From assembly GCA_944381185.1 (NCBI GenBank), contig CALWKE010000002.1, positions 130,050 to 194,049 on the forward strand: DNA of 64,000 nt, in the 5' to 3' direction. The notes under the pieces were generated by a model. That model was not told where the DNA came from. It saw nothing but the letters and a program-made list of their open reading frames with translations, and did no database searches. Position numbers and translations under genes: made by a program. Below, in pieces: positions 1-64,000 of this stretch (positions are counted from its first letter, which is position 1; every line of letters starts with the position of its first letter). Source of the DNA: an uncultured Clostridia bacterium (GTDB lineage Bacteria; Bacillota; Clostridia; Christensenellales; UBA1242).

Positions 1-264
1 CCGGGTGGTTCGTATAACTCAAACACCATAAAAGCGGCAACAGACCTTGGCTATAAAACAATAATGTGGACAAGAGATACCATTGATTGGCGTGATCATG
101 ACACGAATTTAATTTATAATAGAGCAGTTTCAAATATGCAGGGTGGCGACTTAATTTTGATGCATCCAACAAAAAATACAGTTGAGGCACTTGAAATGAT
201 AATTGAATATGCTAAAAGTAAAAATTTTAACCTTACGACAGTAAGTAAAACTCTTGGACTATAA
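1..264 (+). CDS. polysaccharide deacetylase (NodB family), C-terminal fragment; 5-prime end lies outside the window
   Basis: Frame 1 is open from base 1 (PGGSYNSNTIKAATDLGYKTIMWTRDTIDWRD...), so ORF 64..264 extends to the window edge. The tail resembles the C-terminus of the paralog at 30112..30876 (DWxx, LILMHP vs IILCHN). Confidence 0.7.
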   Translation, partial: PGGSYNSNTIKAATDLGYKTIMWTRDTIDWRDHDTNLIYNRAVSNMQGGDLILMHPTKNTVEALEMIIEYAKSKNFNLTTVSKTLGL

Positions 265-322
265 AAGTATCACAACTATCTAAAAATGTTAAAAAATTAT
301 ATAAAAGTTTGAAAAATATGCA

Positions 323-349
323 AAATCCGTTTTTAATACGGATTTTTTT
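323..349 (+). terminator. intrinsic terminator
   Basis: 8-bp stem AAATCCGT/ACGGATTT with a 7-nt loop, followed by a T-run. Confidence 0.75.
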
Positions 350-390
350 GTTATATAATAGTTGTGTAAAAATATTGTTTGGAGAAGAAT

Positions 391-1656
391 ATGGCACTCA
401 ACACATTTTCTAATGGATTAAGACTTGTTTGCGTTAACCGCCCTGAAAAAAAAGTTGCATGCGTTGTGCTTCATATTGCAGGTGGCACACAATCTGAAAA
501 AAACTATCAAAGCGGTATTAGTGATTACTTAACAAAAATTATGCTTATGGGAACTAAAAAGCATTCAACAAAAGAGGCTCTTATGAATTATGCAAAATCA
601 AAGGGTATAATTTTAACTCCCCATAATTCAAAAGAAAGCATAACAATAAGTGCTATTTGCCCAAGAGAAAATGTTGAAGATGCTATTGCACTTTTATCAG
701 AAATTGCGTTTGACACAAACTTTTCTTTAGAGAGTGGCGAAAAGGTTAGAAGGCAACTTTTGTCACAAGTTTCAATGCTTGCTGAAAATCCACAGTATGT
801 TATGGACAGGCTTATTAACTCAACTCTTTATTTCAGAACGGGGCTTGCAAATCCGAAGTCAGGAACAAATATAACAGTTTCAAGGTTCAGAGCACTTGAT
901 GCTAAAGACTATCTTGAAAAAGTTTTCACACCAAGAAACACAATTATTTCAGTTGTTGGCGATGTTGTTCAAGATAATATTTATGATTTGGTAAAAGTTT
1001 ATTTCTTTGACCGCATGAAAGCTTCTGAAACAGAATATAAAAAACTTAAATATGTTTCTGCTATTGAAGATTTTGTTGGCTCGGCAAAGGGTAGAGTTAA
1101 AAGGCTCAATCAAACCCGAATTTCAGTGGTTTTTCCAACAGTTTCTTTTAAAGATAAAGAAAAATATATCATTGAAATAATTAAACCAATACTAATCAAA
1201 TACATAAAATTATCGTTATCAAATCAGAACTATTATTTTGACACAAAGATTAAAACAAAATATTATGCAAATAATGGAAATATACTCTTTGAACTTATTG
1301 TTGACTATGATTATGCTGAAGAGCACTTATACAATTTTATCACAGCTCTTAAAAATGATGTTAAAGACCGAACAATAACAAGTGAAGAATTTGAAACTGA
1401 AAAAAGAGTTTTTATCACAAACTTTATAAATACTTATGACAATGTGCTTGAAAATGCACTTATGTCTGCAAAACAAGTGGCACTCACAAAACAAACATTT
1501 AGTGAAAATTCTGAAAGATTAAAAATGGAAGTTTTAACCAATCGTGATGCCAACAAACTTATTGATAAAATTTTTGATTTTAATAAGATGCTTATTGTAT
1601 ACTTGGGGCATGATATTGATGTTGATTATGATGATTTGCTTGAACAGGTAAAATAG
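391..1656 (+). CDS. M16 (insulinase/pitrilysin) family peptidase-like protein, predicted non-catalytic
   Basis: About 421 aa with M16 length and N-terminal pattern. The position of the HxxEH zinc motif reads SDYLTK. GGAG at 381 favours ATG 391 over the TTG at 379. Confidence 0.65.
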   Translation: MALNTFSNGLRLVCVNRPEKKVACVVLHIAGGTQSEKNYQSGISDYLTKIMLMGTKKHSTKEALMNYAKSKGIILTPHNSKESITISAICPRENVEDAIALLSEIAFDTNFSLESGEKVRRQLLSQVSMLAENPQYVMDRLINSTLYFRTGLANPKSGTNITVSRFRALDAKDYLEKVFTPRNTIISVVGDVVQDNIYDLVKVYFFDRMKASETEYKKLKYVSAIEDFVGSAKGRVKRLNQTRISVVFPTVSFKDKEKYIIEIIKPILIKYIKLSLSNQNYYFDTKIKTKYYANNGNILFELIVDYDYAEEHLYNFITALKNDVKDRTITSEEFETEKRVFITNFINTYDNVLENALMSAKQVALTKQTFSENSERLKMEVLTNRDANKLIDKIFDFNKMLIVYLGHDIDVDYDDLLEQVK

Positions 1657-1665
1657 GGGTGAATT

Positions 1666-4600
1666 TTGGAAACTAAAACAACTAGTGTGCAAATGACAAG
1701 AAAAAAAATTATAGGACTTATTGGTCTTATAATTTTTGCTATGATTTTTATTTTTGCATGTCTATCAAGTGTTCTTCCTTTTGGCAGAATGTTAGTTGGC
1801 GTTTTTGGTGTGATGGTCTATCCATTTTCACTGATTTTTGCCTTCTTGTCTTTGGCTGCCTTTTTAGGTTTTTCATATCGCAGAAATGCAAAGGCAACAA
1901 CATATTTTGTTATTGCAATTTTAAGTGTGATACTAGTTATTCATTCAATTTCGACCTTTAAGGAACTTGATGCAGTTGTAACCACTCAAACACTTAAAAA
2001 TTATTTAAATTATGCGTTCACATCTTCAACAGTTTTAGGTGCAGTTGGTTCAACAATTTGTGGGCTCATTTCAATGCTTTTAGGTGGAATGGGAACAATT
2101 GTCGTGTTTGTTATTTTAACAACTCTTTTTGTAGGGCTTTTTATTGATTGGCAACTTTATGGCAAATATGAGGCACCACATATAAAGAAATTAAAATCTA
2201 AAAAGCTTCGAGAAAAAGTTTATAATAGTGATAAAAATGTTTCAACAAATGGAATGCCTGCTTATTCATTTTCAAACGAAGCAGTTGATGAAACTTCGGT
2301 TGATGCAACAGAATATGAAATGAACACACAAACTGAAAGTTATAGTGGGGCAAAATATACAGATGACGATGTTGTTGACGAAATAACTGATGATTATATT
2401 TCAGAAAATAATTCAAATTCAACAACCAGCAATTATTTTGCAGGTTCGTTTAGTTCATATCAAAGTGCAAATTCAACTAACTTTGATGAACCTCAAGAAA
2501 AGAACGAATTTTCTAATAATATTTATGAAGAAACAAGATATCCAGATGTTTATACCCCTGAACTTGACGAACATAGGCGTCAGTTTATGAATGCAACATT
2601 CGGAAAAACTGAAGAAAATAATGAAAATTTAGAGCAAGATTTTCAAACTGAAAATCAAACAAGTTCATTTAATCCATCAATTGATGATGACTCTACAAAT
2701 TTTGTTAATATGCCGGGTGAGTCTTTTGAAAGCATAAATTTGGGTGAGAATCAAAATCAAACCGCTGAAAATATTTCTAGTTATGAAAGCAAAGAAAATT
2801 CTTCAATAAATTCAAATTTAGATGATGAGATTTCAAAAATTTTGAGTTCAAACGAAGAAGATGATGAACTTGAAGTTAAAAATGATGTTTTTGAAAATCA
2901 ACCAAATCAAACATCAAAAGACAATGTAGTTCAGAGTCAAATCAAAAATGAAAATTATAATAACATAACTAAAAATTATAGTGATACAACTTCTTATTCA
3001 GGCGGTTATGACAATTTTGATGATTCAAGAAATAAAGGTTTTGCAGATAGTGGGTTTAAAACTAATAACTTGCAAGATAATTTTTCTAATCAAAAAGAAG
3101 AACAAAGAGTTAATAATTTTAATCAAATGCCAAGGCAAAACGGGTTTAATCAAAATGGTTATAGTGGATTTGCATCAGGGTTTAACAGTCAGCAAAACAC
3201 ACCATTTCAATCGCCTTATAATAATGGATTTAATCAAACAAATAATATTAATTCAGGGTTTGCACAAAATTTAAATTCTAATAGCAGTCAAAATTCAAAT
3301 GTTAACACAAACAAACAAAGTGTTGTTGTTCCTTCAAAACCACCTAAAAATAATTATGGCATGAATATTGGAATGACAGGGTTAAGATATAATCCGCCAC
3401 CATTAAGTTTGCTTCGAACACCAAAAGCGGATACGGGGGACTACACCGAAGAACAGAATAGAAAATCTGCAAAACTTGAAAATGTTCTTGCAGCATTCAA
3501 TATTCCAGCAAAGGTAAAAAATATCGTTCGTGGACCAAAGATAACAAGATATGAACTTGCACTTCCACTGGGCGTTTCTGTTAAAAAAGTGCCAATGTTT
3601 GAAGATGATATTGCAGCTGCACTTGCTGCAAAAACAATTGTTATAAAAGCCCCAATTCCGGGCAGTCAGTTTGTTGGCATTGAACTTGAAAATGACACAT
3701 TTACAAGCGTTTATGAACGAGAACTTTTAGAGTCTGATGCTTTTCAAAATTTCAAAGACCCACTTCCAATTGCAATCGGCAAAGATATTTCAGGCGAGAT
3801 TGTTGTTAAATCACTTGCAAAAATGGTGCATTTGCTTATTGCAGGTTCAACTGGTTCAGGTAAATCAGTGTTTATTCACAACATAGTTTTAAGTTTAATT
3901 TATAAATCAAGTCCAGATGATTTAAGGCTTATAATGATTGACCCTAAAAAAGTTGAATTTAACAGATATAATGGGCTTCCACACCTTTTGACTCCTGAAG
4001 TTGTTATGGGTTCTGATAAGGCAATAAACGCACTCAAGTGGTCAGTTAAAGAAATGGAAAGGCGTTATGACCTTATGTCTAAAGCAGGTTACAATAACAT
4101 AGAGCCATACAACAAAAGTGAACTTGTTAAAGCAGGTCAATTTGAAAAATTTCCTTATATTGTTATTATTGTTGACGAACTTGCCGAAATTATGATGGTT
4201 AATAAAAAAGAAGTTGAAGCATGCATTCAAAGGCTCACACAACTTGCTCGTGCCTGCGGTATGCATTTGGTGCTTGCAACTCAAAGACCTTCAGTTGATA
4301 TAATTTCAGGTGTTATTAAAAACAATATTCCATCAAGAATTGCATTTAGTTTGCAATCAGGTATCGACTCAAAAACCATTTTAAATGCAGTTGGTGCTGA
4401 AAAATTGCTTGGTCAAGGTGATATGATTTTTGCTCCAACAGGCACATCTTCAACACCAAGACTTCAAGCAGCATACGCAAGTGATGAAGAGATTAAGGCA
4501 GTTATTGATTATGACATTAAATATAACAAGGCAAATTATGATGAAACCGTTAACGAGATAATAAATTCTGAACAAACATCTGCTGATGATGCATCAGGTT

Positions 4601-4863
4601 CAGGTGGTGGAGATGCCATTCCTGTTCGTGATTTAGATGGATATTTTAAACAGGCGGTTAAACTTGTTATGCAAAATGACGGGGCATCTGTTTCGTATCT
4701 TCAAAGGCGTCTTTCAATAGGTTACGCAAGGGCAGCAAGAATAATTGACCAAATGGAAGATAAAGGGTATATTGCACCTGCCACAGGCTCAAAGGTTAGA
4801 AAGGTTTTAATCACTCCTGAAATGTTTAAAGAAGAATTTGGTGAAGATTTTGATAGTATTTAA
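1666..4863 (+). CDS. ftsK: DNA translocase, FtsK/SpoIIIE family
   Basis: 1065 aa. N-terminal TM helices, then a roughly 400-aa N/Q/S/D-rich linker. Motor domain has Walker A GSTGSGKS, Walker B IVIIVDELA and ATQRPS. C-terminal gamma winged helix (SYLQRRLSIGYARAARIIDQME). TTG start preceded by AGGGG. Confidence 0.92.
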   Translation: METKTTSVQMTRKKIIGLIGLIIFAMIFIFACLSSVLPFGRMLVGVFGVMVYPFSLIFAFLSLAAFLGFSYRRNAKATTYFVIAILSVILVIHSISTFKELDAVVTTQTLKNYLNYAFTSSTVLGAVGSTICGLISMLLGGMGTIVVFVILTTLFVGLFIDWQLYGKYEAPHIKKLKSKKLREKVYNSDKNVSTNGMPAYSFSNEAVDETSVDATEYEMNTQTESYSGAKYTDDDVVDEITDDYISENNSNSTTSNYFAGSFSSYQSANSTNFDEPQEKNEFSNNIYEETRYPDVYTPELDEHRRQFMNATFGKTEENNENLEQDFQTENQTSSFNPSIDDDSTNFVNMPGESFESINLGENQNQTAENISSYESKENSSINSNLDDEISKILSSNEEDDELEVKNDVFENQPNQTSKDNVVQSQIKNENYNNITKNYSDTTSYSGGYDNFDDSRNKGFADSGFKTNNLQDNFSNQKEEQRVNNFNQMPRQNGFNQNGYSGFASGFNSQQNTPFQSPYNNGFNQTNNINSGFAQNLNSNSSQNSNVNTNKQSVVVPSKPPKNNYGMNIGMTGLRYNPPPLSLLRTPKADTGDYTEEQNRKSAKLENVLAAFNIPAKVKNIVRGPKITRYELALPLGVSVKKVPMFEDDIAAALAAKTIVIKAPIPGSQFVGIELENDTFTSVYERELLESDAFQNFKDPLPIAIGKDISGEIVVKSLAKMVHLLIAGSTGSGKSVFIHNIVLSLIYKSSPDDLRLIMIDPKKVEFNRYNGLPHLLTPEVVMGSDKAINALKWSVKEMERRYDLMSKAGYNNIEPYNKSELVKAGQFEKFPYIVIIVDELAEIMMVNKKEVEACIQRLTQLARACGMHLVLATQRPSVDIISGVIKNNIPSRIAFSLQSGIDSKTILNAVGAEKLLGQGDMIFAPTGTSSTPRLQAAYASDEEIKAVIDYDIKYNKANYDETVNEIINSEQTSADDASGSGGGDAIPVRDLDGYFKQAVKLVMQNDGASVSYLQRRLSIGYARAARIIDQMEDKGYIAPATGSKVRKVLITPEMFKEEFGEDFDSI

Positions 4864-4886
4864 AAATAATTTGTGAGGTAACAAAA

Positions 4887-7058
4887 TTGGATAAAAATGT
4901 TGGTTCTGTTGACCTTGAAGAGTTAAAAAGGGTTAGAGAAGAATTGAATCGTGAAAGGGGCATTGAGAATGACCCAAACATGTATTCAAACTATAATCCT
5001 GACAGAAATAAAGAAGATAATAAAAATGACAGTGCACTTGAAAGTAGTTCCATGGATAGTGAAGAAAAGTCAATGGAAAATTTTTCTAATCACGAAAATC
5101 AAGATAACACTAATGCTTCTGATTTTAATAATGAAACAGTTGATAATTTTAATAATTCTGAACCAATAAATTTTGAAAATTTTGAAGTCAATCAAAATCA
5201 ACAAATCGAGAGCAGTCAACCACAAGAAATTGAGAATAATTTTGAAAATAACAATAGTATTTCAGAATCAACAACAACTGAAATGAATACCCAAAACAAA
5301 GCAAACGAAGATGATGAAAAACCGGCAGAGAAAGATTTTTCTGTATATGATAATTTTGCTGCATTTGAAGTTAATGATGGCAAACCAGTAAGTTTTAATG
5401 AAGATAATGGTGAACTTATTGGTGATGAACCTGATTTGATGCTTAAAAAGAGTGATTATATTGATACTCATGATAGTGAAAATCAAAACGAACAAAGCAG
5501 TGAAAATTTGTTAAATGAAACTGAAACTCATGGTGAATTAACTGAAAAAAAACCAAAAGATTATCTTATTGAAGTTACACCAATAGAGTCAGAACAGTTA
5601 TCAAATCAAAACATTAATTTGAACAATAACATTGCAAGTAATAATGAAGATAAAGTTGAGTATGACTTCAGTGGTGGTGAAGATAATGATGACGAAGTTG
5701 AAACAATATCTGATGAAGAGTTTATGAAACTTTTAAATGGTGAAGATGTTGAAGGTCTTGATGATGAAAAAACTGATGAAGAGAAAAAAGAAAACATTGT
5801 AACAAAAAACTCTGACACACAAGCAAATAAAGTTGAAAATAATGAAATTCAATCAGATAATAAAACTGAAGGTTCAAATGAAGATAATCTTGATGAACTT
5901 TTAAAACAAGGCAAGTTGGGTGAACTTTTGATTGATAATCAAGAAAAAAATGATAATCAAGAAATTGAAAATGCCATTAGTGAAGATAAAGTTGAGTCAG
6001 AGGAAGTCAACCAAAATCAACCACAGATAACTGAAAATAACGAAGAAAATAAACCATTTACAACTGATAAAAATGAAGAAAATCAAGCAGAGCCAAACAC
6101 TTCATTTTTTAGAAGAAGAAAGCCTGATTATGAAAGCACTATAAATTATCGTGAAGTTAATCAAGCAAATTTTGAAAAACAAAACAAAGCATATGACTTG
6201 AATGACGATGAAGTAATTGAAAAAGAAGATGATGATTTTTATCACGAAATTGATTCATTTAACTTTATAGATGTTATTTCGGCGGACGAATTTAAAGATA
6301 ATGGAAATTTGACCTATATTTTAGGTAAAGATGAAGAAAATAAAACCATTTATTCAAATTTAAAAGATTCATTAAATTTTGTTATTTTCGGAAATAATAA
6401 AGAAGATATTTCAGCCGAACTAAATTCTGTTATAATTAGTTTGATGTTAAAAAATTCAGTTGATGATATAAATTTAATTATTTGTGATACTGATAAATCG
6501 AGCAAGTTTAGAGTTTATGATGGCAGTAATTATATGTTTTTTAACAGGGTTGCAAATTCAAACAGAGAAATTTTTGATGCTTTTTCAGAAATATCAATTG
6601 AAATAAACAGCAGATATGATAAATTTGCAAGTATGTCAGTTAAAAATCTTGATGACTATAACTTGAAAGTTGATGCAAATAACAAACTTCCATATTTATT
6701 AGTTATTTATAATAATTATTCTAATAATGAAAATGCCGAATTTTATGATGAAATAAATTCAAGTTTGTTTAGCATGTTAAAACTTGGCAGACTTGTTGGT
6801 GTTTATGTTATCTTGACATCAAATTCTAAAATTGACAATCCAAGTATTAATTATAATTTTCCAACAAGGCTAGCATTTAAACAAGAAACTGAAGATGAAT
6901 CAGTTTCAACTCTTGGTGTTAACAATGCGTCAAAAATTAAAGGTGAGAGCGAATTTATTTGGTTCTCTGTGCTTGAAAATATGTGTTTGCATTTAATAGC
7001 ACCAAGTTTAAGCGACAATGAAGTGAAAAATTTAATTCAAACAATTGAAAATAATTAA
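4887..7058 (+). CDS. FtsK-like protein with degenerate (non-catalytic) motor domain and acidic low-complexity N-terminus
   Basis: The last 250 aa or so are colinear with the FtsK motor domain next door. Walker A is GNNKEDIS, the Walker B region is LLVIYNNYS, and ATQRPS is LTSNSK. No TM helices and no gamma domain. TTG start with a GAGG SD 8 nt upstream. Confidence 0.75.
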   Translation: MDKNVGSVDLEELKRVREELNRERGIENDPNMYSNYNPDRNKEDNKNDSALESSSMDSEEKSMENFSNHENQDNTNASDFNNETVDNFNNSEPINFENFEVNQNQQIESSQPQEIENNFENNNSISESTTTEMNTQNKANEDDEKPAEKDFSVYDNFAAFEVNDGKPVSFNEDNGELIGDEPDLMLKKSDYIDTHDSENQNEQSSENLLNETETHGELTEKKPKDYLIEVTPIESEQLSNQNINLNNNIASNNEDKVEYDFSGGEDNDDEVETISDEEFMKLLNGEDVEGLDDEKTDEEKKENIVTKNSDTQANKVENNEIQSDNKTEGSNEDNLDELLKQGKLGELLIDNQEKNDNQEIENAISEDKVESEEVNQNQPQITENNEENKPFTTDKNEENQAEPNTSFFRRRKPDYESTINYREVNQANFEKQNKAYDLNDDEVIEKEDDDFYHEIDSFNFIDVISADEFKDNGNLTYILGKDEENKTIYSNLKDSLNFVIFGNNKEDISAELNSVIISLMLKNSVDDINLIICDTDKSSKFRVYDGSNYMFFNRVANSNREIFDAFSEISIEINSRYDKFASMSVKNLDDYNLKVDANNKLPYLLVIYNNYSNNENAEFYDEINSSLFSMLKLGRLVGVYVILTSNSKIDNPSINYNFPTRLAFKQETEDESVSTLGVNNASKIKGESEFIWFSVLENMCLHLIAPSLSDNEVKNLIQTIENN

Positions 7059-7077
7059 AGTTATTAAGGGGATTAAT

Positions 7078-8496
7078 ATGGTCCAAAAGAAAAAAGAAAT
7101 GGCGATAGAAACAACCAATGTTGATGTTTTGAATGTCAATAAAAAAAAGCATAAAACTATGCTTGTTGGTATGATTTCACTCGGTTGTGACAAAAATAGA
7201 GTTGACGCTGAAATCATGCTAACATATCTGCGAGATGCTGGTTATAAGTTTACCACTGATGCATCAAATGCAGACATTATAATAATAAACACTTGCGGAT
7301 TTATTAAAAGTGCCAGAAACGAATCTATGGAAGCCATTAACGAAATGAGTGAATATAGAAAAAATCCAAATGCAAGATGTCAAAGATTGATTGTCACAGG
7401 TTGCATGCCACAAAAGTGGTCTAGTGAAATGCGAGAAGAGTTTCCTGAAGTTGATATATTTTTAGGTATTGACCAGTATACAGACATAGTTAAAGTTATT
7501 GAAACTTCTTTTGATAAAAATAAAAAAATAGTCAAAATTGGTGGAAATTCAAACTTTATTCCTTATGTAAAAGACAGAATGGTTACAACTCCGCTTCACT
7601 ATGCGTACCTTCGAATTGCTGATGGTTGTGATAATTATTGCACATTTTGCACAATTCCTTATATTCGTGGAAGATATAGGTCAAGAAGTATTGAAGACAT
7701 TGTTGATGAGGCAAAAAGTTTGGTTGAAAATGGTGCAAAAGAACTGATTGTTGTTGCACAAGATGTTTCAAGATACGGCATTGATAAATCTGGCAAACCT
7801 GAACTTGTTAAACTTATAAAAGAACTTTCAAAAATTAATGGATTAAAGTGGATAAGACTTTTGTATTGTTATCCCGAAATGATTACTGATGAACTTTTAT
7901 CTGAAATGGTAACAAACCCAAAACTATGTAAATATATTGACTTGCCACTTCAACATATTTCAAACAATGTGCTAAAGAGAATGAATCGTCATACCTCTAA
8001 AGAAGATGTTGTTCGAATTGTTGAAAAACTTAAAAATTTGCCAGTGTTTGTTGCAATAAGAACAACATTTATGGCAGGCTTTCCGGGAGAGTCGGAAGAA
8101 GATTTTAAAGAACTTTGCGAATTTGTTGAAAAATATAAGCTTATGCATGTTGGATTCTTTGCTTATTCAAGGGAAGAAGGCACAGTTGCAGCGGGATATC
8201 CAGACCAAATAAGCGAAGAAGTTAAAAGGAAGAGAGTTTTAAAATTATTTAAAATTCAAAAAAAAGTTGTTGCTGAAAATAATAAAAAGTTTATAGGAAA
8301 AACTCTTGAAGTTTGCTATGAAGGTATTGATTATGATAAGCAACTATTCTTTGGCAGATGTCAATATCAGACGCCAGAGGCCGACACACTTGTTTATTTT
8401 AAATCAAAATATCCAGTTGAAGTTGGCAGATTTTATAAAGTAAAAATAACAAAATCAAGAGGTTATGACCTTCAAGGAGAAATTGAATATGAGTAA
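7078..8496 (+). CDS. rimO: ribosomal protein S12 methylthiotransferase RimO (radical SAM MTTase)
   Basis: MTTase N-domain (ISLGCDKNRVDAE), radical SAM CDNYCTFC, C-terminal TRAM-like region. Conserved rimO-pgsA-recA order. AAGGGG SD supports ATG 7078 rather than 7045. Confidence 0.85.
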   Translation: MVQKKKEMAIETTNVDVLNVNKKKHKTMLVGMISLGCDKNRVDAEIMLTYLRDAGYKFTTDASNADIIIINTCGFIKSARNESMEAINEMSEYRKNPNARCQRLIVTGCMPQKWSSEMREEFPEVDIFLGIDQYTDIVKVIETSFDKNKKIVKIGGNSNFIPYVKDRMVTTPLHYAYLRIADGCDNYCTFCTIPYIRGRYRSRSIEDIVDEAKSLVENGAKELIVVAQDVSRYGIDKSGKPELVKLIKELSKINGLKWIRLLYCYPEMITDELLSEMVTNPKLCKYIDLPLQHISNNVLKRMNRHTSKEDVVRIVEKLKNLPVFVAIRTTFMAGFPGESEEDFKELCEFVEKYKLMHVGFFAYSREEGTVAAGYPDQISEEVKRKRVLKLFKIQKKVVAENNKKFIGKTLEVCYEGIDYDKQLFFGRCQYQTPEADTLVYFKSKYPVEVGRFYKVKITKSRGYDLQGEIEYE

Positions 8497-9166
8497 AATT
8501 AAAATGAATGTTCCAAATATTTTAACAATGATAAGAATTTTTTGCACACCAATAATTGTTTTAATGTTTTTGCTTCCAATTCCAAATGGAATAGGCGTGT
8601 TTGTTGCACTTGGCATCTATATTTTTGGTTGCTTTACTGACCTAATTGATGGAAAAATTGCAAGAAAATATAATTTAATTACTGATTTTGGCAAGTTTAT
8701 GGACCAAATTGCAGATAAGTTTATCACAACAACTGCAATGATTTTGGTTTTGTTTTCAGGTGTAACTTACACTTGGCTTGCAGTTTTAATGCTTTTGGTT
8801 GTTGTTCTTCGTGACATATTAATCAGCGGAATCAGAATGGTTGCAGCAAACAAAAATTTTGTTATTGCAGCTGATATTTACGGAAAAGTTAAATCATTAT
8901 TTTTAGATGTTGCAAACATGGTTTTAATGCTTTATGTTGGACTTCGTGCAGTTTCTAATGCTGATTTTGTTGGCATTGTTAGATACATTGGTCTTGCAAT
9001 TATGATTGTTGGTGTTGTGCTTTCAATTATTTCTTGTGTTAATTACACCATGAAAGCTTCAAAAGTTATTGTTGGTGAAGCAAGTTTGAAAAACAATGAA
9101 GATGAAGAAAATGATAGATCAAACTCTAGTGAAAAAACTGAAGATGACAAAGAAAGTCAAAAGTAA
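8489..9166 (+). CDS. pgsA: CDP-diacylglycerol--glycerol-3-phosphate 3-phosphatidyltransferase
   Basis: CDP-alcohol phosphatidyltransferase motif DLIDGKIARKYN...DQIADK and multiple TM helices. GGAG SD before ATG 8489. Acidic C-terminal tail. Confidence 0.88.
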   Translation: MSKIKMNVPNILTMIRIFCTPIIVLMFLLPIPNGIGVFVALGIYIFGCFTDLIDGKIARKYNLITDFGKFMDQIADKFITTTAMILVLFSGVTYTWLAVLMLLVVVLRDILISGIRMVAANKNFVIAADIYGKVKSLFLDVANMVLMLYVGLRAVSNADFVGIVRYIGLAIMIVGVVLSIISCVNYTMKASKVIVGEASLKNNEDEENDRSNSSEKTEDDKESQK

Positions 9167-9266
9167 GATAATGAAAAAGAAATAAAATCAACAAAAAAAT
9201 AAAAATATCTAGCAAATTTAAAAAAACTAATGTATAATAGCGATAGAAAATTTAGAGGTGAAATTT

Positions 9267-10355
9267 ATGGCAGATAAAGAAAGCAAAGTGGTTAATAAGG
9301 CTGATAACAAAGCAGATAAGCAAAAAAATCTTGAACAGGCTATTGCTCAAATTGAAAAAGAGTTTGGAAAGGGAAGCATCATGCGTCTTGGAGAAGTTGA
9401 AACTGAAAAAGTTGATGTTATTCCAACTGGGTGCCTATCTCTTGATATAGCTCTTGGTGTTGGAGGTGTTCCAAGAGGCAGAATTATTGAAATTTATGGA
9501 CCTGAATCTTCAGGTAAAACAACGGTTTCTCTTCACATTGTTGCTCAAGCACAAAAACTTGGTGGAACAGCAGCTTTTATTGATGCAGAACATGCTCTTG
9601 ATCCAAACTATGCGGCAAGACTTGGTGTTGATATTAAAAATCTTTATGTTTCACAACCAGACAACGGTGAGCAGGGTCTTGAAATTGCTGAAAGTTTGGT
9701 TAGGTCAGGTTCGGTTGATATTATTGTTATTGACTCTGTTGCTGCACTCACACCAAAAGCTGAAATTGATGGTGAAATGGGTGATAACCATGTTGGTCTT
9801 CAAGCAAGGCTTATGAGCCAAGCTCTTCGAAAATTAGCAGGCATAACAAACAAAACAAAAACTTGTGTTATTTTCATTAACCAACTTCGTGAAAAGGTCG
9901 GAGTTCTATTTGGCAGTCCTGAAACAACTCCGGGCGGAAAGGCACTCAAATTTTATTCAAGTATTCGTCTTGATGTAAGAAAAGGTGAAATTTTAAAAGA
10001 TGGTGACAATTCAGTTGGTGCAAAAACCAAAGTTAAAGTTGTTAAAAATAAAGTAGCACCACCATTTAAGACTGCTGAATTTGATATAGTGTTTGGTATG
10101 GGTATATCACAGGAATCTTGCGTGCTTGACCTTGCAGTTAACAATGATATCATTCAAAAGAGTGGTGCATGGTTTAGTTATAATGGCGAAAAGATTGGGC
10201 AAGGTAGAGAAAATGTTAAGAAATATTTAATTGAGAATCCAGCAGTATGCGAAGAAATAACAAATAAAATAAAGGCAATATATCTTCCTAACGAAAATGC
10301 TGAAAATTCAAATGAAGCCGATAATTCAGCAAAAGATGAAGATGCTTCAAAATAG
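9267..10355 (+). CDS. recA: recombinase RecA
   Basis: Unambiguous RecA sequence (Walker [32 protein letters not shown]). GAGGTG SD supports ATG 9267. Confidence 0.97.
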
Positions 10356-10382
10356 TTTAATTTTGTATAAAAAATCAAAAAA

Positions 10383-10408
10383 ACACAGAATTTTCTGTGT
10401 TTTTCTTT
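10383..10408 (+). terminator. intrinsic terminator after recA
   Basis: Stem ACACAGAA/TTCTGTGT followed by a T-run. Confidence 0.8.
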
Positions 10409-10459
10409 TGTTATTATTTAAAAAAAATTTATGTAATTTTTACTTAAATTGAAGATTAC

Positions 10460-10489
10460 TTGACTTGCTAAAACTTGCTATGATAAAAT
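10460..10489 (+). promoter_or_regulatory. sigma-A type promoter for rny
   Basis: TTGACT (10460..10465), 18-nt spacer, TGaTAAAAT extended -10. Confidence 0.5.
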
Positions 10490-10554
10490 TATATTGTGCG
10501 AAATTGATATATTTTTATTGATTAACACAACAACAAAATTTTGGGGGAATAATA

Positions 10555-12114
10555 ATGGTATTAGGTATTGTTATTGCTAGTATTATTTCCTTGGCGATAG
10601 GTGGTGTAGCATCTTATTTTATAACAGAAAAGGTGCTTGAAAAAAAACTTGGCAATGCAAAAAATATTGCTGAAAAAACATTAAAAGATGCTGAAGAAAA
10701 GGCATCTACAATTAAAAAAGAAGCCATTTTAGAGGCCAAGGAAGAAGCTTTAAAAATTAAAACTGATTCTGAAAATGAAAACAAAGAGCGAAGAGCAGAA
10801 ATTCAAAAGATGGAATCAAGAATTCTTGAAAAAGAAGAAGCTCTTGACAGAAAAAATGATGCACTTGACAAAAAGGTGCAAATGATTGATGACGCTAAAC
10901 AAGAAATTGAAACAAGAAAACAAGAAATTGAAACAAAAAAGCAAGAACTTGAAGAGATGAAACAAAATGTTTCAAAAGAACTTGAAAAGGTTGCAGGGCT
11001 CACAAAAGAAGAAGCTAAAAAACAAGTTGTTGATTCAATTATTGATGATGCAAGAAAAGAAGCAGGTAACATTGTTCGCGACATAGAAAACGAAGCAAGA
11101 GAAGAAGGTGAAAGCAAAGCCCGTGACATAATTACACTTGCAATTCAAAAATGTGCAACCGACCAAACCGCCGATGTAACAGTTACAACGGTGTCGCTCC
11201 CAACAGATGAAATGAAGGGAAGAATTATTGGAAGAGAAGGCAGAAATATTCGTGCTATTGAAAATGCAACAGGTGTTGACCTTATTATTGACGACACTCC
11301 TGATGCAGTCACACTTTCATCATTTGACCCAATAAGAAGAGAAGTTGCAAGGCTTACGCTTGAAAAACTTATAACTGATGGAAGAATTCATCCAGCCCGC
11401 GTTGAAGATATTGTTGAAAAAGTTAAAAAAGATATTGAAAAAACAATAAAAGAAGCAGGTGAAAATGCAAGTTTTGAAGCAGGTGTGTTTAATCTTCACC
11501 CTGAACTTATTAAAATTTTAGGTAGGCTTAAATATAGAACAAGTTATGGTCAAAATGTTTTAAAACATAGCCTTGAAACCAGTTATATTGCAGGGCTTCT
11601 TGCTGGTGAACTTGGTGCAAATGTTGCCATTGCAAAGCGTGGAGGGCTTCTTCATGATATTGGAAAAGCTCTTGATTTTGAAATGGAAGGCACTCATGTT
11701 TCAATCGGTGTTGAAGTTGCTAAAAAATATAAGGAAAGCCCAGAAGTTATTCATTGCATTGAAGCACATCATGGCGGGGTTGAGTATAAGTCAATAGAAG
11801 CAATTTTGGTTCAAGTTGCTGATGCAATTTCAAGTTCAAGACCGGGTGCAAGGCGTGAATCACTTGATGCTTATGTTAAAAGACTTGAAAAACTTGAACA
11901 AATTGCAAATAGTTTTAAAGGGGTTGAGTCTTCGTTTGCTATTCAAGCAGGCAGAGAAATTCGTATTGCTGTTAAGCCTGAAGAAGTCGATGACGCATCA
12001 ATGTATGTTCTTGCTAATGAAATTGCACGAAAGATTGAATCAGAACTTGAATATCCGGGTCAGATTAAAGTCAATATTATTCGTGAAACTCGTGCAAGTG
12101 ACATTGCTTCATAA
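10555..12114 (+). CDS. rny: ribonuclease Y
   Basis: N-terminal TM helix, coiled coil, KH domain ([15 protein letters not shown]), HD domain (LLHDIGKA). 519 aa. Confidence 0.95.
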
Positions 12115-12127
12115 AATTATTAATTTT

Positions 12128-12154
12128 GGTCATACATCAGTATGACCTTTTTTA
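12128..12154 (+). terminator. intrinsic terminator after rny
   Basis: Stem GGTCATA/TATGACC followed by a T-run. Confidence 0.8.
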
Positions 12155-12201
12155 TTTTGCATAAACTATTTTTAATTTAATTTGTCAAAAATTGCAGACT
12201 A

Positions 12202-12230
12202 TTGTATATATTTTCTTAAATTTATAATAT
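12202..12230 (+). promoter_or_regulatory. candidate promoter close to the dipeptidase start (short or absent leader)
   Basis: TTGTAT, 17 nt, TAATAT, then 8 nt to ATG 12239. No SD. Confidence 0.3.
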
Positions 12231-12238
12231 ATTATAAT

Positions 12239-13063
12239 ATGTATAAAATTTTTGATTTACACAATGATTATTTTTTGAAAATAAAAAAAGATAAAAACAA
12301 GCAAAAATATTTAAGTTCTAATGCCAATTTAGCTGAAAATATAATTTCTGCAATTTGGACAAGTGAACTTTCATGTGATGAATCACTTCGTGAAATTGAA
12401 AGAGCAAGAGATTTTGTAAATTCTCAAAAAAATATCTTTTTGGCTGTTGAAGACTTGCATTTTTTAAGTGAAAAAACATTAAAAAATTTTGTTTCAATGC
12501 GACCGATTTATGCGGGGCTTACTTGGAACACGGCAAATTGTTTGGCAGGCGGGGCACATGAAAGTGGAAAGATAACTAATTTTGGTAAAAAAGTTATCAA
12601 AGAATTAGAAGAAAATGATATAAAAATAGACACCGCTCACTTAAATGAAGACAGCTTTATGGGGGTTTCAAAACTTACAAAAAATCCATTATTTTGTTCA
12701 CATACTGCATTTTATGGTGTTCAACCCAATCAAAGAAATTTAAAAGATTATCAACTTAAAATGATTGTTGATTCAGGTGGACTTGTTGGGCTTTGTTTGG
12801 TTTCAGACTTTATAAGTGGAATGAAAAAATGTTCCATTCAAGATATTGCTATGCAAATAGATTACTTTGCATGCAAATTTGGTATTGATAATCTTGCACT
12901 GGGCACTGATTTTTATGGAACAAATCACTTGCCAAAGAATATCAAAAATTATAGTGACATAACTTGCAAACTCTCAAAATTTTTAGAAAAATTTGGATAC
13001 ACTGAAAAGTGTATAAATAAAATTTTTTATGAAAATGCTAATAATTTTTTCATGAATATATAA
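12239..13063 (+). CDS. membrane dipeptidase family protein (peptidase M19-like)
   Basis: DLHND at the N-terminus, IDTAHLNEDSF, FCSHTA...QRNL, and GTDFYG, matching M19 metal-ligand blocks as remembered. ATG 12239 chosen because the upstream extension is an AT-rich promoter-like sequence. Confidence 0.6.
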   Translation: MYKIFDLHNDYFLKIKKDKNKQKYLSSNANLAENIISAIWTSELSCDESLREIERARDFVNSQKNIFLAVEDLHFLSEKTLKNFVSMRPIYAGLTWNTANCLAGGAHESGKITNFGKKVIKELEENDIKIDTAHLNEDSFMGVSKLTKNPLFCSHTAFYGVQPNQRNLKDYQLKMIVDSGGLVGLCLVSDFISGMKKCSIQDIAMQIDYFACKFGIDNLALGTDFYGTNHLPKNIKNYSDITCKLSKFLEKFGYTEKCINKIFYENANNFFMNI

Positions 13064-13117
13064 TTAAATTGAATTTTATCTCTAATTAGTTTATAATGTG
13101 GTTTATTGGAGAGTGAA

Positions 13118-13705
13118 ATGAGAAAACAGAATAGAAATGCTAAAGATAAAATAAAAAAATGTGCAACACAGATATTTTTTGATATGCCTTATAATGAAGC
13201 CTCAATGCGTGATGTAGCATCAAAGTGTAATATGACAGTTGGTAATATTTATAGATATTATGACAATAAAGAACTTTTGTTTGATGAAATTGTTAAAAAG
13301 TGTTATGAAAACATAATTAAAGTGATAAAAGTTAAAGAATTTGTTCAAAAATATGTTAAAGCAAAAATTGGAGTTTCAGAAAAAAATATTTACAAAAACA
13401 CTAGATTTAGGTCGCATTTAATTGATTATATTGTTAAATTGATAAATGAAAATGCAACAGAACTTTTTATTCTTTTGAATAATAGTTCGGGAAGCAAATA
13501 TGAAAATATAAAAAATCAAGTGTTTGACATGGCAAAAGAGTCAATTATGGAAATGATTAATCAAATTGATGAAGACAGGGCAGAAATTTATGCCTTTACT
13601 GCTATTTCAACACTTTCATTTATATTAAAAAAAGATATACAAAACAAAGAAAAACTTGAGAGTAATACTAAACTATTTTTTATCAAATTTTTTGCAAGTT
13701 TTTAG
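13118..13705 (+). CDS. TetR/AcrR family transcriptional regulator
   Basis: N-terminal HTH ASMRDVASKCNMTVGNIYRYYDNKELLF. About 195 aa. GGAGAG SD before ATG 13118. Confidence 0.85.
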   Translation: MRKQNRNAKDKIKKCATQIFFDMPYNEASMRDVASKCNMTVGNIYRYYDNKELLFDEIVKKCYENIIKVIKVKEFVQKYVKAKIGVSEKNIYKNTRFRSHLIDYIVKLINENATELFILLNNSSGSKYENIKNQVFDMAKESIMEMINQIDEDRAEIYAFTAISTLSFILKKDIQNKEKLESNTKLFFIKFFASF

Positions 13706-13747
13706 TGGTGTTATTATTTTATAACTAATTTATTATACATGTTATTC

Positions 13748-13782
13748 AAAGAGATATGTTTTTATAACTTATCTCTTTTTTT
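13748..13782 (+). terminator. intrinsic terminator after the TetR gene
   Basis: Stem AAAGAGAT/ATCTCTTT followed by a T-run. Confidence 0.7.
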
Positions 13783-13836
13783 GACGAATTTTTAAGAAAA
13801 TAATCGCATAAAGTTTAATAATGTTGATAAACAATG

Positions 13837-13866
13837 TTGACAATTTGTTCATTAATATAATATAAT
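13837..13866 (+). promoter_or_regulatory. sigma-A promoter of the giant surface-protein operon
   Basis: TTGACA (13837..13842), 18-nt spacer, TATAAT (13861..13866), then 8 nt to ATG 13875 with no SD. AATGTTGA occurs twice (13820, 13833) around the -35. Confidence 0.55.
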
Positions 13867-13874
13867 TAATTTGT

Positions 13875-16800
13875 ATGAAAAAGAAAGTGTTTAAAAGAGC
13901 ATTAAAATTTGTTGCAATGGTTGTTTGCTTGTTTGTTACAGCAAGTTTTTTCTCTGGCTGTGTGTTTGGAAAAACAGACACTTCTTTTTCTGTTTCAGGC
14001 TATGTGTTTGATGAATTAGGTGTGCCAGTTGAGGGTGTTAAAATTTCAAGTGAACTTGGTGAAGTGTTAACTGACGAAACTGGTAAATATACCATTTCGG
14101 GCATATTTGATAGTATTGTTGTTAGACCTAGCATTGAAGGTTATTATTTTGATGAAACAAGCAAACTTGTTTCAAGCAAAAATGATGATGCAAATTTTAT
14201 TGCTTCAAAAGAATATACGATTCGTGGTAATGTTCATAGCAATAATATTTCTGTTCCAAATGCAAAGGTTTTAATTAATTCACTTTCGGGCAACTATGAA
14301 ACTATTACAGACGAAAATGGCAAATTTTTGGTTAATGGGGTTGCCGGCAAAGCGGTTATTAATTGTGAAAAAGATTCAATTAAATTTTTTGAAGTCGAAA
14401 CCACGATTGAAAATCCTGATGTTTCAATTAATTCAACATCAACATTTGAACTCAATATCCTTGCTGATGATAAATTAAGCAACTATTCAAAGATTAATAT
14501 GTTTGTTGATGGGGTAAAAGTTCCAATTATTTCAAATAAGATTGTTTTAAGTGAAATTTATTGTGGGCAAGTTATTGAACTTTCTTCTGATGAATATAAA
14601 CTTAACAAAACGAAGATTATTGTTGATAAAATCAATCAAATTGAAGAAGTTTTTGCAAATAAAATATATTCAGTTTCAGGCAAAGTTCAAAGCGGAAATG
14701 TTAGTCTTTCAAATGCGTCGGTTTTAGTTAATGGTGAAATTTTAACAACCACAGATCAAAATGGTTGGTTTAATATTGCTGGGCTGGTTTCAAATAACCA
14801 AATTTCTATTAAGTACCAAAACTTTAATTTTAACCAAGAAAGTATTGACAATTCAATAGTTTCAGAACTTGAATTTAATGGAACTAAAAATGTTTCAGTT
14901 TCAATTTTATTTGATAAGTTTGTAAGTGATGATATTTCATTTAATTTTTCCGGTGCACAAAAAATTAATAATTATGAATATAGATTAGATTCTGTTACAT
15001 TGGGAACGGAAGTTGATGTTTCTTCAAATGACTATTTTGTTGAAGGTGACAATTTTGTTATTGACGACAAAGATGTCTATAACATAAATCTTTACGCATA
15101 TTATGATGCAAATGTAAAAATTCAAGGTGACATTAACGCTTCACTTTATCTTGATGAAAAACAAATTGAAGAAAGTGAACTATTAAATTTGTATGGAACA
15201 CACAAGGTTAGTGCATCTTATGAAAATTATGTTTTTTCAGAGCAAATTTTAAGTTATGATAACTTTGAAGCAACATTGACATATCAAATCCCTTATAGCG
15301 TTTCTATTAAAACCATGTCTGGAGATGTTTATTTAACGAATTCTTATGTTCAAACACAAGATTTAAAATATTTTGCAGATAGTAATGGTGTAATTTTAAT
15401 TGAAAATTTAATTGGACAAAATGAATTGTTAGTTAAAAATGATTTATATAATGATTTTAAACTGACAGTTGACAGCGAATGTGAAAAAGAAATAAACCTT
15501 ACTTATAATATTTATGGAATTGTTAAAACGGGTAACAATGTTGTTTCTAATGCAAAAATTTTGGTTGGTGATAGTGAAGTGCAAACCAATTCAAATGGAG
15601 AGTTTGTTTTATATGATTTGGTTGGCAAAAATCAACTAATTGTTGAAAAAGATTATTACAATTTTGACAACATTGAAGTTTTGCATAATGATAATATTGA
15701 AATTAATGGAAGTTATCAAATTGTTGGAACAATTTCAAATGGCGAAGAATTTTTATCAAACAGAACTGTTAATTTGATTGAAACAGACACTTTTGAAAAC
15801 TTTTCAGTTTTAACAAATGAATTTGGTGAGTTTGAATTTAACAATTTAACGGGAACATATTTTCTTATTACAATTGATGAAAATGGTGAGGCTAATTTAA
15901 AACCTGAATTTTATACTATTTCATCTGGTGGAAGGTATGATTTTAGTTTGAGTGGTTTTGCAATTTCAGGAAGGGTAACATCTGGCAATTTGCCAGTTGA
16001 AAATGCCTATGTTGTGGCTGGTTCTTCATCAACATACACTGACGCTGATGGTTATTATAAATTTGAATTACTCACAAATGAATGCACAGTTTCGGTGAGC
16101 AAGCAAGGTTATAGTTTCAGTGAGTCAATTTTAGTTTCGGAAGATAATGCAGAGGTTAATTTCACTGCTACTTATTCAGTTAGTGGTGTGATTTCAAGTG
16201 GAAATTTCTTTGTTCAAGATGTTGAAATTTATAGTGGTGAAATTTTGCTTGGAAAAACAAATAATAGTGGTGAATTTGAAATATCAAATTTAGCGGGCAA
16301 TGTTTTATTAACATTCAAAAAACAAGGCTATGTTTTTGAAAACGATGTAAAAGTTAGTGCACCAACAAGCATAGAAGTTTCATGCAAGGCAACAAAAGTT
16401 GTTGAAGTTGTTTCAGGCGATATTAAAATTGTTGATTTTGAATATTACATTAACGATGAATTGCAGGGTGTTTCGTCAGAAAGTTTTGTTAATATTGCCG
16501 TTAGTGTTGGAGATAGAGTAACATTCAAAAAACAAGGCTATAAGTTTGACGAAATTTTGATTGGCGAAGGTGATAGTTATACTTCTAATGCAACATATTC
16601 AGTAAAAGGAAAAATTTTATCTGGCGATGTTGAAATTGCTGGGGCAGCAATTAAGGTTAACGGCAAAACAATTTCAACTAATAGTTTGGGCGAGTTTTCA
16701 TTAAGCGACCTTTCAGGAACAACAACAATAACAATTCAAAAAGATGGTTATAACGCAAAAGAGTATGTTCTAACTGGTTTTGATGATGATTTAATTGTTC

Positions 16801-18488
16801 AGTTATCATATAACATTTCAGGAAGAGTTTATGTTGGTGAAAAGGTTCTTGAAAATGTTGTTGTTTCTTGTGGCGAATTAATGGCAACCACAAATCAAAA
16901 TGGTGAGTTTGAATTTAGAGAAGTTATAGGCAAATTTAATTTGACCTTTGAAAAAGAAGGATATACTTTTGACAAACTTAATAGCTTGTTTGGCACGCAA
17001 GAAATTGTGGTTAAAGCAATGTATTCAATTTCAGGAAAGGTTATATCTGGAGATAATATTGTTGCTGATGCCGATGTTGAAGTTATTTCAAGTGAATTAT
17101 CATCTTCAATTTTTGCAAAAACAAATGAAAAGGGCGAATTTTTAGTTGCTGGAATAAAGGGAACTGCACAAATAATCGTTACTAAAGATGGTTATAGCAT
17201 TGCAACAATTTCAGGTTTTACAGATGTTTCAAACAACAATGTGCTTGAACTTTCGTATAGTGTTACACTAAACTTTACAACAAGTGGCGTAACAATATAT
17301 GTTAATGGTGAAAATTATTTAACAACAGATTCAAACTCAATAACAATTCCAAATTTAATTGGAACAAACACATTGAAATTTGAAAAGAAAAATTCTTCAT
17401 TTACACCAAATAACTTCCAAGTTAAAGAACCGGGAACATTTAGTGTTTCGGCAACTTTTGCTTATGATATTGATGGATATATTAAAACTGATTCAGGACT
17501 TCCAGTTTCAAATGTTGGTGTGACAGCTGGTTCAAGTGAAATCATTTATACTGATGAAAATGGCTACTTTAAATTTAGCGGAGTTGCGGGAACTTTAACT
17601 ATTGATGAAGGCGGTGTTTTGTCACAAACAAAACAAATAACAGCCGACGGCACTTATAATTTTGAAGTATCAAATTATAATTTTGCTTACTTTTTATATG
17701 AAAATGCTTATAAAAATTTAGATAACGCTGCAAGTTTTCAAATTATTGGTAATGGTTCAGTTTCACCAAGTATGGGTGGTGGACAGTCTGTTTTATCAGT
17801 GCTTAAAAAAGATAATAACGGAAACAGAATCAAGTTGAATTTGAATTATGGTAATACAGTTTTAGGTGTTGACCCAAAGGTTTCACTGCTTGCATACTTT
17901 AATGCAACATCAAACACATGGTATTATGAGCAAACAAAGAGTGTAAATTCGAACTTAACAGCTAATCATAGCAGTTCAGAACTGCTTGCAAATCCTGTTT
18001 CAATAGCAGATTATCAATCAAGATATGGTGCAAGACCTGATGCATATTTGCCATACAATTTTTCAAATAAAAGCGGAATTAATTCTATTTCAAATATTTC
18101 AGTTAATGGAAGTGGAAATTACACATTCACAATTTCACTTCAAACAGGTTCAGCGGTTTATTCAATGTATGCAACACAAATTGGCACATTAAGTGGTCAA
18201 ACTGTTGATAGTTTTGAATATATAAATCTTAATTATGAAATTGATAAAAATGGTTGGATAGTTAACTTGAATATCAGTGAAAAATATAAAGTAAAATTAA
18301 TGGGTGTTACAATAACTTCAAATATAACATATCGCTTTACAACGCAAAGTCCTAATATAAGGATTGATAATATTGATGTTTCAAGTGATTCAGCAATTCA
18401 AAATTCACTAAAAGAGAGTTCACAAACTGAAATTATTGAAAACTTATCAAATTTAGATGTAGTAAATTCGCTCATCTATGGAAATTAA
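13875..18488 (+). CDS. giant lipoprotein with at least 11 carboxypeptidase-regulatory-like (prealbumin-fold) repeats
   Basis: 1537 aa. Signal peptide with lipobox FFSGC. Repeats of the type SVSGKVQSGNVSLSNASVLVNGE..TTDQNGWF. The C-terminal 350 aa or so are unique. Confidence 0.8.
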   Translation: MKKKVFKRALKFVAMVVCLFVTASFFSGCVFGKTDTSFSVSGYVFDELGVPVEGVKISSELGEVLTDETGKYTISGIFDSIVVRPSIEGYYFDETSKLVSSKNDDANFIASKEYTIRGNVHSNNISVPNAKVLINSLSGNYETITDENGKFLVNGVAGKAVINCEKDSIKFFEVETTIENPDVSINSTSTFELNILADDKLSNYSKINMFVDGVKVPIISNKIVLSEIYCGQVIELSSDEYKLNKTKIIVDKINQIEEVFANKIYSVSGKVQSGNVSLSNASVLVNGEILTTTDQNGWFNIAGLVSNNQISIKYQNFNFNQESIDNSIVSELEFNGTKNVSVSILFDKFVSDDISFNFSGAQKINNYEYRLDSVTLGTEVDVSSNDYFVEGDNFVIDDKDVYNINLYAYYDANVKIQGDINASLYLDEKQIEESELLNLYGTHKVSASYENYVFSEQILSYDNFEATLTYQIPYSVSIKTMSGDVYLTNSYVQTQDLKYFADSNGVILIENLIGQNELLVKNDLYNDFKLTVDSECEKEINLTYNIYGIVKTGNNVVSNAKILVGDSEVQTNSNGEFVLYDLVGKNQLIVEKDYYNFDNIEVLHNDNIEINGSYQIVGTISNGEEFLSNRTVNLIETDTFENFSVLTNEFGEFEFNNLTGTYFLITIDENGEANLKPEFYTISSGGRYDFSLSGFAISGRVTSGNLPVENAYVVAGSSSTYTDADGYYKFELLTNECTVSVSKQGYSFSESILVSEDNAEVNFTATYSVSGVISSGNFFVQDVEIYSGEILLGKTNNSGEFEISNLAGNVLLTFKKQGYVFENDVKVSAPTSIEVSCKATKVVEVVSGDIKIVDFEYYINDELQGVSSESFVNIAVSVGDRVTFKKQGYKFDEILIGEGDSYTSNATYSVKGKILSGDVEIAGAAIKVNGKTISTNSLGEFSLSDLSGTTTITIQKDGYNAKEYVLTGFDDDLIVQLSYNISGRVYVGEKVLENVVVSCGELMATTNQNGEFEFREVIGKFNLTFEKEGYTFDKLNSLFGTQEIVVKAMYSISGKVISGDNIVADADVEVISSELSSSIFAKTNEKGEFLVAGIKGTAQIIVTKDGYSIATISGFTDVSNNNVLELSYSVTLNFTTSGVTIYVNGENYLTTDSNSITIPNLIGTNTLKFEKKNSSFTPNNFQVKEPGTFSVSATFAYDIDGYIKTDSGLPVSNVGVTAGSSEIIYTDENGYFKFSGVAGTLTIDEGGVLSQTKQITADGTYNFEVSNYNFAYFLYENAYKNLDNAASFQIIGNGSVSPSMGGGQSVLSVLKKDNNGNRIKLNLNYGNTVLGVDPKVSLLAYFNATSNTWYYEQTKSVNSNLTANHSSSELLANPVSIADYQSRYGARPDAYLPYNFSNKSGINSISNISVNGSGNYTFTISLQTGSAVYSMYATQIGTLSGQTVDSFEYINLNYEIDKNGWIVNLNISEKYKVKLMGVTITSNITYRFTTQSPNIRIDNIDVSSDSAIQNSLKESSQTEIIENLSNLDVVNSLIYGN

Positions 18489-18500
18489 GGAGGAGGAAAT

Positions 18501-21500
18501 ATGAAAACAAAATTAAAAACATTAATATTTAGTTTTTTAATAGCCATTGCAAGCATTGGTATGTTTTTTGGTGCAGAATTTGATTTAAATTCAACTTTTG
18601 CCGCTTCTCCTGTTTCTTTCTTAAAAAATAAAAGGCAATCTCAAACTAATGAAATTTTAGTCACTAATGCTGTGTCTAATGGCACATCAACAACCTATAA
18701 TTTATATTCATCACTTGCCGACCTTGCAAATTTTGATTATTACACTTTGACTTATAAAGGTTTAAATGCTGATGATAATCGGCTTTTCCATTCAGTAAAA
18801 AATCCTGCACAGGGAAGTGATTTAAAGGGGAATGGTCAATTTGTTGCAACTTTATCATTTTCAAAAAACATGCAAGTTGCTGCAAATGCTGGCTATATTT
18901 TGTTAGATGCTTCGGCAAACATATGTTCACCAGATGGTGGAAAAATATTTTTTGTTTCAGACTCTGCCGATGATGTTATATTTGATTTTTATGCATATAA
19001 TGATGCGTCTAGTTTATCAGTTTCAAAATCAGCAACAGTAACATCATTTAATTCAACAAATAAAAGTTTGCAATTATTAGCAAATGAAATTTCAGGTCAA
19101 AATTTTGATAAACTTGCACTTTCATTTAAGTCAGAATTACAGGGAGTTGGTGTTTATAACAATCTTGAAGTTAAAAATCCACTTGTAATAGTTTCAACAA
19201 CTGATAATATAAAGCCAAGTTTATCTGTTTCAGCAAGCAATAATTGGGCAAAATCTAGAATTTTAACAATTGATGCAACTGATAATGCAAGTGGAATTTA
19301 TAAAGTTGAAGTAAAACAAGATAATGGTGAATTTGTTACAATTTTAGATAATTCAACAGATTTAGTTTATTCAAATTCTAATAATTTAGAATATGAAATA
19401 GCATCAAATGGAACATACACATTTAAAGTTACTGATAATGTTGGAAATTCTTTTGAAACACAATATATTGAAAATAAAATTGATAATGAAAAACCAGTTA
19501 TTGAAGTTACATTAGATGAAATTTTCACAAGTAAGACATTCAATTTTTCTGCTAACTTTTTATCAAATGTGGCAAGTCCAGAAAATTATTATTATACATA
19601 TAGTCTTGGCGATTTTGTTTCTGAAAAGATTGCATTTTCAACCGAAACAAATTCATTTACTGCCACTCAAAATGGTAAATATACATTCACTTTTTATGCT
19701 GTTGATGAGGCAGGAAATGAGAGTGACCCAGTTATAAAAACAATTTATGTTGACGACATGCTTTACAAAGTTGATGTTAAAGGGCAATTTGCAAATGTTA
19801 CTGAAAGTTTCGAGGCTTATAGAAGCAAAAATAATAAAATAACTTTTGCACCAGAAACAGACAATGATTATTTTTATAAACTTCTCGTTAATGGCGAAGA
19901 AGTTTCACTTTCTGCCGAGCAAATTGAAAGTGGCGAGTATTCATTTGACATAACTTCAAATATGACCATTGAAGTGCTTTTCAGAAAGCAGATTTCTCTT
20001 GATATTCAAGATGAATATGAGTATAGCCCAAATGGCTTAAAAGTAGTTTATACTTCAAGTGAAAGTGGTGAGTTTGATATTGTTTTTGAATATTATGATG
20101 AAACAAAAACCAACAAGTTTGCATCGGTTTCAAGTGTGGGAACTTATATTGTTTGCTATAAAATTGATAATGATAAATTTTTTGGTTCAGGCGAGCAAAA
20201 AATATTAATTATCCCTAAAAAGGTTGAAATCAAGAATGTTAAAACTGAATATGAATATTCTTCAACTATTCAAAATTTAATTTTTGAAAAGAGTGATAAT
20301 ATTGAGCTTGTTATAACATTCTATCAAAACGAAGTTGCAACAGACTTTTTAAATGCGGGCATTTATACATATGTGATTTCAACAAATAACACCAACTATC
20401 AAGTTTATGAAACTGGAAATGTGACAATGCTACCTCATAAGATTGAAGTTAATGTTATTTCAAATTCTTTTGTTTATGACGGCGAAGAAAAACAAGTTGA
20501 ATATAGTTTAGATGTTTTGGCTAGTGGAGTTGTGGTTGAATATACAAATTCGTTAGGCGAAAAGGTTATTCCTCAAAACGCAGGCGAATATGACGCAAAA
20601 TTTTCTTTAAATGATAAAAATTATGTTTTAGAATATGAAACTAAACTTATTATTACCAAAAGAAAAATAACTGTTTCAGTTAATTCAAAAACAATAACTT
20701 ACGGCGAAGATATTCCAGAAATAACTTATAGTATTTCAAATGAACTTGAAAGTGAAAAACTTTCATTTGAACTTAATTTATCAAATTTAAGTATAAATGC
20801 CGGTTATTATATAATAACTATAATTAGACAAGATGACAATGTTGCACTTGGTAACTATTCTGTTTTATATCAAGATGGATACCTTCAAATTAATAAAGCA
20901 AAAATTACAATTATTCCTGATGAAAAGCAATCAAAGGTCTATGGCGAAGAAGATGATGTTTTAACATATAGCATTGTTGGCAAACTTTTTAATGATGATA
21001 AACTCATTGGTGAACTTGCTCGAGACAGCGGGGAAGATGTGGGTTATTATAACATAACTATTGGCACACTTAATAATCCAAATTATGAATTAGAAGTTCA
21101 AAATGCAACATATCAAATTGTTAAAAGAGTTGTTGTTGTTCAATTAAATTCATATCAAAAAGTTTATGGTGAACTTGACCCTGAATTTTTGATAAATGCC
21201 GATAAATCAAGTGTTTTAGAAAGTGATTTGTTATTGTTTAATAACAATATAACAAGAGAGCAAGGCGAAAATGTTGGGGAATATTCAATTACGCTTAAAA
21301 CTGAAAATCTTCAAAACTATACTATTCTTGTGACTTCTGCAAAATTCACAATTTTGCCAAAAACAATTGAGGTTTGTGCAAATGATGTTGAAGTTGTGTT
21401 TGGTGAAAGTTCTAATTTATCATACACAGTTTCTGGTTTGGTTGGTGATGATTTGTTAGGTGGTTCACTTGTTCGTGAAGTTGGTGAAAATGTTGGGGAA

Positions 21501-23060
21501 TACAAAATTAATCTTGGTTCACTTTTAAATAGCAATTATGTTATCAATTTTACACCTGCTATTTATAAAATAAACAAAAGACCAATCATAATTACCGCTC
21601 AAAAATTATCAAAGGTTTATGGTGAAAAAGATAATTTAACATTTAATATAACAAATGAACTTGAAAGTGATAAATTAGAAATTGCACTTGTTCGTGAGCA
21701 GGGCGAAGATGTTGGAACATATCAAATTACAGGTTTTGTTGGAAATGTTGATAACTATGATGTTACATTTGTCTCTGCAACACTTGAAATAACAAAAAAA
21801 CCAATTTCACTTGTTATTAATAACATTCAAAAGAATTATGGCGAACTTGACCCTGAATTTGATTATGAATTTTTAGGATTACTTTCAAGTGAGGAAATCA
21901 CTGACTTAAACTATAAAATTTCAAGGGAAAGTGGAGAAAATGTTGGGGAATATTTGATTAATCTTGAATATTTTGAAAGTAAAAATTATTCTCTTGAAGA
22001 AGTTAAAACTGCAAATTTAATAGTTAATAAAGCAGATATAAACTTTGTGCTTTCAGATAAAACGGAAACATATTCAGGGAAGCCTGTTGTGTTTGATGAC
22101 ATTGATTTTGAATTTGATTTCACATTAAAATACACTTTTGCTGGTCTTGAAATTGAAGCCCCTGTTAATGCTGGAGAATATAAGGTTCAATTATTTTTTG
22201 AGGGTAATGAAAATTATAATGCGTTTTCATCAAATGTTGCAAATTTAGTTATAAACAAAAAGATGATACCAATAACATTAAAACAATCAGTTTTTGTTTA
22301 TAATGGCAATGAACAATCGCCAAAATTCGACATTAATCTTGATGAAAATGTTAATGTTGTTATTACCTATGCAGAAAATATTTCTCCAATTGAAATTGGT
22401 GAGTATGAATTTACAATTTCATCAAACGACCCAAATTATTACTCAAACTTTTCAGGTGTGCTTAAAATTGTTTCAGAGTTTTACACTGAAAACAGTTCAG
22501 GTAACGCATCAATTTCTTCAAGCAATGTAAGTTTTTCTAATTCAGATATTTCAATTTATGAAGACTTTGGTTCACCTCTTTTAAGTTCATTCAGTGCCTT
22601 TCGTGATGGAAGAAAATGTCTTTCAGTTTTTGCCTTTAAAGTTAATAACTTAAACATTGAAGAGGGCGAAGTTTTTACTATCAGAATAAAGGCCAACAAT
22701 TCTGGCAATGATGTCAAAATTTTTGCAGTTGATAAAAATGGAATAATGAAATCTTTGGCATATACTTACGAGAACGGCGAATATGTTATTTCACTTAATG
22801 ATTTATCGGCAAGTATTTTAATAACAGAAGCGGACACAATTATGATGTTTGCAAAATTAATTTTAACACTTGCTGTGCTTATTTTAAGTTATGCGATTGC
22901 AAAAATTGTTTTGAGAACAAAAAATAACAGATTTTTCAATAGAAACACAAAAGTTCATAAATTTAATGCTGAAGAAATTGAAAAACAAGCCGATATTGTT
23001 GCATCACGAGTTAAATTTGATGAGAGTGTTTCTATCGACGAATATTTATCAAAGCAATAA
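18501..23060 (+). CDS. giant membrane-anchored surface protein with Ig-like and MBG-type (YG...GE.VG.Y) repeats
   Basis: 1519 aa. Strong SD AAGGAGGAGG and a signal peptide. Two Ig-like modules (IDATDNASGIYKVEV, FYAVDEAGNESDPV). At least 6 repeats of the KVYGE.D....Y....L..GE.VG.Y.I type. C-terminal TM helix plus a short tail. Confidence 0.8.
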   Translation: MKTKLKTLIFSFLIAIASIGMFFGAEFDLNSTFAASPVSFLKNKRQSQTNEILVTNAVSNGTSTTYNLYSSLADLANFDYYTLTYKGLNADDNRLFHSVKNPAQGSDLKGNGQFVATLSFSKNMQVAANAGYILLDASANICSPDGGKIFFVSDSADDVIFDFYAYNDASSLSVSKSATVTSFNSTNKSLQLLANEISGQNFDKLALSFKSELQGVGVYNNLEVKNPLVIVSTTDNIKPSLSVSASNNWAKSRILTIDATDNASGIYKVEVKQDNGEFVTILDNSTDLVYSNSNNLEYEIASNGTYTFKVTDNVGNSFETQYIENKIDNEKPVIEVTLDEIFTSKTFNFSANFLSNVASPENYYYTYSLGDFVSEKIAFSTETNSFTATQNGKYTFTFYAVDEAGNESDPVIKTIYVDDMLYKVDVKGQFANVTESFEAYRSKNNKITFAPETDNDYFYKLLVNGEEVSLSAEQIESGEYSFDITSNMTIEVLFRKQISLDIQDEYEYSPNGLKVVYTSSESGEFDIVFEYYDETKTNKFASVSSVGTYIVCYKIDNDKFFGSGEQKILIIPKKVEIKNVKTEYEYSSTIQNLIFEKSDNIELVITFYQNEVATDFLNAGIYTYVISTNNTNYQVYETGNVTMLPHKIEVNVISNSFVYDGEEKQVEYSLDVLASGVVVEYTNSLGEKVIPQNAGEYDAKFSLNDKNYVLEYETKLIITKRKITVSVNSKTITYGEDIPEITYSISNELESEKLSFELNLSNLSINAGYYIITIIRQDDNVALGNYSVLYQDGYLQINKAKITIIPDEKQSKVYGEEDDVLTYSIVGKLFNDDKLIGELARDSGEDVGYYNITIGTLNNPNYELEVQNATYQIVKRVVVVQLNSYQKVYGELDPEFLINADKSSVLESDLLLFNNNITREQGENVGEYSITLKTENLQNYTILVTSAKFTILPKTIEVCANDVEVVFGESSNLSYTVSGLVGDDLLGGSLVREVGENVGEYKINLGSLLNSNYVINFTPAIYKINKRPIIITAQKLSKVYGEKDNLTFNITNELESDKLEIALVREQGEDVGTYQITGFVGNVDNYDVTFVSATLEITKKPISLVINNIQKNYGELDPEFDYEFLGLLSSEEITDLNYKISRESGENVGEYLINLEYFESKNYSLEEVKTANLIVNKADINFVLSDKTETYSGKPVVFDDIDFEFDFTLKYTFAGLEIEAPVNAGEYKVQLFFEGNENYNAFSSNVANLVINKKMIPITLKQSVFVYNGNEQSPKFDINLDENVNVVITYAENISPIEIGEYEFTISSNDPNYYSNFSGVLKIVSEFYTENSSGNASISSSNVSFSNSDISIYEDFGSPLLSSFSAFRDGRKCLSVFAFKVNNLNIEEGEVFTIRIKANNSGNDVKIFAVDKNGIMKSLAYTYENGEYVISLNDLSASILITEADTIMMFAKLILTLAVLILSYAIAKIVLRTKNNRFFNRNTKVHKFNAEEIEKQADIVASRVKFDESVSIDEYLSKQ

Positions 23061-23063
23061 TTA

Positions 23064-23092
23064 ATAAGGGTTATTAAACCCTTATTTTTTTA
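23064..23092 (+). terminator. intrinsic terminator
   Basis: Stem ATAAGGGTT/AACCCTTAT followed by a T-run. Confidence 0.8.
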
Positions 23093-23149
23093 TGCAAAAA
23101 TTTTGAATAACAAATTTTGTTTTGTCAATATTTGTTTTAGGGGGAATAT

Positions 23150-23758
23150 ATGAATTTTAATGAAAGTTTAACAAAACAAAATTTAGCAAAATCTTTTGCC
23201 GCTGAATGTCAAGCGGGAGCAAGGTATCAATTTATGGCAACACAGGCTCAATTGAGCAAATTATTTTTTATAAAAGACACAATGAAAATGATTGCTAAAA
23301 ATGAAATGGCTCATGCAAAACTTTTTTATGATTACATTGTTGAGAAATGTGGCGAAAAGTGCAAGGTTGAATTTGATGCAGATTATCCGTATGTAAGTCC
23401 AATGCTTGATGTGAGTCTTAAAACTGAAGAAAAAATTGAGCGTGAAGAGTTTGAGACAATATATCCTGAATTTGCTAAAATTGCAAAAGATGAGGGATTT
23501 GCCGATATTGCGAAGAGTTTTGAATTGGTTGCAAAAGTTGAAAAAACTCATTCAGCAATTTTAAATTGCATAAGCAAGAACTATGATAACAAGTCGCTTT
23601 ATAAATATAAAGGCAAATCACTTGTTAAATGTTCAAACTGTGGTCATATTGATTATTTAACCGAAGGTTGGCAAAAGTGTCCACTTTGTAACTTGGAGCA
23701 AGGCTATATTGAATTAAATTTCACTGAAGCCATTGAAGGTGCCACAAAAAACGAATAA
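23150..23758 (+). CDS. rbr: rubrerythrin
   Basis: Ferritin-like diiron ligands (ExxH twice: NEMAH, VEKTH) plus a C-terminal rubredoxin-like CSNCG...CPLC. Confidence 0.9.
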   Translation: MNFNESLTKQNLAKSFAAECQAGARYQFMATQAQLSKLFFIKDTMKMIAKNEMAHAKLFYDYIVEKCGEKCKVEFDADYPYVSPMLDVSLKTEEKIEREEFETIYPEFAKIAKDEGFADIAKSFELVAKVEKTHSAILNCISKNYDNKSLYKYKGKSLVKCSNCGHIDYLTEGWQKCPLCNLEQGYIELNFTEAIEGATKNE

Positions 23759-23770
23759 AAATTACATTTT

Positions 23771-23796
23771 AGCCAATTTAATGTTGGCTTTTTTAT
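23771..23796 (+). terminator. intrinsic terminator
   Basis: Stem AGCCAA/TTGGCT followed by a T-run. Confidence 0.75.
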
Positions 23797-23814
23797 TTAG
23801 TTAAAAGTAATTTC

Positions 23815-23844
23815 TTTACACTTATTTATTTTTTGTGCTAATAT
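23815..23844 (+). promoter_or_regulatory. promoter of nrnA with a very short leader
   Basis: TTTACA, 18 nt, TGcTAATAT, then 9 nt to ATG 23854. No SD. Confidence 0.4.
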
Positions 23845-23853
23845 ATTTGTATA

Positions 23854-24825
23854 ATGGATAAAAGTATAAAAAGTCTAAATAGTTCACTAAAAAATGCTAG
23901 AAAAATAGCACTTTTTTCTCATGAAAACCCTGACCCCGACACAGTTGGTTCAACAGTGGCACTATCAAATGCTTTAACAAAAATAGGAAAAAATGTGTCA
24001 TTATTTTGTGAAACAGAAGTTTCAGGAAATTATTTATTTTTAACAGAAACAGAAAATTATAATAGAGATGAGTTTTTACCTGAAAATTTTGATGTGGTTA
24101 TTGCTGTTGATGTTGCCACATCAAAAATGATTGGAAGATATGAAGATGATTTTTTAAAGCATCAAAACTCGTTTAGAATTGACCACCATATTGGTGGAGA
24201 TAATTTTGCAAAAACAAATATTGTTTTAAAAACTTCTGCCTGTGCAAATTTGATATATTATATTTTAAAGTTATTTAAAATAAATATTGATGAAAGCATT
24301 GCAACCCCATTATTTTTAGGGCTTTGCGGTGACACTGGAATATTTAGAAACAATGGAACTGATAGTGAAAGTTTTGAAATTGCGTCAAAACTAACAACTA
24401 GCGGAGCAAATATAAGGCGAGTCTACGATGAATTTTTTGATAAAAAAACCGTAAGTGTAGTAAAAATGACATCAAATTCACTTCTAAATGCTGAAGTTGA
24501 TGATAATTTTAAATTTGCGATATTAACTGCAACCGCTGAAAATTATAAAAAATTCAACATTCCTAATAATGATAATCTTGGTAATTTGCCATTAACATAT
24601 CTTTCATGCGGATATAATATTGCAGTAATTTTAAAAGAAAAAGAAGATGGCATTCATTGCAGTTTTAGGTCAAAACCTGATTTTGATGTTTCATGTATTG
24701 CATCAAAGTTTGGTGGTGGTGGGCATAAAAATGCATCGGGTTGCAAATTAGATTGCAGTTTGGTTGATGCAAAAAAGCAAGTTATCAAAGAGATTAAAAA
24801 TTATTTAAAGTCAAATGAAAATTAA
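23854..24825 (+). CDS. nrnA: DHH-family phosphoesterase (NrnA-like oligoribonuclease/pAp phosphatase)
   Basis: HENPDPDTVGS, IDHH, and DHHA1 motif GGGGHKNASG. Confidence 0.85.
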   Translation: MDKSIKSLNSSLKNARKIALFSHENPDPDTVGSTVALSNALTKIGKNVSLFCETEVSGNYLFLTETENYNRDEFLPENFDVVIAVDVATSKMIGRYEDDFLKHQNSFRIDHHIGGDNFAKTNIVLKTSACANLIYYILKLFKINIDESIATPLFLGLCGDTGIFRNNGTDSESFEIASKLTTSGANIRRVYDEFFDKKTVSVVKMTSNSLLNAEVDDNFKFAILTATAENYKKFNIPNNDNLGNLPLTYLSCGYNIAVILKEKEDGIHCSFRSKPDFDVSCIASKFGGGGHKNASGCKLDCSLVDAKKQVIKEIKNYLKSNEN

Positions 24826-24840
24826 TAAAGAGGTGATATT

Positions 24841-26523
24841 ATGTTAACAGACATTGAAATTGCTCAAAATTCAAAACTTTTGCCAATTGAAGAAATTGCG
24901 GTTAAATTAAATATTGCCGAAGCCGATATTGACCACTATGGCAAATACATCGCAAAAGTTAATAACTATCAAAAATACACTCAAAAAGGTAAAAAGGGTA
25001 AACTTGTTTTGGTTACAGCAATGAGTCCAACAAAGTTTGGTATTGGCAAAACAACAGTTTCAATTGGTCTTGCTGATGCATTAAATATGTTGGGCAAGAA
25101 TGCCTGCCTTGCACTTCGTGAACCTTCGCTTGGACCTGTTTTTGGAGTTAAAGGTGGTGCAGCTGGTGGTGGTTATTCACAAGTTCTTCCAATGGAAGAC
25201 ATTAATTTGAGTTTTACAGGCGATTTTGATGCAATAACCGCTGCAAATAACTTGCTTTCAGCAATGATTGATAACCATATTTATTTTGGAAATTCTTTAA
25301 ATATTGATCCAGACAAAATTTTGTTCCACAGGTGTCTTGATGTGAACGACCGTTCGCTTCGAGATGTTACATATTATATTGGTGGCAAAGATAAAAATGG
25401 CAAAAAACAAAATGTGAAACGAACAGACCATTTTTCAATAACTGCAGCAAGTGAAATTATGGCAATTTGTTGTTTAGCAAAAGATAGTGAAGATTTAAAA
25501 GAGCGACTTGGAAACATTATGGTTGCGGAATCTTTTGACGGCAAGCCTGTTTATGCAAAAGAACTTAAGGCTGAAGGAAGCATGGCAACGCTTTTGCGTC
25601 ATGCACTTTCACCAAACTTGGTTCAAACCATTGCTCACACGCCTGCATTTGTTCATCTTGGGCCATTTGCCAATATTGCACATGGTTGTAACAGTGTTAT
25701 TGCAACCAAACTTGCACTTTCAGTTGCAGATATTGCCGTCACCGAAGCAGGTTTTGGCAGTGACCTTGGTGCTGAAAAGTTTTTAGATTTAAAATGTAGG
25801 CTTAATAATTTAAGCCCTAATGTTGTTGTTTTAGTCAGCACAATTCGTGGTTTAAAATTCCATGGCGGAAGTGAAAATGAAGAAAATAAAGGCAAAAGTG
25901 AACTTGACTTTGTTGAAAGTGGACTTGAAAATCTTTATCATCATATTGATACATTAAAAAACACTTTTGGTGCCAATGTTGTTGTAACAATAAACAAATT
26001 TTTAACAGATACTGATGATGAGATTAATCTTGTTATATCAAAACTAAAAGACCGAGGTGTTGATGCGGTTGTTAATGAATGTTATGCAAAAGGTGGAGCG
26101 GGCACACTTGACCTTGCAAATGCCGTTTTGAAAAATATGACTACTAAAGAAATTTCTTTTGCATATAATTTAGAAGATAGTGTTGAAAAGAAAATTGAAG
26201 ATATCGTTAAAAATGTTTATGGTGGACTTGGTGCAGATTTTTCAGATTTAGCAAAGGAAAAAATAGATTTTATAAATAAAATTGGATATTCTAATCTTCC
26301 TGTAATAATAGCAAAAACGCAATTTAGTTTATCTGATGATAAAGATAAAATAGGAAGACCATCAAACTTCAAAATTTTTATTCGTGATATAGAAATTAAA
26401 ACAGGTGCTGGATTTATTGTTGCTATTGCAGGTGACATGATGCTTATGCCGGGGCTTTCAAAAATTCCAAATGCTGAAAAAATTGATATTGATAAAAATG
26501 GAATTATAACTGGTTTGTCATAA
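24841..26523 (+). CDS. fhs: formate--tetrahydrofolate ligase
   Basis: Full-length FTHFS (PTKFGIGKTTVSIGL, EPSLGPVFGVKGGAAGGGYSQV). 560 aa. Confidence 0.96.
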   Translation: MLTDIEIAQNSKLLPIEEIAVKLNIAEADIDHYGKYIAKVNNYQKYTQKGKKGKLVLVTAMSPTKFGIGKTTVSIGLADALNMLGKNACLALREPSLGPVFGVKGGAAGGGYSQVLPMEDINLSFTGDFDAITAANNLLSAMIDNHIYFGNSLNIDPDKILFHRCLDVNDRSLRDVTYYIGGKDKNGKKQNVKRTDHFSITAASEIMAICCLAKDSEDLKERLGNIMVAESFDGKPVYAKELKAEGSMATLLRHALSPNLVQTIAHTPAFVHLGPFANIAHGCNSVIATKLALSVADIAVTEAGFGSDLGAEKFLDLKCRLNNLSPNVVVLVSTIRGLKFHGGSENEENKGKSELDFVESGLENLYHHIDTLKNTFGANVVVTINKFLTDTDDEINLVISKLKDRGVDAVVNECYAKGGAGTLDLANAVLKNMTTKEISFAYNLEDSVEKKIEDIVKNVYGGLGADFSDLAKEKIDFINKIGYSNLPVIIAKTQFSLSDDKDKIGRPSNFKIFIRDIEIKTGAGFIVAIAGDMMLMPGLSKIPNAEKIDIDKNGIITGLS

Positions 26524-26533
26524 GGGGGCTTAT

Positions 26534-28276
26534 ATGGATAGCAAAAAATTTAGTATTATAACATTAATAGTTGCTGTTATCATGTGTGTGGCATCAATAG
26601 CAATCTCTCTTACTAATGGTGGCAAAGACGGGATTAATGGCAAAAGTGCTTATGAGCAAGCAGTTGATAATGGCTACACAGGCACAGTTACTGAATGGCT
26701 TAAAAGTTTAAATGGAAGTGACGGCGAAAGTGTGGAACTTGAAGACCTTTACAATGCTTATTTGTCAGAAAATAATCTTACAACAACTGAGTATACTTAT
26801 AGTGAATTTATAACAGAATATTTTTCAAATTTAGTTGCCGATAGTGAAGAAACCACATCTCTCACCGAACTTGCAACTCAATCAGCACTTCGTTCAACAG
26901 TTGATATTCTATATTCATTTTATCTTAATGACCCAATAATCTATGTTTCTTCGGGCACACTTAACAGCACTGGTGAGCAAGTTTATATTATTGATGAAAA
27001 CAATAATGAAAGATATGCGTCAATTGGTGTTTCTGCGGGTTCAGGTGTTATATATAAAATGGATAATGACACCGCTTACATAATCACAAACTATCATGTT
27101 GTCTATGCGAATAATTACACAAATGATTCTGATTATAGAGTTTATTATAATTCTTCAACAAATGAGTATTTCACAGCAACATATGATGAAAGTATGATAA
27201 AAACAACCACAACAGGAAGTTGGTGGGGTGGAATTTCAAATGCAAGATATATTCAAGCTTCAAGCATAGAAGAAGCACCAATTTATACACATTTTTTAGA
27301 TACCTACGAAATTTATCTCAATGGTTATCAATCTGCTGAATACGCAATTTCTGCAACATTTGTTGGTGGTTCTGCTGATAATGACATAGCTGTTTTAAAA
27401 GTTGAAAAAGATGCTTCACCTAATAATGAAATTATGTTTAATGGCAATTATAAGGCGGCTGATATTGGTGACAGCAGCAGTCTTGCAGTTGGTGAAGGAA
27501 TTCTTGCAGTTGGCAACCCACTTTTAGCGGACACATCAAGTGTAAGTGATGAGCAAAATGTTGATGAATATGTTAATGACATAAAAAATACTTATGTTGA
27601 TGCCCTTTGCTTAACTTCAACTGATGGTGTTGTTAGCAACCTTTCAGAATATTGCAACTTTGAATCAATCATAGACAGCAGTGAAATTGTTAAACTACGC
27701 CTTATTAGGGTTTCATCTGCAATAAATGCTGGCAATTCTGGCGGTGGGCTTTATGACCTTAATGGCAGGCTTGTTGGAATTGTTAATGGTAAAATTGAAA
27801 GTTCAAGTTATGATAATGTGGGTTATGCAATTCCAATAAATATAGCCTCAAGGCTTGCTGATAAAATTATTGCCGAGTGCGATGATGGTAATCCAGAAAC
27901 AACACAGGTTAAAATTATTAATTCTGAAAGTTTAGGTTTGACCCTTTCAGTGAGCACGAGAAATGCTGTTTATGATTCAAATGAATTAACTTGGAAGATC
28001 ACAAACTCTGTTGTTGTTGAAGATGTTAGTCCACTATCTTTAGCTGAAAATGCCGGCATTAAAGTTGGAGACGTTATTGAAAGCGTGACAATTAATGGCA
28101 TAGTTTATGAACTTAACTATGATTATGAACTAAATGACTTGTTATTAAAAGTTATCTATAACAGCAGTGATAATTATTCAATTAAATTTAACATAAGTAG
28201 AACAGAAAATGAATCTTTAACCAATTTAGATATAACATTAAATTTAACAAATTCAAATTTTGTTTCTATAAATTAA
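26534..28276 (+). CDS. membrane-anchored trypsin-like serine protease (S1C/HtrA-like) with C-terminal PDZ-like region
   Basis: N-terminal TM helix. Catalytic triad context ITNYHVV, DNDIAVLKV, NAGNSGGGLYD. Confidence 0.8.
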   Translation: MDSKKFSIITLIVAVIMCVASIAISLTNGGKDGINGKSAYEQAVDNGYTGTVTEWLKSLNGSDGESVELEDLYNAYLSENNLTTTEYTYSEFITEYFSNLVADSEETTSLTELATQSALRSTVDILYSFYLNDPIIYVSSGTLNSTGEQVYIIDENNNERYASIGVSAGSGVIYKMDNDTAYIITNYHVVYANNYTNDSDYRVYYNSSTNEYFTATYDESMIKTTTTGSWWGGISNARYIQASSIEEAPIYTHFLDTYEIYLNGYQSAEYAISATFVGGSADNDIAVLKVEKDASPNNEIMFNGNYKAADIGDSSSLAVGEGILAVGNPLLADTSSVSDEQNVDEYVNDIKNTYVDALCLTSTDGVVSNLSEYCNFESIIDSSEIVKLRLIRVSSAINAGNSGGGLYDLNGRLVGIVNGKIESSSYDNVGYAIPINIASRLADKIIAECDDGNPETTQVKIINSESLGLTLSVSTRNAVYDSNELTWKITNSVVVEDVSPLSLAENAGIKVGDVIESVTINGIVYELNYDYELNDLLLKVIYNSSDNYSIKFNISRTENESLTNLDITLNLTNSNFVSIN

Positions 28277-28293
28277 TAAGTTTTAATGGCTGT

Positions 28294-28322
28294 AAGACCT
28301 CAATTTTGGGGTCTTTTTTTTA
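28294..28322 (+). terminator. intrinsic terminator
   Basis: Stem AGACC(T)CAA/TTGGGGTCT followed by a T-run. Confidence 0.75.
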
Positions 28323-28441
28323 TTTGAAAAATTTCCGCTAAAGAGTGACAAAAAACACATCAAATAAACATTATGTCTAATTTTTTGCGAGATTAGATCA
28401 ACAAAAATTATGCTATTATTTTCGTGTGAGGAGGAAACTTT

Positions 28442-28753
28442 ATGGAAATAAAATATAGCCAAACGAGTGAAAGTATATGTGCTGAACTTTCAGGTGAACT
28501 TGATGAGTGTTCTGCTGAATATGTGAGAATAACTCTTGATAACTTGTTAAAAAACCTTCCATCAACAAAAACAAAACTTATACTAGATTTTTCCAAAGTT
28601 TCTTTTATGGATAGCACAGGTATTGGTGTGCTTCTTGGAAGGTATAACAAGTTTTCAAAATTTGATATAGGCATGTATATAAAAAATCCAACTTCGTATG
28701 TTAACAGAATTTTTGAAATGACAGGGATATATCAAATTATCCCAAAAGTTTAA
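28442..28753 (+). CDS. spoIIAA: anti-sigma F factor antagonist SpoIIAA (STAS domain)
   Basis: 103 aa, phosphorylatable Ser in SFMDSTGIG. GAGGAGG SD. First gene of the spoIIA operon. Confidence 0.92.
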   Translation: MEIKYSQTSESICAELSGELDECSAEYVRITLDNLLKNLPSTKTKLILDFSKVSFMDSTGIGVLLGRYNKFSKFDIGMYIKNPTSYVNRIFEMTGIYQIIPKV

Positions 28754-28767
28754 TAGGAGGAGCATAA

Positions 28768-29193
28768 ATGGAAAATGATAACTATTTCAAACTTGAGTTT
28801 GAAGCAAAAAATGTGAATGAGAGTTTTGCTAGGGGTGTTGTTGCTCTTTTTTGCACAGAACTTGAGCCATCACTTTCAGAGATAAATGATATAAAAACTG
28901 CTGTAAGTGAAGCCGTAACAAACTCTGTTGTTCATGGCTATAATAACAAAGGAGGGAAAATTGTTCTTGAAGTAAAAATTATTAATCGAACTATTGACAT
29001 TGTTGTAACTGATTTTGGTGTTGGCATAAGTGATATTGAAATGGCTCTTCAACCATTCTACACAACAAAGTCTGATGAAGAACATTCAGGTATGGGCTTC
29101 ACATTAATGGATTCATTTATGAATAAACTTGAAGTAAAAAAGAACACACCATCAGGACTAATTGTTCATATGCAAAAGGTTATAAAGGAATAG
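28768..29193 (+). CDS. spoIIAB: anti-sigma F factor SpoIIAB (serine protein kinase)
   Basis: HATPase_c motifs EAVTNSVVHG, DFGVGI, GMGF. 141 aa. Confidence 0.93.
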   Translation: MENDNYFKLEFEAKNVNESFARGVVALFCTELEPSLSEINDIKTAVSEAVTNSVVHGYNNKGGKIVLEVKIINRTIDIVVTDFGVGISDIEMALQPFYTTKSDEEHSGMGFTLMDSFMNKLEVKKNTPSGLIVHMQKVIKE

Positions 29194-29196
29194 TTC

Positions 29197-29940
29197 ATGA
29201 ACGAATATAAACCTATTGACCAAGAAAAAACAAATGAACTGATAGTTCGCTCTAATAATGGCGACGCAGAGGCAACTGAAATTCTTGTTAGTGGAAACTT
29301 TCCTTTGATTAAAGCAGTTGTTAAAGGTTATCTTAATAAAGGGGTTGAGTATGATGACCTTTATCAAATTGGTTGTGTTGGTTTTTTGAAAGCAATAAAG
29401 AATTTTAACCCAAACTTTGATGTGAAATTTTCAACCTATGCCGTTCCAATGATTTCTGGCGAAATAAAAAGATATCTTCGCGATGACGGAAGCATAAAAG
29501 TTTCACGATCAATTAAATCACTTGCAATAAAAATCAAAGCATTTATTGATAAAGAAAAAAACAAATCGGGTGAAACGCCAACAATTGATGAAATTGCAAA
29601 ATTTTTTGATGTTGAAAAAGAAGATGTTGTTATTGCACTTGATTCATGTCAACAAATGGTGTCGCTTCAAGCAAAAATTGATGAAGACGACCCAAACAGT
29701 CAAAATGTGCTTGATAAACTTATTTGTCAAGATAAAAGTGATGATATGCTTGATAAACTTATTTTAAAAGATGAAATTGCCTCTCTTCCTGAAAAGGAAA
29801 AGAAGATAATTTTGCTTCGATATTATCGTGGAAAAACACAAGGAGAAGTTGCCGAACTTTTAGATATTTCACAAGTTCAAGTTTCAAGAATTGAATCAAA
29901 AATAATAGAACAATTAAGAAATAAATTAAAACAGCAGTAA
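29197..29940 (+). CDS. sigF: RNA polymerase sporulation sigma factor SigF
   Basis: Sigma-70 regions 2-4 (YDDLYQIGCVGFLKAIKNF, YLRDDGSIKVSRS, TQGEVAELLDISQVQVSRIE). Operon position after spoIIAB. Confidence 0.92.
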   Translation: MNEYKPIDQEKTNELIVRSNNGDAEATEILVSGNFPLIKAVVKGYLNKGVEYDDLYQIGCVGFLKAIKNFNPNFDVKFSTYAVPMISGEIKRYLRDDGSIKVSRSIKSLAIKIKAFIDKEKNKSGETPTIDEIAKFFDVEKEDVVIALDSCQQMVSLQAKIDEDDPNSQNVLDKLICQDKSDDMLDKLILKDEIASLPEKEKKIILLRYYRGKTQGEVAELLDISQVQVSRIESKIIEQLRNKLKQQ

Positions 29941-29954
29941 ATTCTGCTGTTTTG
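29931..29954 (+). terminator. intrinsic terminator overlapping the sigF stop
   Basis: Stem ACAGCAG/CTGCTGT followed by TTTT. Confidence 0.7.
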
Positions 29955-30016
29955 TCATAATTAAAAAAATCACTAAATATTAATATAGTAAGGTTAAAAA
30001 GTTAGGTCATGTGATA

Positions 30017-30043
30017 ATATTCGACAAATTAGAACCATTATAT
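30017..30043 (+). promoter_or_regulatory. candidate sporulation (SigE-like) promoter upstream of the deacetylase gene
   Basis: ATATT, 14 nt, CATTATAT resembles the remembered SigE pattern ATATT-14-CATACAnT. TTCGACAAA (30020..30028) also matches the Spo0A box complement. Confidence 0.25.
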
Positions 30044-30111
30044 ACAATTTAATAAATTAAACTTTTTGTAAAAAACCTAAAAAACTTATTAAAATAGAGA
30101 GGTAATTTGTA

Positions 30112-30876
30112 ATGAAGATATTTTGCACAAAAATGAAAACGGTGATTGGAACAATTTCGCTTTCACTAGTTGCAATTTTATTAGCTTCACTTGTTGCGAT
30201 AACAAATACAGGAACGGTTTATTTTGGATGGGCAAAACGCTTGGTTCCAATTTATTCTGTTCAGACCACAGAAAAGAAAGTGGCACTCACATTTGATGCC
30301 GCATGGGGATCGGATAAAACTGCTAAAATTGTTAGCACCCTTCAAGAAAATGGTGTAAGTGGAACATTTTTTCTGGTTGGCTTTTGGGTTGAGCAAAATG
30401 CTGACAAGGTAAAACTTATTGATGAAGCTGGGTTTGATATAGGCACGCATTCAAACACACATCCAAAAATGAGCACGCTTTCAAGTGAGCAAGTAAAAAA
30501 TGAACTAACAAAATCGATGGAACTAATCACTAACATAACGGGCAAAGAAGTAAAATTTTTTAGAGCACCTTTTGGAGATTATAACGACAATCTTATATCT
30601 ATTGCAGGTAGTTTGGGCTTAAAAACTATTCAGTGGGATGTTGATAGTCTTGATTGGAAGGGGCTTTCAGCTGAAGAAATTTTAACAAGGATAAAAAATA
30701 GTGTGAAAAATGGTTCAATAATTTTGTGTCACAATAATTCCGATCATATTCTAGAAGCTCTGCCACTCATTATTTCTTATTTAAAAAGTGAGGGTTATAG
30801 TATGGTCAAAATATCAGATTTAGTTTATAATGATAACTATATTATAGATAACAACGGATTACAAAAATTAAAATAA
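30112..30876 (+). CDS. polysaccharide deacetylase family protein (PdaB-like, sporulation-associated)
   Basis: N-terminal TM/signal region. NodB motifs LTFDAAWG and HSNTHP. 254 aa. The alternative start at 30133 cannot be excluded. Confidence 0.75.
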   Translation: MKIFCTKMKTVIGTISLSLVAILLASLVAITNTGTVYFGWAKRLVPIYSVQTTEKKVALTFDAAWGSDKTAKIVSTLQENGVSGTFFLVGFWVEQNADKVKLIDEAGFDIGTHSNTHPKMSTLSSEQVKNELTKSMELITNITGKEVKFFRAPFGDYNDNLISIAGSLGLKTIQWDVDSLDWKGLSAEEILTRIKNSVKNGSIILCHNNSDHILEALPLIISYLKSEGYSMVKISDLVYNDNYIIDNNGLQKLK

Positions 30877-30892
30877 CAATGAGGAAATAAAT

Positions 30893-31606
30893 ATGAACTA
30901 CACTCAATATGAGAATAATAATTATGTTTTATTAAAAGGGAAGATTAAAGAACTTCCAACTTATTCACACACCGTTATGGGTGAAGGATTTTTTGAAATG
31001 TTTATAGAGGTGCAAAGACTTTCAGACGAAGTTGATGTGCTTCCAATAACCATATCTGAACGACTTATTAAAAATTTTAAACTTGGAGATGAAATTGGTA
31101 TAAGTGGTCAATTTAGAAGTTACAATAAATTAGAAGGGAGTAAAAGCAAGCTCATATTGACAATTTTTGTAAAAGAACTAATCAATCCTAATGAAATGAG
31201 CGAGGTTAATCAAATTTATTTGGTGGGCTATATTTGTAAAGAGCCAATTTATAGAACAACACCATTTGGCAGAGAGATTTGTGACTGTCTTTTGGCGGTT
31301 AATCGTGCTTATAATAAAAGTGATTATTTACCATGTATTGCATGGGGAAGAAATGCAAGATTTGTTCGTGATTTAGGTATTGGTGAAAAACTTGAAGTGC
31401 AAGGAAGAATTCAAAGTAGAAAATATCAAAAAAAGATTGATGAAGATAGCTATGAAACTCGAACAGCCTATGAAATTTCACTTTCTAGTGTTATGCTTAT
31501 TGATGAGGCTTATGAGGAAACAAAAATTAATAATTCAAGTAATAATCTAGAAAGATTAAAAGCGGGGCTTATTGGTCAAACAAGCAAGGGCGCAGAAGTA
31601 ATTTAA
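30893..31606 (+). CDS. SSB-like protein with two tandem OB folds
   Basis: 237 aa. Two halves each resemble an OB-fold SSB core (second half: NQIYLVGYICKEPIYRTTPFGREICDCLLAVNR...LEVQGRIQSRKY). No acidic SSB tail motif. Confidence 0.5.
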   Translation: MNYTQYENNNYVLLKGKIKELPTYSHTVMGEGFFEMFIEVQRLSDEVDVLPITISERLIKNFKLGDEIGISGQFRSYNKLEGSKSKLILTIFVKELINPNEMSEVNQIYLVGYICKEPIYRTTPFGREICDCLLAVNRAYNKSDYLPCIAWGRNARFVRDLGIGEKLEVQGRIQSRKYQKKIDEDSYETRTAYEISLSSVMLIDEAYEETKINNSSNNLERLKAGLIGQTSKGAEVI

Positions 31607-31620
31607 TAAAAAAAATAACA

Positions 31621-32763
31621 CTAATTTTTAGTGTTATTTTTTATTATGTGGAATAAGTCTATAATTATATAAAAATTTTCTTTATGTTCACCTTTAAAAG
31701 CAATTTTTTCGCCACTTAAAAGAGTCAAACAAATAATATTGTTAAAATCAAGGTCAATTGAAAACAGGTCATTAAACATAATTTCTTTGTTATAGGAATT
31801 TTTATAAAATTTGATTTTATCGGCATATATTTCAATATTAATATCACCTAAAACTTTATAAGAATTCAAATACAACACACTTAAAAATTTAATGTTATTA
31901 TAAGTAATTATTGGGTTAATTGTAAATTCAATATTTTTTAATGCGTCAAATTGCAACTTTTTAATATCATCAAGAGAACCAACTTCATTTGAAAGTAAAA
32001 TTTCTCCCGAATTTGAAAATTCAATTGCCGTTCCACAATTTTTGCATTTAAGACAATTAAATTCAGAATAAACAGAAAACAAATGTTTACAATTAACACA
32101 ATAATAAATAATTTGCTCAACACCTTCGGCTCTTTTGTTTGAACGAATGTTTATGTTATATTTTTTTGAATAGATGCTTGCTGATGATGGCATTGAGCTA
32201 TTTATAAGTTCATTAACTTCTTTATTAGACTTATTTTCAAGTTCAATACTTTTTATTGTTTTTTGTTGATTAAAATAGCAGTTGCAACGCTTGAATTCTT
32301 TTGACCAAATTGGATAAGAATAGTAAGTTCCAACTAAATTTAAAAATTTAATATCAAAAGATGTTTCCTTTAAAAAATTTGTTACTGAAAGGGGAAGAAA
32401 ATTCGAATCACCAAAGATAGAATAATTTTTTTCAGGAAATATAACAACAGAAATCATAGCCGTTTTAAGCAGTTTTAAATTTTTTAAAAGTTCTTGTTTA
32501 TCTTTTTCTAAAAGGGTGTTATTATTTAGTTTTTGAATAATTATATCTTTTAAAAAAACATGAGCAGATTGAATGTAGTTTTCAACAAAATAGTGATCTA
32601 GTTTTGTTGTTTTGTTACAAATAAAAATATATGGATTAATCGTTTCAATGTTTTGGCTTAAAAATCCATATTTAAAAGAAAGATATTTTGATTTAATTTT
32701 ATTTAATGGCAAATCAAAAAATTTTGGATTTGCGAATTGCTTAATAATTTTTGTTGAACTCAT
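31621..32763 (-). CDS. hypothetical protein, degenerate PlsC/LPLAT-like acyltransferase fold with internal zinc ribbon
   Basis: Block I is NKTTKLD where NHxxxxD is expected. Block III is IFPEKNYS where FPEGTRS is expected. Also CVNCKH...CLKCKNCG. Confidence 0.4.
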   Translation of the reverse strand: MSSTKIIKQFANPKFFDLPLNKIKSKYLSFKYGFLSQNIETINPYIFICNKTTKLDHYFVENYIQSAHVFLKDIIIQKLNNNTLLEKDKQELLKNLKLLKTAMISVVIFPEKNYSIFGDSNFLPLSVTNFLKETSFDIKFLNLVGTYYSYPIWSKEFKRCNCYFNQQKTIKSIELENKSNKEVNELINSSMPSSASIYSKKYNINIRSNKRAEGVEQIIYYCVNCKHLFSVYSEFNCLKCKNCGTAIEFSNSGEILLSNEVGSLDDIKKLQFDALKNIEFTINPIITYNNIKFLSVLYLNSYKVLGDINIEIYADKIKFYKNSYNKEIMFNDLFSIDLDFNNIICLTLLSGEKIAFKGEHKENFYIIIDLFHIIKNNTKN

Positions 32764-32769
32764 ACTTTT

Positions 32770-32797
32770 ATTATATACAAAAAAAAGTTAATATCAA
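32770..32797 (-). promoter_or_regulatory. promoter giving a probable leaderless mRNA for 31621..32763
   Basis: On the minus strand: TTGATA, 16 nt, TATAAT, 6 nt, ATG (32763). No SD. Confidence 0.5.
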
Positions 32798-32863
32798 ATA
32801 AAAAAGTTTGTGATAAATATTTTTTTATTATATAATTAACACATAAAGTTTTAGGAGTGATTT

Positions 32864-34054
32864 ATGGATTTATTTCAAAAATGTAAAGATTACACTTTAG
32901 CAAAAGAGGTTAAAAGCAAGGGTATATATCCTTATTTTCATGTTCTTGAATCAAAACAAGATACTGTTGTTAATATGGAAGGTGGCAGAAAAATTATGAT
33001 AGGCTCAAACAATTATCAGGGACTTACCAGTGACCCAAGAGTTATTGAGGCAGCCATTAATGCCACCAAAGAGTTTGGAACGGGTTGTTCTGGTTCAAGA
33101 TTTTTAAACGGAACAACTTCACTTCATATTAAGTTAGAAAAGGAACTAGCTGAATTTATTGGTAAAGAAGATTGTGTTACTATGAGCACAGGTTTTCAGA
33201 CTAATTTAGGCGTAATTTCGTGTATTGCAGGCAGAAATGATTATATTTTGTGTGATAAAGAAAATCATGCGTCAATTTATGATGCCTGCAAATTGAGTTA
33301 TGCAAAAATGGTAAGATTTGAACATTTAGATTATGCTGACCTTGAAAAAAAACTTCAACAAGTTCCAGAAACAAGCGGAATACTTATTGTTACTGATGGA
33401 ATTTTCTCAATGTCAGGTGAAATTTGTGACCTTCCAAAACTTGTCGAGTTAAAAAATAAATATGGTGCAAGGCTTTTGGTTGATGATGCTCATTGCATTG
33501 GAGTTTTGGGCAAAACTGGTGCAGGAACTGGTGAATATTTTGGACTTACAGATGAAATTGATTTGATAACTGGCACATTTTCAAAATCTCTTGCAACGAT
33601 TGGTGGTTACTGTGCATGTTCACATGAAGTTGCTGAATTTATAAGACATAATTCAAGGCCATTTATTTTTAGTGCGTCAATAACTCCAGCATCACTTGCA
33701 GGAACATTAGAAGCCCTTAAAATTATTAAAGAAGAGCCTGAAAGAGTTAAAAAACTTTCAGATATTGCTGACTTTATGCGTGATTGTTTAAGAAAAAGGC
33801 ATATTAAATTTAAAGATGGAATTGCACCAATAATTGCAATCTATACATATGACCAAGATATAACTCTTCTTGTTTGCAAAAGGTTGTTTGAAGAGGGTGT
33901 TTATGCAAACCCTGTTCTTCCGCCAGCAACGCCACAAGGGCAATGTTTAATCAGAACTGCATACACTTCAACACACACAAAAGAAGTTATTGAGGAAGCA
34001 GCAGATATCATTGAAAAAGTTTTCAAAGAGCTTGATTTAATTGATAAAGAATAA
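32864..34054 (+). CDS. PLP-dependent alpha-oxoamine synthase, serine palmitoyltransferase/KBL-like
   Basis: GSNNYQGL, GCSGSRFLNGT, DDAH, and PLP lysine in GTFSKSLATIGG. The N-terminal YPYFHVLESKQDT resembles bacterial SPT as remembered. Confidence 0.8.
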   Translation: MDLFQKCKDYTLAKEVKSKGIYPYFHVLESKQDTVVNMEGGRKIMIGSNNYQGLTSDPRVIEAAINATKEFGTGCSGSRFLNGTTSLHIKLEKELAEFIGKEDCVTMSTGFQTNLGVISCIAGRNDYILCDKENHASIYDACKLSYAKMVRFEHLDYADLEKKLQQVPETSGILIVTDGIFSMSGEICDLPKLVELKNKYGARLLVDDAHCIGVLGKTGAGTGEYFGLTDEIDLITGTFSKSLATIGGYCACSHEVAEFIRHNSRPFIFSASITPASLAGTLEALKIIKEEPERVKKLSDIADFMRDCLRKRHIKFKDGIAPIIAIYTYDQDITLLVCKRLFEEGVYANPVLPPATPQGQCLIRTAYTSTHTKEVIEEAADIIEKVFKELDLIDKE

Positions 34055-34057
34055 AAA

Positions 34058-34093
34058 AACACCTTAAACTACTTTTAGTTTAAGGTGTTTTTG
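34058..34093. terminator. bidirectional intrinsic terminator between convergent genes
   Basis: 13-bp stem AACACCTTAAACT/AGTTTAAGGTGTT flanked by an A-run and a T-run. Confidence 0.85.
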
Positions 34094-34125
34094 CTTAATA
34101 TAATTATTAAAATATAACTTAAATT

Positions 34126-34398
34126 CTATTCGCCAAAATCATTGTCATCATCATCAAGCCCCATGGACTTATAAAAATCTTCAAGTGAAACTTCTGCACC
34201 TGTAAGGTCAATTTTATCTATAGGAATTTTAACATAACCTTTTTCATCAGTATTGTATTGGTCTAGGCACTTTCCGCAATTATCACAGATTTTTGTTGGG
34301 TCTAGGTCGCATAAATCACATTCACCACAGTTTGTGCAAGGAAGTGTTTCATCAAGCACGCACATACCATTTTCGTCGCCATGAACATTTTGTTTCAT
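34126..34398 (-). CDS. small acidic cysteine-rich protein (CxxCxxCxxC...CxxCxxC), divergent from lexA
   Basis: 90 aa from ATG 34398 (AGAGGTG SD 6 nt upstream; the track start at 34407 is a GTG abutting the SD). Motif CTNCGECDLCDLDPTKICDNCGKC. Confidence 0.6.
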   Translation of the reverse strand: MKQNVHGDENGMCVLDETLPCTNCGECDLCDLDPTKICDNCGKCLDQYNTDEKGYVKIPIDKIDLTGAEVSLEDFYKSMGLDDDDNDFGE

Positions 34399-34469
34399 TT
34401 TATTCACCTCTAAAAATAACTATATAAAATTATAATCAAAATTTTAGAAATATCAAGAATAAATTTATC

Positions 34470-34481
34470 AAACATATGTTT
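34470..34481. promoter_or_regulatory. candidate LexA (SOS/Cheo-type) box
   Basis: AAACATATGTTT is a perfect palindrome, one position per half-site away from GAAC-N4-GTTC. It overlaps the lexA -35 and is centred in TGTCAAACATATGTTTGATA. Confidence 0.55.
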
Positions 34482-34507
34482 GACAACATATTTTATTGTG
34501 TTATAAT
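34480..34507 (+). promoter_or_regulatory. lexA promoter, probable leaderless mRNA
   Basis: TTGACA (34480..34485), 16 nt, TGtTATAAT (-10 at 34502..34507), 6 nt, ATG 34514. No SD. Confidence 0.65.
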
Positions 34508-34513
34508 TAAACC

Positions 34514-35125
34514 ATGAAAGAAAATGATAATAAAATTAAAATATTAAAATTTATAAATGATTTTGTTTTAAAACATGGTTATGCACCCAGTGTTCGTGAA
34601 ATTTGTAAAAAAATGGGTTTAACTTCAACATCAACGGTGTTTTACTATTTAAAAAAGTTAGAAGATGAAGGCTTAATTAATCGTGATTATGGCAAAAATA
34701 GAGCAATAAAAGTTAATATTCAAACATCAGAAAATTCTAATAAAAATCTTTTTAATGTGATTGGTAAGGTTGCAGCCGGAAAACCAATTTTTGCTGTTGA
34801 AAATATCGAAAATCAAATTGAAATTCCACCTGAACTTTTTGGCATTAACACAGGAGATATGTTTATTTTAAATGTGTCGGGCGATAGCATGGTTAATGCA
34901 GGAATATTTAATGGTGATAAAATTATAGTGAAAAAGCAAGAAACTGCTGAAAATGGTGAAATTGTTGTTGCTATGGTTGATGATAGTGCCACTGTCAAAA
35001 GGTTTTATAATGAAAAGGGTCATGTTAGGCTTCAGCCCGAAAATGATTTTATGGAACCTATTATTGTTGATGATTGCAAAATTTTAGGGATAGTTACAGG
35101 ATTAATAAGGCAAAAAATAAGGTAG
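34514..35125 (+). CDS. lexA: transcriptional repressor LexA
   Basis: N-terminal wHTH, Ala-Gly cleavage site (VAAGKP), S24 Ser (GDSM) and Lys (VKRF). Confidence 0.95.
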   Translation: MKENDNKIKILKFINDFVLKHGYAPSVREICKKMGLTSTSTVFYYLKKLEDEGLINRDYGKNRAIKVNIQTSENSNKNLFNVIGKVAAGKPIFAVENIENQIEIPPELFGINTGDMFILNVSGDSMVNAGIFNGDKIIVKKQETAENGEIVVAMVDDSATVKRFYNEKGHVRLQPENDFMEPIIVDDCKILGIVTGLIRQKIR

Positions 35126-35129
35126 TTTT

Positions 35130-35657
35130 ATGTTTATTTCAAGTTATGATTCAAAATTTGGTAAGATGTTTTTGGTTAGCGATGGCACAAATTTAGTTGG
35201 GCTTTATTTTGAGCACCAGAAATATTTTCCTAGTGAAATTTTAAAGTATGAAGAAAATTCAAATTTAGAGATTTTTAAAAATACAAAACTATGGCTTGAT
35301 GAATATTTTGCGGGTAATGTTCCTAATATTAATTTGCAATTAACATTTGTTGGAACAACTTTTCAAAAGCAAGTTTGGAAAATTCTTCAAACAATACCTT
35401 ATGGTCAAATAGTGTCATATGGCGAGATAGCAAGCATTATTGCAAAAAATCAAAATAAAAACAGAATGTCAGCACAAGCTGTTGGCTCGGCAGTTTCTAA
35501 AAACCCAATTTCAATAATAGTTCCATGCCACAGGGTTGTTGGAAAAACTGGTGAACTAACGGGTTATGCTGGCGGAATTGATAAAAAGATAGGCTTGTTA
35601 ACAATTGAAGGGCATAAAATAGATTTGGAAAATCTAAAAATAGAAAAAATTCATTAA
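35130..35657 (+). CDS. ogt: methylated-DNA--protein-cysteine methyltransferase
   Basis: Active site IVPCHRVVG. 175 aa. Confidence 0.92.
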   Translation: MFISSYDSKFGKMFLVSDGTNLVGLYFEHQKYFPSEILKYEENSNLEIFKNTKLWLDEYFAGNVPNINLQLTFVGTTFQKQVWKILQTIPYGQIVSYGEIASIIAKNQNKNRMSAQAVGSAVSKNPISIIVPCHRVVGKTGELTGYAGGIDKKIGLLTIEGHKIDLENLKIEKIH

Positions 35658-35684
35658 AAAAAACGCCATTTGGCATTTTTGTTT

Positions 35685-35758
35685 TGGCAGGGGTGGAAGG
35701 AGTCGAACCCTCCTCTGGAGTTTTGGAGACTCTCATTCTACCGATGAACTACACCCCT
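35685..35758 (-). tRNA. tRNA-Trp (anticodon CCA)
   Basis: Hand fold of the reverse complement: acceptor AGGGGTG/CACCCCT, anticodon loop CTCCAAA, T-arm GAGGG-TTCGACT-CCTTC, encoded CCA end. Confidence 0.9.
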
Positions 35759-35867
35759 ATAAACAGAACTGATTATAACATAATTCTAATTTTTATGTCA
35801 ATATAATTTCTGCTTTTATTTGGCTAAATGGCAAAATTATGTTAAAATGTTTTTATTAGGAGAAACT

Positions 35868-36704
35868 ATGGTTATCTGTTTAATTTCTGACTTAAATGAA
35901 AGTGAAAAAAATGAAATTTCTAATAGTATTAAGGTTGAAAATATTGAAGATTATTTAAAAGTTGATTTTAGTAATACTCAAAAAATAGTCTTTGTGTCTA
36001 GGTTAAATTTAGATTTTTTCCCTGCAAAATTTATTGAGATGTTATCATATTTAAAACTTAATAATCTTACAAATATAAAAATTGAAGTGATATTAGTTGA
36101 AGGATTATTTAATAACTCAAAAATGGCTGTTGAGTGGCTTAATGAACTTAATAGTAATGGTTTTAATATAAAACTCATTGCCGAGATTGATACAGAAGAT
36201 TTTAAAGCAAAAATAAATAGTTTGATTAACAAGAATGCATTTGAGCAAAAAAAAGAACAAAATAATGAAGTAACAATTTACACTGATGGTGCATGTTCAG
36301 GCAATCCCGGTGCAGGTGGTTGGGGAGCAGTGTTGATTGGTGCAGGAAAGCAAAAAGAAATTTCTGGATTTGACCCGCTTACAACCAATAATCAAATGGA
36401 ACTCACTGCGGTTATCAAAGCCCTAGAATTATTAAAGGTTTCATGCAATGTTAAACTTTATTCTGATTCAGCCTATGTTGTTAATGCAATAAATCAAAAC
36501 TGGCTTTTTAATTGGAAAAATAATAACTGGCTTGGAGCTGACAAAAAACCAGTAAAAAATATTGAACTTTGGCAAAAACTTGATAATCTTTTAAATAAGC
36601 ATAGTGTTGAATTTATAAAAGTTAAAGGTCATGCCGACAATGAATTGAATAATAGGTGTGACAAACTTGCAACTGGTGAGATTGCAAAACATGCAAATTC
36701 ATAA
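35868..36704 (+). CDS. rnhA: ribonuclease HI with an uncharacterised 130-aa N-terminal domain
   Basis: C-terminal RNase H domain ([42 protein letters not shown]). AGGAG SD supports ATG 35868. Confidence 0.88.
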
Positions 36705-36714
36705 AAAACAAAAA

Positions 36715-36739
36715 AGACCGCCAATTTGGTGGTCTTTTT
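36715..36739. terminator. bidirectional intrinsic terminator
   Basis: Stem AGACCGCCA/TGGTGGTCT flanked by A- and T-runs, between convergent genes. Confidence 0.8.
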
Positions 36740-36744
36740 ATATT

Positions 36745-38955
36745 TTACACATTAAAGTTTTTTGAATAGAATAATGAAACAAAAATAATGTTTGAAAAGA
36801 TTGGTGCAAAACTAATAATTCCCGGAATAATCCAAAGCAAATGATTATAGTAACTTTGTGTGAAACTATAGAACCCAAGTTGAAGATTAACGCAGTAGGT
36901 AATTAAAAGTAGTTGCACCGTGACGATAACGGAAATTAAAAACATTATTCTTGGGGCATATTTTGCGGGCACTTTTTTATAAGGATTAATTAGGTATAAA
37001 ATTAGGTAATAAAGCGCATAGACTGCAAATGGAATAAAAGCGTATAAAAAGTAAGAAATTGAGAAGCCCTGTGTGTTACGAAAAGCAGTGTTATTTAAAA
37101 TGATATAAACAGCTGAAAGAACAAAGATATAACCAAACAACAATATTAAACTTTTTATTAAGTTAAGTTTGTTTATAAGCATATAATTTCGCTCAACGAA
37201 TGTGTCATTATCTCGTTTGTATTCACGAATTTTGATGCCTTCTTTTTCAAACTCTTGCTTTAATGTTTCAATATCTTTAACATTTTCTTGCGATTGATTT
37301 TCTTGCTCATCATCTTGATTTAAACTAATTTTAGAGTATTTTGATAGGTCTGAAAGTTTCTTTTTGTAACTTTCACCTGTGTAACTTGGTCTAAATGGCT
37401 CATAAGTTTTTTCTTGATACTCGGTGTTTTCAGTTTTATAATTCGATGCGGTTTCAGAGATTATGCTGTCAAAATCTGAATATGAATAGGTGTTATTTTC
37501 GTTATTATCAACATAATTGGTTTCATCGCTATCATAACTATCTTGTTCTTGAATACTTTGGTTTGCAATAGTATCAACAGAAGAAACATCATCATTTTCG
37601 TCTTCATCTTCAAGTTCATCATCATTATGTTCTTGAATTCGACTAAAGTAATAATCATGTTCGTCATGTTGAGGTTTTTCTACTTTTGCTTCGTAATAAT
37701 CGTTAGAAGTTTCTGCCTCTTTTTCTTCAACTTGTTCATTACTGGGAAGATAGTCGACATCTTCATCACTTTTAAAGAATGATGAATTATTGTCGTAATC
37801 AAGTTCATCTAATTCACTCAAAAAGTCATCACTCGCTGTTTTTATTTGAAGAGTGTCATTTGAAACTTGGTTTGTTTGTGAAATTTCTGAATATTCTTCT
37901 TGTTCAGCAGATTCTTCGACAACAGAAGAAGGTTCTTCAACTTCTGCGGTTTCACCATCGCTTGAAAAATTATTTAAATTTTCAATAGCTGTTGAAAATT
38001 CATCAATTTTATCATCTACTTCTTCGCTATAATATAAGTCCATATCAAGAAGATTTTGTTGAACAACATTTTGATTTTGGTTTAAATGATTGATGTAAGA
38101 ATTTTTATCACCAACATAGGTGTTAATTTCTTCATCATCCTGACTTCGAAGTTTTGCTAAAATATTGCTTTCTTGAGCAGTTTGATTGATTGAGTTATAG
38201 GTTGGGGAACTATCTGTTTCATCTTCTTGTGTTTCCTCACTTGCATTACTAGAAGAAACATAAACCATTTCATCTTCTTCATCATCATCAAAATTTTCGT
38301 CTGTCACATTATCTTCATTGTCATTAGTAATATAAGAATTATCATCTTCAGTTTCTGTTTCTTCTAAATTTTCATCATTTTCAGTGTCTGCATAATTGTT
38401 ATAATCATTTTCAGACTCTTCAGTTTCTTCAGTTTCTTCATCAGACAAGGTGGTTATTGAATCATTAGAAGTTTCACTTTCATTACCATTATTTAATGTG
38501 ACATTTTCATCAATTTCATTTTCAGCATTTAACTCGTCTTCGTCTTTTGGTTCATATGTGAATTTTTTGCCTTCAATAATCCTGTCATAATCATCTTTTT
38601 TAACAAGGCGGTATTCATCATAATTGAAATTACTTAAAAGATTATCAATAATAAATTTTGATTTAGACCATTCTTCTTGCTTTTTTTGAAGGGTTTCACG
38701 ACCCTTGTCAGTAAGTTTATAATAATGTCTTCTGCCACCAATATCACTATCAAGCCAGTATGAAGAAATGAGCTCTTGATTTTCAAGACGCTTCAAACAA
38801 CTATAAAGTGTTGGTTGTTTTAATTCATAAGTTCCATTGCTTCGAGATTCAACTTCTTTAATAATATCAAGACCATATTTATCGCCGTCAACCATTGTTT
38901 TTAAAATGATTGTGTCAATATTACCTCGAATTAAATCACTATCAATATTTGGCAT
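36745..38955 (-). CDS. PadR-family wHTH fused to a roughly 500-aa acidic low-complexity linker and a C-terminal multi-pass membrane domain
   Basis: N-terminus IRGNIDTIILKTMVDGDKYGLDIIKEV...LKQPTLYSCLKRLE...GGRRHYYKLTDKG is PadR-like. The D/E/N/S/T-rich middle has no recognisable domain. The last 170 aa or so contain 4-5 hydrophobic helices. Confidence 0.75.
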   Translation of the reverse strand: MPNIDSDLIRGNIDTIILKTMVDGDKYGLDIIKEVESRSNGTYELKQPTLYSCLKRLENQELISSYWLDSDIGGRRHYYKLTDKGRETLQKKQEEWSKSKFIIDNLLSNFNYDEYRLVKKDDYDRIIEGKKFTYEPKDEDELNAENEIDENVTLNNGNESETSNDSITTLSDEETEETEESENDYNNYADTENDENLEETETEDDNSYITNDNEDNVTDENFDDDEEDEMVYVSSSNASEETQEDETDSSPTYNSINQTAQESNILAKLRSQDDEEINTYVGDKNSYINHLNQNQNVVQQNLLDMDLYYSEEVDDKIDEFSTAIENLNNFSSDGETAEVEEPSSVVEESAEQEEYSEISQTNQVSNDTLQIKTASDDFLSELDELDYDNNSSFFKSDEDVDYLPSNEQVEEKEAETSNDYYEAKVEKPQHDEHDYYFSRIQEHNDDELEDEDENDDVSSVDTIANQSIQEQDSYDSDETNYVDNNENNTYSYSDFDSIISETASNYKTENTEYQEKTYEPFRPSYTGESYKKKLSDLSKYSKISLNQDDEQENQSQENVKDIETLKQEFEKEGIKIREYKRDNDTFVERNYMLINKLNLIKSLILLFGYIFVLSAVYIILNNTAFRNTQGFSISYFLYAFIPFAVYALYYLILYLINPYKKVPAKYAPRIMFLISVIVTVQLLLITYCVNLQLGFYSFTQSYYNHLLWIIPGIISFAPIFSNIIFVSLFYSKNFNV

Positions 38956-38997
38956 AATTATTTTCCTTATTTTTATTTTGCACTAATATATATAATT

Positions 38998-39026
38998 TTA
39001 CTTATTTTAAGTATAGTATTAAGTAA
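38998..39026. promoter_or_regulatory. inverted repeat in the PadR promoter region (candidate operator)
   Basis: TTACTTA-N15-TAAGTAA, 45-70 nt upstream of the PadR-fusion start. Confidence 0.25.
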
Positions 39027-39180
39027 TCTTCAAGTCAAATAAAAAAGCAATTTATAGTGTGATTACCGACAAATAAATTGCATATTTTTATTAAAATAAC
39101 AACTAAATTAAAAATTTGTGGAAAAATTTTGTTTAAATTTTTTATAAAATGTTATAAAATTAATTAGCGGAGGTGGGTAA

Positions 39181-39858
39181 GTGATTACTCCTGATTACAT
39201 TGAATGGTCAAAGCGAAAAACACTTTCACTTTCAGTTATGAAAGACGGCAATGTTGTTGTTAAAGCACCAATTGGTATGCGAAATGAAACAATCAATCAT
39301 TTTGTTGAAGAAAAACAAGCTTGGATTCGTGATAAACTATTTTTAATAAATAAAACAAAAGTTAAGTTTGATGATGTTGTTCATTATCAAAGATTTTTGC
39401 TTTATGGCAATAAATATAGTTTGATTTTAGATAATGTTAAAAAGATTGAAACAAATGATAAATTTCAAATCATTATGCCACAAAAGATTGATAGAGAAAA
39501 AATTTTAAAAACACTTAAAAATTGGTATAAAAAAATAGCAAAACAAATTTTAGAAGATAGACTTAAATTTATTGAAAGCAGAATTAAGTTAAAGTCATCT
39601 TTGTTGAGAATTAGTGACAGCAAGGGCAGGTGGGGGTCTTGCAACTCAAAAGGTGTTATAACTTTTAATTTCAGAGTTATCATGCTTCCGCCAGCAATAA
39701 TTGATTATGTTATTATCCATGAACTTTGTCATTTAGTTGAAATGAATCACAGCAAAAACTTTTGGAAACTTGTTGAAACATTTTTGCCCAAAGCACCCGA
39801 ACTTAAAATGGCAATAAAAGAGTATGGCTTTCTTTTGTCGCTATTTAATAATATGTAA
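39181..39858 (+). CDS. YgjP-like (DUF45/M48-related) metal-dependent hydrolase
   Basis: HELCHLVEMNHSKNFW motif. GTG start with a GGAGGTGG SD. Confidence 0.75.
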   Translation: MITPDYIEWSKRKTLSLSVMKDGNVVVKAPIGMRNETINHFVEEKQAWIRDKLFLINKTKVKFDDVVHYQRFLLYGNKYSLILDNVKKIETNDKFQIIMPQKIDREKILKTLKNWYKKIAKQILEDRLKFIESRIKLKSSLLRISDSKGRWGSCNSKGVITFNFRVIMLPPAIIDYVIIHELCHLVEMNHSKNFWKLVETFLPKAPELKMAIKEYGFLLSLFNNM

Positions 39859-39861
39859 AAA

Positions 39862-39892
39862 AAGATAGCAAAAATAAGCTATCTTTTTTTTA
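39862..39892. terminator. bidirectional intrinsic terminator
   Basis: Stem AAGATAGC/GCTATCTT flanked by A- and T-runs. Confidence 0.8.
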
Positions 39893-39908
39893 TTTAGTTT
39901 TATATGTA

Positions 39909-40409
39909 TTAATCATCAAATTCAATTCTACCCGTAAGTTCCCCATAATTTTCAAGACCTGAAAAATTTTGTTTTCGCATTGCTTCATATGCAATAATTG
40001 CAACTGAATTGCTTAAATTTAAACTTCTTGCTTGTTTTGCCATAGGAATACGGATACATTTATCATAATTATTTTTTAAAATGGTTTCGCTCAAGCCATA
40101 ACTTTCTTTTCCAAAAACAATAAAACAACCGTCAGGGTAGGGAACTTCAGAATAAATTTTTTTAGATTTTGTGCTTGCATAATAAAACACAGCATTTTTG
40201 TTTGCTTCTTGAATTTCTTTTAGTGAGTCAACCACCGAAACATTTGCAAAATCTTTGTAGTCCATTTCTGCTCGTTTGAAATGCTTGTCGTCCATAATAA
40301 AACCAAGTGGCTTAACCATAAAAAGTTTAGCACCAATAGCTGCACAAGTTCTAACAATATTGCCAGCATTTTGAGGAATTTCTGGCTCAACTAAAACAAT
40401 ATTAATCAT
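39909..40409 (-). CDS. trmL: tRNA (cytidine/uridine-34 2-prime-O)-methyltransferase TrmL (SpoU family)
   Basis: PQNAGNIVRTC, VFGKESYGL, IPM..ARSLNLSNSVAI. 166 aa. Confidence 0.85.
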   Translation of the reverse strand: MINIVLVEPEIPQNAGNIVRTCAAIGAKLFMVKPLGFIMDDKHFKRAEMDYKDFANVSVVDSLKEIQEANKNAVFYYASTKSKKIYSEVPYPDGCFIVFGKESYGLSETILKNNYDKCIRIPMAKQARSLNLSNSVAIIAYEAMRKQNFSGLENYGELTGRIEFDD

Positions 40410-40542
40410 ATTTTCTCCAATTAACTTTGAATATTATATTGAAAATTTATTCCAATGTCAAATTAATTAAAAGTTTTTTTTATATAACTATTGAAATGGC
40501 TTAAAATGTGTGTTATAATGTAACAGTTAGGAGGGTAAAATA

Positions 40543-41433
40543 TTGATAAAGAACGCATTTACCGATATTTTGTTATATTGGGGAAGATATTCTGATAATA
40601 TGAAATTGCAAAGACTTCAAGACCTTGAAAATATGGTTGCAAGAATTTATAACAGAACACCAAGACGAGTTAAATTTGGAAATTCACCTGAATTAGATAA
40701 AGCGGTTGGTGAATATAGGTCGCCGGGTGCTTATTATTCAAGAAATGATCCTAATAATATTCATATATTAGATATAGATCTAGACCCAATAGAGATAATT
40801 AAATTAGTTGTTCATGAAGGTTATCACGCATTAATTCATGATTTTCTATCAAAAAAAGCCACATTAAAAACCTTTTCTGAAGTTGATAGAGAAAAATTTT
40901 TAATGGAAGAAGAGAATTTAATTGCAATTGCAAAATATTTTGATGATAGAATGCAAATGCCATTGTTTGATTCATTTTTTGCAGAAGAAAGATTGAATCA
41001 TTTAGAAAATTCAATTTTTATATCTAAACAAATAATTGATTCAATTAAAAATCCATTTGAAGCAGAAATGATGTCACTATACTTCATCTTATCTTTAAAT
41101 ATTGCTGCAAGCAATGAATATAGGGGCAAACAATTTGAAATGGAATACGGAATCAAATATGATAATGCTGTTGTTAATGCTTTAAATGAGAACCCTGATG
41201 AAGTAAAACATGATTATAGTAAATGCGGAAAAATAAGAAGCAACATTGACCCAGAATATTTAAAATTTTATAAAAAAGTTTATTCTATCTATAACGACTA
41301 TTACATCACTAGAGAAAATAGTTTAATTAATGAAAATGATAAAAATAAAATATTAAGCAATTCAGTAGACTTAATCATAAGAGAATATTTTGAATATATA
41401 ATAAAACTTTTAAAAAGCAAAAAGAAAATTTAA
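40543..41433 (+). CDS. hypothetical protein with HExxH motif (putative zinc metallopeptidase)
   Basis: VVHEGYHALIHD. TTG start with an AGGAGG SD 8 nt upstream. No family recognised. Confidence 0.45.
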   Translation: MIKNAFTDILLYWGRYSDNMKLQRLQDLENMVARIYNRTPRRVKFGNSPELDKAVGEYRSPGAYYSRNDPNNIHILDIDLDPIEIIKLVVHEGYHALIHDFLSKKATLKTFSEVDREKFLMEEENLIAIAKYFDDRMQMPLFDSFFAEERLNHLENSIFISKQIIDSIKNPFEAEMMSLYFILSLNIAASNEYRGKQFEMEYGIKYDNAVVNALNENPDEVKHDYSKCGKIRSNIDPEYLKFYKKVYSIYNDYYITRENSLINENDKNKILSNSVDLIIREYFEYIIKLLKSKKKI

Positions 41434-41438
41434 AAAAA

Positions 41439-41467
41439 GGCAACACATTTAGGTGTTGCTTTTTTTA
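41439..41467. terminator. bidirectional intrinsic terminator
   Basis: Stem GGCAACAC/GTGTTGC(T) flanked by A- and T-runs. Confidence 0.8.
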
Positions 41468-41474
41468 TTAAAAT

Positions 41475-41696
41475 TCATATAAGTTCAAAGCGATATTCTT
41501 GCTTTGCGGTAGGGTACTTTTGTTTGTCAACTTTTTCTTTAAACATTTCAAGTGGGCGAGCGAAGAGTTCGCCATTTCCATAAAGTGCTCTGTAGATAAC
41601 CAATGTTTCACCGGTTTCAGAGTGTTTTGCAAAGTCAACAACCAAGTAATATTTACCTCTAAAATGTTTATATATTCTATTTTTTAAAACTTCCAT
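41475..41696 (-). CDS. DUF1653 domain protein
   Basis: [32 protein letters not shown]...ARPLEMF matches the DUF1653 pattern as remembered. The internal ATG at 41696 is preferred because a promoter lies within the longer ORF. Confidence 0.7.
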
Positions 41697-41732
41697 AAAA
41701 TCACCAATATTAATAATAATTTTTACAAATTG

Positions 41733-41762
41733 ATTATAATATTTAATTTTTAATAAGGTCAA
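41733..41762 (-). promoter_or_regulatory. promoter for the DUF1653 gene
   Basis: On the minus strand: TTGACC, 18 nt, TATAAT. Confidence 0.5.
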
Positions 41763-41906
41763 CAAAATATTTTGTTAAAAAATAAAAAGTGAGATTGAGT
41801 TAGTGGGGAATAATAATCAAGAATGCTGAAATTTACAGATTTACAGCTTATTTTTGCTTCGTTTGTCATTAAGTTTTTCAACATAGATGTTAACAACCTT
41901 TTTGTA

Positions 41907-41940
41907 ATCTATTCGCAAAACACAGCTTTTGCGAATAGAT
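41907..41940. repeat. perfect 14-6-14 inverted repeat, candidate tyrosine-recombinase core site
   Basis: ATCTATTCGCAAAA CACAGC TTTTGCGAATAGAT. No flanking T-run, so not a terminator. TAGGGGT occurs twice immediately downstream (41940, 41954). Confidence 0.6.
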
Positions 41941-41984
41941 AGGGGTATTTGAGTAGGGGTTTTGCACATTTATTAACATTACAA

Positions 41985-42021
41985 ATTTAATTATAAATTA
42001 AGACTGGATTTAATTATAAAT
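41985..42021 (+). repeat. 14-nt direct repeat ATTTAATTATAAAT x2 (period 23 nt)
   Basis: Exact copies at 41985..41998 and 42008..42021. Confidence 0.6.
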
Positions 42022-42580
42022 ATGATGTGAATTAAAATTTTCAAATTTTTAATTTATGCTATATCATTTTTTATTGTTTGACTTTATGTATTATGAATTG
42101 TATAGCATTTGATAATTTTCATATTTAGGTGTGCTATGTTTGTCATAGTATATAATTTGGTGTTGATATTGGTTTATTTTTTGTGACGCTCTGTGAGAAC
42201 TTACATATAATCTTTTAATTCAATTTCTAGCAGATTTGTCAAGATTTTCAGTGTAGTTTTATGTGTTGCACTGTGAGAAATCGTTTGGTGAAATGAATTT
42301 TGTAGTCTATCAAATTGCAATCAAAAGATCTTAACTTGTTTGGTAATTTTTAATCGTAAGCAACTTGTCAAGTCATTATATTTATCTAATCATTAAAATT
42401 ATTATTAAAGTTATGTAATATAATTTTAAATTAATGAAATGATATTTGTGTAAAATTTATCACTCCCCCAATTTTTATAGTTATAGTTGTGTGACATAGC
42501 ACTAAACCATATTAATATTATCATTATTTTAAAAATTTTTGTAAAAGTGCCCAAAAATATTATTTATTATTTTTTTGTTG

Positions 42581-42589
42581 TGTTATAAT
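42581..42589 (+). promoter_or_regulatory. extended -10 promoter element for 42619..43158
   Basis: TGtTATAAT about 30 nt upstream of the start codon. Confidence 0.45.
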
Positions 42590-42618
42590 TTACTTGTAAT
42601 ATTGTTATGAGGTGTTTT

Positions 42619-43158
42619 ATGAATATTTTTAATTTTTTAGGTGCTAATGGTTTGATGATAGGATTTTTTGTTTTTGATATTATTTTAATATTATGTGCCA
42701 TTGGAATTTCTATTTGGTTTTATGTTAAGTATTTAAAACAGAATAAAAATAAAATTCAAAAAGAGCAAAATAAAAATATTGAAAAAATTGATGATGATAC
42801 TTATATTATTGAAACAAATGAAGATTTTGATGAAGAGCAATCAGATGTTGTTCAAGAACAAAAAACAAATAGAGTTGAACATTTTGTTTCTCAAATAGCA
42901 GAAATTAATGAACCATCAACTGAAGAACTTAAAGCTAAAACGGTTGTAAAAAATAAAGAAGTTGAAATGCCAAAGAAAAAGACAGTTAAAAAAGAAGAGA
43001 TAGAAAATTTTGTGGTTGTTGATGGTATTAAGAAAAATAAAACTAATGCAGAAAAAACAAAATCTGTCAATCATGGTGCAAATGCATTTAAAAATTCAAC
43101 AAACTTTTTAGATAATATTAAAAAAGAACAAGTTCAAACTGATAAAAACAAAAAATAA
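42619..43158 (+). CDS. small Lys/Glu-rich membrane-anchored protein, hypothetical
   Basis: One N-terminal TM helix (GLMIGFFVFDIILILCAIGISIWFYV) followed by a charged tail. GAGGTG SD precedes the second ATG (42619). Confidence 0.55.
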   Translation: MNIFNFLGANGLMIGFFVFDIILILCAIGISIWFYVKYLKQNKNKIQKEQNKNIEKIDDDTYIIETNEDFDEEQSDVVQEQKTNRVEHFVSQIAEINEPSTEELKAKTVVKNKEVEMPKKKTVKKEEIENFVVVDGIKKNKTNAEKTKSVNHGANAFKNSTNFLDNIKKEQVQTDKNKK

Positions 43159-43186
43159 AGAGATGAAATTTCATCTCTTTTTTATT
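43157..43186. terminator. bidirectional intrinsic terminator
   Basis: Perfect palindrome AAAGAGATGAAA/TTTCATCTCTTT followed by a T-run. Confidence 0.8.
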
Positions 43187-43206
43187 GTCTTTTATTTTAG
43201 TATTTC

Positions 43207-43995
43207 TTATAGATATTTAATATTAATTTGGTTAACAAATTTTGTCATATCAAGAGAATTGTTTTTATACTTAATTTTATATTCTCTAGTTAAAAATTCC
43301 CTCTTAACTTTAAATTTCAAATATTTAGTTTTATTGAGTTGAACAAGAAGTTCAAAGCAAGATGATTTTTCAAGATTTTTTATTGAAACTTTAACGATAG
43401 TTTTACAATTTTTTATAAAGTAATCCATAAATTTTTGAATTAAAGAGTCGACTTCTGTGTCAGTTACCAAAATGACAATGCTATTTCTGGCAAAGGTGCA
43501 AGTTGGAAGTTCATCTTCATTAAAAACTCTATTTTTTAACATTTTTAAGCAAGTTTTTGCTGATTTTAATGAATGTTTACTTGGCATCATAGATTTAATA
43601 AATGATGAAAATTCTGTTAATGATGACTGATTTTTGTCGGTATCAATTTGTTCGTTAAATTCATTACAAAAATCTGGAATATTATGCAAGTGTTTAAGTT
43701 TAAAATTAATTTTACGTCCATAATATTTAAGTTTATTTTCAAGTGTTTTTATTTCTTTATTAATTTTTTTTATTTTTTCAAGTTCGCCTAAAACATTCTT
43801 GTTTTGTTTTTTTAGACTCGACATTTTTGAACAAAGTTTATTTGAAGTTGCTCTTAAATTTTCATATTCAAGTTGAAATTCTTTTCTTTTATTTTCTAAA
43901 TTAATAATAGAGTTTAAATTTACATTTAAACCCATTAGTTTATAAATTTTACTAAATTCCTCATGATATTTTATTAATTGGTCGAGTGCTATCAT
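43207..43995 (-). CDS. seryl-tRNA-synthetase-derived protein lacking the catalytic core (pseudoenzyme or decaying paralog)
   Basis: 262 aa. Residues 1-105 align with the SerRS N-terminal coiled-coil arm up to LHNIPD. The C-terminal end echoes the SerRS C-terminus. The motif 2/3 core is absent. AAGGAG SD present. Confidence 0.5.
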   Translation of the reverse strand: MIALDQLIKYHEEFSKIYKLMGLNVNLNSIINLENKRKEFQLEYENLRATSNKLCSKMSSLKKQNKNVLGELEKIKKINKEIKTLENKLKYYGRKINFKLKHLHNIPDFCNEFNEQIDTDKNQSSLTEFSSFIKSMMPSKHSLKSAKTCLKMLKNRVFNEDELPTCTFARNSIVILVTDTEVDSLIQKFMDYFIKNCKTIVKVSIKNLEKSSCFELLVQLNKTKYLKFKVKREFLTREYKIKYKNNSLDMTKFVNQINIKYL

Positions 43996-44057
43996 AGCTA
44001 TCTCCTTTTTATATTAAATCTAGTTTATTATAATAAAATCTATTTGTCAAACAATAT

Positions 44058-44071
44058 AACTATTCGCAAAA
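44058..44071 (+). repeat. third copy of the recombinase-site arm (AACTATTCGCAAAA)
   Basis: 13 of 14 identical to the arms at 41907..41940. It abuts or overlaps the -35 of the recombinase promoter. Confidence 0.55.
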
Positions 44072-44074
44072 TAT

Positions 44075-44103
44075 TTGACTTGAATTATAAATTATCTTAA
44101 AAT
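44075..44103 (+). promoter_or_regulatory. recombinase promoter, probable leaderless mRNA
   Basis: TTGACT, 17 nt, TAAAAT, 6 nt, ATG 44110. No SD. Confidence 0.6.
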
Positions 44104-44109
44104 TAAAAT

Positions 44110-45156
44110 ATGAAAAATCAAACTTATTATAATGAACAAAAAATAAAAAATACCGAAAAGTTAAGAAATGTTTTGAAAGACTTGCCAGATTTTGCTCTTG
44201 ATTTTTTTACTGGAATTGAAAATAACACAAGCAGTTTAACAAGACTTAATTATGCCTATGACTTAAGGCTATTTTTTAATTGGGCTGTGAATGAAACAAA
44301 TCTTTTTCACGGAAAAAGTGTTTTTGATCTTGAAGTTAAGGATTTGGAAAAGTTTCACACAACACATTTTGAAAGATATATGAGTTATCTTACCTCTTAC
44401 ACCGACGAAAATGGCGATATAATAACAAATGGCGAGCGTGGAAAGGCTCGAAAAATTGCGTCTGTTCGTTCATTTTTTAAATATTTTTTTAAGCGTGAAA
44501 TGATTTCTGTTGATGTTGCAAGCAAAATTGATATGCCAAAACTTCATGACAAGCCAATAATCAGACTTGAAGATGATGAAGTTTCAAAGTTTTTAAACAC
44601 AGTTGATTCAGGTTATGGACTATCAGGACATGAAAAAGGTTTTCATAAGCACACAAAAATTCGTGATGTGGCAATAATGACACTTCTGCTTGGCACAGGG
44701 CTTCGTGTGTCGGAATGCGTTGGATTAAACATAACTGATATTGACTTTAAAACAAATGCTATTAGTGTTACTAGAAAAGGTGGAAATCAAGTTATTTTAT
44801 ATTTTTCAGATGAAGTCAAAGTTGCACTTTTTGATTGGATTGAAGAGCGTTCAAAAAATCCCGAACTTATTAACGAACCAGCACTTTTTACTTCACTTCA
44901 AAATAAGCGAATTTCGACAAGGGCTGTTGAAAAACTTGTTAAAAAATATGCGGGAATTGTTACACCATTAAAGCATATTACCCCACACAAACTTCGAAGC
45001 ACTTATGGCACAAGGCTTTATCATGCCACACAAGATATTTATGTTGTTGCCGATGTTTTGGGTCATAAAGATGTAAATACAACAAAAAAGCACTATGCTG
45101 CAATTTCAGAAGATATTCGAAAGTCTGCATCAAAAGCGGTTTCGTTAAGAAATTAA
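44110..45156 (+). CDS. tyrosine recombinase, XerS-like (Xer/integrase family)
   Basis: Catalytic R (TGLRVSE), HxxR (PHKLRST), H (LGHKD), Y (KKHYA). VTRKGG and the N-terminal layout resemble streptococcal XerS as remembered. 348 aa. Confidence 0.85.
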   Translation: MKNQTYYNEQKIKNTEKLRNVLKDLPDFALDFFTGIENNTSSLTRLNYAYDLRLFFNWAVNETNLFHGKSVFDLEVKDLEKFHTTHFERYMSYLTSYTDENGDIITNGERGKARKIASVRSFFKYFFKREMISVDVASKIDMPKLHDKPIIRLEDDEVSKFLNTVDSGYGLSGHEKGFHKHTKIRDVAIMTLLLGTGLRVSECVGLNITDIDFKTNAISVTRKGGNQVILYFSDEVKVALFDWIEERSKNPELINEPALFTSLQNKRISTRAVEKLVKKYAGIVTPLKHITPHKLRSTYGTRLYHATQDIYVVADVLGHKDVNTTKKHYAAISEDIRKSASKAVSLRN

Positions 45157-45161
45157 AAAAA

Positions 45162-45188
45162 GACAAGTTAATTTAACTTGCCTTTTTT
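45162..45188. terminator. bidirectional terminator overlapping the GNAT 3-prime end
   Basis: Stem CAAGTTAA/TTAACTTG flanked by A- and T-runs. Confidence 0.65.
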
Positions 45189-45659
45189 ATTGTTATTGAA
45201 TTTCTCAAGTTTAAAGTGCCCATCCTCATAAATTAGTTCATTATTTTTGTGTTTATATCCAAATTTTTTGTAAAAAGGAATTGCAAGCATAGATGCAGGA
45301 ATTTCAATTCGGTTTGCCCTTATATAATATTCATCATTTTCAAGAGTATTCATTATTAGAGTTCCAATTCCCTGATGCTGATAGTCAGGGTCAACAAAAA
45401 TATTAAAAAGTGAGCTTTCTGTTTTGCTATCACAATAAGGTCCAATTGCTCCACAACCAATGATTTTATCATTATTTTTAACTACATAAAAATGAGTGAA
45501 TTCAGCTCTTTTTTTTATACCTTCATAATTTAAACTTTCAATAACATATTTAATTGATATATCAGGATAATAAGGAGGAAAACTAATTTTAACTGTTTTT
45601 TCAATTAATTTTTGAACTGAAGAAATGTCATTTTCTTTTAATAATTCAATATTGAACAT
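45168..45659 (-). CDS. GNAT family N-acetyltransferase
   Basis: Motif A VDPDYQHQGIGTLIM. 163 aa. Confidence 0.85.
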   Translation of the reverse strand: MFNIELLKENDISSVQKLIEKTVKISFPPYYPDISIKYVIESLNYEGIKKRAEFTHFYVVKNNDKIIGCGAIGPYCDSKTESSLFNIFVDPDYQHQGIGTLIMNTLENDEYYIRANRIEIPASMLAIPFYKKFGYKHKNNELIYEDGHFKLEKFNNNKKGKLN

Positions 45660-45805
45660 AGTTATCCTTAAAAATATTTTAATATTATAATAAATTATTA
45701 TAATTACTATAAATAATATTTATAATTATTCAGGTTGTCTTAAATTTGTGCCAGTACTTGCAAATTACGATTATAAATAAAATTTATAATAACTATAATA
45801 ATTTT

Positions 45806-46330
45806 TTATTGTGGTTGACTCTCAAGTTTTGTGCTTAAGAGTTCTTTTTCTTCATCATTTAATCTTCGAAGCATCATTGCAATCTTTTTGTTTGCATAGT
45901 TGTGTCTTTCATTTTCAGCATGAACATCTTTTAAACTTTCACCAAATTCTTTGATTCTTCGCATTTTCATGCCATGTTTTTTTGCTTCGGTAGATTTTTT
46001 TTCAACAAGTGAATTTCTAGCATTATCAAAAAATATTGTTAAATCTGTTGAAAAAGAAGGGTTGTCTTTAAAATTTTCAAAAATGAATTTTCTATATTTC
46101 TTTTCAATTCCAAGATGTAAGTTAGTAATTTCTTGTTCGCCTTTAAAAATTTGACATTCAAAATCACTCAAAGCAACCATTGTTCCATTTGAAAGTATCA
46201 AAATATAATTTTCATCTTTGCTTAATGTTGAATGCTCTAAATCTTCAGCAGAAACTTCAATTTTATTTTTGTTTAAAAATTCAATTAATTTATCTCTATC
46301 AATTTTATCAATATACTTAATTTTACTCAT
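45806..46330 (-). CDS. hypothetical protein, last gene of the alaS-proS transcription unit
   Basis: 174 aa, no recognisable motif. Starts 12 nt after the proS stop with an AAAGGAAAA SD. Confidence 0.5.
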   Translation of the reverse strand: MSKIKYIDKIDRDKLIEFLNKNKIEVSAEDLEHSTLSKDENYILILSNGTMVALSDFECQIFKGEQEITNLHLGIEKKYRKFIFENFKDNPSFSTDLTIFFDNARNSLVEKKSTEAKKHGMKMRRIKEFGESLKDVHAENERHNYANKKIAMMLRRLNDEEKELLSTKLESQPQ

Positions 46331-46342
46331 AGTTTTTCCTTT

Positions 46343-47773
46343 TTAATATTGGATACCCCATAAAACCAGATGTTTTGCTTCTTTTCCGCAAGCAACACAT
46401 TTGCCCGTTAGGCATTTTTCATTTTCTAAAATACATCTTGATTTTGTTCCACGAATTTCTTTGATTTTTGCTTCACATTCAGGATTTCCGCACCAATCGG
46501 CTTTAATAAAGCCCGGAGTGCTATTCATAATTTTAGCAAATTCATCAAGAGTTTTTGCTTCATAAGTCATGTTGTCACGGCGACTTTTTGCTCTTTCAAA
46601 TAAGTTATTTTGAATTTCATTCATAAGTTTGTTAACTTCTAAAGCAATATCACTATCTTTTGAAATTTGAAGTTTTTCTTTTGTGTCACGACGAGCAAGA
46701 GTAATCATTCCATTTTCAAGGTCACGCTTGCCAATTTCAATTCTAACAGGAACACCCAAAACTTCACTTTCAGCAAATTTAAATCCCGGAGTTGTGTTTG
46801 GATTGTTGTCTAGTTCAACTGAAATATTTGCCTTTTTAAGTTCATCATAGTATCTATTTGCAAGTGACATAATTTCTTCATTATCTTGACCAATAGGAAT
46901 AATTCTAACTTGCACAGGTGCAATTTTTGGTGGAAGAACAAGTCCGTCATCATCGCTGTGAACCATTATTAGTGCGCCAATCATTCGACTGCTTACGCCC
47001 CAAGAAGTTTGATAGGCATAAGTGTAACCATTTTCACGATTTAAAAATTTTATATCATAAGCCTTGCTAAATTTTTGACCAAAATAGTGGCTTGTGCCTG
47101 ATTGAAGTGAAACACCGTTATACATAAGAGCTTCAATGGTCAGTGAATACTCTGCACCTGCAAATTTTTCTTTTTCAGTTTTTTTGCCTGCAACAACAGG
47201 AATTGCAAGATAATCTTCAAAGAAAGTTTTATAGGTGTTAAGCATATCCCTAGTTTCTTTTTCGGCTTCTTCTTGAGTTTCATGAACGGTGTGACCTTCT
47301 TGCCACCAAAATTCACGACTTCTTAAAAATGGGCGTGTTTCTTTTTCCCACCTCATAACAGAGCACCATTGATTATATTTAAGTGGTAAATCACGATATG
47401 ATTTAACAATGCCAGAATAGTAGTCAGAAAAGAGAGTTTCACTTGTTGGTCTGATACACATTCTCTCTTCAAGAGTTTTGCTTCCACCCATTGTTACCCA
47501 AGCAACTTCAGGTGCAAAGCCTGCAATAAGTTCCCCTTCTTTTTTCATTAAATTTTCAGGTATAAGCATTGGCATTGCAACATTTTTATGCCCACTTTCT
47601 TTAAACATTTTATCAAGTGTGCTCTGCATCTTTTCCCAAATTGCATATCCGTTTGGCTCTAAAATAATGCAACCTTTTACATTTGAGTAAGATGACAAAT
47701 GTGCAGCATTTACAACATCAGTATACCATTTTGCAAAATCTACATCTCTGCTAGTTATTTTTTTATTAGCCAT
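46343..47773 (-). CDS. proS: proline--tRNA ligase, archaeal/eukaryotic-like type without INS editing domain
   Basis: 476 aa. Starts ...DFAKWYTDVV, has class II motifs and a C-terminal Cys cluster, and ends in Tyr. Confidence 0.93.
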   Translation of the reverse strand: MANKKITSRDVDFAKWYTDVVNAAHLSSYSNVKGCIILEPNGYAIWEKMQSTLDKMFKESGHKNVAMPMLIPENLMKKEGELIAGFAPEVAWVTMGGSKTLEERMCIRPTSETLFSDYYSGIVKSYRDLPLKYNQWCSVMRWEKETRPFLRSREFWWQEGHTVHETQEEAEKETRDMLNTYKTFFEDYLAIPVVAGKKTEKEKFAGAEYSLTIEALMYNGVSLQSGTSHYFGQKFSKAYDIKFLNRENGYTYAYQTSWGVSSRMIGALIMVHSDDDGLVLPPKIAPVQVRIIPIGQDNEEIMSLANRYYDELKKANISVELDNNPNTTPGFKFAESEVLGVPVRIEIGKRDLENGMITLARRDTKEKLQISKDSDIALEVNKLMNEIQNNLFERAKSRRDNMTYEAKTLDEFAKIMNSTPGFIKADWCGNPECEAKIKEIRGTKSRCILENEKCLTGKCVACGKEAKHLVLWGIQY

Positions 47774-47786
47774 TATTTCTCCTTAA

Positions 47787-49601
47787 TTAATCAAGAATAG
47801 CTTTTATTCTTCTTATTCCTGAAGAAGAGCTTTCTTCTTTTATTATTTTAAAGTGGTGCAAATCTCTTGTATTTTTAGCGTGTGGACCACCGCAGATTTG
47901 CTTGTCAACATCACCTATTGTGTAAACTTTAACCTTATCACCATATTTTGAATCAAAAATTCCGTATGCACCTTTCTCACGTGCTTCATCAAGTGAAAGT
48001 TCTTCAAATGTGACATCAATTTCTTGTTTTATTACATTGTTAACAAAATCTTCAAGTTCCTTTATTTCTTCAGGTGTCATCTTGTGGTCAAGATTAAAGT
48101 CAAATCGAAGCCTTTCAGGTGTTATATTTGAGCCCCTTTGTTCCACTTGTGTTCCAAACATTTTGCGAAGGCCTGCAAGCATAATATGTGTTGCAGTGTG
48201 AAGTTTTGCGTTTTCATAAGATGAATCTGCAAGACCACCTTTAAATGTTCCAGCAGATGCCGAACGGCTTTGTTCTTGATGAAGTTTGTTTGCTTCTTCA
48301 TAACCAGCTCGGTCAACGGTGTAACCACGCTCTTTTGCAAGTTCTTCGGTGAGTTCTATTGGAAAGCCAAAAGTATCAAAAAGCCTGAATGCAGCCTTTC
48401 CACTTATAATATTTTCAATAATTTCGCCTTCTTTTGCAAACTGTTTGTGGCGCTCAATGCCATTTACTACTTTTTCAAATTCTTTGTAGCCAAGGTCGAT
48501 TGCTTTTGCAAACTTTTCAACTTCGGCTGAAAGTTCTTGTTTTACAAGTTCACGGTTTTTAACAAGAATATCATAGTCATATGAATAATAATCAATATAA
48601 AGGTCTGCAATGTTTTTAAATAGTTCTGTGCTTAAACCAATCTTTCTTGCATGGTTAACAGACCTTCTTATAAACCTGCGAAGAATATAGCCCTGACCAA
48701 CATTAGATGGCTTAACGCCCTTTTCATCGCCCAAAATAAACACAGCACTTCGAAGATGGTCAGCAATAATTCTGTATGACCTAACATTGTCATCATTCAT
48801 TTTGTTATTGGCATTATTATTGATAAAGTCAATAACATCTTTAAAAATGCCAACATCATAACTGCTTTTAACATTATTTAAAACGCAGATTGTTCTTTCA
48901 ACACCAAGCCCAGTATCAATATTTGGGTTTTCAAGAAGTTTTGCTTTGTCACCTGCTTTTTCAACTTTGTATTGCATAAAAACATCGTTCCAAATTTCAT
49001 TGTATTTACCGCAGTGACAACCCGGTCTGCATTCTGGCGAACACTTTGGTTTTCCTGAATCATAGAACATTTCAGTGTCTGGACCGCAAGGACCAATGCC
49101 ACTTCCAAGAGCCCACCAGTTATCTTCTTTAGGGTTAAAGTAAATGTGGTCTTTTGCAATTCCACATTCTTCCCACATCTTTGCCGTCACCTCATCACGA
49201 GGAGCAACATCATCGCCTTCAAAAACAGTAACAGACAATTTTTCAGGCGGAATAGCAAGATAATCTTTGCTTGTTAAAAATTCATAAGAGAGTTTAATCA
49301 TCTCTTCTTTTGGGCATGAACCAAGAAACCAGTTGCCCAGCATTTCAAAGAATGTGTTGTGATTAAAATCTCCAACTTCATCAATATCATTAGTTCTTAT
49401 GCATCTTTGAGTGTCAAAAAGTTTTTTGCCAGCGGGATGTTTTTCGCCAAGAAGATATGGCACAAGTGGGTGCATACCTGCTGTTGTAAACAAAACTGAA
49501 GGGTCATTTTCAGGAATAACTGAACTATTTTGAATTTGAACAAAACCATGTTTTGTAAAAAAATCTTTCCATAAATTTTTTAACTGTTTATCGGTAATCA
49601 T
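47787..49601 (-). CDS. alaS: alanine--tRNA ligase, compact form (catalytic, tRNA-recognition and editing domains; no C-Ala domain)
   Basis: 604 aa. FTTAGMHP, RCIRTNDIDEVG, GPCGPDTEMFYD. Editing domain HTATHIM and CGGPH. Ends GIRRIKAILD directly after the editing domain. Confidence 0.88.
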   Translation of the reverse strand: MITDKQLKNLWKDFFTKHGFVQIQNSSVIPENDPSVLFTTAGMHPLVPYLLGEKHPAGKKLFDTQRCIRTNDIDEVGDFNHNTFFEMLGNWFLGSCPKEEMIKLSYEFLTSKDYLAIPPEKLSVTVFEGDDVAPRDEVTAKMWEECGIAKDHIYFNPKEDNWWALGSGIGPCGPDTEMFYDSGKPKCSPECRPGCHCGKYNEIWNDVFMQYKVEKAGDKAKLLENPNIDTGLGVERTICVLNNVKSSYDVGIFKDVIDFINNNANNKMNDDNVRSYRIIADHLRSAVFILGDEKGVKPSNVGQGYILRRFIRRSVNHARKIGLSTELFKNIADLYIDYYSYDYDILVKNRELVKQELSAEVEKFAKAIDLGYKEFEKVVNGIERHKQFAKEGEIIENIISGKAAFRLFDTFGFPIELTEELAKERGYTVDRAGYEEANKLHQEQSRSASAGTFKGGLADSSYENAKLHTATHIMLAGLRKMFGTQVEQRGSNITPERLRFDFNLDHKMTPEEIKELEDFVNNVIKQEIDVTFEELSLDEAREKGAYGIFDSKYGDKVKVYTIGDVDKQICGGPHAKNTRDLHHFKIIKEESSSSGIRRIKAILD

Positions 49602-49746
49602 ATTTCCTCGCTAAAATTATAATTAATATTACGCTTGTATTATATAGCAAAAACAATTAAAAATCAATTAAAACATTATTTTTCTTGATTTAAGATAAAT
49701 TTTAAATAAAATTATGGCATGTTTATTTTTTATTTAATTTAAAAAA

Positions 49747-49775
49747 TTGACACAAAATTTATAAAGAACTATAAT
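49747..49775 (+). promoter_or_regulatory. consensus sigma-A promoter
   Basis: TTGACA, 17 nt, TATAAT. Confidence 0.7.
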
Positions 49776-49801
49776 TTAATTGTAAATTTATTTACAAAAG
49801 A

Positions 49802-49826
49802 ATTCTAAATGAGTTTCATTTAGAAT
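49802..49826 (+). promoter_or_regulatory. 11-bp perfect hairpin/palindrome in the 5-prime UTR
   Basis: ATTCTAAATGA gtt TCATTTAGAAT between the promoter and the SD of 49852..50085. Confidence 0.4.
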
Positions 49827-49851
49827 ATAAAATTATTAAAGGAGAAAAATT

Positions 49852-50085
49852 ATGAAAAGTGTAGTTAAAGCATTTGATGATTTGCATTGGGTTATTAAAC
49901 TTATATTGTGCTTGCCTGTTTTAAATCTTGCTTGGGCAATTTACAGAATTTGCAAAGGTGCTGCAACAAATAACACAGTTATGCTTGTTGTTGGTATTCT
50001 TTGGATTTTCCTTGGAACAACAGTTCTTTGGATTGTTGACCTTGTTTGCACAATAATTTACAAAAAACCAGTTGTTTGTGCTTAA
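49852..50085 (+). CDS. small two-TM membrane protein, hypothetical
   Basis: 77 aa with two hydrophobic helices. AAAGGAG SD. Confidence 0.6.
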   Translation: MKSVVKAFDDLHWVIKLILCLPVLNLAWAIYRICKGAATNNTVMLVVGILWIFLGTTVLWIVDLVCTIIYKKPVVCA

Positions 50086-50095
50086 CTTAATAAAA

Positions 50096-50127
50096 AAGAT
50101 ATAGACAGTTGCTATATCTTTTTTTAT
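50096..50127. terminator. bidirectional intrinsic terminator
   Basis: Stem AAGATATAG/CTATATCTT flanked by A- and T-runs. Confidence 0.8.
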
Positions 50128-50137
50128 TGCAAAAATA

Positions 50138-51103
50138 TTAACAAATAATGTTTAAAAGATTATCTTTTTCTTTGCCAACAAAAAGATAACTTATTGGAAT
50201 ATCTAAACAAGTAAAAGCACCTGTTTTATTCTTTTTTTTTAGATTGATGACGGCGTTTGTATATGCAAGCATTATGTAAGCAGTGAAATTTGGGTTAGAG
50301 TCCATTGAAACAGAAAATTGCATTTTGTTTTTTGTTCCATGAATAGTTTTAAAGTTAGATATAATTTCACCTTTGTGAAACATTTTATTTTTTAACTTTA
50401 AAAGTTCAAGGCTTTCAACAAAGTTAACTTTTGTTGGTTCTCCTTTAAAATAATTAGGAATATTTTTAATTTCATATTCAACTTCAGTTTCATTGTTTTT
50501 ATCGGTCAAAACAAAACACTCTCTAAAATGTTTTGGCATGCCTTCGGGTAAATTCCCTGTTTTTGCAAGTTTAACAGCTTCTTTGTTTGGAATTGTAAAT
50601 TGAACGCCATCAATAACATTCGAAACCCGCCTTATTGCATCACTGTGCCCCATGCTTATTCCTTTTCCCCAAAATGTATTTGGCATAGTTTTTCCAATGG
50701 CTAAAAACATTCCGCGGATAACACTAAAAATTCCGGGGTCCCACCCACAAGACATAATGAGTCTGTGTTTTGATATTTTTGCTAGTTCATCAACTTTGTT
50801 AAATTCGGTTTGAATTTTTTTGTGTGTATCAAAGGTATTAATGCAATCAAAAAGTTCAAGTATTTCAGGTGTTTGCACTTCAAGGTCAGATTTAGAGCCA
50901 CCACAAAGATACATTATATCAATTTTTCCTGAATAATTTTTAAAAGATTCATAGGGTTCAATTTTTGTGTTAAATTTAGATTTTATCATTCGCCTTGAAA
51001 ATATTGCAATTAAGTTTAGATTAGAGTTTGAAAGCACAGATTGTTCAACTGCTTTACCAAGATTTCCATATCCAACAATACCAACATTAATTTTCATATT
51101 CAT
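50138..51103 (-). CDS. ddh: meso-diaminopimelate D-dehydrogenase
   Basis: VGIVGYGNLGK Rossmann motif and GWDPGIFS. 321 aa. Overlaps the dapA stop. Confidence 0.8.
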   Translation of the reverse strand: MNMKINVGIVGYGNLGKAVEQSVLSNSNLNLIAIFSRRMIKSKFNTKIEPYESFKNYSGKIDIMYLCGGSKSDLEVQTPEILELFDCINTFDTHKKIQTEFNKVDELAKISKHRLIMSCGWDPGIFSVIRGMFLAIGKTMPNTFWGKGISMGHSDAIRRVSNVIDGVQFTIPNKEAVKLAKTGNLPEGMPKHFRECFVLTDKNNETEVEYEIKNIPNYFKGEPTKVNFVESLELLKLKNKMFHKGEIISNFKTIHGTKNKMQFSVSMDSNPNFTAYIMLAYTNAVINLKKKNKTGAFTCLDIPISYLFVGKEKDNLLNIIC

Positions 51104-51962
51104 GTTTAACCTCTTTTAATTTTCTTAATATTTCACTGCTGGGTTTGCAAAGTGGCGGTCTGACATCACCAACATTAAAACCAATTAAATTCATATATTC
51201 TTTAACACAAATTGGGTTTACATCTAAAAATAAACATTCATTGATTTTTTGCAGATATTTTGAAATTCGTTTAGCATTGAAGTAATCATTTTTAAGGGCA
51301 AAATCACACATATTTTGAACAAGTTCAGGATAAATATTTGCCGTCACCGAAATGACTCCTTTTCCACCAAGAAGCATAATTGGAAGAGTTAAAAAATCAT
51401 CGCCACTAAAAACTGAAAAATTACTTGGAACAATTTTCAAAATTTCTGCAATTTGTTTAAGGTTGCTACTTGCTTCTTTTATCCCCACAATATTTTTTAT
51501 TTTAGATAGTTTTAAAACTGTTTGTGGTTCAATGTTAACCCCCGTTCTAGATGGCACATTATATGCTATTATTGGCAACTTAACTGCATTTGAAATGGTT
51601 TTATAATAATTTAAAATCCCCTGTTGATTGCATTTATTATAATATGGTGTGACAACTAAAAGTGCATCAGCTCCAAGGCTTTCTGCTTCAATAGAGTTTT
51701 CTTTGGCTGTTTTTGTTGAGTTTGAGCCCGTGCCAACAATAACAGGAATTCTTTTACCAACTAAACACACACAAAAATTTATAATTTTTTTGCGTTCATC
51801 TTTAGAAATTGTGGCAGATTCGCCTGTTGTTCCCAAAATAATAATAGCCTTTGTTCCACAGGCAATTTGAAATTCTATTAATTTTTTTAGTGAATAATAG
51901 TTAACTTCTCCGTTTTTATCAAAGGGAGTTACAAGTGCAACACCACTGCCTTCAAATATCAT
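51087..51962 (-). CDS. dapA: 4-hydroxy-tetrahydrodipicolinate synthase
   Basis: ILGTTGESATIS, YNVPSRTG, IVGIKEAS (Schiff-base Lys). Confidence 0.93.
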   Translation of the reverse strand: MIFEGSGVALVTPFDKNGEVNYYSLKKLIEFQIACGTKAIIILGTTGESATISKDERKKIINFCVCLVGKRIPVIVGTGSNSTKTAKENSIEAESLGADALLVVTPYYNKCNQQGILNYYKTISNAVKLPIIAYNVPSRTGVNIEPQTVLKLSKIKNIVGIKEASSNLKQIAEILKIVPSNFSVFSGDDFLTLPIMLLGGKGVISVTANIYPELVQNMCDFALKNDYFNAKRISKYLQKINECLFLDVNPICVKEYMNLIGFNVGDVRPPLCKPSSEILRKLKEVKHEYEN

Positions 51963-52005
51963 TTTTACCTCTAATATAACCTATGAAAACAGAAAAATTT
52001 TGTGA

Positions 52006-52031
52006 TAAAAAAAGAGGGATAAAACCCTCTA
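52006..52031 (-). terminator. intrinsic terminator of the DUF362 operon
   Basis: On the minus strand: stem AGAGGG/CCCTCT followed by a T-run. Confidence 0.7.
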
Positions 52032-52050
52032 ATTTTTAAAATTTATAAAT

Positions 52051-52986
52051 TTAATCTATCCAATTTTTAAGCTCATTATCACAGTTGTCACGATTACTCC
52101 CACGAATGGCAAGTCCTTTTTTAACATTGGCATTTGGGCAGAGCTTTTTAATATCACTTTCACTGTGTCCCATTCCACTTCCTTCATGAGTGCAAAGCGG
52201 TTTTATTGTTTTTCCATCAAAATCATATTCCTCTAAAAAGGTAAACATTGCCATTGGCATTGTTCCCCAAAAGTTTGGATAGCAAACATAAATAGTGTCA
52301 TATTCATCAATGTCATCAAGATAACTTTCAAGGTCTGGTCTTGCATCATTTTCTTGGTCACGCTTTGCCTCTTCAATACATTTATTATAACTTGACGAAT
52401 ATTCATTAACTTGTTTCACTTCAAATATATCTGAATTAGTGAGTTTTGCAAGTTTTTCAGCAATGACTTTTGTGTTTCCAACTTCAAGATTTTTTAGTGA
52501 GTTTCCAAAATAATTTTCACCCGCTCTTGAATAATAAACAACTAAACTTTTCATTACACTTTCTCCTTTACTTTTTAATTCATTAACTTTGTTTTTTAAA
52601 AGAATAAATGCCTTCTTTAGGTCAAATGTGTTTAAAACAGTCTTTTCCATTGGGCAAATATCAGTGCCCTGTCTGTTGATTATTTTTTCAGTCAATGTTT
52701 CATATGAAACAGCAATATTGTGTTTTATTAAAATTTCTTTAGCAGAAACACTTAATGTTTCAGCAAAAACTTCAATAATTCCAAGATTTAATGCAAGCAA
52801 TGCCACTGCCTTTCCAACAATTTTATCTGCAAGAACATATCCTGATAAATTTGTGCCCTTTTGTGTTAGGTATAGAAGGGGTTTTATTCCTGTTTTAAAT
52901 GAAACAATTTGTTTTTTGCCATTAAACAAAACACAAGTGTATTTATTTTCTTTTAAAGAATTTTTTGCAATATTAATTTTGTTCAT
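52051..52986 (-). CDS. DUF1893 (TM1506-like) domain fused to a flavodoxin-like domain
   Basis: N-terminal half YTCVLFNGKK...GIKPL...GTDICPMEKTV. C-terminal half MKSLVVYYSRAGENY...YPNFWGTMP...CTHEGSGMG. One continuous ORF. Confidence 0.75.
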   Translation of the reverse strand: MNKINIAKNSLKENKYTCVLFNGKKQIVSFKTGIKPLLYLTQKGTNLSGYVLADKIVGKAVALLALNLGIIEVFAETLSVSAKEILIKHNIAVSYETLTEKIINRQGTDICPMEKTVLNTFDLKKAFILLKNKVNELKSKGESVMKSLVVYYSRAGENYFGNSLKNLEVGNTKVIAEKLAKLTNSDIFEVKQVNEYSSSYNKCIEEAKRDQENDARPDLESYLDDIDEYDTIYVCYPNFWGTMPMAMFTFLEEYDFDGKTIKPLCTHEGSGMGHSESDIKKLCPNANVKKGLAIRGSNRDNCDNELKNWID

Positions 52987-53563
52987 TTGATTTCTCTTTG
53001 TTAATTAATGTGCTAACGATTATCAAAATAACTGGTGCAACAACAAGCCATAAAACAAGCCCTATCCAACCAGATAAAATTTGATTTAAAACCATGATAA
53101 ATGAAAGACTTGAAACGCTTTCAAAAATACCAGCCATGGCAAGAAATGTCAATCTTCCACCAACTTCAGCAAGCAGGATTGCCGGAATTGCAAGCCATTT
53201 ATTTTTTGCAATTCTATTAGAAAATAAGCCTGTGATGACGGCAAACACAGCGAGTTCAACAATCATAAATGGAAGTCTTGAAAGCATTGGCATTGGGCTT
53301 CCGAATGCCGATGTGATAAGATAACTAAAAACTGGTGAAGCGATGCCAACGCCAAGCCCCCACCAAGTGCCGAGAAGTGCACCTGAAAGCATAACAGGCA
53401 AATACATAGGAAGAAGTGTCATTCCGCCACTTGCCCCTGCCACAAGATGTATTAATTGTGGAAAAGCGATTGCAAGAATAACAAGTGAAACGGCAACGAT
53501 TGTTTTAACAGTGATTTTTGTTTTTACATTTACTTTTCGTAAGGTTAATGCATTTTCAATCAT
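52973..53563 (-). CDS. ECF transporter S component-like membrane protein (substrate unknown)
   Basis: 196 aa with 5-6 TM helices. LLPMYLPVMLSGALLG resembles ECF S components. Confidence 0.55.
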   Translation of the reverse strand: MIENALTLRKVNVKTKITVKTIVAVSLVILAIAFPQLIHLVAGASGGMTLLPMYLPVMLSGALLGTWWGLGVGIASPVFSYLITSAFGSPMPMLSRLPFMIVELAVFAVITGLFSNRIAKNKWLAIPAILLAEVGGRLTFLAMAGIFESVSSLSFIMVLNQILSGWIGLVLWLVVAPVILIIVSTLINKEKSNEQN

Positions 53564-53600
53564 AAATTAATCTCCTTTTTAATGTTTAATTTTTGATAAA

Positions 53601-54470
53601 TTAATCAATGTTAATAAGTTCATATTTATCAGTGCCGAAGCCAAGTGTTAAAGCATGTTCAATTATATGAGCACCATTTCTCGATTCAATTCGTTCAATC
53701 AAGTGATCTTTTCCGGGGTCGTTTGAATTATAAACAAGGTCAAGACAAGCCCTGTCAATTGCAATTGGGTCAGTTGATGCTAAAATGCCAATGTCTTTCA
53801 TACATGGGTCTTCAGCCACTGCACAGCAATCACAATCGACTGACATATTAGCCATAACATTAATATAAACAATGTTTCCTTTAAAGTGATTTACAACTGC
53901 ACTTGCGGCTTCAGCCATAGATTCAATGAATTCATCGTGGTCAGAATCCCAAAATTTCTTTGGGTCGCCTGCACCATGAATATATGCTTTTCCAAAGGAA
54001 GATGCACAACCAATTGAAAGTTGTTTAAGAGCCCCGCCATATCCACCCATTGGGTGACCTTTAAAGTGAGATAAAATTAACATTGAATTATAATTTTGAA
54101 TATTTTTTCCAACATAATCTTTTTTTATTATTTTTCCATTAGGTATTGCAATTTCAAGGTCAGGACCTTCAGCATCCATAATGTCAACGTCAAAATATTT
54201 TGACCAGCCATGTTTTTTCATAAGTTCTTTGTGTTTTTCAGTTGTGTTTCTTGCACCATCATATGCAGTGTTGCATTCAACAACTGTGCCATTAACATAT
54301 TCAATAATATCTTTAAAATATTCTGGGTGCAAAAAGTTTTGGTTGCCATCTTCACCAGAATGAACTTTAATTGCAATTTTGCCAGTTAGTGTTTTGCGAA
54401 CAGCATCATAAATTTTAATTAAACTTTCACTTGATAAGTTTTTTGTGAAATAAACTTTCGCCTTTTCCAT
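53601..54470 (-). CDS. DUF362 domain protein
   Basis: The KVYFT start and IKVHSGEDGNQNFLHP...ECNTAY pattern are typical of DUF362 as remembered. AGGGGG SD. Confidence 0.6.
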   Translation of the reverse strand: MEKAKVYFTKNLSSESLIKIYDAVRKTLTGKIAIKVHSGEDGNQNFLHPEYFKDIIEYVNGTVVECNTAYDGARNTTEKHKELMKKHGWSKYFDVDIMDAEGPDLEIAIPNGKIIKKDYVGKNIQNYNSMLILSHFKGHPMGGYGGALKQLSIGCASSFGKAYIHGAGDPKKFWDSDHDEFIESMAEAASAVVNHFKGNIVYINVMANMSVDCDCCAVAEDPCMKDIGILASTDPIAIDRACLDLVYNSNDPGKDHLIERIESRNGAHIIEHALTLGFGTDKYELINID

Positions 54471-54502
54471 TAATATCCCCCTATTATTGATTGATTAAGT
54501 TT

Positions 54503-54533
54503 AGTATAAAACTTAAAGTTAACTTTAAGTCAA
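54503..54533 (-). promoter_or_regulatory. MerR-family-style promoter: 19-nt spacer carrying a perfect 20-bp palindrome
   Basis: On the minus strand: TTGACT (54533..54528), 19-nt spacer, TATACT (54508..54503). Palindrome ACTTAAAGTTAACTTTAAGT at 54511..54530. Confidence 0.55.
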
Positions 54534-54602
54534 GCGAAAAAAGAAAGTTTTAGAAATTTAATTGAATTTTATAAAAAATTTAAAATGAATTAAAAATTTT
54601 TC

Positions 54603-54630
54603 TTTACAAAACAGAAGAATTGTTTATAAT
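54603..54630 (+). promoter_or_regulatory. promoter for tRNA-Leu
   Basis: TTTACA, 16 nt, TATAAT, 18 nt upstream of the tRNA. Confidence 0.5.
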
Positions 54631-54648
54631 AGATAATGTTAATTATAT

Positions 54649-54737
54649 GCTGATGTGGCGAAATAGGCAGACGCAAGGGACTTAAAATCCCTCGGGTAGA
54701 AATATCCGTGCCGGTTCAAGTCCGGCCATCAGCACCA
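54649..54737 (+). tRNA. tRNA-Leu (anticodon TAA)
   Basis: Acceptor GCTGATG/CATCAGC, anticodon arm AGGGA-CTTAAAA-TCCCT, long variable arm, T-arm GCCGG-TTCAAGT-CCGGC, CCA encoded. Confidence 0.92.
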
Positions 54738-54741
54738 AAAG

Positions 54742-54772
54742 TGGTGGGAAAAACTTCCTGCCATTTTTTTTG
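54742..54772 (+). terminator. intrinsic terminator after tRNA-Leu
   Basis: 8-bp stem including G-U pairs, followed by T8. Confidence 0.6.
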
Positions 54773-54835
54773 TTTTCGGCAATTTAAATTCAACCACACT
54801 TTGTGTGTTTTCATTTAAATACATTGATATGATTG

Positions 54836-54912
54836 TTGCTCATTTGTTTGTAACAACTCCGTTTTACTCGGTCAGCGAACCGCCTTCGGCGTCCGCTTCT
54901 GTTCTGCTAATA
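54836..54912. repeat. GC-rich repeat element, copy A
   Basis: About 77 nt. Shares a 37-nt perfect core ACTCGGTCAGCGAACCGCCTTCGGCGTCCGCTTCTGT (54866..54902) with copy B. Confidence 0.8.
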
Positions 54913-55010
54913 TATACAGTTTTGCAAATATGAGTGACGATACAGAATACTCGCTTTAGTGTTTGTGAGTAATAAATAGAATTGATATATAGTTGAATTT
55001 GTTTGAAATA

Positions 55011-55089
55011 TTGCTCGTTAGCTCGTAACAACCTCGTTTCACTCGGTCAGCGAACCGCCTTCGGCGTCCGCTTCTGTATGTCGCTCAAT
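55011..55089. repeat. GC-rich repeat element, copy B
   Basis: The core at 55041..55077 is identical to copy A; the flanks are about 75-80 percent identical. It abuts the terminator at 55090. Confidence 0.8.
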
Positions 55090-55122
55090 AAAAAACACAC
55101 TCTATTTGAGTGTGTTTTTTAT
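55090..55122. terminator. bidirectional intrinsic terminator (ends the tRNA-Cys transcript on the minus strand)
   Basis: Stem ACACACTC/GAGTGTGT flanked by A- and T-runs. Confidence 0.8.
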
Positions 55123-55124
55123 TA

Positions 55125-55199
55125 TGGAGGCGACGATCAGAATCGAACTGATGAATGGGAGTTTTGCAGACTCGTGCCTTACCGCTTGGCTACGTCGCC
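55125..55199 (-). tRNA. tRNA-Cys (anticodon GCA)
   Basis: Reverse complement: GGCGACG acceptor, anticodon loop CTGCAAA, T-arm ATCAG-TTCGATT-CTGAT, CCA encoded. Confidence 0.9.
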
Positions 55200-55204
55200 A
55201 GAAT

Positions 55205-55307
55205 GTTAAAATACTTCGTAATGCTTTGTTTCTTAAATTAAATTTGTTCAATCATTTAGGAAACTAAACTCATTCACTAAATTTAATTTAGAGCCTTGCC
55301 TTACTCG
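55205..55307. repeat. tRNA-spacer repeat unit U1
   Basis: About 103 nt, roughly 85 percent identical to U2 (shared TAAATTTGTTCA.TCATTTAG, CACTAAATTTA.TTTAGAGCCTTGCC). Confidence 0.8.
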
Positions 55308-55334
55308 TATTTTATCCTTCTGCGTTAGGATAGA

Positions 55335-55367
55335 TAAAATACTTCGTAATACTGCGTTACTGAAATT
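55335..55367. repeat. partial third copy of the spacer repeat (5-prime part)
   Basis: The 16-mer TAAAATACTTCGTAAT is identical to U1 55207..55222. Confidence 0.65.
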
Positions 55368-55415
55368 CAATATAGTTTAAACGGCAAGTTATTCACCTGC
55401 CGTCATAAGTTAGTA

Positions 55416-55490
55416 TGGAGCGGGAAACGAGATTCGAACTCGCGACATCTGCCTTGGCAAGGCAGCGCTCTACCACTGAGCCATTCCCGC
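55416..55490 (-). tRNA. tRNA-Gly (anticodon GCC)
   Basis: Reverse complement: GCGGGAA acceptor, CTGCC-TTGCCAA-GGCAG anticodon arm, GCGAG-TTCGAAT-CTCGT T-arm, CCA encoded. Confidence 0.92.
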
Positions 55491-55498
55491 ATTTATGT

Positions 55499-55602
55499 GT
55501 TAAAAACTTTCGTTATGATGTGTTACTTAAACTAAATTTGTTCAGTCATTTAGATAACCAAACTCCTTTCACTAAATTTAGTTTAGAGCCTTGCCTAACT
55601 TG
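55499..55602. repeat. tRNA-spacer repeat unit U2
   Basis: See U1. Confidence 0.8.
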
Positions 55603-55624
55603 CTTTTAACCCTTAAAAGTAAAA

Positions 55625-55662
55625 TTACTCGCAACTTGCACCGAACCGTGCAGTGCGAGTAA
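55625..55662 (-). terminator. strong compound hairpin directly 3-prime of tRNA-Val (terminator, attenuator or processing signal)
   Basis: On the minus strand: TTACTCGCA-C-TGCAC-GGTTCG-GTGCA-AGT-TGCGAGTAA followed by TTTTACTTTT. Confidence 0.5.
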
Positions 55663-55665
55663 CAT

Positions 55666-55741
55666 TGGTGGGGGCTATAGGGCTCGAACCTATGACCGTC
55701 TGCTTGTAAGGCAGATGCTCTCCCAGCTGAGCTAAACCCCC
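55666..55741 (-). tRNA. tRNA-Val (anticodon TAC)
   Basis: Reverse complement: GGGGGTT acceptor, TCTGC-CTTACAA-GCAGA anticodon arm, ATAGG-TTCGAGC-CCTAT T-arm, CCA encoded. Confidence 0.92.
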
Positions 55742-55762
55742 ATGTTCTTGACGAACAATAGT

Positions 55763-55791
55763 AATATATCAAATATTTATCTTAATTGCAA
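55763..55791 (-). promoter_or_regulatory. promoter of the tRNA Val-Gly-Cys cluster
   Basis: On the minus strand: TTGCAA, 17 nt, TATATT, about 20 nt upstream of tRNA-Val. Confidence 0.55.
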
Positions 55792-55835
55792 GCATTTTTA
55801 TAAAAAAAATTAAAATTTTAATAATTAATTGTTTT

Positions 55836-57848
55836 CTAATTTAAAATTATCTTGCTTATTACATTTGAATTATACATTTGTTCGCCCTTTTCAAGAACTT
55901 TTTGATAAAGTGAAATATCTTTTTTTATCTCTTCTAAAATTTCTCGTGCTCTTGAATATGAAAGTGATAAAATTTTATCAAGCATTCCATTATCTTTGCC
56001 ATGTTGATTTGTGCCAACAACACTGCCCGCCCCCCTTGTTTTAAGGTCATATTCAGCAATATCAAACCCATTTTGATGTGTTTTAAAATAGTTTATGCGG
56101 TCATAAGACTTTTCGTTCAAGTTGTCAGCCAGGCAAAAGCAGAAAGATGCCGAGCCATCTCTTCCAATTCTTCCACGCAGTTGATGAAGTGTTGCAAGCC
56201 CGAATTTTTCTGGAGTTGCAATAACCATGATATCAGCAGTTGGCACATCAACACCAACTTCAACGATTGTTGTTGAAACTAATAGTTTTATTTTACCTTC
56301 TTTAAAATCATTTATAACTTTATTTTGAGTGTCTTTACTCATTTTGCCATGAATAAGTCCAATTAAACTAGGGTCAAATTTAGTCTTTAAAAAAGTAAAC
56401 ATGTTTTTAGCAGAAAATTTTACAATTTCATCATCTTCATTTTCTTCATCAATTTTTGCACAAACAACATACACTTTTGAGCCATCATATATTCTATTTT
56501 TAATATAATCCCACATATCATTTTGTTTTGATTTAATAACAATATTTGTGGTTATATTAACAGGTTTTGGTCGCTCAATAATTTTGCTGATATCAAGGTC
56601 GCCATATAAAACAAGCCCCAAAGTTCGTGGAATTGGAGTTGCACTCATAACTAATATGTCTGGCGTAATACCCTTATTTTTCAGCATTTTTCGTTGCTCT
56701 ACACCAAATTTATGCTGTTCATCAATAACTGCATAAGATAAGTTTTTAAATTCAATGCAATCAGACAAAACAGAATGAGTTCCAATAATAAGGTTTGATT
56801 TTCCACTTTTTATTGAGTTTAAAATTGAAATTTTTTCAATGCCTTTTGTTGAACCTGTTATGCAGATAGTATTAATATTTTGACTAGCAAAAAGTTTGTT
56901 AGCGGTTTCAAAGTGTTGGCGTGCAAGTATTTCAGTCGGTGCAATAATTGTTGCCTGATAGCCGTTTTTTATTGCAACAAATGCTCCAAACATTGCAACC
57001 AGAGTTTTGCCCGAACCAACATCACCTTGAAGCATTCTGTTCATGGAAAACCTTGATGACATATCGCCTGCTATATCATGACAGGCTTTTTTTTGGTCGG
57101 TGGTAAGTTTATAAGGAAGCAAATGTTCAAATTCTTCAAGCAAAAGTTCTGTTTGCTTATAAGATTGTTTTTTTACTTCTTTAAAAACCATTTTGTGATA
57201 TTCATTTATTGCTAGCATTGGTAAAAAATTTTCTAGTTCAATTCGTTCATAACAATCATCAAAATTTGTTTTTTCATCTGGATTATGAATAAAGTAATAG
57301 GCATCGTGCAAATCTAAAAGATTATATTTTAATAACAATTTATTTGGCACAAATGTTGATATTTCTTGGGTTTTAAGAACTTCATTTATTGCGTCATGGA
57401 TAACTTTTTGACCTATCATATCAATTTTGTGATACACAGGCAAAAGCCCAAGTTTTAGTTTGTCGGCAAATTTTGTTAAACTGACTATGAAGTTATTTTT
57501 TTTAGTTGGACTATTTTTGCCATATAAATATAGTTCTGCCCCTAAATAAATTTGTGATTTGATATAGATTTGGTTATACCATACAGCTGTAAATGTGTGC
57601 CCTGTTTCGTCATTCATTTTGCACATAACAAGTTTAAGGTTTCCACGAATATTGACGATTTTTGCATTTTCAATAGCGGTTGCTTTAATAAGTTTAATAA
57701 TGCCGTCATCAGCATAAGGGCTAGTTTTTGAAAAGTCATAATATTTATATGGAAAATAATTAATTAAATCAATAACAGAAAAAATGCCGTTTTCTTCAAA
57801 TGACTGTTTTCTTGTTTTTCCAATGCCAGAAATATCAAGTAGTTCCAT
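55836..57848 (-). CDS. recG: ATP-dependent DNA helicase RecG
   Basis: 670 aa. Wedge domain, GDVGSGKT, VIDEQHKFG, QLRGRIGRDG. Confidence 0.95.
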   Translation of the reverse strand: MELLDISGIGKTRKQSFEENGIFSVIDLINYFPYKYYDFSKTSPYADDGIIKLIKATAIENAKIVNIRGNLKLVMCKMNDETGHTFTAVWYNQIYIKSQIYLGAELYLYGKNSPTKKNNFIVSLTKFADKLKLGLLPVYHKIDMIGQKVIHDAINEVLKTQEISTFVPNKLLLKYNLLDLHDAYYFIHNPDEKTNFDDCYERIELENFLPMLAINEYHKMVFKEVKKQSYKQTELLLEEFEHLLPYKLTTDQKKACHDIAGDMSSRFSMNRMLQGDVGSGKTLVAMFGAFVAIKNGYQATIIAPTEILARQHFETANKLFASQNINTICITGSTKGIEKISILNSIKSGKSNLIIGTHSVLSDCIEFKNLSYAVIDEQHKFGVEQRKMLKNKGITPDILVMSATPIPRTLGLVLYGDLDISKIIERPKPVNITTNIVIKSKQNDMWDYIKNRIYDGSKVYVVCAKIDEENEDDEIVKFSAKNMFTFLKTKFDPSLIGLIHGKMSKDTQNKVINDFKEGKIKLLVSTTIVEVGVDVPTADIMVIATPEKFGLATLHQLRGRIGRDGSASFCFCLADNLNEKSYDRINYFKTHQNGFDIAEYDLKTRGAGSVVGTNQHGKDNGMLDKILSLSYSRAREILEEIKKDISLYQKVLEKGEQMYNSNVISKIILN

Positions 57849-57854
57849 AAGAAG

Positions 57855-57883
57855 ATTATATCAAAACACAAAATTTTAAACAA
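57855..57883 (-). promoter_or_regulatory. recG promoter, probable leaderless mRNA
   Basis: On the minus strand: TTGTTT, 17 nt, TATAAT, 6 nt, ATG 57848. No SD. Confidence 0.55.
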
Positions 57884-57909
57884 CAAAAAAAGTGGCAGAT
57901 TTGCCACTT
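57884..57909 (-). terminator. intrinsic terminator after the DAK2-domain gene
   Basis: On the minus strand: stem AGTGGCA/TGCCACT followed by T7. Confidence 0.8.
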
Positions 57910-57921
57910 TGCATCGTTTTA

Positions 57922-59583
57922 TTATTCAAGAGAAATCAAGTAGTAATATAGTGGTTGACCGCCTTCATGGCAATCAATTTCAATGTCTGGATATTTTTCT
58001 TTGAGTTTGTCAACAAGAGCACCCGCATCAACAGGGTCAACATTGTTTCCATAGAAAAGTGAAATTGTTGAAACTTCATCGGTCATAAGTTTTTCAATTG
58101 TGTCTTCAGTAACTTTGCTTACATTGCTTCCCTTTGTAACAATTTTCTTTTCACCAAGACCAATAATGTCATTTTCTTTAAGTTTAAAGCCATCAATTGT
58201 TGTTGAACGAACAGCATAAGTAACTGAACCAGAAATAACACCTTTAATTGTTTCATCAACATTAACTTTGTTTTCTTCAACAGAAATTTCTGGGTCAATT
58301 CTAATTGCTGCAGAAATACCTTGAGGAATAGATGTTGTTGGAAGAACAAAGATGTTTCGCTTTGAAAGGTCATTTGCAAGTTCGGCTGCAAGAATGATAT
58401 TTTTGTTGTTTGGAAGAACAAAGATATTTTCAGCAGGAACACTATCGGCAGCTTTTGCAATGTCTTCTGCACTAGGGTTCATTGTTTGACCACCTTCAAT
58501 AACATAGTCAACATTAAGGTCTTTGAACAGATTTGCAAGCCCTTCACCTGCACAAACAGAAACAACACCAATCTTTTTGAGTTCTTGGTTGTCGCTTTGA
58601 ACTTTAAGTGCACGGAACTGTTCAAGCATATTTTCAATTTTAACGCCATTAAGTTCACCAAGTTTTAATGCATGAGTGAGTGCAACACCCGGTTGATTTG
58701 TGTGAACATGCACTTTGATCAGGCTGAGGTCGCCAATACAAATAACGCTGTCACCAAGGGTCATAAGAGTTTCACGAAGTTTGTCAATATCAGCAACAGT
58801 TGTTTTTTTATTGATATTTATAACAAAGAATTCAGTGCAATATGCAAACTCAATATCGCCAAGGCTGTTATAGTCAACAAGTTCTGGGTTCATGCCATTT
58901 GCAAGAACCTTGTTTTCATTGCCACCAACCTTATCAGTTTCAGCCATAAGCTTAAGTTCGCTTTCATCGCCTGAAACAATTTTTAAAAAGCCATTTAAGA
59001 TAATTAAAAGTCCACGACCACCAGCATCAACAACGCCAGCCTTTTTAAGAACTGGAAGAAGTTCAGGTGTCATTGAAAGAGCATCTTCACCAATGTCAAT
59101 AACTTTTTTAAGAAAACCTTCCATTTCGGTTTCTTTTTTAGCAATTTTAACAGAGGCATTTGCCATTGCTTTGATGACGGTTAAAATAGTTCCCTCTTTT
59201 GGTTTTGTAACAGCTTTATAAGCAACATTTGCACCTTCAATTAAAGCATTGGCAAAATCAGAGGTTTTGATTTCTTTTAAATTATTAAAATAAGATGTTA
59301 TACCTTTAAGAATCTGTGATAAAATTACACCGGAATTTCCTCTAGCACCTTTAAGTGCACCTTTTGAAATAGCATCGCAAATTGCTTCCATATCATTGCT
59401 TGTGCACATATTAAGTTCTTTAACAGAAGATTTCATTGTAAGTGACATATTTGTTCCAGTGTCACCATCTGGAACTGGGAATACATTGAGCGAATTGACA
59501 TATTCTTTATTCTCTTCAAGATAGTTTGCACCCGAAATTATCATCTTTCTTAAAAGTGCACCCGTTATTATAACTTTTTCCAT
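57922..59583 (-). CDS. yloV: DAK2 domain fusion protein YloV
   Basis: 553 aa. PDGDTGTNMSLT Dak2 motif plus a DegV-like C-terminal half. Follows the Asp23-family gene as in B. subtilis. Confidence 0.9.
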   Translation of the reverse strand: MEKVIITGALLRKMIISGANYLEENKEYVNSLNVFPVPDGDTGTNMSLTMKSSVKELNMCTSNDMEAICDAISKGALKGARGNSGVILSQILKGITSYFNNLKEIKTSDFANALIEGANVAYKAVTKPKEGTILTVIKAMANASVKIAKKETEMEGFLKKVIDIGEDALSMTPELLPVLKKAGVVDAGGRGLLIILNGFLKIVSGDESELKLMAETDKVGGNENKVLANGMNPELVDYNSLGDIEFAYCTEFFVININKKTTVADIDKLRETLMTLGDSVICIGDLSLIKVHVHTNQPGVALTHALKLGELNGVKIENMLEQFRALKVQSDNQELKKIGVVSVCAGEGLANLFKDLNVDYVIEGGQTMNPSAEDIAKAADSVPAENIFVLPNNKNIILAAELANDLSKRNIFVLPTTSIPQGISAAIRIDPEISVEENKVNVDETIKGVISGSVTYAVRSTTIDGFKLKENDIIGLGEKKIVTKGSNVSKVTEDTIEKLMTDEVSTISLFYGNNVDPVDAGALVDKLKEKYPDIEIDCHEGGQPLYYYLISLE

Positions 59584-59673
59584 TTAAAAATTTCTCCTAA
59601 AAATAAACGATATTTATAAAAGTTGGATTATTTTTAAAACAGCAAAAAAGACAAAAGTCACCTTTTGCTTGAA

Positions 59674-60024
59674 TTAAACTTTAACACCAACAACATTGAT
59701 ATTGATTGAGTCAACTAGCATGCCAGTGAATTGTTCAACATTATATTTAACCAGCCTTCTAACAGATTCAGCAACGGCATTTATGCTGACACCATATTTA
59801 AGGATAATGTCAAGGTCAATATTAATTCTGTCACTGATAGTGGTTATTTTGATTCCGCGAGGCTTATATTTCTTTTTAAAAAGTTCACGAAGCGAATCAG
59901 CAAACTTGTTTGTCACAAGGTCAACAACGCCATAAACATCAAGTGCAGAGTGTGCAACAATCAAGGCAACTGCATCATCTGTAACAGAAATTTTGCCATA
60001 AGAATTCACAGTATTAACTGACAT
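59674..60024 (-). CDS. yloU: Asp23/Gls24 family envelope stress protein (YloU-like)
   Basis: 116 aa with the Asp23 pattern (ISVTDDAVALIVAHSALDVYGV...INVVGV). Confidence 0.88.
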   Translation of the reverse strand: MSVNTVNSYGKISVTDDAVALIVAHSALDVYGVVDLVTNKFADSLRELFKKKYKPRGIKITTISDRINIDLDIILKYGVSINAVAESVRRLVKYNVEQFTGMLVDSININVVGVKV

Positions 60025-60177
60025 ATATCTCTCCTTATTAATGTTTTTCCATAATTAGTTATATGATAACTCCGAAAAAACCTATGCTTATAATAAACTA
60101 TTTCTTAAAAAAAATCAACACTTTATGCTGGTTATGCTGGTTAAAAATAAAAAATTTTAAATAATTTTAATAAATAC

Positions 60178-60206
60178 TTGCAAATTTTGTTAGCGTATGG
60201 TAATAT
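60178..60206 (+). promoter_or_regulatory. rpmB promoter
   Basis: TTGCAA, 17 nt, TGgTAATAT. Confidence 0.6.
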
Positions 60207-60248
60207 AGACAAGGTATATTGAATATTCGCCGAGGAGGTAGAACTTTA

Positions 60249-60434
60249 ATGAGTAGAGTATGTAGTATTTGTGGAAAAGGTTCAAGTGCTGGTAACACAA
60301 GAAGTCACGCACTTAACGCAAATAAAAGAGTTTTCAGACCAAATATTCACAAACAAACTGTTGAAATAGATGGAAAAGTTCAAACAGCTTATGTTTGCAC
60401 AAAGTGTATGAAAGGTTCAAAGAAAGACAAATAA
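60249..60434 (+). CDS. rpmB: 50S ribosomal protein L28
   Basis: [11 protein letters not shown]...[24 protein letters not shown] supports ATG 60249. Confidence 0.95.
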
Positions 60435-60451
60435 GATATCATTTATTAAAG

Positions 60452-60477
60452 TTCTAGGTTTTCACCTAGAATTTTTT
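60452..60477 (+). terminator. intrinsic terminator after rpmB
   Basis: Stem TTCTAGGT/ACCTAGAA followed by a T-run. Confidence 0.8.
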
Positions 60478-60541
60478 ATTCCCTATTTTTTATTTGTTTG
60501 CTAATTTTTATGAATTGGTTATAATACATTTAGGAGGCATT

Positions 60542-61279
60542 ATGTTAGAACTTAAAGATATCTGTTTTTCGGTTAAGGAAAACGGCAAAATAAAACAAAT
60601 TCTTAAAAATATTAATCTTACAATTGAAGATGATATGTTTTTTGTTATAACTGGACCAAATGGTTCTGGCAAGTCAACTCTCGCAAAAATTATTATGGGA
60701 ATAAACAAGCCAACTTCAGGCAAAATTATTTTTAATGACAAAGATATAACTCACCTTTCAATAACTGAAAGGGCTAAACTTGGAATAAGTTTTGCCTTTC
60801 AACAACCAGTTAAATTTAAAGGTATAACTGTTAAAGATATGATTTCACTTGCAACAAACAAAGAAGCAACTGTTGCCGATGCTTGTAAATTTTTATCAGA
60901 TGTTGGGCTCTGTGCAAGAGATTATATCGACCGTGATATTGATGATTCACTTTCGGGAGGTGAACTTAAGCGTATTGAAATTGCAACCATTATTGCAAGA
61001 GCAAGCAAACTCACCATTTTTGATGAGCCAGAGGCTGGGATTGACCTTTGGAGTTTTAATAGTTTGATTAAAACTTTTAAAAATTTAAAAAACAAATATA
61101 AGTGTGGATTTATAATAATTTCACACCAAGAACGAATTTTAGATATTGCTGACAAGATTATAATTTTGTCAAATGGTGAAGTGTCAACAGTTGGCAAAAA
61201 AGACGAAGTTATTTCAAAACTTTCAGAAGTTTATTCAACTTGCTTGAAGTTAGAGGAGGCGCAAAATGGAACTAACTAA
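60542..61279 (+). CDS. sufC: Fe-S cluster assembly ATPase SufC
   Basis: Walker A GPNGSGKST, signature LSGGELKR, Walker B IFDEPEAG. AGGAGG SD supports ATG 60542. Confidence 0.85.
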   Translation: MLELKDICFSVKENGKIKQILKNINLTIEDDMFFVITGPNGSGKSTLAKIIMGINKPTSGKIIFNDKDITHLSITERAKLGISFAFQQPVKFKGITVKDMISLATNKEATVADACKFLSDVGLCARDYIDRDIDDSLSGGELKRIEIATIIARASKLTIFDEPEAGIDLWSFNSLIKTFKNLKNKYKCGFIIISHQERILDIADKIIILSNGEVSTVGKKDEVISKLSEVYSTCLKLEEAQNGTN

Positions 61280-62189
61280 CAATGATAAAGAACTTCTTGC
61301 AACCATTGCAGACCTTCACTCTGTTCCCCTTGGTGCATATAACATTAGAAAAGATGGCAAACTTGTTTCACGAAGTGTGAGTGCCAATATTAATATTGTA
61401 ACCAAAAAGGATAAACCCGGCATTGATGTGTTTATTAAAGACGGAACGGTCAACGAAAGTGTTCATATTCCCGTTATTGTTTCAGAAGCGGGGCTTAAAG
61501 ATTTGGTTTACAATGATTTCTATGTTGGCAAAGATTGTGATGTAACAATTGTTGCTGGCTGTGGAATTGCATGCGGAACAAGTGCTGATGAGGGGCATGA
61601 CGGTATTCATAGTTTTCATATTGATAAAAATTCAAAGGTTAAATATGTTGAAAAACATTATGCTAGTGGTTCTGGAAGTGGAAAAAGAATACTTAATCCA
61701 ATAACAAATATTTATCTTGACAAAAATTCATACATGAAAATGGATACGGTTCAAATTAGTGGTGTAACAGAATCTGTTAGGCAAACCGATGCCGTGCTTG
61801 ATGACGGAGCAAAACTTGAAATCAATGAAAAGATTATGACAGACGAATCGGAGTATGCTGAAACAATTTTTAATGTTGACTTAAATGGCAAAGACTCCTC
61901 TACCCATGTAGTTTCAAGAGCAGTTGCAAAAAATAAGAGTCATCAAGTTTTTAAGTCGGTTATTAATGGGAATAACAAGTGTTTTGGACACACTGAATGT
62001 GATGCCATTATTATGGACGAAGCAAACATTGTTGCAAAACCAGAACTCACAGCAAAGTCAGTTGATGCTTCCCTTATTCACGAGGCTGCTATTGGCAAAA
62101 TTGCAGGTGACCAAATTATAAAACTTCAAACATTAGGGTTAACGGAACAAGAAGCAGAAGAAGAGATTATTAAAGGATTTTTGAGATAA
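61266..62189 (+). CDS. SufB/SufD family Fe-S assembly protein (short form)
   Basis: 307 aa, beta-helix type sequence ending ...LIHEAAIGKIAGDQIIKLQTLGLTEQEAEEEIIKGFL. Overlaps the sufC stop. Confidence 0.8.
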   Translation: MELTNNDKELLATIADLHSVPLGAYNIRKDGKLVSRSVSANINIVTKKDKPGIDVFIKDGTVNESVHIPVIVSEAGLKDLVYNDFYVGKDCDVTIVAGCGIACGTSADEGHDGIHSFHIDKNSKVKYVEKHYASGSGSGKRILNPITNIYLDKNSYMKMDTVQISGVTESVRQTDAVLDDGAKLEINEKIMTDESEYAETIFNVDLNGKDSSTHVVSRAVAKNKSHQVFKSVINGNNKCFGHTECDAIIMDEANIVAKPELTAKSVDASLIHEAAIGKIAGDQIIKLQTLGLTEQEAEEEIIKGFLR

Positions 62190-62191
62190 AA

Positions 62192-62218
62192 AAAGAGATG
62201 AATTCATCTCTTTTTTTA
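62192..62218. terminator. bidirectional intrinsic terminator (serves suf and spoVM)
   Basis: Palindrome AAAGAGATGAA/TTCATCTCTTT flanked by A- and T-runs. Confidence 0.8.
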
Positions 62219-62248
62219 TTGATTAAAATAGTTATATAAAAACAACAA

Positions 62249-62335
62249 TTAATTATTGTTTTGTTTAGATTTTTTCACAAATAATTTCAAAAATCCCCCA
62301 ATCACTTTTGGTGCTTTAATGCAAACTATTGTCAT
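62249..62335 (-). CDS. spoVM: stage V sporulation protein M (28 aa), absent from the ORF track
   Basis: GGAGGG SD 7 nt upstream of the ATG. Translation is MTIVCIKAPKVIGGFLKLFVKKSKQNNN, compared with B. subtilis SpoVM MKFYTIKLPKFLGGIVRAMLGSFRKD (from memory). Lies between rpe and rpmB as in B. subtilis. Confidence 0.8.
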   Translation of the reverse strand: MTIVCIKAPKVIGGFLKLFVKKSKQNNN

Positions 62336-62384
62336 ATCTTTACCCTCCAATACTGCATTATATGAAGACACCAAAAAATGTGTG

Positions 62385-63083
62385 TTAATTTTTAAAATAA
62401 GATGCAAGTTTTGTGAAAATGCCACCACCTTTTAATTGTTTTATGGTTTTTTTCATATTTTTTGATTCAAATATAGTTTTTCCACTAACAATGATATTTA
62501 CACCCATTTTTCTTAAAATTTTAGAATTTTTAATGGTGACTCCACCATCAATTTCAATGAATACCTTTTTGTCCATTTCTCTTATTTCTGCAATCTTTTC
62601 TGCCATTCCCGGTATGAATTTTTGACCGTAAGCACCCGGCTTTACACCCATAACTAAAACAACATCAACAAGCCCTGTTTCAAGCAAATCTTTAATTTTG
62701 AGTGGTGAAGTTCTTGGGCTGATTGCAACGCCTGAAACCACATTATTTTCTTTGATTTTTTTTAAAGTTTCAGTGATATTTTTGCAGGCTTCAAAGTGAA
62801 CTGAAATAATATCGGCTCCCGCTTTAATATATTTTTCAACAACCTCGTCTGGATTTTCAACCATAAGGTGAACATCAAGAAGAAGGCTTGTTTTATCACG
62901 AAGTTTATCAACAAACTTGTGGTCAAAAGTTTTATTTTTAACGAATTTTCCGTCCATAACATCAACATGAACAAAGTTTGCTCCTGCCCTTTCAATGTTT
63001 TCAAGAGCAGTTGTTAAAACTTCATCATTATTATAGTCAATGGCAATTATTGATGGTGAAACTCTAATTAATTTTGTTGGCAT
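62385..63083 (-). CDS. rpe: ribulose-phosphate 3-epimerase
   Basis: SPSIIAIDY, HVDVMDG, DVHLMV, MGVKPGAYGQKF, DGGV. Confidence 0.93.
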   Translation of the reverse strand: MPTKLIRVSPSIIAIDYNNDEVLTTALENIERAGANFVHVDVMDGKFVKNKTFDHKFVDKLRDKTSLLLDVHLMVENPDEVVEKYIKAGADIISVHFEACKNITETLKKIKENNVVSGVAISPRTSPLKIKDLLETGLVDVVLVMGVKPGAYGQKFIPGMAEKIAEIREMDKKVFIEIDGGVTIKNSKILRKMGVNIIVSGKTIFESKNMKKTIKQLKGGGIFTKLASYFKN

Positions 63084-63084
63084 A

Positions 63085-64000
63085 TTATTTCTCCTTTAAT
63101 TTAGATCTTCGAAGTTGTCCACAAGCTCCTGAAATATCACTTCCAAGAGTTCGCCTTGTGGTTGCTGAAAGTCCTTGTTTTTTTAATTCTTGCCAAAACT
63201 CTGCTTGTTTTTGTTTTGTTGGTGGTTTTAGCACTGGATTTGAATTATTTGGTGTGCTGTTTAGTGGAATTAGGTTAAAGTGACAAGAAATGCCTTTTGT
63301 TAGTTCTTTAAGTCTAACGGCATCTTCTGGATTTGTGTTTATGTCAAGTTCAATATATTCAAACACAATTCTGCGTTTTGTTTTTTCAAAATAATATTTA
63401 ATTGCAAAAAATAACTCTTTAAGTGGATAGGCTTGATTTACTCTCATAATTTTTTTTCTAATGTCGTCATTTGATGCGTGAAGTGAAATTGTGAGAGTTA
63501 TTCCAAGGTCTTCATCGGCAAGCCTTTTAATTTTGTCAGCAAGTCCGCAAGTTGAAAGTGATATATTTCGCTGTGAAATATTTAGCCCTTCTTTGCATGA
63601 AATAAGTTGTATAAATTTGACAACATTGTCATAGTTATCAAGTGGTTCGCCACAACCCATTAAAACAATATTTGTGATTTTTCTATCTGCTTTTGTTCCA
63701 CCAATGTGGTGGTTCACAGACAAAACTTCTCCCAGCATTTCGCCTGCTGTTAAGTTTCGAACAAGCCCGTCAATGCCCGTTGCACAAAATGCACAACCCA
63801 TTCTGCAACCAACTTGTGTTGAAATACATATTGTGTTGCCATATTTGTATTGCATCAAAACACCTTCAACAATGTTGCCGTCACCAAGAGCAAAAAGATA
63901 TTTTCTTGTTCCATCTTTGCTTATTAGTTCTTCTTGAATTTTTACAGGTTGGTCTTCGTAATGCTCTTTTAGCAAATTTCGAAGGTCTTGCGGAATATTT
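63085..64000 (-). CDS. rlmN: 23S rRNA/tRNA (adenine-C2)-methyltransferase RlmN, N-terminus outside the window
   Basis: Radical SAM CRMGCAFCATG and C-terminal ...GACGQL. The frame stays open upstream of the TTG at 63975 to the window edge (NIPQDLRNLLKEHY). Confidence 0.9.
   Translation of the reverse strand, partial: NIPQDLRNLLKEHYEDQPVKIQEELISKDGTRKYLFALGDGNIVEGVLMQYKYGNTICISTQVGCRMGCAFCATGIDGLVRNLTAGEMLGEVLSVNHHIGGTKADRKITNIVLMGCGEPLDNYDNVVKFIQLISCKEGLNISQRNISLSTCGLADKIKRLADEDLGITLTISLHASNDDIRKKIMRVNQAYPLKELFFAIKYYFEKTKRRIVFEYIELDINTNPEDAVRLKELTKGISCHFNLIPLNSTPNNSNPVLKPPTKQKQAEFWQELKKQGLSATTRRTLGSDISGACGQLRRSKLKEK

Follow-up and report, generated by a model that had tools for sequence, protein, structure and literature searches.

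A catalytically degenerate FtsK paralogue encoded next to ftsK in one genus of uncultured gut Clostridia

The window analysed here, a 64,000-nt stretch of DNA from an uncultured Clostridia bacterium, contains immediately after ftsK a gene for a soluble, polyanionic protein that we call psi-FtsK. Its C-terminal domain has the fold of an FtsK motor domain, from which the residues of the ATP site and those that grip DNA have largely disappeared. We tentatively regard psi-FtsK as a genus-specific ftsK duplicate that has evolved into a pseudo-ATPase, serving FtsK as partner or regulator, a plausible reading that we do not hold firmly. Gene position and the residues that have been retained are what suggest such a role on the FtsK hexamer. 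Among known DNA pumps, FtsK/SpoIIIE motors are the fastest, and the restraint of their assembly and activity at the septum is under debate.

The psi-FtsK gene and its neighbours

The genes and signals of the locus are as follows.

1666..4863, + strand: ftsK, presumed parent and presumed partner of psi-FtsK (Pfam domains, hydrophobic windows)
4864..4886, + strand: ftsK-psi spacer of 23 nt, with the Shine-Dalgarno sequence GTGAGGT at 4873-4879 (sequence reading)
4887..7058, + strand: psi-FtsK, pseudo-ATPase paralogue of FtsK, 723 aa (whole open reading frame, TTG start)
7078..8496, + strand: rimO-like methylthiotransferase, downstream neighbour (Pfam UPF0004, Radical_SAM, TRAM_2)

The stop codon of ftsK (TAA) occupies positions 4861-4863, and the gap to psi-FtsK is thus exactly the 23 nt given in the initial annotation. 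ftsK and psi-FtsK are read in different frames, so that no read-through of one into the other occurs naturally. The rimO-like gene begins with ATG at 7078, preceded by AAGGGG. These genes belong to a housekeeping operon in the order M16-ftsK-psi-rimO-pgsA-recA-rny, and no terminator-like site was found on the + strand between positions 346 and 10379, nor any terminator between the M16 gene and recA. psi-FtsK would be co-transcribed with ftsK and translated from its TTG codon; 14 of 16 loci share this combination of Shine-Dalgarno sequence and TTG start. As this start is weak, psi-FtsK is probably less abundant than FtsK.

The FtsK of the window has the complete architecture of the family, with transmembrane segments, an N/S-rich linker and the alpha, beta and gamma domains (Pfam FtsK_alpha 81.7 bits, FtsK_SpoIIIE 204 bits, FtsK_gamma 88.9 bits). 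Its 73 hydrophobic windows (19-aa Kyte-Doolittle, > 1.6) lie at the N-terminus. Only two proteins of the 1.37-Mb genome match PF01580 above the cut-off, namely FtsK and psi-FtsK. ftsK is the sole complete FtsK/SpoIIIE translocase gene of the genome, making its product the single candidate partner of psi-FtsK. A search of the same genome for a separate gamma-domain gene was negative, while one lineage (L047) has a gene with two gamma domains.

A degenerate motor domain

The features of the C-terminal domain are listed below.

6237..7055, + strand: degenerate FtsK beta (RecA-like) domain, aa 451-723, 273 aa (AF2, Foldseek, dN/dS)
6387..6413, + strand: Walker A remnant FGNNKEDIS, aa 501-509, in place of AGSTGSGKS (family alignment)
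6708..6722, + strand: Walker B remnant YNNYS, aa 608-612, in place of VDELA (family alignment)
6777..6806, + strand: retained arginine finger R635 in LKLGRLVGVY, aa 631-640 (family alignment)
6816..6857, + strand: remnant of the sensor and DNA-binding loop II, TSNSKIDNPSINYN (family alignment)
6879..6914, + strand: remnant of DNA-binding loop I, KQETEDESVSTL (alignment)

The colinear similarity to the neighbouring FtsK motor, pointed out in the initial annotation, was borne out by three types of searches. BLASTP pairs residues 469-717 of psi-FtsK with residues 696-947 of FtsK (85 bits, E 6e-21, 25% identity over 260 aa). Pfam FtsK_SpoIIIE (PF01580, cut-off 24 bits) matches residues 470-671 with 39.5 bits (E 5.6e-10; 42.1 bits in the genome-wide scan), and phmmer against the PDB finds FtsK 2IUS (1.9e-12). 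The structural check gave the same answer. The AF2 model, for which the input was a 66-sequence family alignment, has a pLDDT of ~95 in this domain, and the top 17 Foldseek matches of the domain model are all FtsK motor domains (rmsd 1.9-2.8 Å), the best one being 2ius_F (E 7.5e-21, rmsd 2.3 Å, about 290 columns). Among the elements of FtsK that psi-FtsK keeps are the P[ST]R[IL]AF strand and the E..RY helix. The net charge of the domain ranges from -7 to -23, compared with -2 for the FtsK motor.

Residue counts for the psi-FtsK family were taken over 67 cluster representatives. None of them has a G-K-[ST] at the Walker A position, and the preceding Ala, which is invariant in FtsK, is replaced by Phe in 65 of the 67. 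At Walker B, Asp has become Asn in 54/67 and Glu has become Asn in 56/67 sequences; the Glu is gone from all 67, and the Asp is kept in seven. A deep subgroup with that Asp reads DGYxELM, which is close to the DELAELM of FtsK. The QRP region carries a three-residue gap in 67/67 sequences, with neither Q873 nor R874 kept. In PaFtsK, the DNA-contact residues are R632 and K643 in loop II and K657 and R661 in loop I (PMC7321959). The FtsK residue K885, equivalent to Pa K643, is Asn in every psi-FtsK representative, and the basic K657/R661(Pa) positions of loop I are now acidic or aliphatic.

The replacements quoted in the initial annotation (GSTGSGKS by GNNKEDIS, VDELA by YNNYS, and the pairing of IPSRIAF with FPTRLAF) are all present in the alignment, as is that of ATQRPS by LTSNSK, which comes together with the three-residue deletion. 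Its statement that every catalytic element had been replaced holds for Walker A, Walker B and the QRP sensor but goes too far, because the arginine finger is retained. In the alignment, R635 occupies the place of R862 in the window FtsK and of R620 in PaFtsK, the trans-acting arginine finger (PMC7321959); this position is Arg in 66 of the 67 representatives and Lys in one. No other block of the domain is conserved as strongly as the surrounding LKLGRLVGVY, in which G634 and G638 are invariant. More generally, 17 of the 65 FtsK positions that are conserved at >=94% survive in psi-FtsK, the arginine finger among them, and R800 and R891 are also retained in the family. The arginine could nevertheless have been kept for structural reasons.

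From its sequence, psi-FtsK is predicted to be unable to bind or hydrolyse ATP or to grip DNA. Devoid of transmembrane, alpha and gamma segments, of Walker A and B motifs, of the QRP sensor and of the basic loop residues, it cannot be an ATP-driven DNA pump.

The residues that replace the catalytic ones are themselves conserved, and this bears on a first alternative, namely that psi-FtsK is a neofunctionalised scaffold acting apart from FtsK, with a dead RecA-like domain reused to bind another partner or ligand. The new function would reside in the remodelled pocket, with its invariant F501, N609/N610, Y611, N655 and H702, and adjacency to ftsK would be a historical trace. We consider this possible, if rather unlikely. 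The near-invariant substitutions of the old active site, i.e. the Ala-to-Phe and K885-to-Asn replacements described above, R932 to His in 65/67 representatives and the NNY triplet, argue in its favour, as they do not look like mere decay. However, the best-conserved block of the domain is that of the arginine finger, a pattern that makes little sense unless the partner carries a nucleotide, and neither a second FtsK-like ATPase nor any other obvious partner is encoded near psi-FtsK.

The N-terminal part of psi-FtsK comprises three features.

4887..5021, + strand: conserved N-terminal module, aa 1-45, putative peptide for docking or targeting (conservation, AF2 helix)
5022..6236, + strand: disordered acidic Glu/Asn/Asp-rich linker, aa 46-450 (pLDDT < 50)
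5334..5372, + strand: short linear motif DFSVYDNFAAFEV, aa 150-162, within the linker (family conservation)

The consensus of the N-terminal module is M-x-KNVGSVDLEELKxAREELNxERGIETDPNMY..YNP. Over 66 sequences, E12 and R17 are invariant and L13, E23, G25 and P30 nearly so; residues 10-23 are predicted to form a helix (AF2, pLDDT ~75-82). The module occurs once in the genome, without a second copy, and has no Pfam match. In a search of 5.8 billion proteins it was found solely on proteins that also bear PF01580.

The linker corresponds to the acidic Asn/Glu/Asp-rich N-terminus that had been described at the outset, with the module included ~450 aa in length. In 67 family members it spans 211-605 aa with a net charge of -13 to -173 (median -83), and no other of the 519 genomic ORFs with 300 aa or more is as acidic as psi-FtsK. 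The linear motif it contains, DFSVYDNFAxFE, has near-invariant D155, F157 and F160 and is present in two copies in some species. The pattern [YF]D.F[AS].F[ED] is found in most psi-FtsK family members and occurs a single time genome-wide. As initially proposed, there is neither a transmembrane segment (maximum 19-aa Kyte-Doolittle window 1.47, none > 1.6) nor a gamma (KOPS/Xer) domain; Pfam matches to FtsK_alpha (PF17854) and FtsK_gamma (PF09397) are both absent from psi-FtsK. These conserved N-terminal and linker motifs, being absent from FtsK, also fit the scaffold alternative.

Distribution and evolution

psi-FtsK is present in a single genus of uncultured gut Clostridia, in 21 of its 21 species, with no internal stop codon in any of them. 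Elsewhere in the family, 380 genomes covering 57 further genera all lack it, and in an order-wide sample it is present in one genus out of 174. Relatives within the order each possess just one gene of the FtsK type. Among 1.84 billion representatives the psi-FtsK family amounts to about 75 clusters at 50% identity, and a score gap divides these clusters from true FtsKs.

The position of the gene is equally constant. psi-FtsK lies immediately 3' of ftsK in 16/16 loci, with a spacer of ~20 nt or similar, and always between ftsK and rimO. Of six sister genera examined, four (L016, L018, L020 and L021) have ftsK directly adjoining rimO, without psi-FtsK. In the phylogenetic tree the psi clade is monophyletic (100/100) and nested in a 98/98 clade containing the FtsKs of the family. 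An arrangement in which psi-FtsK is sister to the FtsK of its genus survives the AU test (p 0.41), but the tree cannot place the long stem and is just as undecided about a grouping with order-level FtsKs. Descent from the resident ftsK is thus supported by position and falls short of proof because the tree leaves the sister group of psi-FtsK unsettled.

psi-FtsK is under purifying selection, with dN/dS values of 0 for the N-terminal module (dN = 0 against two close relatives), 0.13-0.17 for the domain and 0.36-0.38 for the linker. The domain has nevertheless diverged much faster than its presumed parent, with a mean pairwise identity within the genus of 44% versus 82% for the FtsK motor, and the psi stem branch measures 3.9 substitutions per site. 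The fast domain evolution and the long stem also fit neofunctionalisation away from FtsK, i.e. the scaffold alternative, against which stands the tight linkage to ftsK, maintained across this long divergence.

The initial annotation was to be called into question by a gene that was sporadic or disrupted in close relatives, or by a domain without structural similarity to the FtsK RecA-like fold. The gene is neither sporadic nor disrupted, given its presence in 21/21 genomes, its intact frame and the selection acting on it, and the fold was found; thus, both checks leave the annotation standing.

The same data bear on the idea that psi-FtsK is a functionless leftover of a tandem ftsK duplication undergoing slow erosion. 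The loss of all the cis-catalytic motifs, the high divergence and the low-complexity linker of variable length are what such a relic might look like. However, the frame is open in every genome, the dN/dS values of the domain stay far under 1 and that of the N-terminal module is zero, family covariation yields a domain model of very high confidence and the Shine-Dalgarno sequence and TTG start are conserved. Moreover, the genomes of the genus are streamlined (~1.0-1.4 Mb), and a useless 2.2-kb gene is therefore not expected to persist in them. Conservation effectively refutes this explanation, to which we give almost no credence.

Another explanation holds that psi-FtsK is a conflict decoy or guard, an inert mimic of the FtsK motor that titrates or senses phage or plasmid factors aimed at FtsK-type translocases. 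Its faster evolution relative to the parent, its restriction to one genus and weak matches to FtsK/HerA-type defence domains (PADLOC SspH, 27 bits; mads_8, 24 bits) could be taken in this sense, but those matches reflect the shared fold only. In addition, the operon is a housekeeping one with no defence or mobile genes adjoining psi-FtsK, the gene is universal in the genus and vertically inherited rather than patchy, and the dN/dS of the domain denotes purifying, not diversifying, selection over recent divergence. We thus regard a decoy as improbable.

The initial annotation also considered a regulator plausible in a sporulating organism. The organism indeed carries Spo0A and SpoIVA, but the link is not specific, as SpoIVA is present in 57 of 61 genomes of relatives without psi-FtsK. 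Sporulation was thus rejected as an explanation of the distribution, the sporulation genes being equally present in relatives devoid of psi-FtsK.

Possible role and relationship to known systems

A sequence of events that would fit the partner or regulator reading begins in the genus ancestor, where a second version of the ftsK motor region would have arisen between ftsK and rimO, tandem duplication being the simplest route. The copy would then have been kept in every sampled species of this small-genome, spore-forming genus. It would have lost the membrane anchor, the alpha and gamma domains, the P-loop and Walker B motifs, the QRP sensor and the basic positions of the two DNA-gripping loops, kept the RecA-like core with the face bearing the trans-acting arginine finger, and gained the 45-aa helix-containing module, the DFSVYDNFAxFE motif and the polyanionic linker.

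In the present-day protein, the beta-like domain might bind an FtsK beta domain on the side of its nucleotide pocket and insert R635 in the manner of a neighbouring FtsK subunit. With no ATP hydrolysis, no hold on DNA and no alpha domain to close the ring, psi-FtsK would then cap or interrupt FtsK oligomers, which could tune the assembly or the ATPase activity of FtsK. The N-terminal module and the linear motif would tie psi-FtsK to another partner, and the acidic tail may shield or mimic DNA. The data show homology and fold, the motif losses with the arginine finger retained, and distribution, synteny and purifying selection, whereas the binding to FtsK, the direction of its effect and the role of the N-terminal motifs are inferences; without an alpha domain, psi-FtsK may not enter the FtsK ring at all. 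A more specific version, in which psi-FtsK is a dedicated, separately encoded non-catalytic FtsK/SpoIIIE subunit whose arginine finger engages the ATP site so as to cap or interrupt the hexamer, and whose N-terminal peptide, motif and tail link this control to the divisome or to DNA, strikes us as conceivable though doubtful.

Subunit coordination has been studied with engineered hexamers that contain dead subunits. If this version is true, psi-FtsK would be a natural 'dead-subunit' experiment, a stand-alone dead subunit made by evolution and selected beside a live motor, with the trans-acting residue kept and the cis-acting and DNA-contact residues removed. It would also be the first reported case, for a bacterial dsDNA translocase, of a pseudo-ATPase regulator that acts in trans. 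Should psi-FtsK bind FtsK, it would be a regulator provided by nature and a tool to dissect communication through the arginine finger, as well as an example of pseudoenzyme birth by tandem duplication in streamlined genomes, within the reach set by its restriction to one uncultured genus. The initial annotation knew of no precedent, and our literature search likewise found no description of an FtsK pseudo-ATPase, degenerate paralogue or pseudoenzyme of this kind; one family member is named "hypothetical protein" by NCBI. A published Dnd case that surfaced in the search concerns other inactive domains and is not relevant.

Compared with the FtsK/SpoIIIE beta domain (PDB 2IUS, 2IUU, 6T8B), psi-FtsK has the same fold, shares common ancestry and adjoins the parent gene. 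It differs in having no membrane anchor, no alpha or gamma domain, no Walker A or B and no QRP sensor/loop II, and in that Asn or acidic residues occupy the DNA-gripping loop positions that are basic in FtsK. No NCBIfam family matches it above cut-off, and the FtsK equivalog reaches 32 bits (cut-off 1566).

SftA of Bacillus subtilis is similarly a second, non-membrane-spanning FtsK-family protein beside a membrane-bound translocase (PMC9320952). Both proteins have a short conserved N-terminal module followed by a linker and an FtsK-like domain. The first ~60 residues of SftA mediate divisome targeting via SepF/FtsA (PMC9320952), and by analogy the partner of the N-terminal module or linear motif of psi-FtsK may be a divisome component. 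However, SftA has a working alpha-beta-gamma ATPase, is widespread among Bacilli and is encoded away from spoIIIE, whereas psi-FtsK consists of a dead beta domain only, belongs to one genus and is adjacent to ftsK, and its N-terminal module has no detectable similarity to anything else. An assignment as an SftA-type protein was thus rejected; psi-FtsK is soluble and has an N-terminal module but is devoid of alpha, gamma and ATPase motifs.

The degenerate domains of T7SS EccC/EssC (pseudo-ATPase DUF, D2 and D3) also combine an FtsK fold with degenerate or absent nucleotide-site motifs, and they are regulatory or structural modules of an active FtsK-like ATPase. EccC/EssC structures (PDB 8RIN, 4NH0, 4LYA, 6TV1) are among the structural matches of psi-FtsK, and there are weak NCBIfam matches as well, namely TIGR03924 on psi-FtsK (29 bits, cut-off 509) and TIGR03928 for a relative (51 bits, cut-off 778). 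These scores are far below the family cut-offs and psi-FtsK is a stand-alone ORF between ftsK and rimO; it was thus not assigned to EccC/EssC. The EccC/EssC domains are fused in cis in a membrane protein for protein secretion, with WXG100 and ess/esx neighbours. In contrast, psi-FtsK is a separate polypeptide encoded in a chromosome-maintenance operon, and in both sequence and structure it is nearer to FtsK proper than to EccC/EssC.

Locus and gene order

The protein that we call psi-FtsK (psi, 723 residues) is encoded between ftsK and rimO, in a run of seven co-oriented genes occupying the first 12 kb of the window:

379-1656, + strand: M16-type peptidase homolog
1666-4863, + strand: ftsK (1065 aa; TM segments, a long N/S-rich linker, FtsK_alpha, FtsK_SpoIIIE and FtsK_gamma)
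4887-7058, + strand: psi ORF (723 aa)
7078-8496, + strand: RimO-like radical-SAM methylthiotransferase, with ATG 7078 as its most likely start
downstream of the rimO-like gene, + strand: pgsA, recA and rny

ftsK ends with its stop codon at 4861-4863 and psi begins with TTG at 4887, preceded by GTGAGGT at 4873-4879, in agreement with the 23-nt spacer reported in the initial annotation. Terminator-like hairpins bracket the block on the + strand, at 322-346 upstream of the M16 gene and at 10379-10404 after recA. As a consensus scan found none on that strand between 346 and 10379, the M16-to-recA block looks like one transcription unit, and M16-ftsK-psi-rimO-pgsA-recA may form a single long operon. 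This gene order is found in 16/16 loci with sequence context. The M16 peptidase homolog itself keeps its place upstream of ftsK throughout the genus (69-82% identity), and most sister genera have it there too.

The psi start codon was compared at window positions 4887-4889 and at the homologous position of the loci of relatives L005-L015, L042, L044, L047 and L048. It is TTG in 14 of the 16 loci, GTG in one and ATG in one, and always lies 6-8 nt past a strong GAGG-type Shine-Dalgarno sequence. This deeply conserved non-ATG start hints at tuned, probably modest translation.

One deep lineage of the group (L047:4365-4994; GCA_965334265.1, contig CBDPWK010000060.1) has an extra gene between ftsK and psi. 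In its predicted 209-aa product, a Lys-rich tail follows a tandem pair of winged-helix domains of the FtsK gamma type, with 44-46% identity to that of FtsK itself. This gives the hotspot another non-catalytic module derived from FtsK. The window's genome has no such two-gamma gene.

A degenerate FtsK motor domain

The colinear likeness to the FtsK motor noted initially was borne out by BLASTP, which gave a single alignment between psi 469-717 and residues 696-947 of the neighbouring FtsK (85 bits, E 6e-21, 25% identity over 260 residues), and by the Pfam model FtsK_SpoIIIE (PF01580), which matches psi 470-671 with 39.5 bits for a curated cut-off of 24. A phmmer search of PDB sequences returned FtsK motor domains only (2IUS, 1.9e-12; 2IUU and 2IUT, ~1e-11). 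The best structural match of an AlphaFold2 model built from an 11-sequence alignment was already the FtsK motor. With a 66-sequence family alignment, residues 451-723 (the 'dead domain') were modelled at pLDDT ~95, and the first 17 Foldseek matches in the PDB were all FtsK motor chains (E down to 7.5e-21, rmsd 1.9-2.8 Å, ~285-299 aligned columns), followed by TcpA and the EccC/EssC ATPase domains. By profile search and structure prediction alike, this is a RecA-like beta domain of the FtsK type.

We also confirmed that psi has neither a TM segment nor a gamma domain. Its maximum 19-residue Kyte-Doolittle mean is 1.47, compared with 73 windows above 1.6 in FtsK, and no alpha or gamma domain was detected by Pfam.

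The roles of motor residues are known from the cryo-EM structure of Pseudomonas aeruginosa FtsK (PaFtsK), namely the arginine finger R620, the DNA loop II residues R632, S634, V635, G640 and K643, and the DNA loop I residues K657 and R661 (PMC7321959). When 67 psi domains were aligned with 34 FtsK motors, only 17 of the 65 columns conserved in at least 94% of the FtsKs proved to be kept in psi. Across the 67 sequences the P-loop (G727...S734 in the window's FtsK) is lost entirely, and the Walker B residues D837 and E838 are replaced by N in 54/67 and 56/67 proteins, respectively. Q873, R874 and P875 are not retained, and every sequence lacks 3 residues in this region; K885 (Pa K643) is Asn in 67/67; the basic residues of loop I have become acidic or aliphatic; and R932 and Q934 are lost.

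All the motif substitutions quoted in the initial annotation are present in the alignment. Its statement that every catalytic element is replaced holds for the cis-acting and DNA-contacting elements, but not for the arginine finger, which acts on the neighbouring subunit. This residue (FtsK R862, psi R635) is R in 66/67 proteins and K in one, and sits in the best-conserved block of the dead domain, LK[LFY]GR[LI][VA]G.Y. Conservation extends to R891 of the P[ST]R[IL]AF strand, to the E..RY helix and to several glycines and hydrophobic residues in the core. The former pocket carries near-invariant residues of its own (A726 replaced by F, NNY, N655 and H702), consistent with a filled or remodelled pocket.

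Although psi belongs to the PF01580 domain family, it is not a functional FtsK/SpoIIIE translocase, whose Walker A, Walker B, DNA loops, alpha and gamma domains and TM segments it lacks. From its sequence, canonical nucleotide binding is predicted to be absent, and the DNA-gripping residues are gone.

Family, distribution and origin

A word-indexed search identified 12 psi relatives, with identities down to 38%. When 1.84 billion cluster representatives were searched exhaustively with a profile, ~75 psi clusters emerged (E 1e-260 to ~1e-43), below which a score gap precedes thousands of ordinary FtsKs. The only name given to any member in any source is 'hypothetical protein', and no NCBIfam model comes near its cut-off on psi. 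All members share the same architecture: an N-terminal module of 45 residues (M-x-KNVGSVDLEELKxAREELNxERGIETDPNMY..YNP, in which E12 and R17 never vary), a disordered, acidic linker, 211-605 residues long, with a conserved DFSVYDNFAxFE motif, and the C-terminal dead domain. With -0.138 net charge per residue, psi ranks first in acidity among the genome's 519 ORFs of 300 residues or more. The median linker charge in the family is -83, and the dead domain ranges from -7 to -23, compared with -2 for the FtsK motor. The psi linker of the window has ~-0.2 net charge per residue, versus ~-0.1 for the FtsK linker. In one short 3-kb ENA contig, a predicted 475-aa protein (P0006) joins a TM and PDZ-domain N-terminus to a psi C-domain 99% identical to that of the window; it most likely stems from chimeric assembly and not from a genuine fusion.

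Whole-genome searches showed that psi is neither sporadic nor disrupted in the window's own GTDB genus, being present in 21/21 species genomes as an open frame without stops. It was found in 0/380 genomes (57 genera) of the rest of the family and in 1/174 genera (401 genomes) of an even sample of the order. Relatives outside the genus carry exactly one FtsK-type gene. Among six other genera of the family examined, none has a gene between ftsK and the next gene: ftsK is directly followed by rimO in four (L016, L018, L020 and L021) and by pgsA in L019, and L017 has a different neighbourhood. Given the constant order in the 16 loci and the lack of an intervening gene elsewhere, psi was inserted behind ftsK, at its 3' end, on the stem of one genus and has been vertically inherited since. 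The sub-clades (L007, L008, L012, L013) and (L006, L010) recur in the psi and FtsK trees alike. We regard a conflict-related decoy as improbable.

The genome (1.37 Mb, ~95% complete) codes for Spo0A (143 bits) and SpoIVA (371 bits), in agreement with the sporulating organism initially assumed; this trait is not specific to psi carriers, however. SpoIVA is present in 57/61 relatives, including psi-less ones, and sporulation is therefore a whole-group trait that does not explain the distribution of psi. The main Spo0A lies at C1:77032-77340; a second, shorter ORF of 186 aa, outside the window, matches the Spo0A C-terminal domain (C2:83557-83856, 71 bits).

Nei-Gojobori comparisons of the window with two close relatives (dS 0.09-0.26) gave dN/dS values of 0 for the N-terminal module, 0.13-0.17 for the dead domain and 0.36-0.38 for the linker, versus 0.20 for whole FtsK. 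Over ten species, mean pairwise identity is 44% for psi versus 82% for the FtsK motor, and the stem of the psi clade measures 3.9 substitutions per site. Thus, psi is constrained yet evolves fast, at greater depth much faster than its parent. That it is a functionless relic is very unlikely.

Psi forms a monophyletic group (100/100) in the maximum-likelihood tree (45 beta domains, LG+C20 PMSF), nested within a clade holding all FtsKs of the family (98/98). More than one sister group of psi fits this tree: a constraint that joins it to the FtsK of its own genus lowers the log-likelihood by 2 units (AU p 0.41); constraining psi, the genus FtsK and the nearest sister genus together gave a slightly better tree than the free search. 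At 27 positions the genus FtsK departs from all other FtsKs, and there psi mostly retains the ancestral residue; either the copy branched off first, or the substitutions arose in the resident FtsK once the copy existed. A deep psi subgroup (P0068, P0070, P0072-75) has DGYxELM where FtsK has DELAELM. In view of where psi lies, its confinement to a single genus and these relics, the simplest origin is a tandem duplication of the resident ftsK, which the tree allows but does not prove.

The 27 genus-specific substitutions fall in the FtsK motor (aa 686-950, window 3721-4515) at positions conserved elsewhere, e.g. C736F just past the P-loop, N738H, P721V, D841E and G935A. They could represent co-adaptation to psi or plain lineage drift.

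Possible role and comparison with known systems

Altogether, the results establish that psi is a pseudo-ATPase of FtsK descent, specific to one genus and maintained there by selection. Going beyond homology, motif status, distribution and selection, we tentatively propose, with slightly less than even confidence, that it is a partner or regulator of FtsK, the only other FtsK-type ATPase in the genome. In the most economical mechanism, psi would use its retained surface to dock onto an FtsK beta domain, at the face bearing the nucleotide pocket, with R635 replacing the finger of the neighbouring subunit. Since it lacks an alpha domain, DNA loops and an ATP site, psi would cap or interrupt the FtsK oligomer rather than be a normal ring member, and thereby might modulate FtsK assembly or ATPase activity. 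Conserved helix modules and aromatic-acidic linear motifs are classic partner-binding elements, and those of the N-terminal module and linker are candidates for such a function. A new role independent of FtsK is rather unlikely, though clearly more plausible than a decoy or a relic.

As a putative partner of FtsK that is confined to a narrow group of uncultured organisms, psi has limited significance; it nevertheless represents a clean, unusual evolutionary experiment that yields a testable hypothesis. We found no description in the literature of a stand-alone dead FtsK paralog adjoining ftsK. In Bacillus subtilis, a short N-terminal region recruits the soluble FtsK paralog SftA to the divisome via SepF/FtsA (PMC9320952), which sets a precedent for partner binding by the N-terminal module of psi. 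Like SftA, psi is a second FtsK-family protein that is soluble and carries such a module, but it is catalytically dead, truncated and found in one genus only. The nearest functional precedents are the degenerate FtsK-fold domains of EccC/EssC in type VII secretion systems; unlike psi, they are fused in cis and are part of a secretion machine, in which they regulate an active domain.

Follow-up and report, generated by a model that had tools for sequence, protein, structure and literature searches.

The closest described relatives of the locus reported here are the XerS/difSL systems of Streptococcus and Lactococcus, which consist of one recombinase of ~350 aa and a site that is genetically linked to its gene and lies at the replication terminus (PMC1914069, PMC2965235). 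A second system of this kind is XerH/difH of Helicobacter and Campylobacter (PMC3325230; 5JK0, 5JJV), with a single recombinase of ~355 aa and a site near the gene. Reviews of single-recombinase Xer systems list XerS (Streptococcaceae), XerH (Campylobacterota), XerA (Archaea) and a Legionellales system. In a full-text literature search we found no published description of the motif presented below or of an XerS-like or XerH-like system in Clostridia, and a full-text search for papers containing both arm sequences returned only primer tables and a parasite read, all irrelevant.

Here, we describe a 34-bp palindrome in a 64-kb stretch of DNA (the window) from an uncultured Clostridia bacterium. 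The palindrome is likely to be a core site of dif type, served by a single-recombinase Xer system akin to XerS/difSL, and it is very probably used by the neighbouring XerS-like enzyme to separate joined sister chromosomes at the terminus. This reading draws on the conservation of the site and its linkage to the recombinase gene, its position at the terminus, copies in Microviridae together with a prophage junction, and copies on plasmids.

A dif-like palindrome upstream of an XerS-like recombinase gene

The features of the locus are given below by position in the window, with the strand where one applies.

41888..41906, no strand: left flank of the site, TGTTAACAACCTTTTTGTA, clade-specific and conserved, including the palindrome GTTAAC
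41907..41940, no strand: full 14-6-14 site, dif-like, with arms at 41907-41920 and 41927-41940 and the non-palindromic centre CACAGC at 41921-41926
41941..41977, no strand: right flank of the site, AGGGGTATTTGAGTAGGGGTTTTGCACATTTATTAAC, conserved, a G-tract and then a TTAACA motif
42607..43158, plus strand: small membrane protein of 183 aa, fast-evolving, syntenic in the clade
43207..43995, minus strand: SerRS-derived protein of 262 aa, only the N-terminal coiled coil kept (Pfam Seryl_tRNA_N only)
44022..44050, minus strand: divergent promoter of the SerRS-derived gene, TTGACA-17 nt-TAAACT, with its -35 box 7-9 nt from the half-site
44058..44071, plus strand: isolated half-site AACTATTCGCAAAA, with a 12-nt core at 44060-44071, between two divergent -35 boxes
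44075..44103, plus strand: recombinase promoter, TTGACT-17 nt-TAAAAT, with its -10 box ending 6 nt before the ATG
44110..45156, plus strand: XerS-like tyrosine recombinase of 348 aa, the last plus-strand gene before the orientation switch
44709..45505, no strand: plateau of cumulative G-C, the inferred replication terminus, with its maximum at 44847 and the orientation switch at 45157-45168

The palindrome, ATCTATTCGCAAAA CACAGC TTTTGCGAATAGAT, was recovered by a repeat search of the 64-kb window, its 14-nt arms being 100% complementary and 6 nt apart. Perfect repeats with 14-nt arms and a 6-nt spacer are expected ~0.0017 times per window from base composition, and none was seen in 60 Markov-1 simulations. 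The remaining perfect inverted repeats of the window (~30% GC) are terminator hairpins flanked by A/T. As single-stranded DNA the palindrome folds at -12.8 kcal/mol (z = -6.3), and a terminator or RNA element was considered as a candidate and rejected, as the terminator scan did not call the palindrome and Rfam gave no relevant match for it at gathering or E-value thresholds. The T-run is absent 3' of it on both strands. It sits in a divergent intergenic region, upstream of both flanking genes, in a gene-free tract (41766-42606) with no ORF of 60 aa or more. Alignment of the 660-bp gene-free tract with relatives, which are uncultured ‘Clostridia bacterium’ MAGs, found no conserved RNA or ORF, and nothing could be aligned beyond two segments, ~107 bp that surround the site and ~75 bp ahead of the membrane-protein gene.

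Copies of the arm without mismatches occur in the window at 41907 (plus strand) and 41927 (minus strand), and a copy with one mismatch (AACTATTCGCAAAA) occurs at 44058 (plus strand). Weaker matches, allowing up to three mismatches, are at chance level (22 found versus 20.6 expected). An earlier note on this DNA had described a perfect 34-bp 14-6-14 inverted repeat here that makes a poor terminator for want of a flanking T-run, with an arm recurring at 44058 and a sole, XerS-like recombinase nearby. These observations are borne out, with the additions that the recurring arm carries one mismatch and that the recombinase scores below the curated XerS cut-off.

The window encodes no tyrosine recombinase other than this one (44110-45156). 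Among NCBIfam families it matches XerS best (NF003462; 193.7 bits, residues 11-344 against positions 3-356 of the 360-position model), a score that does not reach the XerS equivalog cut-off of 267 bits, and the XerA, XerC and XerD models rank after XerS, matching over most of their length. Pfam detects a Phage_integrase domain and an N-terminal SAM-like domain. The catalytic residues are intact, R199, K223, H293, R296, H319 and Y329 being invariant in an alignment of 16 homologues and aligning with the catalytic regions of E. coli XerD, and both this R-K-H-R-H-Y set and the size of the protein fit what is expected of XerS (~356 aa). XerH is a weaker match than XerD or XerA (phmmer E = 1.5e-8, tenth among PDB matches). 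Judged by these profile and pairwise matches, the protein is an Xer-group enzyme closest to XerS, and by the curated test it is not an XerS orthologue. A structure prediction for the recombinase, made with a shallow alignment, had a mean pLDDT of 59.7, too poor for a fold search.

Comparison with described systems

The palindrome has the general layout of Xer/dif sites, two inverted arms around a centre of 6-8 bp. Its likeness to XerS/difSL lies in the combination of one recombinase, a linked site and the terminus, in XerS being the best family with a full-length match, and in the arms themselves, which read TTCGCAAAA here and TTTCCGAAAA in the left arm of difSL. Lactococcus plasmids also carry a near-identical 14-6-14 site, AACTATTCGCAAAA TACTAT TTTTCCGAATAGTT, located 1.9 kb from a gene named xerS by PGAP, whose product is 28% identical to the recombinase of the window (E = 2e-31). 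The same value marks a difference, as does the position of our protein under the curated cut-off. Furthermore, difSL, a 31-bp site immediately upstream of xerS, has arms that are unequal and imperfect and a centre that is longer, whereas the site here is 34 bp with perfect, equal 14-6-14 arms, lies 2.2 kb upstream, and only a half-site adjoins the gene. In the clade of the window the full site appears to have moved 1-4.6 kb away, leaving this half-site at the promoter.

XerH/difH shares with our locus the single recombinase, the site near the gene, a 6-bp centre and arms that end in GAAAA beside the centre. It differs in the weak sequence similarity of the enzyme and in the arms, which are unequal in difH but identical here. 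In mechanistic terms the locus can also be compared with Cre/loxP (13-8-13) and Flp/FRT, where one recombinase acts on two identical arms and direction comes from an asymmetric centre only. Cre/loxP and Flp/FRT are phage or plasmid systems with no need for cell-division control and their sequences are unrelated, hence this is a comparison of mechanism and not of membership.

Conservation of the site in relatives

To examine the site in relatives we used 80 genomic loci encoding relatives of the recombinase (52-86% identity), plus six places for the closest, 96%-identical relative. The same site was present, as a single copy each time, in ~55 of the 80 loci, covering 52-96% identity of the recombinase, in line with the suggestion in the earlier note that it should be sought in relatives carrying the enzyme. 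In a regex scan, 43 of 81 loci had one full 14-6-14 site, and no more than one, upstream of the gene, and a relaxed scan added ~12 slightly degenerate sites, most of the remaining loci having short upstream flanks. Distances from site to gene ranged from 63 bp to 5.7 kb in genome loci, with 35 bp in one metagenome stretch recovered through its site. In one set of clades (e.g. L023, L054, L071, L073, L076 and L079) the full site directly precedes the gene, in more distant family members it is 35-300 bp upstream, and in the wider group to which the window belongs it is 1-4.6 kb from the gene. As the loci are phylogenetically related, these counts are of non-independent events.

Across 106 arms from genomes of 29-54% GC the consensus is A-W-C-T-A-T-T-C-G-Y-A-A-A-A, with T6, C8, G9 and A12-14 invariant or nearly so. 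The centre is variable, mostly GACAAC, GACAGC, GACAAG or CACAGC. In the closest relative (L205, recombinase 96% identical) the site reads ATTTATTCGCAAAA CACAGC TTTTGCGAATAAAT, such that position 3 is changed on both arms and the centre is kept. The ~107 bp around the site are 88% identical between L205 and the window, the surrounding intergenic region being otherwise unalignable. Pair counting showed changes on both sides at seven of the 14 arm positions, above all shuffles for both cells and score. At position 10:25, C stands opposite A in 17 of 43 distinct sites. Such a mismatch in the middle of a stem would not be tolerated by a hairpin but would be accepted by a protein that tolerates C or T, which argues for selection on the sequence of each arm. 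By this substitution pattern, it is the arm sequence that is conserved and not a hairpin.

Sequence beside the site is conserved as well. The left flank is kept in L001, L003, L004, L006, L007, L011 and L205, in which other intergenic DNA cannot be aligned, and motifs similar to the right flank, GGGGTTTTT(G/A)ACA, occur in other clades. In short form the conserved flank motifs are TTGTTAACAAC and GGGGTTTT..TTAACA.

A site-first scan, independent of the protein, searched metagenome contigs for CTATTCGCAAAA-N6-TTTTGCGAATAG, a query whose exact 12-nt arms favour perfect palindromes. This recovered 120 stretches with one copy each. When four matches from viral collections are included, 39 of 124 stretches encode a homologue of the recombinase, and the site is upstream of it in all but one. 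The other 85 have no recombinase gene; although many of these are short, about ten extend for more than 4 kb either side of the site, and the linkage between site and recombinase is therefore not universal. A candidate role for the PadR-like neighbour, as a protein binding the palindrome as its operator, was rejected because in the site-first sample it is linked to the site less often than the recombinase is (12 versus 39 loci). The earlier note had allowed for many dispersed copies, as in a REP-like element, and the full site was instead found once in the 64-kb window and once in each of ~180 related loci or stretches of 1-14 kb.

Position at the replication terminus

Left of the site the GC skew of the window is +0.146, and right of the gene it is -0.056. 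Gene orientation follows the same division, with 25 of 31 long ORFs up to and including the recombinase gene on the plus strand and the next 12 genes without exception on the minus strand. The switch in skew and orientation, where the earlier note had proposed to look, is 2.9-3.2 kb to the right of the site; the site is near it and not exactly on it. Terminus-type skew (left positive, right negative) was observed in 28 of the 31 protein-first loci with at least 2.5 kb on each side and in 24 of the 32 site-first stretches with long flanks, and origin-type skew in none of either set. The pattern spans 29% to 54% GC and also occurs in 11 of 18 site-first stretches without the recombinase gene.

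The surrounding gene order, PadR, YgjP, then site, recombinase, ProRS and AlaRS, is retained on the chromosomes of relatives with 52-96% recombinase identity. Profile searches of the window detected no mobile-element genes flanking the site or the recombinase. A canonical XerCD/dif pair elsewhere at the terminus was named in the earlier note as evidence that would speak against its proposal, and no Bacillus-type dif was detected in the window.

Microviridae carry the site, and one is integrated at it

When the consensus 34-mer was compared with annotated phages by BLAST, matches were found in Microviridae genomes (4.6-5.2 kb) from the faeces of rodents and yak. In at least eight of these gut viruses, the match is in non-coding DNA near the replication-initiator gene. 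One arm of each copy is well kept, the centre is of host type (GACAGC, GACAAC or GACACC) and the second arm is degenerate, for example AACTATTCGCAAAA GACACC TTTTATGAATAGTG and AACTATTCGCAAAA GACAGC TTGTGCGAAAAGTA. The dif motifs of enterogokushovirus phages, which integrate via the host XerCD, show the same arm pattern (PMC7062461). In bajarodmic virus 400 (L213) the likeness extends beyond the site, with 19 nt to its left (TGTTAACAACCTTTTTGTA) identical to positions 41888-41906 of the window.

An integrated microvirus was found at the site in a bacterial MAG contig of 117.8 kb (L060). There, the genes for capsid protein F (which runs off the fetched DNA), the pilot protein, the replication initiator and a 51-aa ribbon-helix-helix protein lead up to the site (3161-3194), which starts three bases past the ribbon-helix-helix gene and is followed by a host ORF, a full-length SerRS gene and the recombinase gene. 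From the host ORF onwards, L060 is collinear with two relatives, L033 and L051, in which host genes for PadR and YgjP occupy the left side of the site. The left junction of the prophage lies beyond the fetched DNA. The earlier note had asked for excision, inversion or integration junctions, and this is an integration junction at the site itself. Together, the L060 prophage and the attP-like mimics in microviruses provide comparative and indirect evidence that the site recombines in vivo.

These viruses resemble mobile elements that use host Xer enzymes for integration (IMEX), in particular the dif-carrying enterobacterial gokushoviruses, in being Microviridae without an integrase that carry a dif mimic, in the non-coding location of the mimic with one good and one degenerate arm, and in forming prophages beside the host site (Kirchberger and Ochman 2020, PMC7062461). 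They differ in that the host system here would be a single XerS-like enzyme of Clostridia and not XerCD, and in that the phage site adjoins a small ribbon-helix-helix gene. For microvirus prophages of Firmicutes, the available portion of one report names only Erysipelatoclostridium and Mammaliicoccus as hosts so far and gives no integration mechanism (PMC9239249).

The site on plasmids and secondary replicons

Three IMG/VR contigs (L201, L203 and L204) represent one element, which carries the site 3.8-7 kb from genes for a Rep3 initiator and ParA/ParB-like proteins, with the recombinase gene absent from the stretch. The Butyrivibrio fibrisolvens plasmid pNP243 has an intergenic copy, AACTATTCGCAAAA CGCAGC TTTAACGAAAAGTT. 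Two other Butyrivibrio replicons encode homologues of the recombinase preceded by a palindrome of 14-6/7-14 layout, namely pNP144 of B. hungatei (39% identity; ATTATTGCGTTAAA CATATC TTTAGCGCAATAAT) and pCY360 of B. proteoclasticus (33% identity; AGTAGTTCGCTAAA TGTTGTA TTTAGCGAACTACT, 1.5 kb from a replication gene). Taken together, the chromosomal and plasmid cases, including the Lactococcus plasmids above, suggest that a recombinase paired with a 14-6-14 palindrome forms a module found repeatedly on both chromosomes and secondary replicons, and the arms of this module grade into those of difSL.

Plasmid-like replicons such as L201 and pNP243 have copies of the site close to rep and par genes and lack a recombinase gene in the vicinity, which recalls the multimer-resolution sites of plasmids that use host Xer (cer, psi and pdif). 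The cer and psi sites need ~200 bp of accessory sequence plus ArgR/PepA or ArcA. In this respect the copies described here differ, as no comparable accessory sequence was identified beside them.

A half-site at the recombinase promoter

The arm copy at 44058 is a half-site only, because the place where its right arm would lie (44078-44091) matches at just four of 14 positions. Its core CTATTCGCAAAA recurs in each of 14 close relatives, 50-60 nt before the ATG. Across the 80 loci, ~34 half-sites with at most one mismatch lie within 130 bp of the start codon, compared with ~17 elsewhere in ~0.9 Mb. A reading of the half-site as a scar of Xer-mediated integration was rejected: by reasoning, the layout of a full site, an interval, a good left arm and a degenerate right arm fits neither orientation, and outgroups hold an ancestral serS in the interval.

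The half-site lies between two divergent promoters. The recombinase ATG has no Shine-Dalgarno sequence before it, and with a -10 box only 6 nt from the ATG the recombinase mRNA is probably leaderless; TATAAT-N6-ATG recurs before the recombinase gene in many relatives. The TTGTCAA motif of the divergent promoter is likewise conserved in relatives. The half-site is predicted to bind one recombinase monomer and is probably autoregulatory, such that a monomer on the arm at 44058 would exert feedback on transcription of both the recombinase gene and the divergent SerRS-like gene. A regulatory link between site and promoter has been suspected before, as the discoverers of XerS speculated on autoregulation through the promoter-embedded difSL (PMC1914069). 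In the clade of the window, the half-site may have been kept at the promoter when the full site moved away from the gene.

Alternative explanations

The two arm copies flank two genes beside the recombinase gene, and the GC content of the interval (0.23-0.24) is the lowest in the window, which is what might be expected if the full site at 41907 and the copy at 44058 bounded a 2.2-kb cassette that the recombinase inverts or excises, an alternative raised in the earlier note. We consider this highly improbable and the proposal does not survive the comparison with relatives. The copy at 44058 has no second arm and would be unable to hold the recombinase dimer needed for strand exchange, and the centres of the two copies differ. 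The order and orientation of the membrane-protein and 262-aa genes are constant in the close relatives that retain them (L004 has lost the 262-aa gene), no inverted or empty form was seen, and with one full site and this constant orientation the locus does not resemble an invertase switch for phase variation. In many relatives there is nothing between the full site and the gene, which it directly precedes. The first 108 residues of the 262-aa protein are 34% identical to the SerRS of L014, and the outgroups L014 and L033 have a full-length, 427-aa SerRS at the same position; the presence of this full-length housekeeping gene in the outgroup interval indicates that the interval is old chromosome and not a cassette. 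Equally improbable is a role outside recombination, as the operator of a transcription factor or as a hairpin terminator or attenuator of a flanking gene. The divergent intergenic location, the stable hairpin (z = -6.3) and the conserved flanks would all suit such an element, but the palindrome lacks a T-run and an Rfam match, is upstream and not downstream of both flanking genes, and occurs once per locus, at skew switches. Moreover, the would-be stem is mismatched mid-way in 17 of 43 variants while individual bases never vary, and the same sequence forms a prophage junction and is present in the non-coding DNA of microviruses.

More plausible than either, though still unlikely, is that the Xer-like gene and palindrome form a self-contained module with another main job, for example as attB/attP of a domesticated integrative element or in plasmid or chromid resolution, and that XerCD/dif elsewhere resolves chromosome dimers. 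Modules of the same kind do occur beside replication genes on plasmids and chromids, the recombinase scores under the XerS equivalog cut-off, and the genome is known here only from the 64-kb window. Surveys have also predicted a Bacillus-type dif in most Firmicutes bearing XerCD, including Clostridia (PMC3025954). Against this stand the chromosomal synteny conserved from PadR to AlaRS over 52-96% identity, the terminus-type skew switch in almost all informative loci, and, in the window, the lack of flanking mobile-element genes and of a Bacillus-type dif near the terminus. In addition, chromosomal dif sites are the targets of phages that rely on host Xer enzymes for integration, and this site has a microvirus integrated at it.

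The preferred reading, which was also the main proposal of the earlier note, is thus that of a dif-like core site served by a single XerS-like recombinase, and it gains support from conservation, terminus position and mobile elements alike. Under this reading, each of the two identical 14-bp arms would be bound by one monomer of the 348-aa recombinase, and the two sites of a chromosome dimer would pair at the division septum, presumably in dependence on FtsK. Tyr329 is predicted to cut where the 6-bp centre meets the arms, and the dimer would be resolved by strand exchange in two rounds via a Holliday junction. With identical arms, the direction of the site would come from the non-palindromic centre CACAGC alone, and this direction would give deletion, and so resolution, and not inversion. 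Mobile elements may share in the reaction, with Microviridae carrying a mimic site and integrating there, and plasmids or chromids carrying the site or the whole module for multimer resolution.

Implications for gut and rumen Clostridia

The evidence tips modestly towards a broader picture, in which many gut and rumen Clostridia would use an undescribed, XerS-related single-recombinase system with a symmetric dif and an autoregulatory half-site at the promoter, exploited by Microviridae and plasmids. The hosts in this picture would include organisms represented by MAGs labelled Clostridia, Christensenella, Lachnospiraceae and Oscillospiraceae, and cultured Butyrivibrio by way of their plasmids. 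It would also entail perfectly symmetric, loxP-like arms, a recombinase mRNA that is probably leaderless, and the lysogenisation of Gram-positive hosts by Microviridae without an integrase.

A natural dif site with identical arms is directly relevant to the question of how strand exchange is ordered by a single Xer enzyme when the arms provide no asymmetry, and the idea of autoregulation, first put forward for difSL, can be tested on the promoter half-site. For Clostridia that are difficult to manipulate, the 34-mer and its enzyme may furthermore serve as a marker-excision tool, and in MAG assemblies the terminus is marked by the site. A mechanism for Microviridae lysogeny in Clostridia is provided by the microvirus copies and the prophage. 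If the broader picture is correct, the viral copy of the site, in one case with a host-specific flank, would act as a tag by which gut microviruses can be assigned to their Clostridial hosts, and single-recombinase Xer systems would extend to a large group of gut and rumen anaerobes, both uncultured and cultured.

Genomic surroundings of the site and the recombinase gene

The neighbourhood of the 34-bp 14-6-14 site and the XerS-like recombinase gene has the following features in the window:

36745-38955, minus strand: PadR-domain protein, 736 aa
41888-41906: left flank of the full site, TTGTTAACAAC, with a palindrome inside
41941-41977: right flank of the full site, a G-tract and then TTTTGCACA..TTAACA
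41941-42606: gene-free tract, 660 bp, 22-24% GC
43207-43995, minus strand: seryl-tRNA synthetase (SerRS) derivative, 262 aa, with only the N-terminal coiled coil kept

Synteny with the site and recombinase is kept in distant relatives for YgjP, RNase H, LexA and the 736-aa protein. The latter carries its PadR DNA-binding domain at the N-terminus; a very long, acidic stretch of low complexity follows, and the C-terminal part is a multi-pass membrane region. Both flanks of the full site are kept within the clade. The gene-free tract is the GC minimum of the window and contains loose CTGTGAGAA repeats; against a relative with a 96%-identical recombinase, no alignment of this tract was found outside the site flanks and the promoter from which the membrane-protein gene is read.

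The SerRS derivative is the divergent neighbour of the recombinase gene, a position occupied in outgroups by full-length SerRS of 427 aa (L014:4543-5826 and L033:4597-5880). No full serS was found within the window. The shortened ORF is uninterrupted in approximately 12 relatives, yet fast-evolving (30-43% identity).

At the start of the recombinase gene, 6 nt separate the -10 box (TATAAT or TAAAAT) from the ATG in the window (44098-44112) and likewise in many relatives, and no Shine-Dalgarno sequence precedes the ATG in these genomes. This arrangement points to a leaderless recombinase mRNA in the window and in many relatives; in other clades, the gene has an ordinary GGAGG leader.

Mobile elements and variant copies of the site

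A microvirus prophage is integrated immediately next to the site in a MAG of Clostridia that bears the label Christensenella (contig CASDOR010000027.1, L060:1-3194, where the fetched DNA covers the right-hand junction). It encodes capsid F, a pilot protein, Rep and a CopG/Arc-like ribbon-helix-helix protein of 51 aa. The gene for the latter, found in both an integrated and a free microvirus, stops 3-25 nt short of the phage copy of the site, and its product may be a directionality factor or an Xer-activating factor:

L060:3002-3157: 51-aa ribbon-helix-helix gene, integrated microvirus
L213:221-376: 51-aa ribbon-helix-helix gene, free microvirus

In bajarodmic virus 400, 19 nt (L213:382-400) are identical to the left flank of the full site. 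Precise Xer recombination would not move a flank, hence its viral copy would represent either functional mimicry or captured host DNA.

In four termite-gut metagenome contigs (L161, L172, L176 and L195), one arm is repeated with a reverse-complemented centre (CAACTATTCGCAAAAGTTGT) approximately 20 bp to the right of the complete site. This extra copy may be the scar of a recombination event, or it may serve as a second binding site. No recombinase gene was present within 4-5 kb of the site in these contigs.

Plasmid-like replicons also carry the site or one similar to it. On large dairy Lactococcus plasmids, a plasmid-borne copy of xerS accompanies a symmetric 14-6-14 site, and this site resembles the Clostridial one far more closely than it resembles chromosomal difSL, as in this example:

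CP155774.1 60988-61021: 14-6-14 site, Lactococcus cremoris pUC073A (L212)
CP155774.1 62928-63998: xerS copy, same plasmid

In an 89-kb contig filed as viral (IMG/VR UViG_3300006139_000011, L201:2386-9875), a Rep3 initiator, ParA and a ParB-like protein are encoded beside the site, an arrangement shared by L203 and L204. No recombinase gene lies near its site. The L201 element has the appearance of a plasmid or phage-plasmid dependent on the host enzyme.
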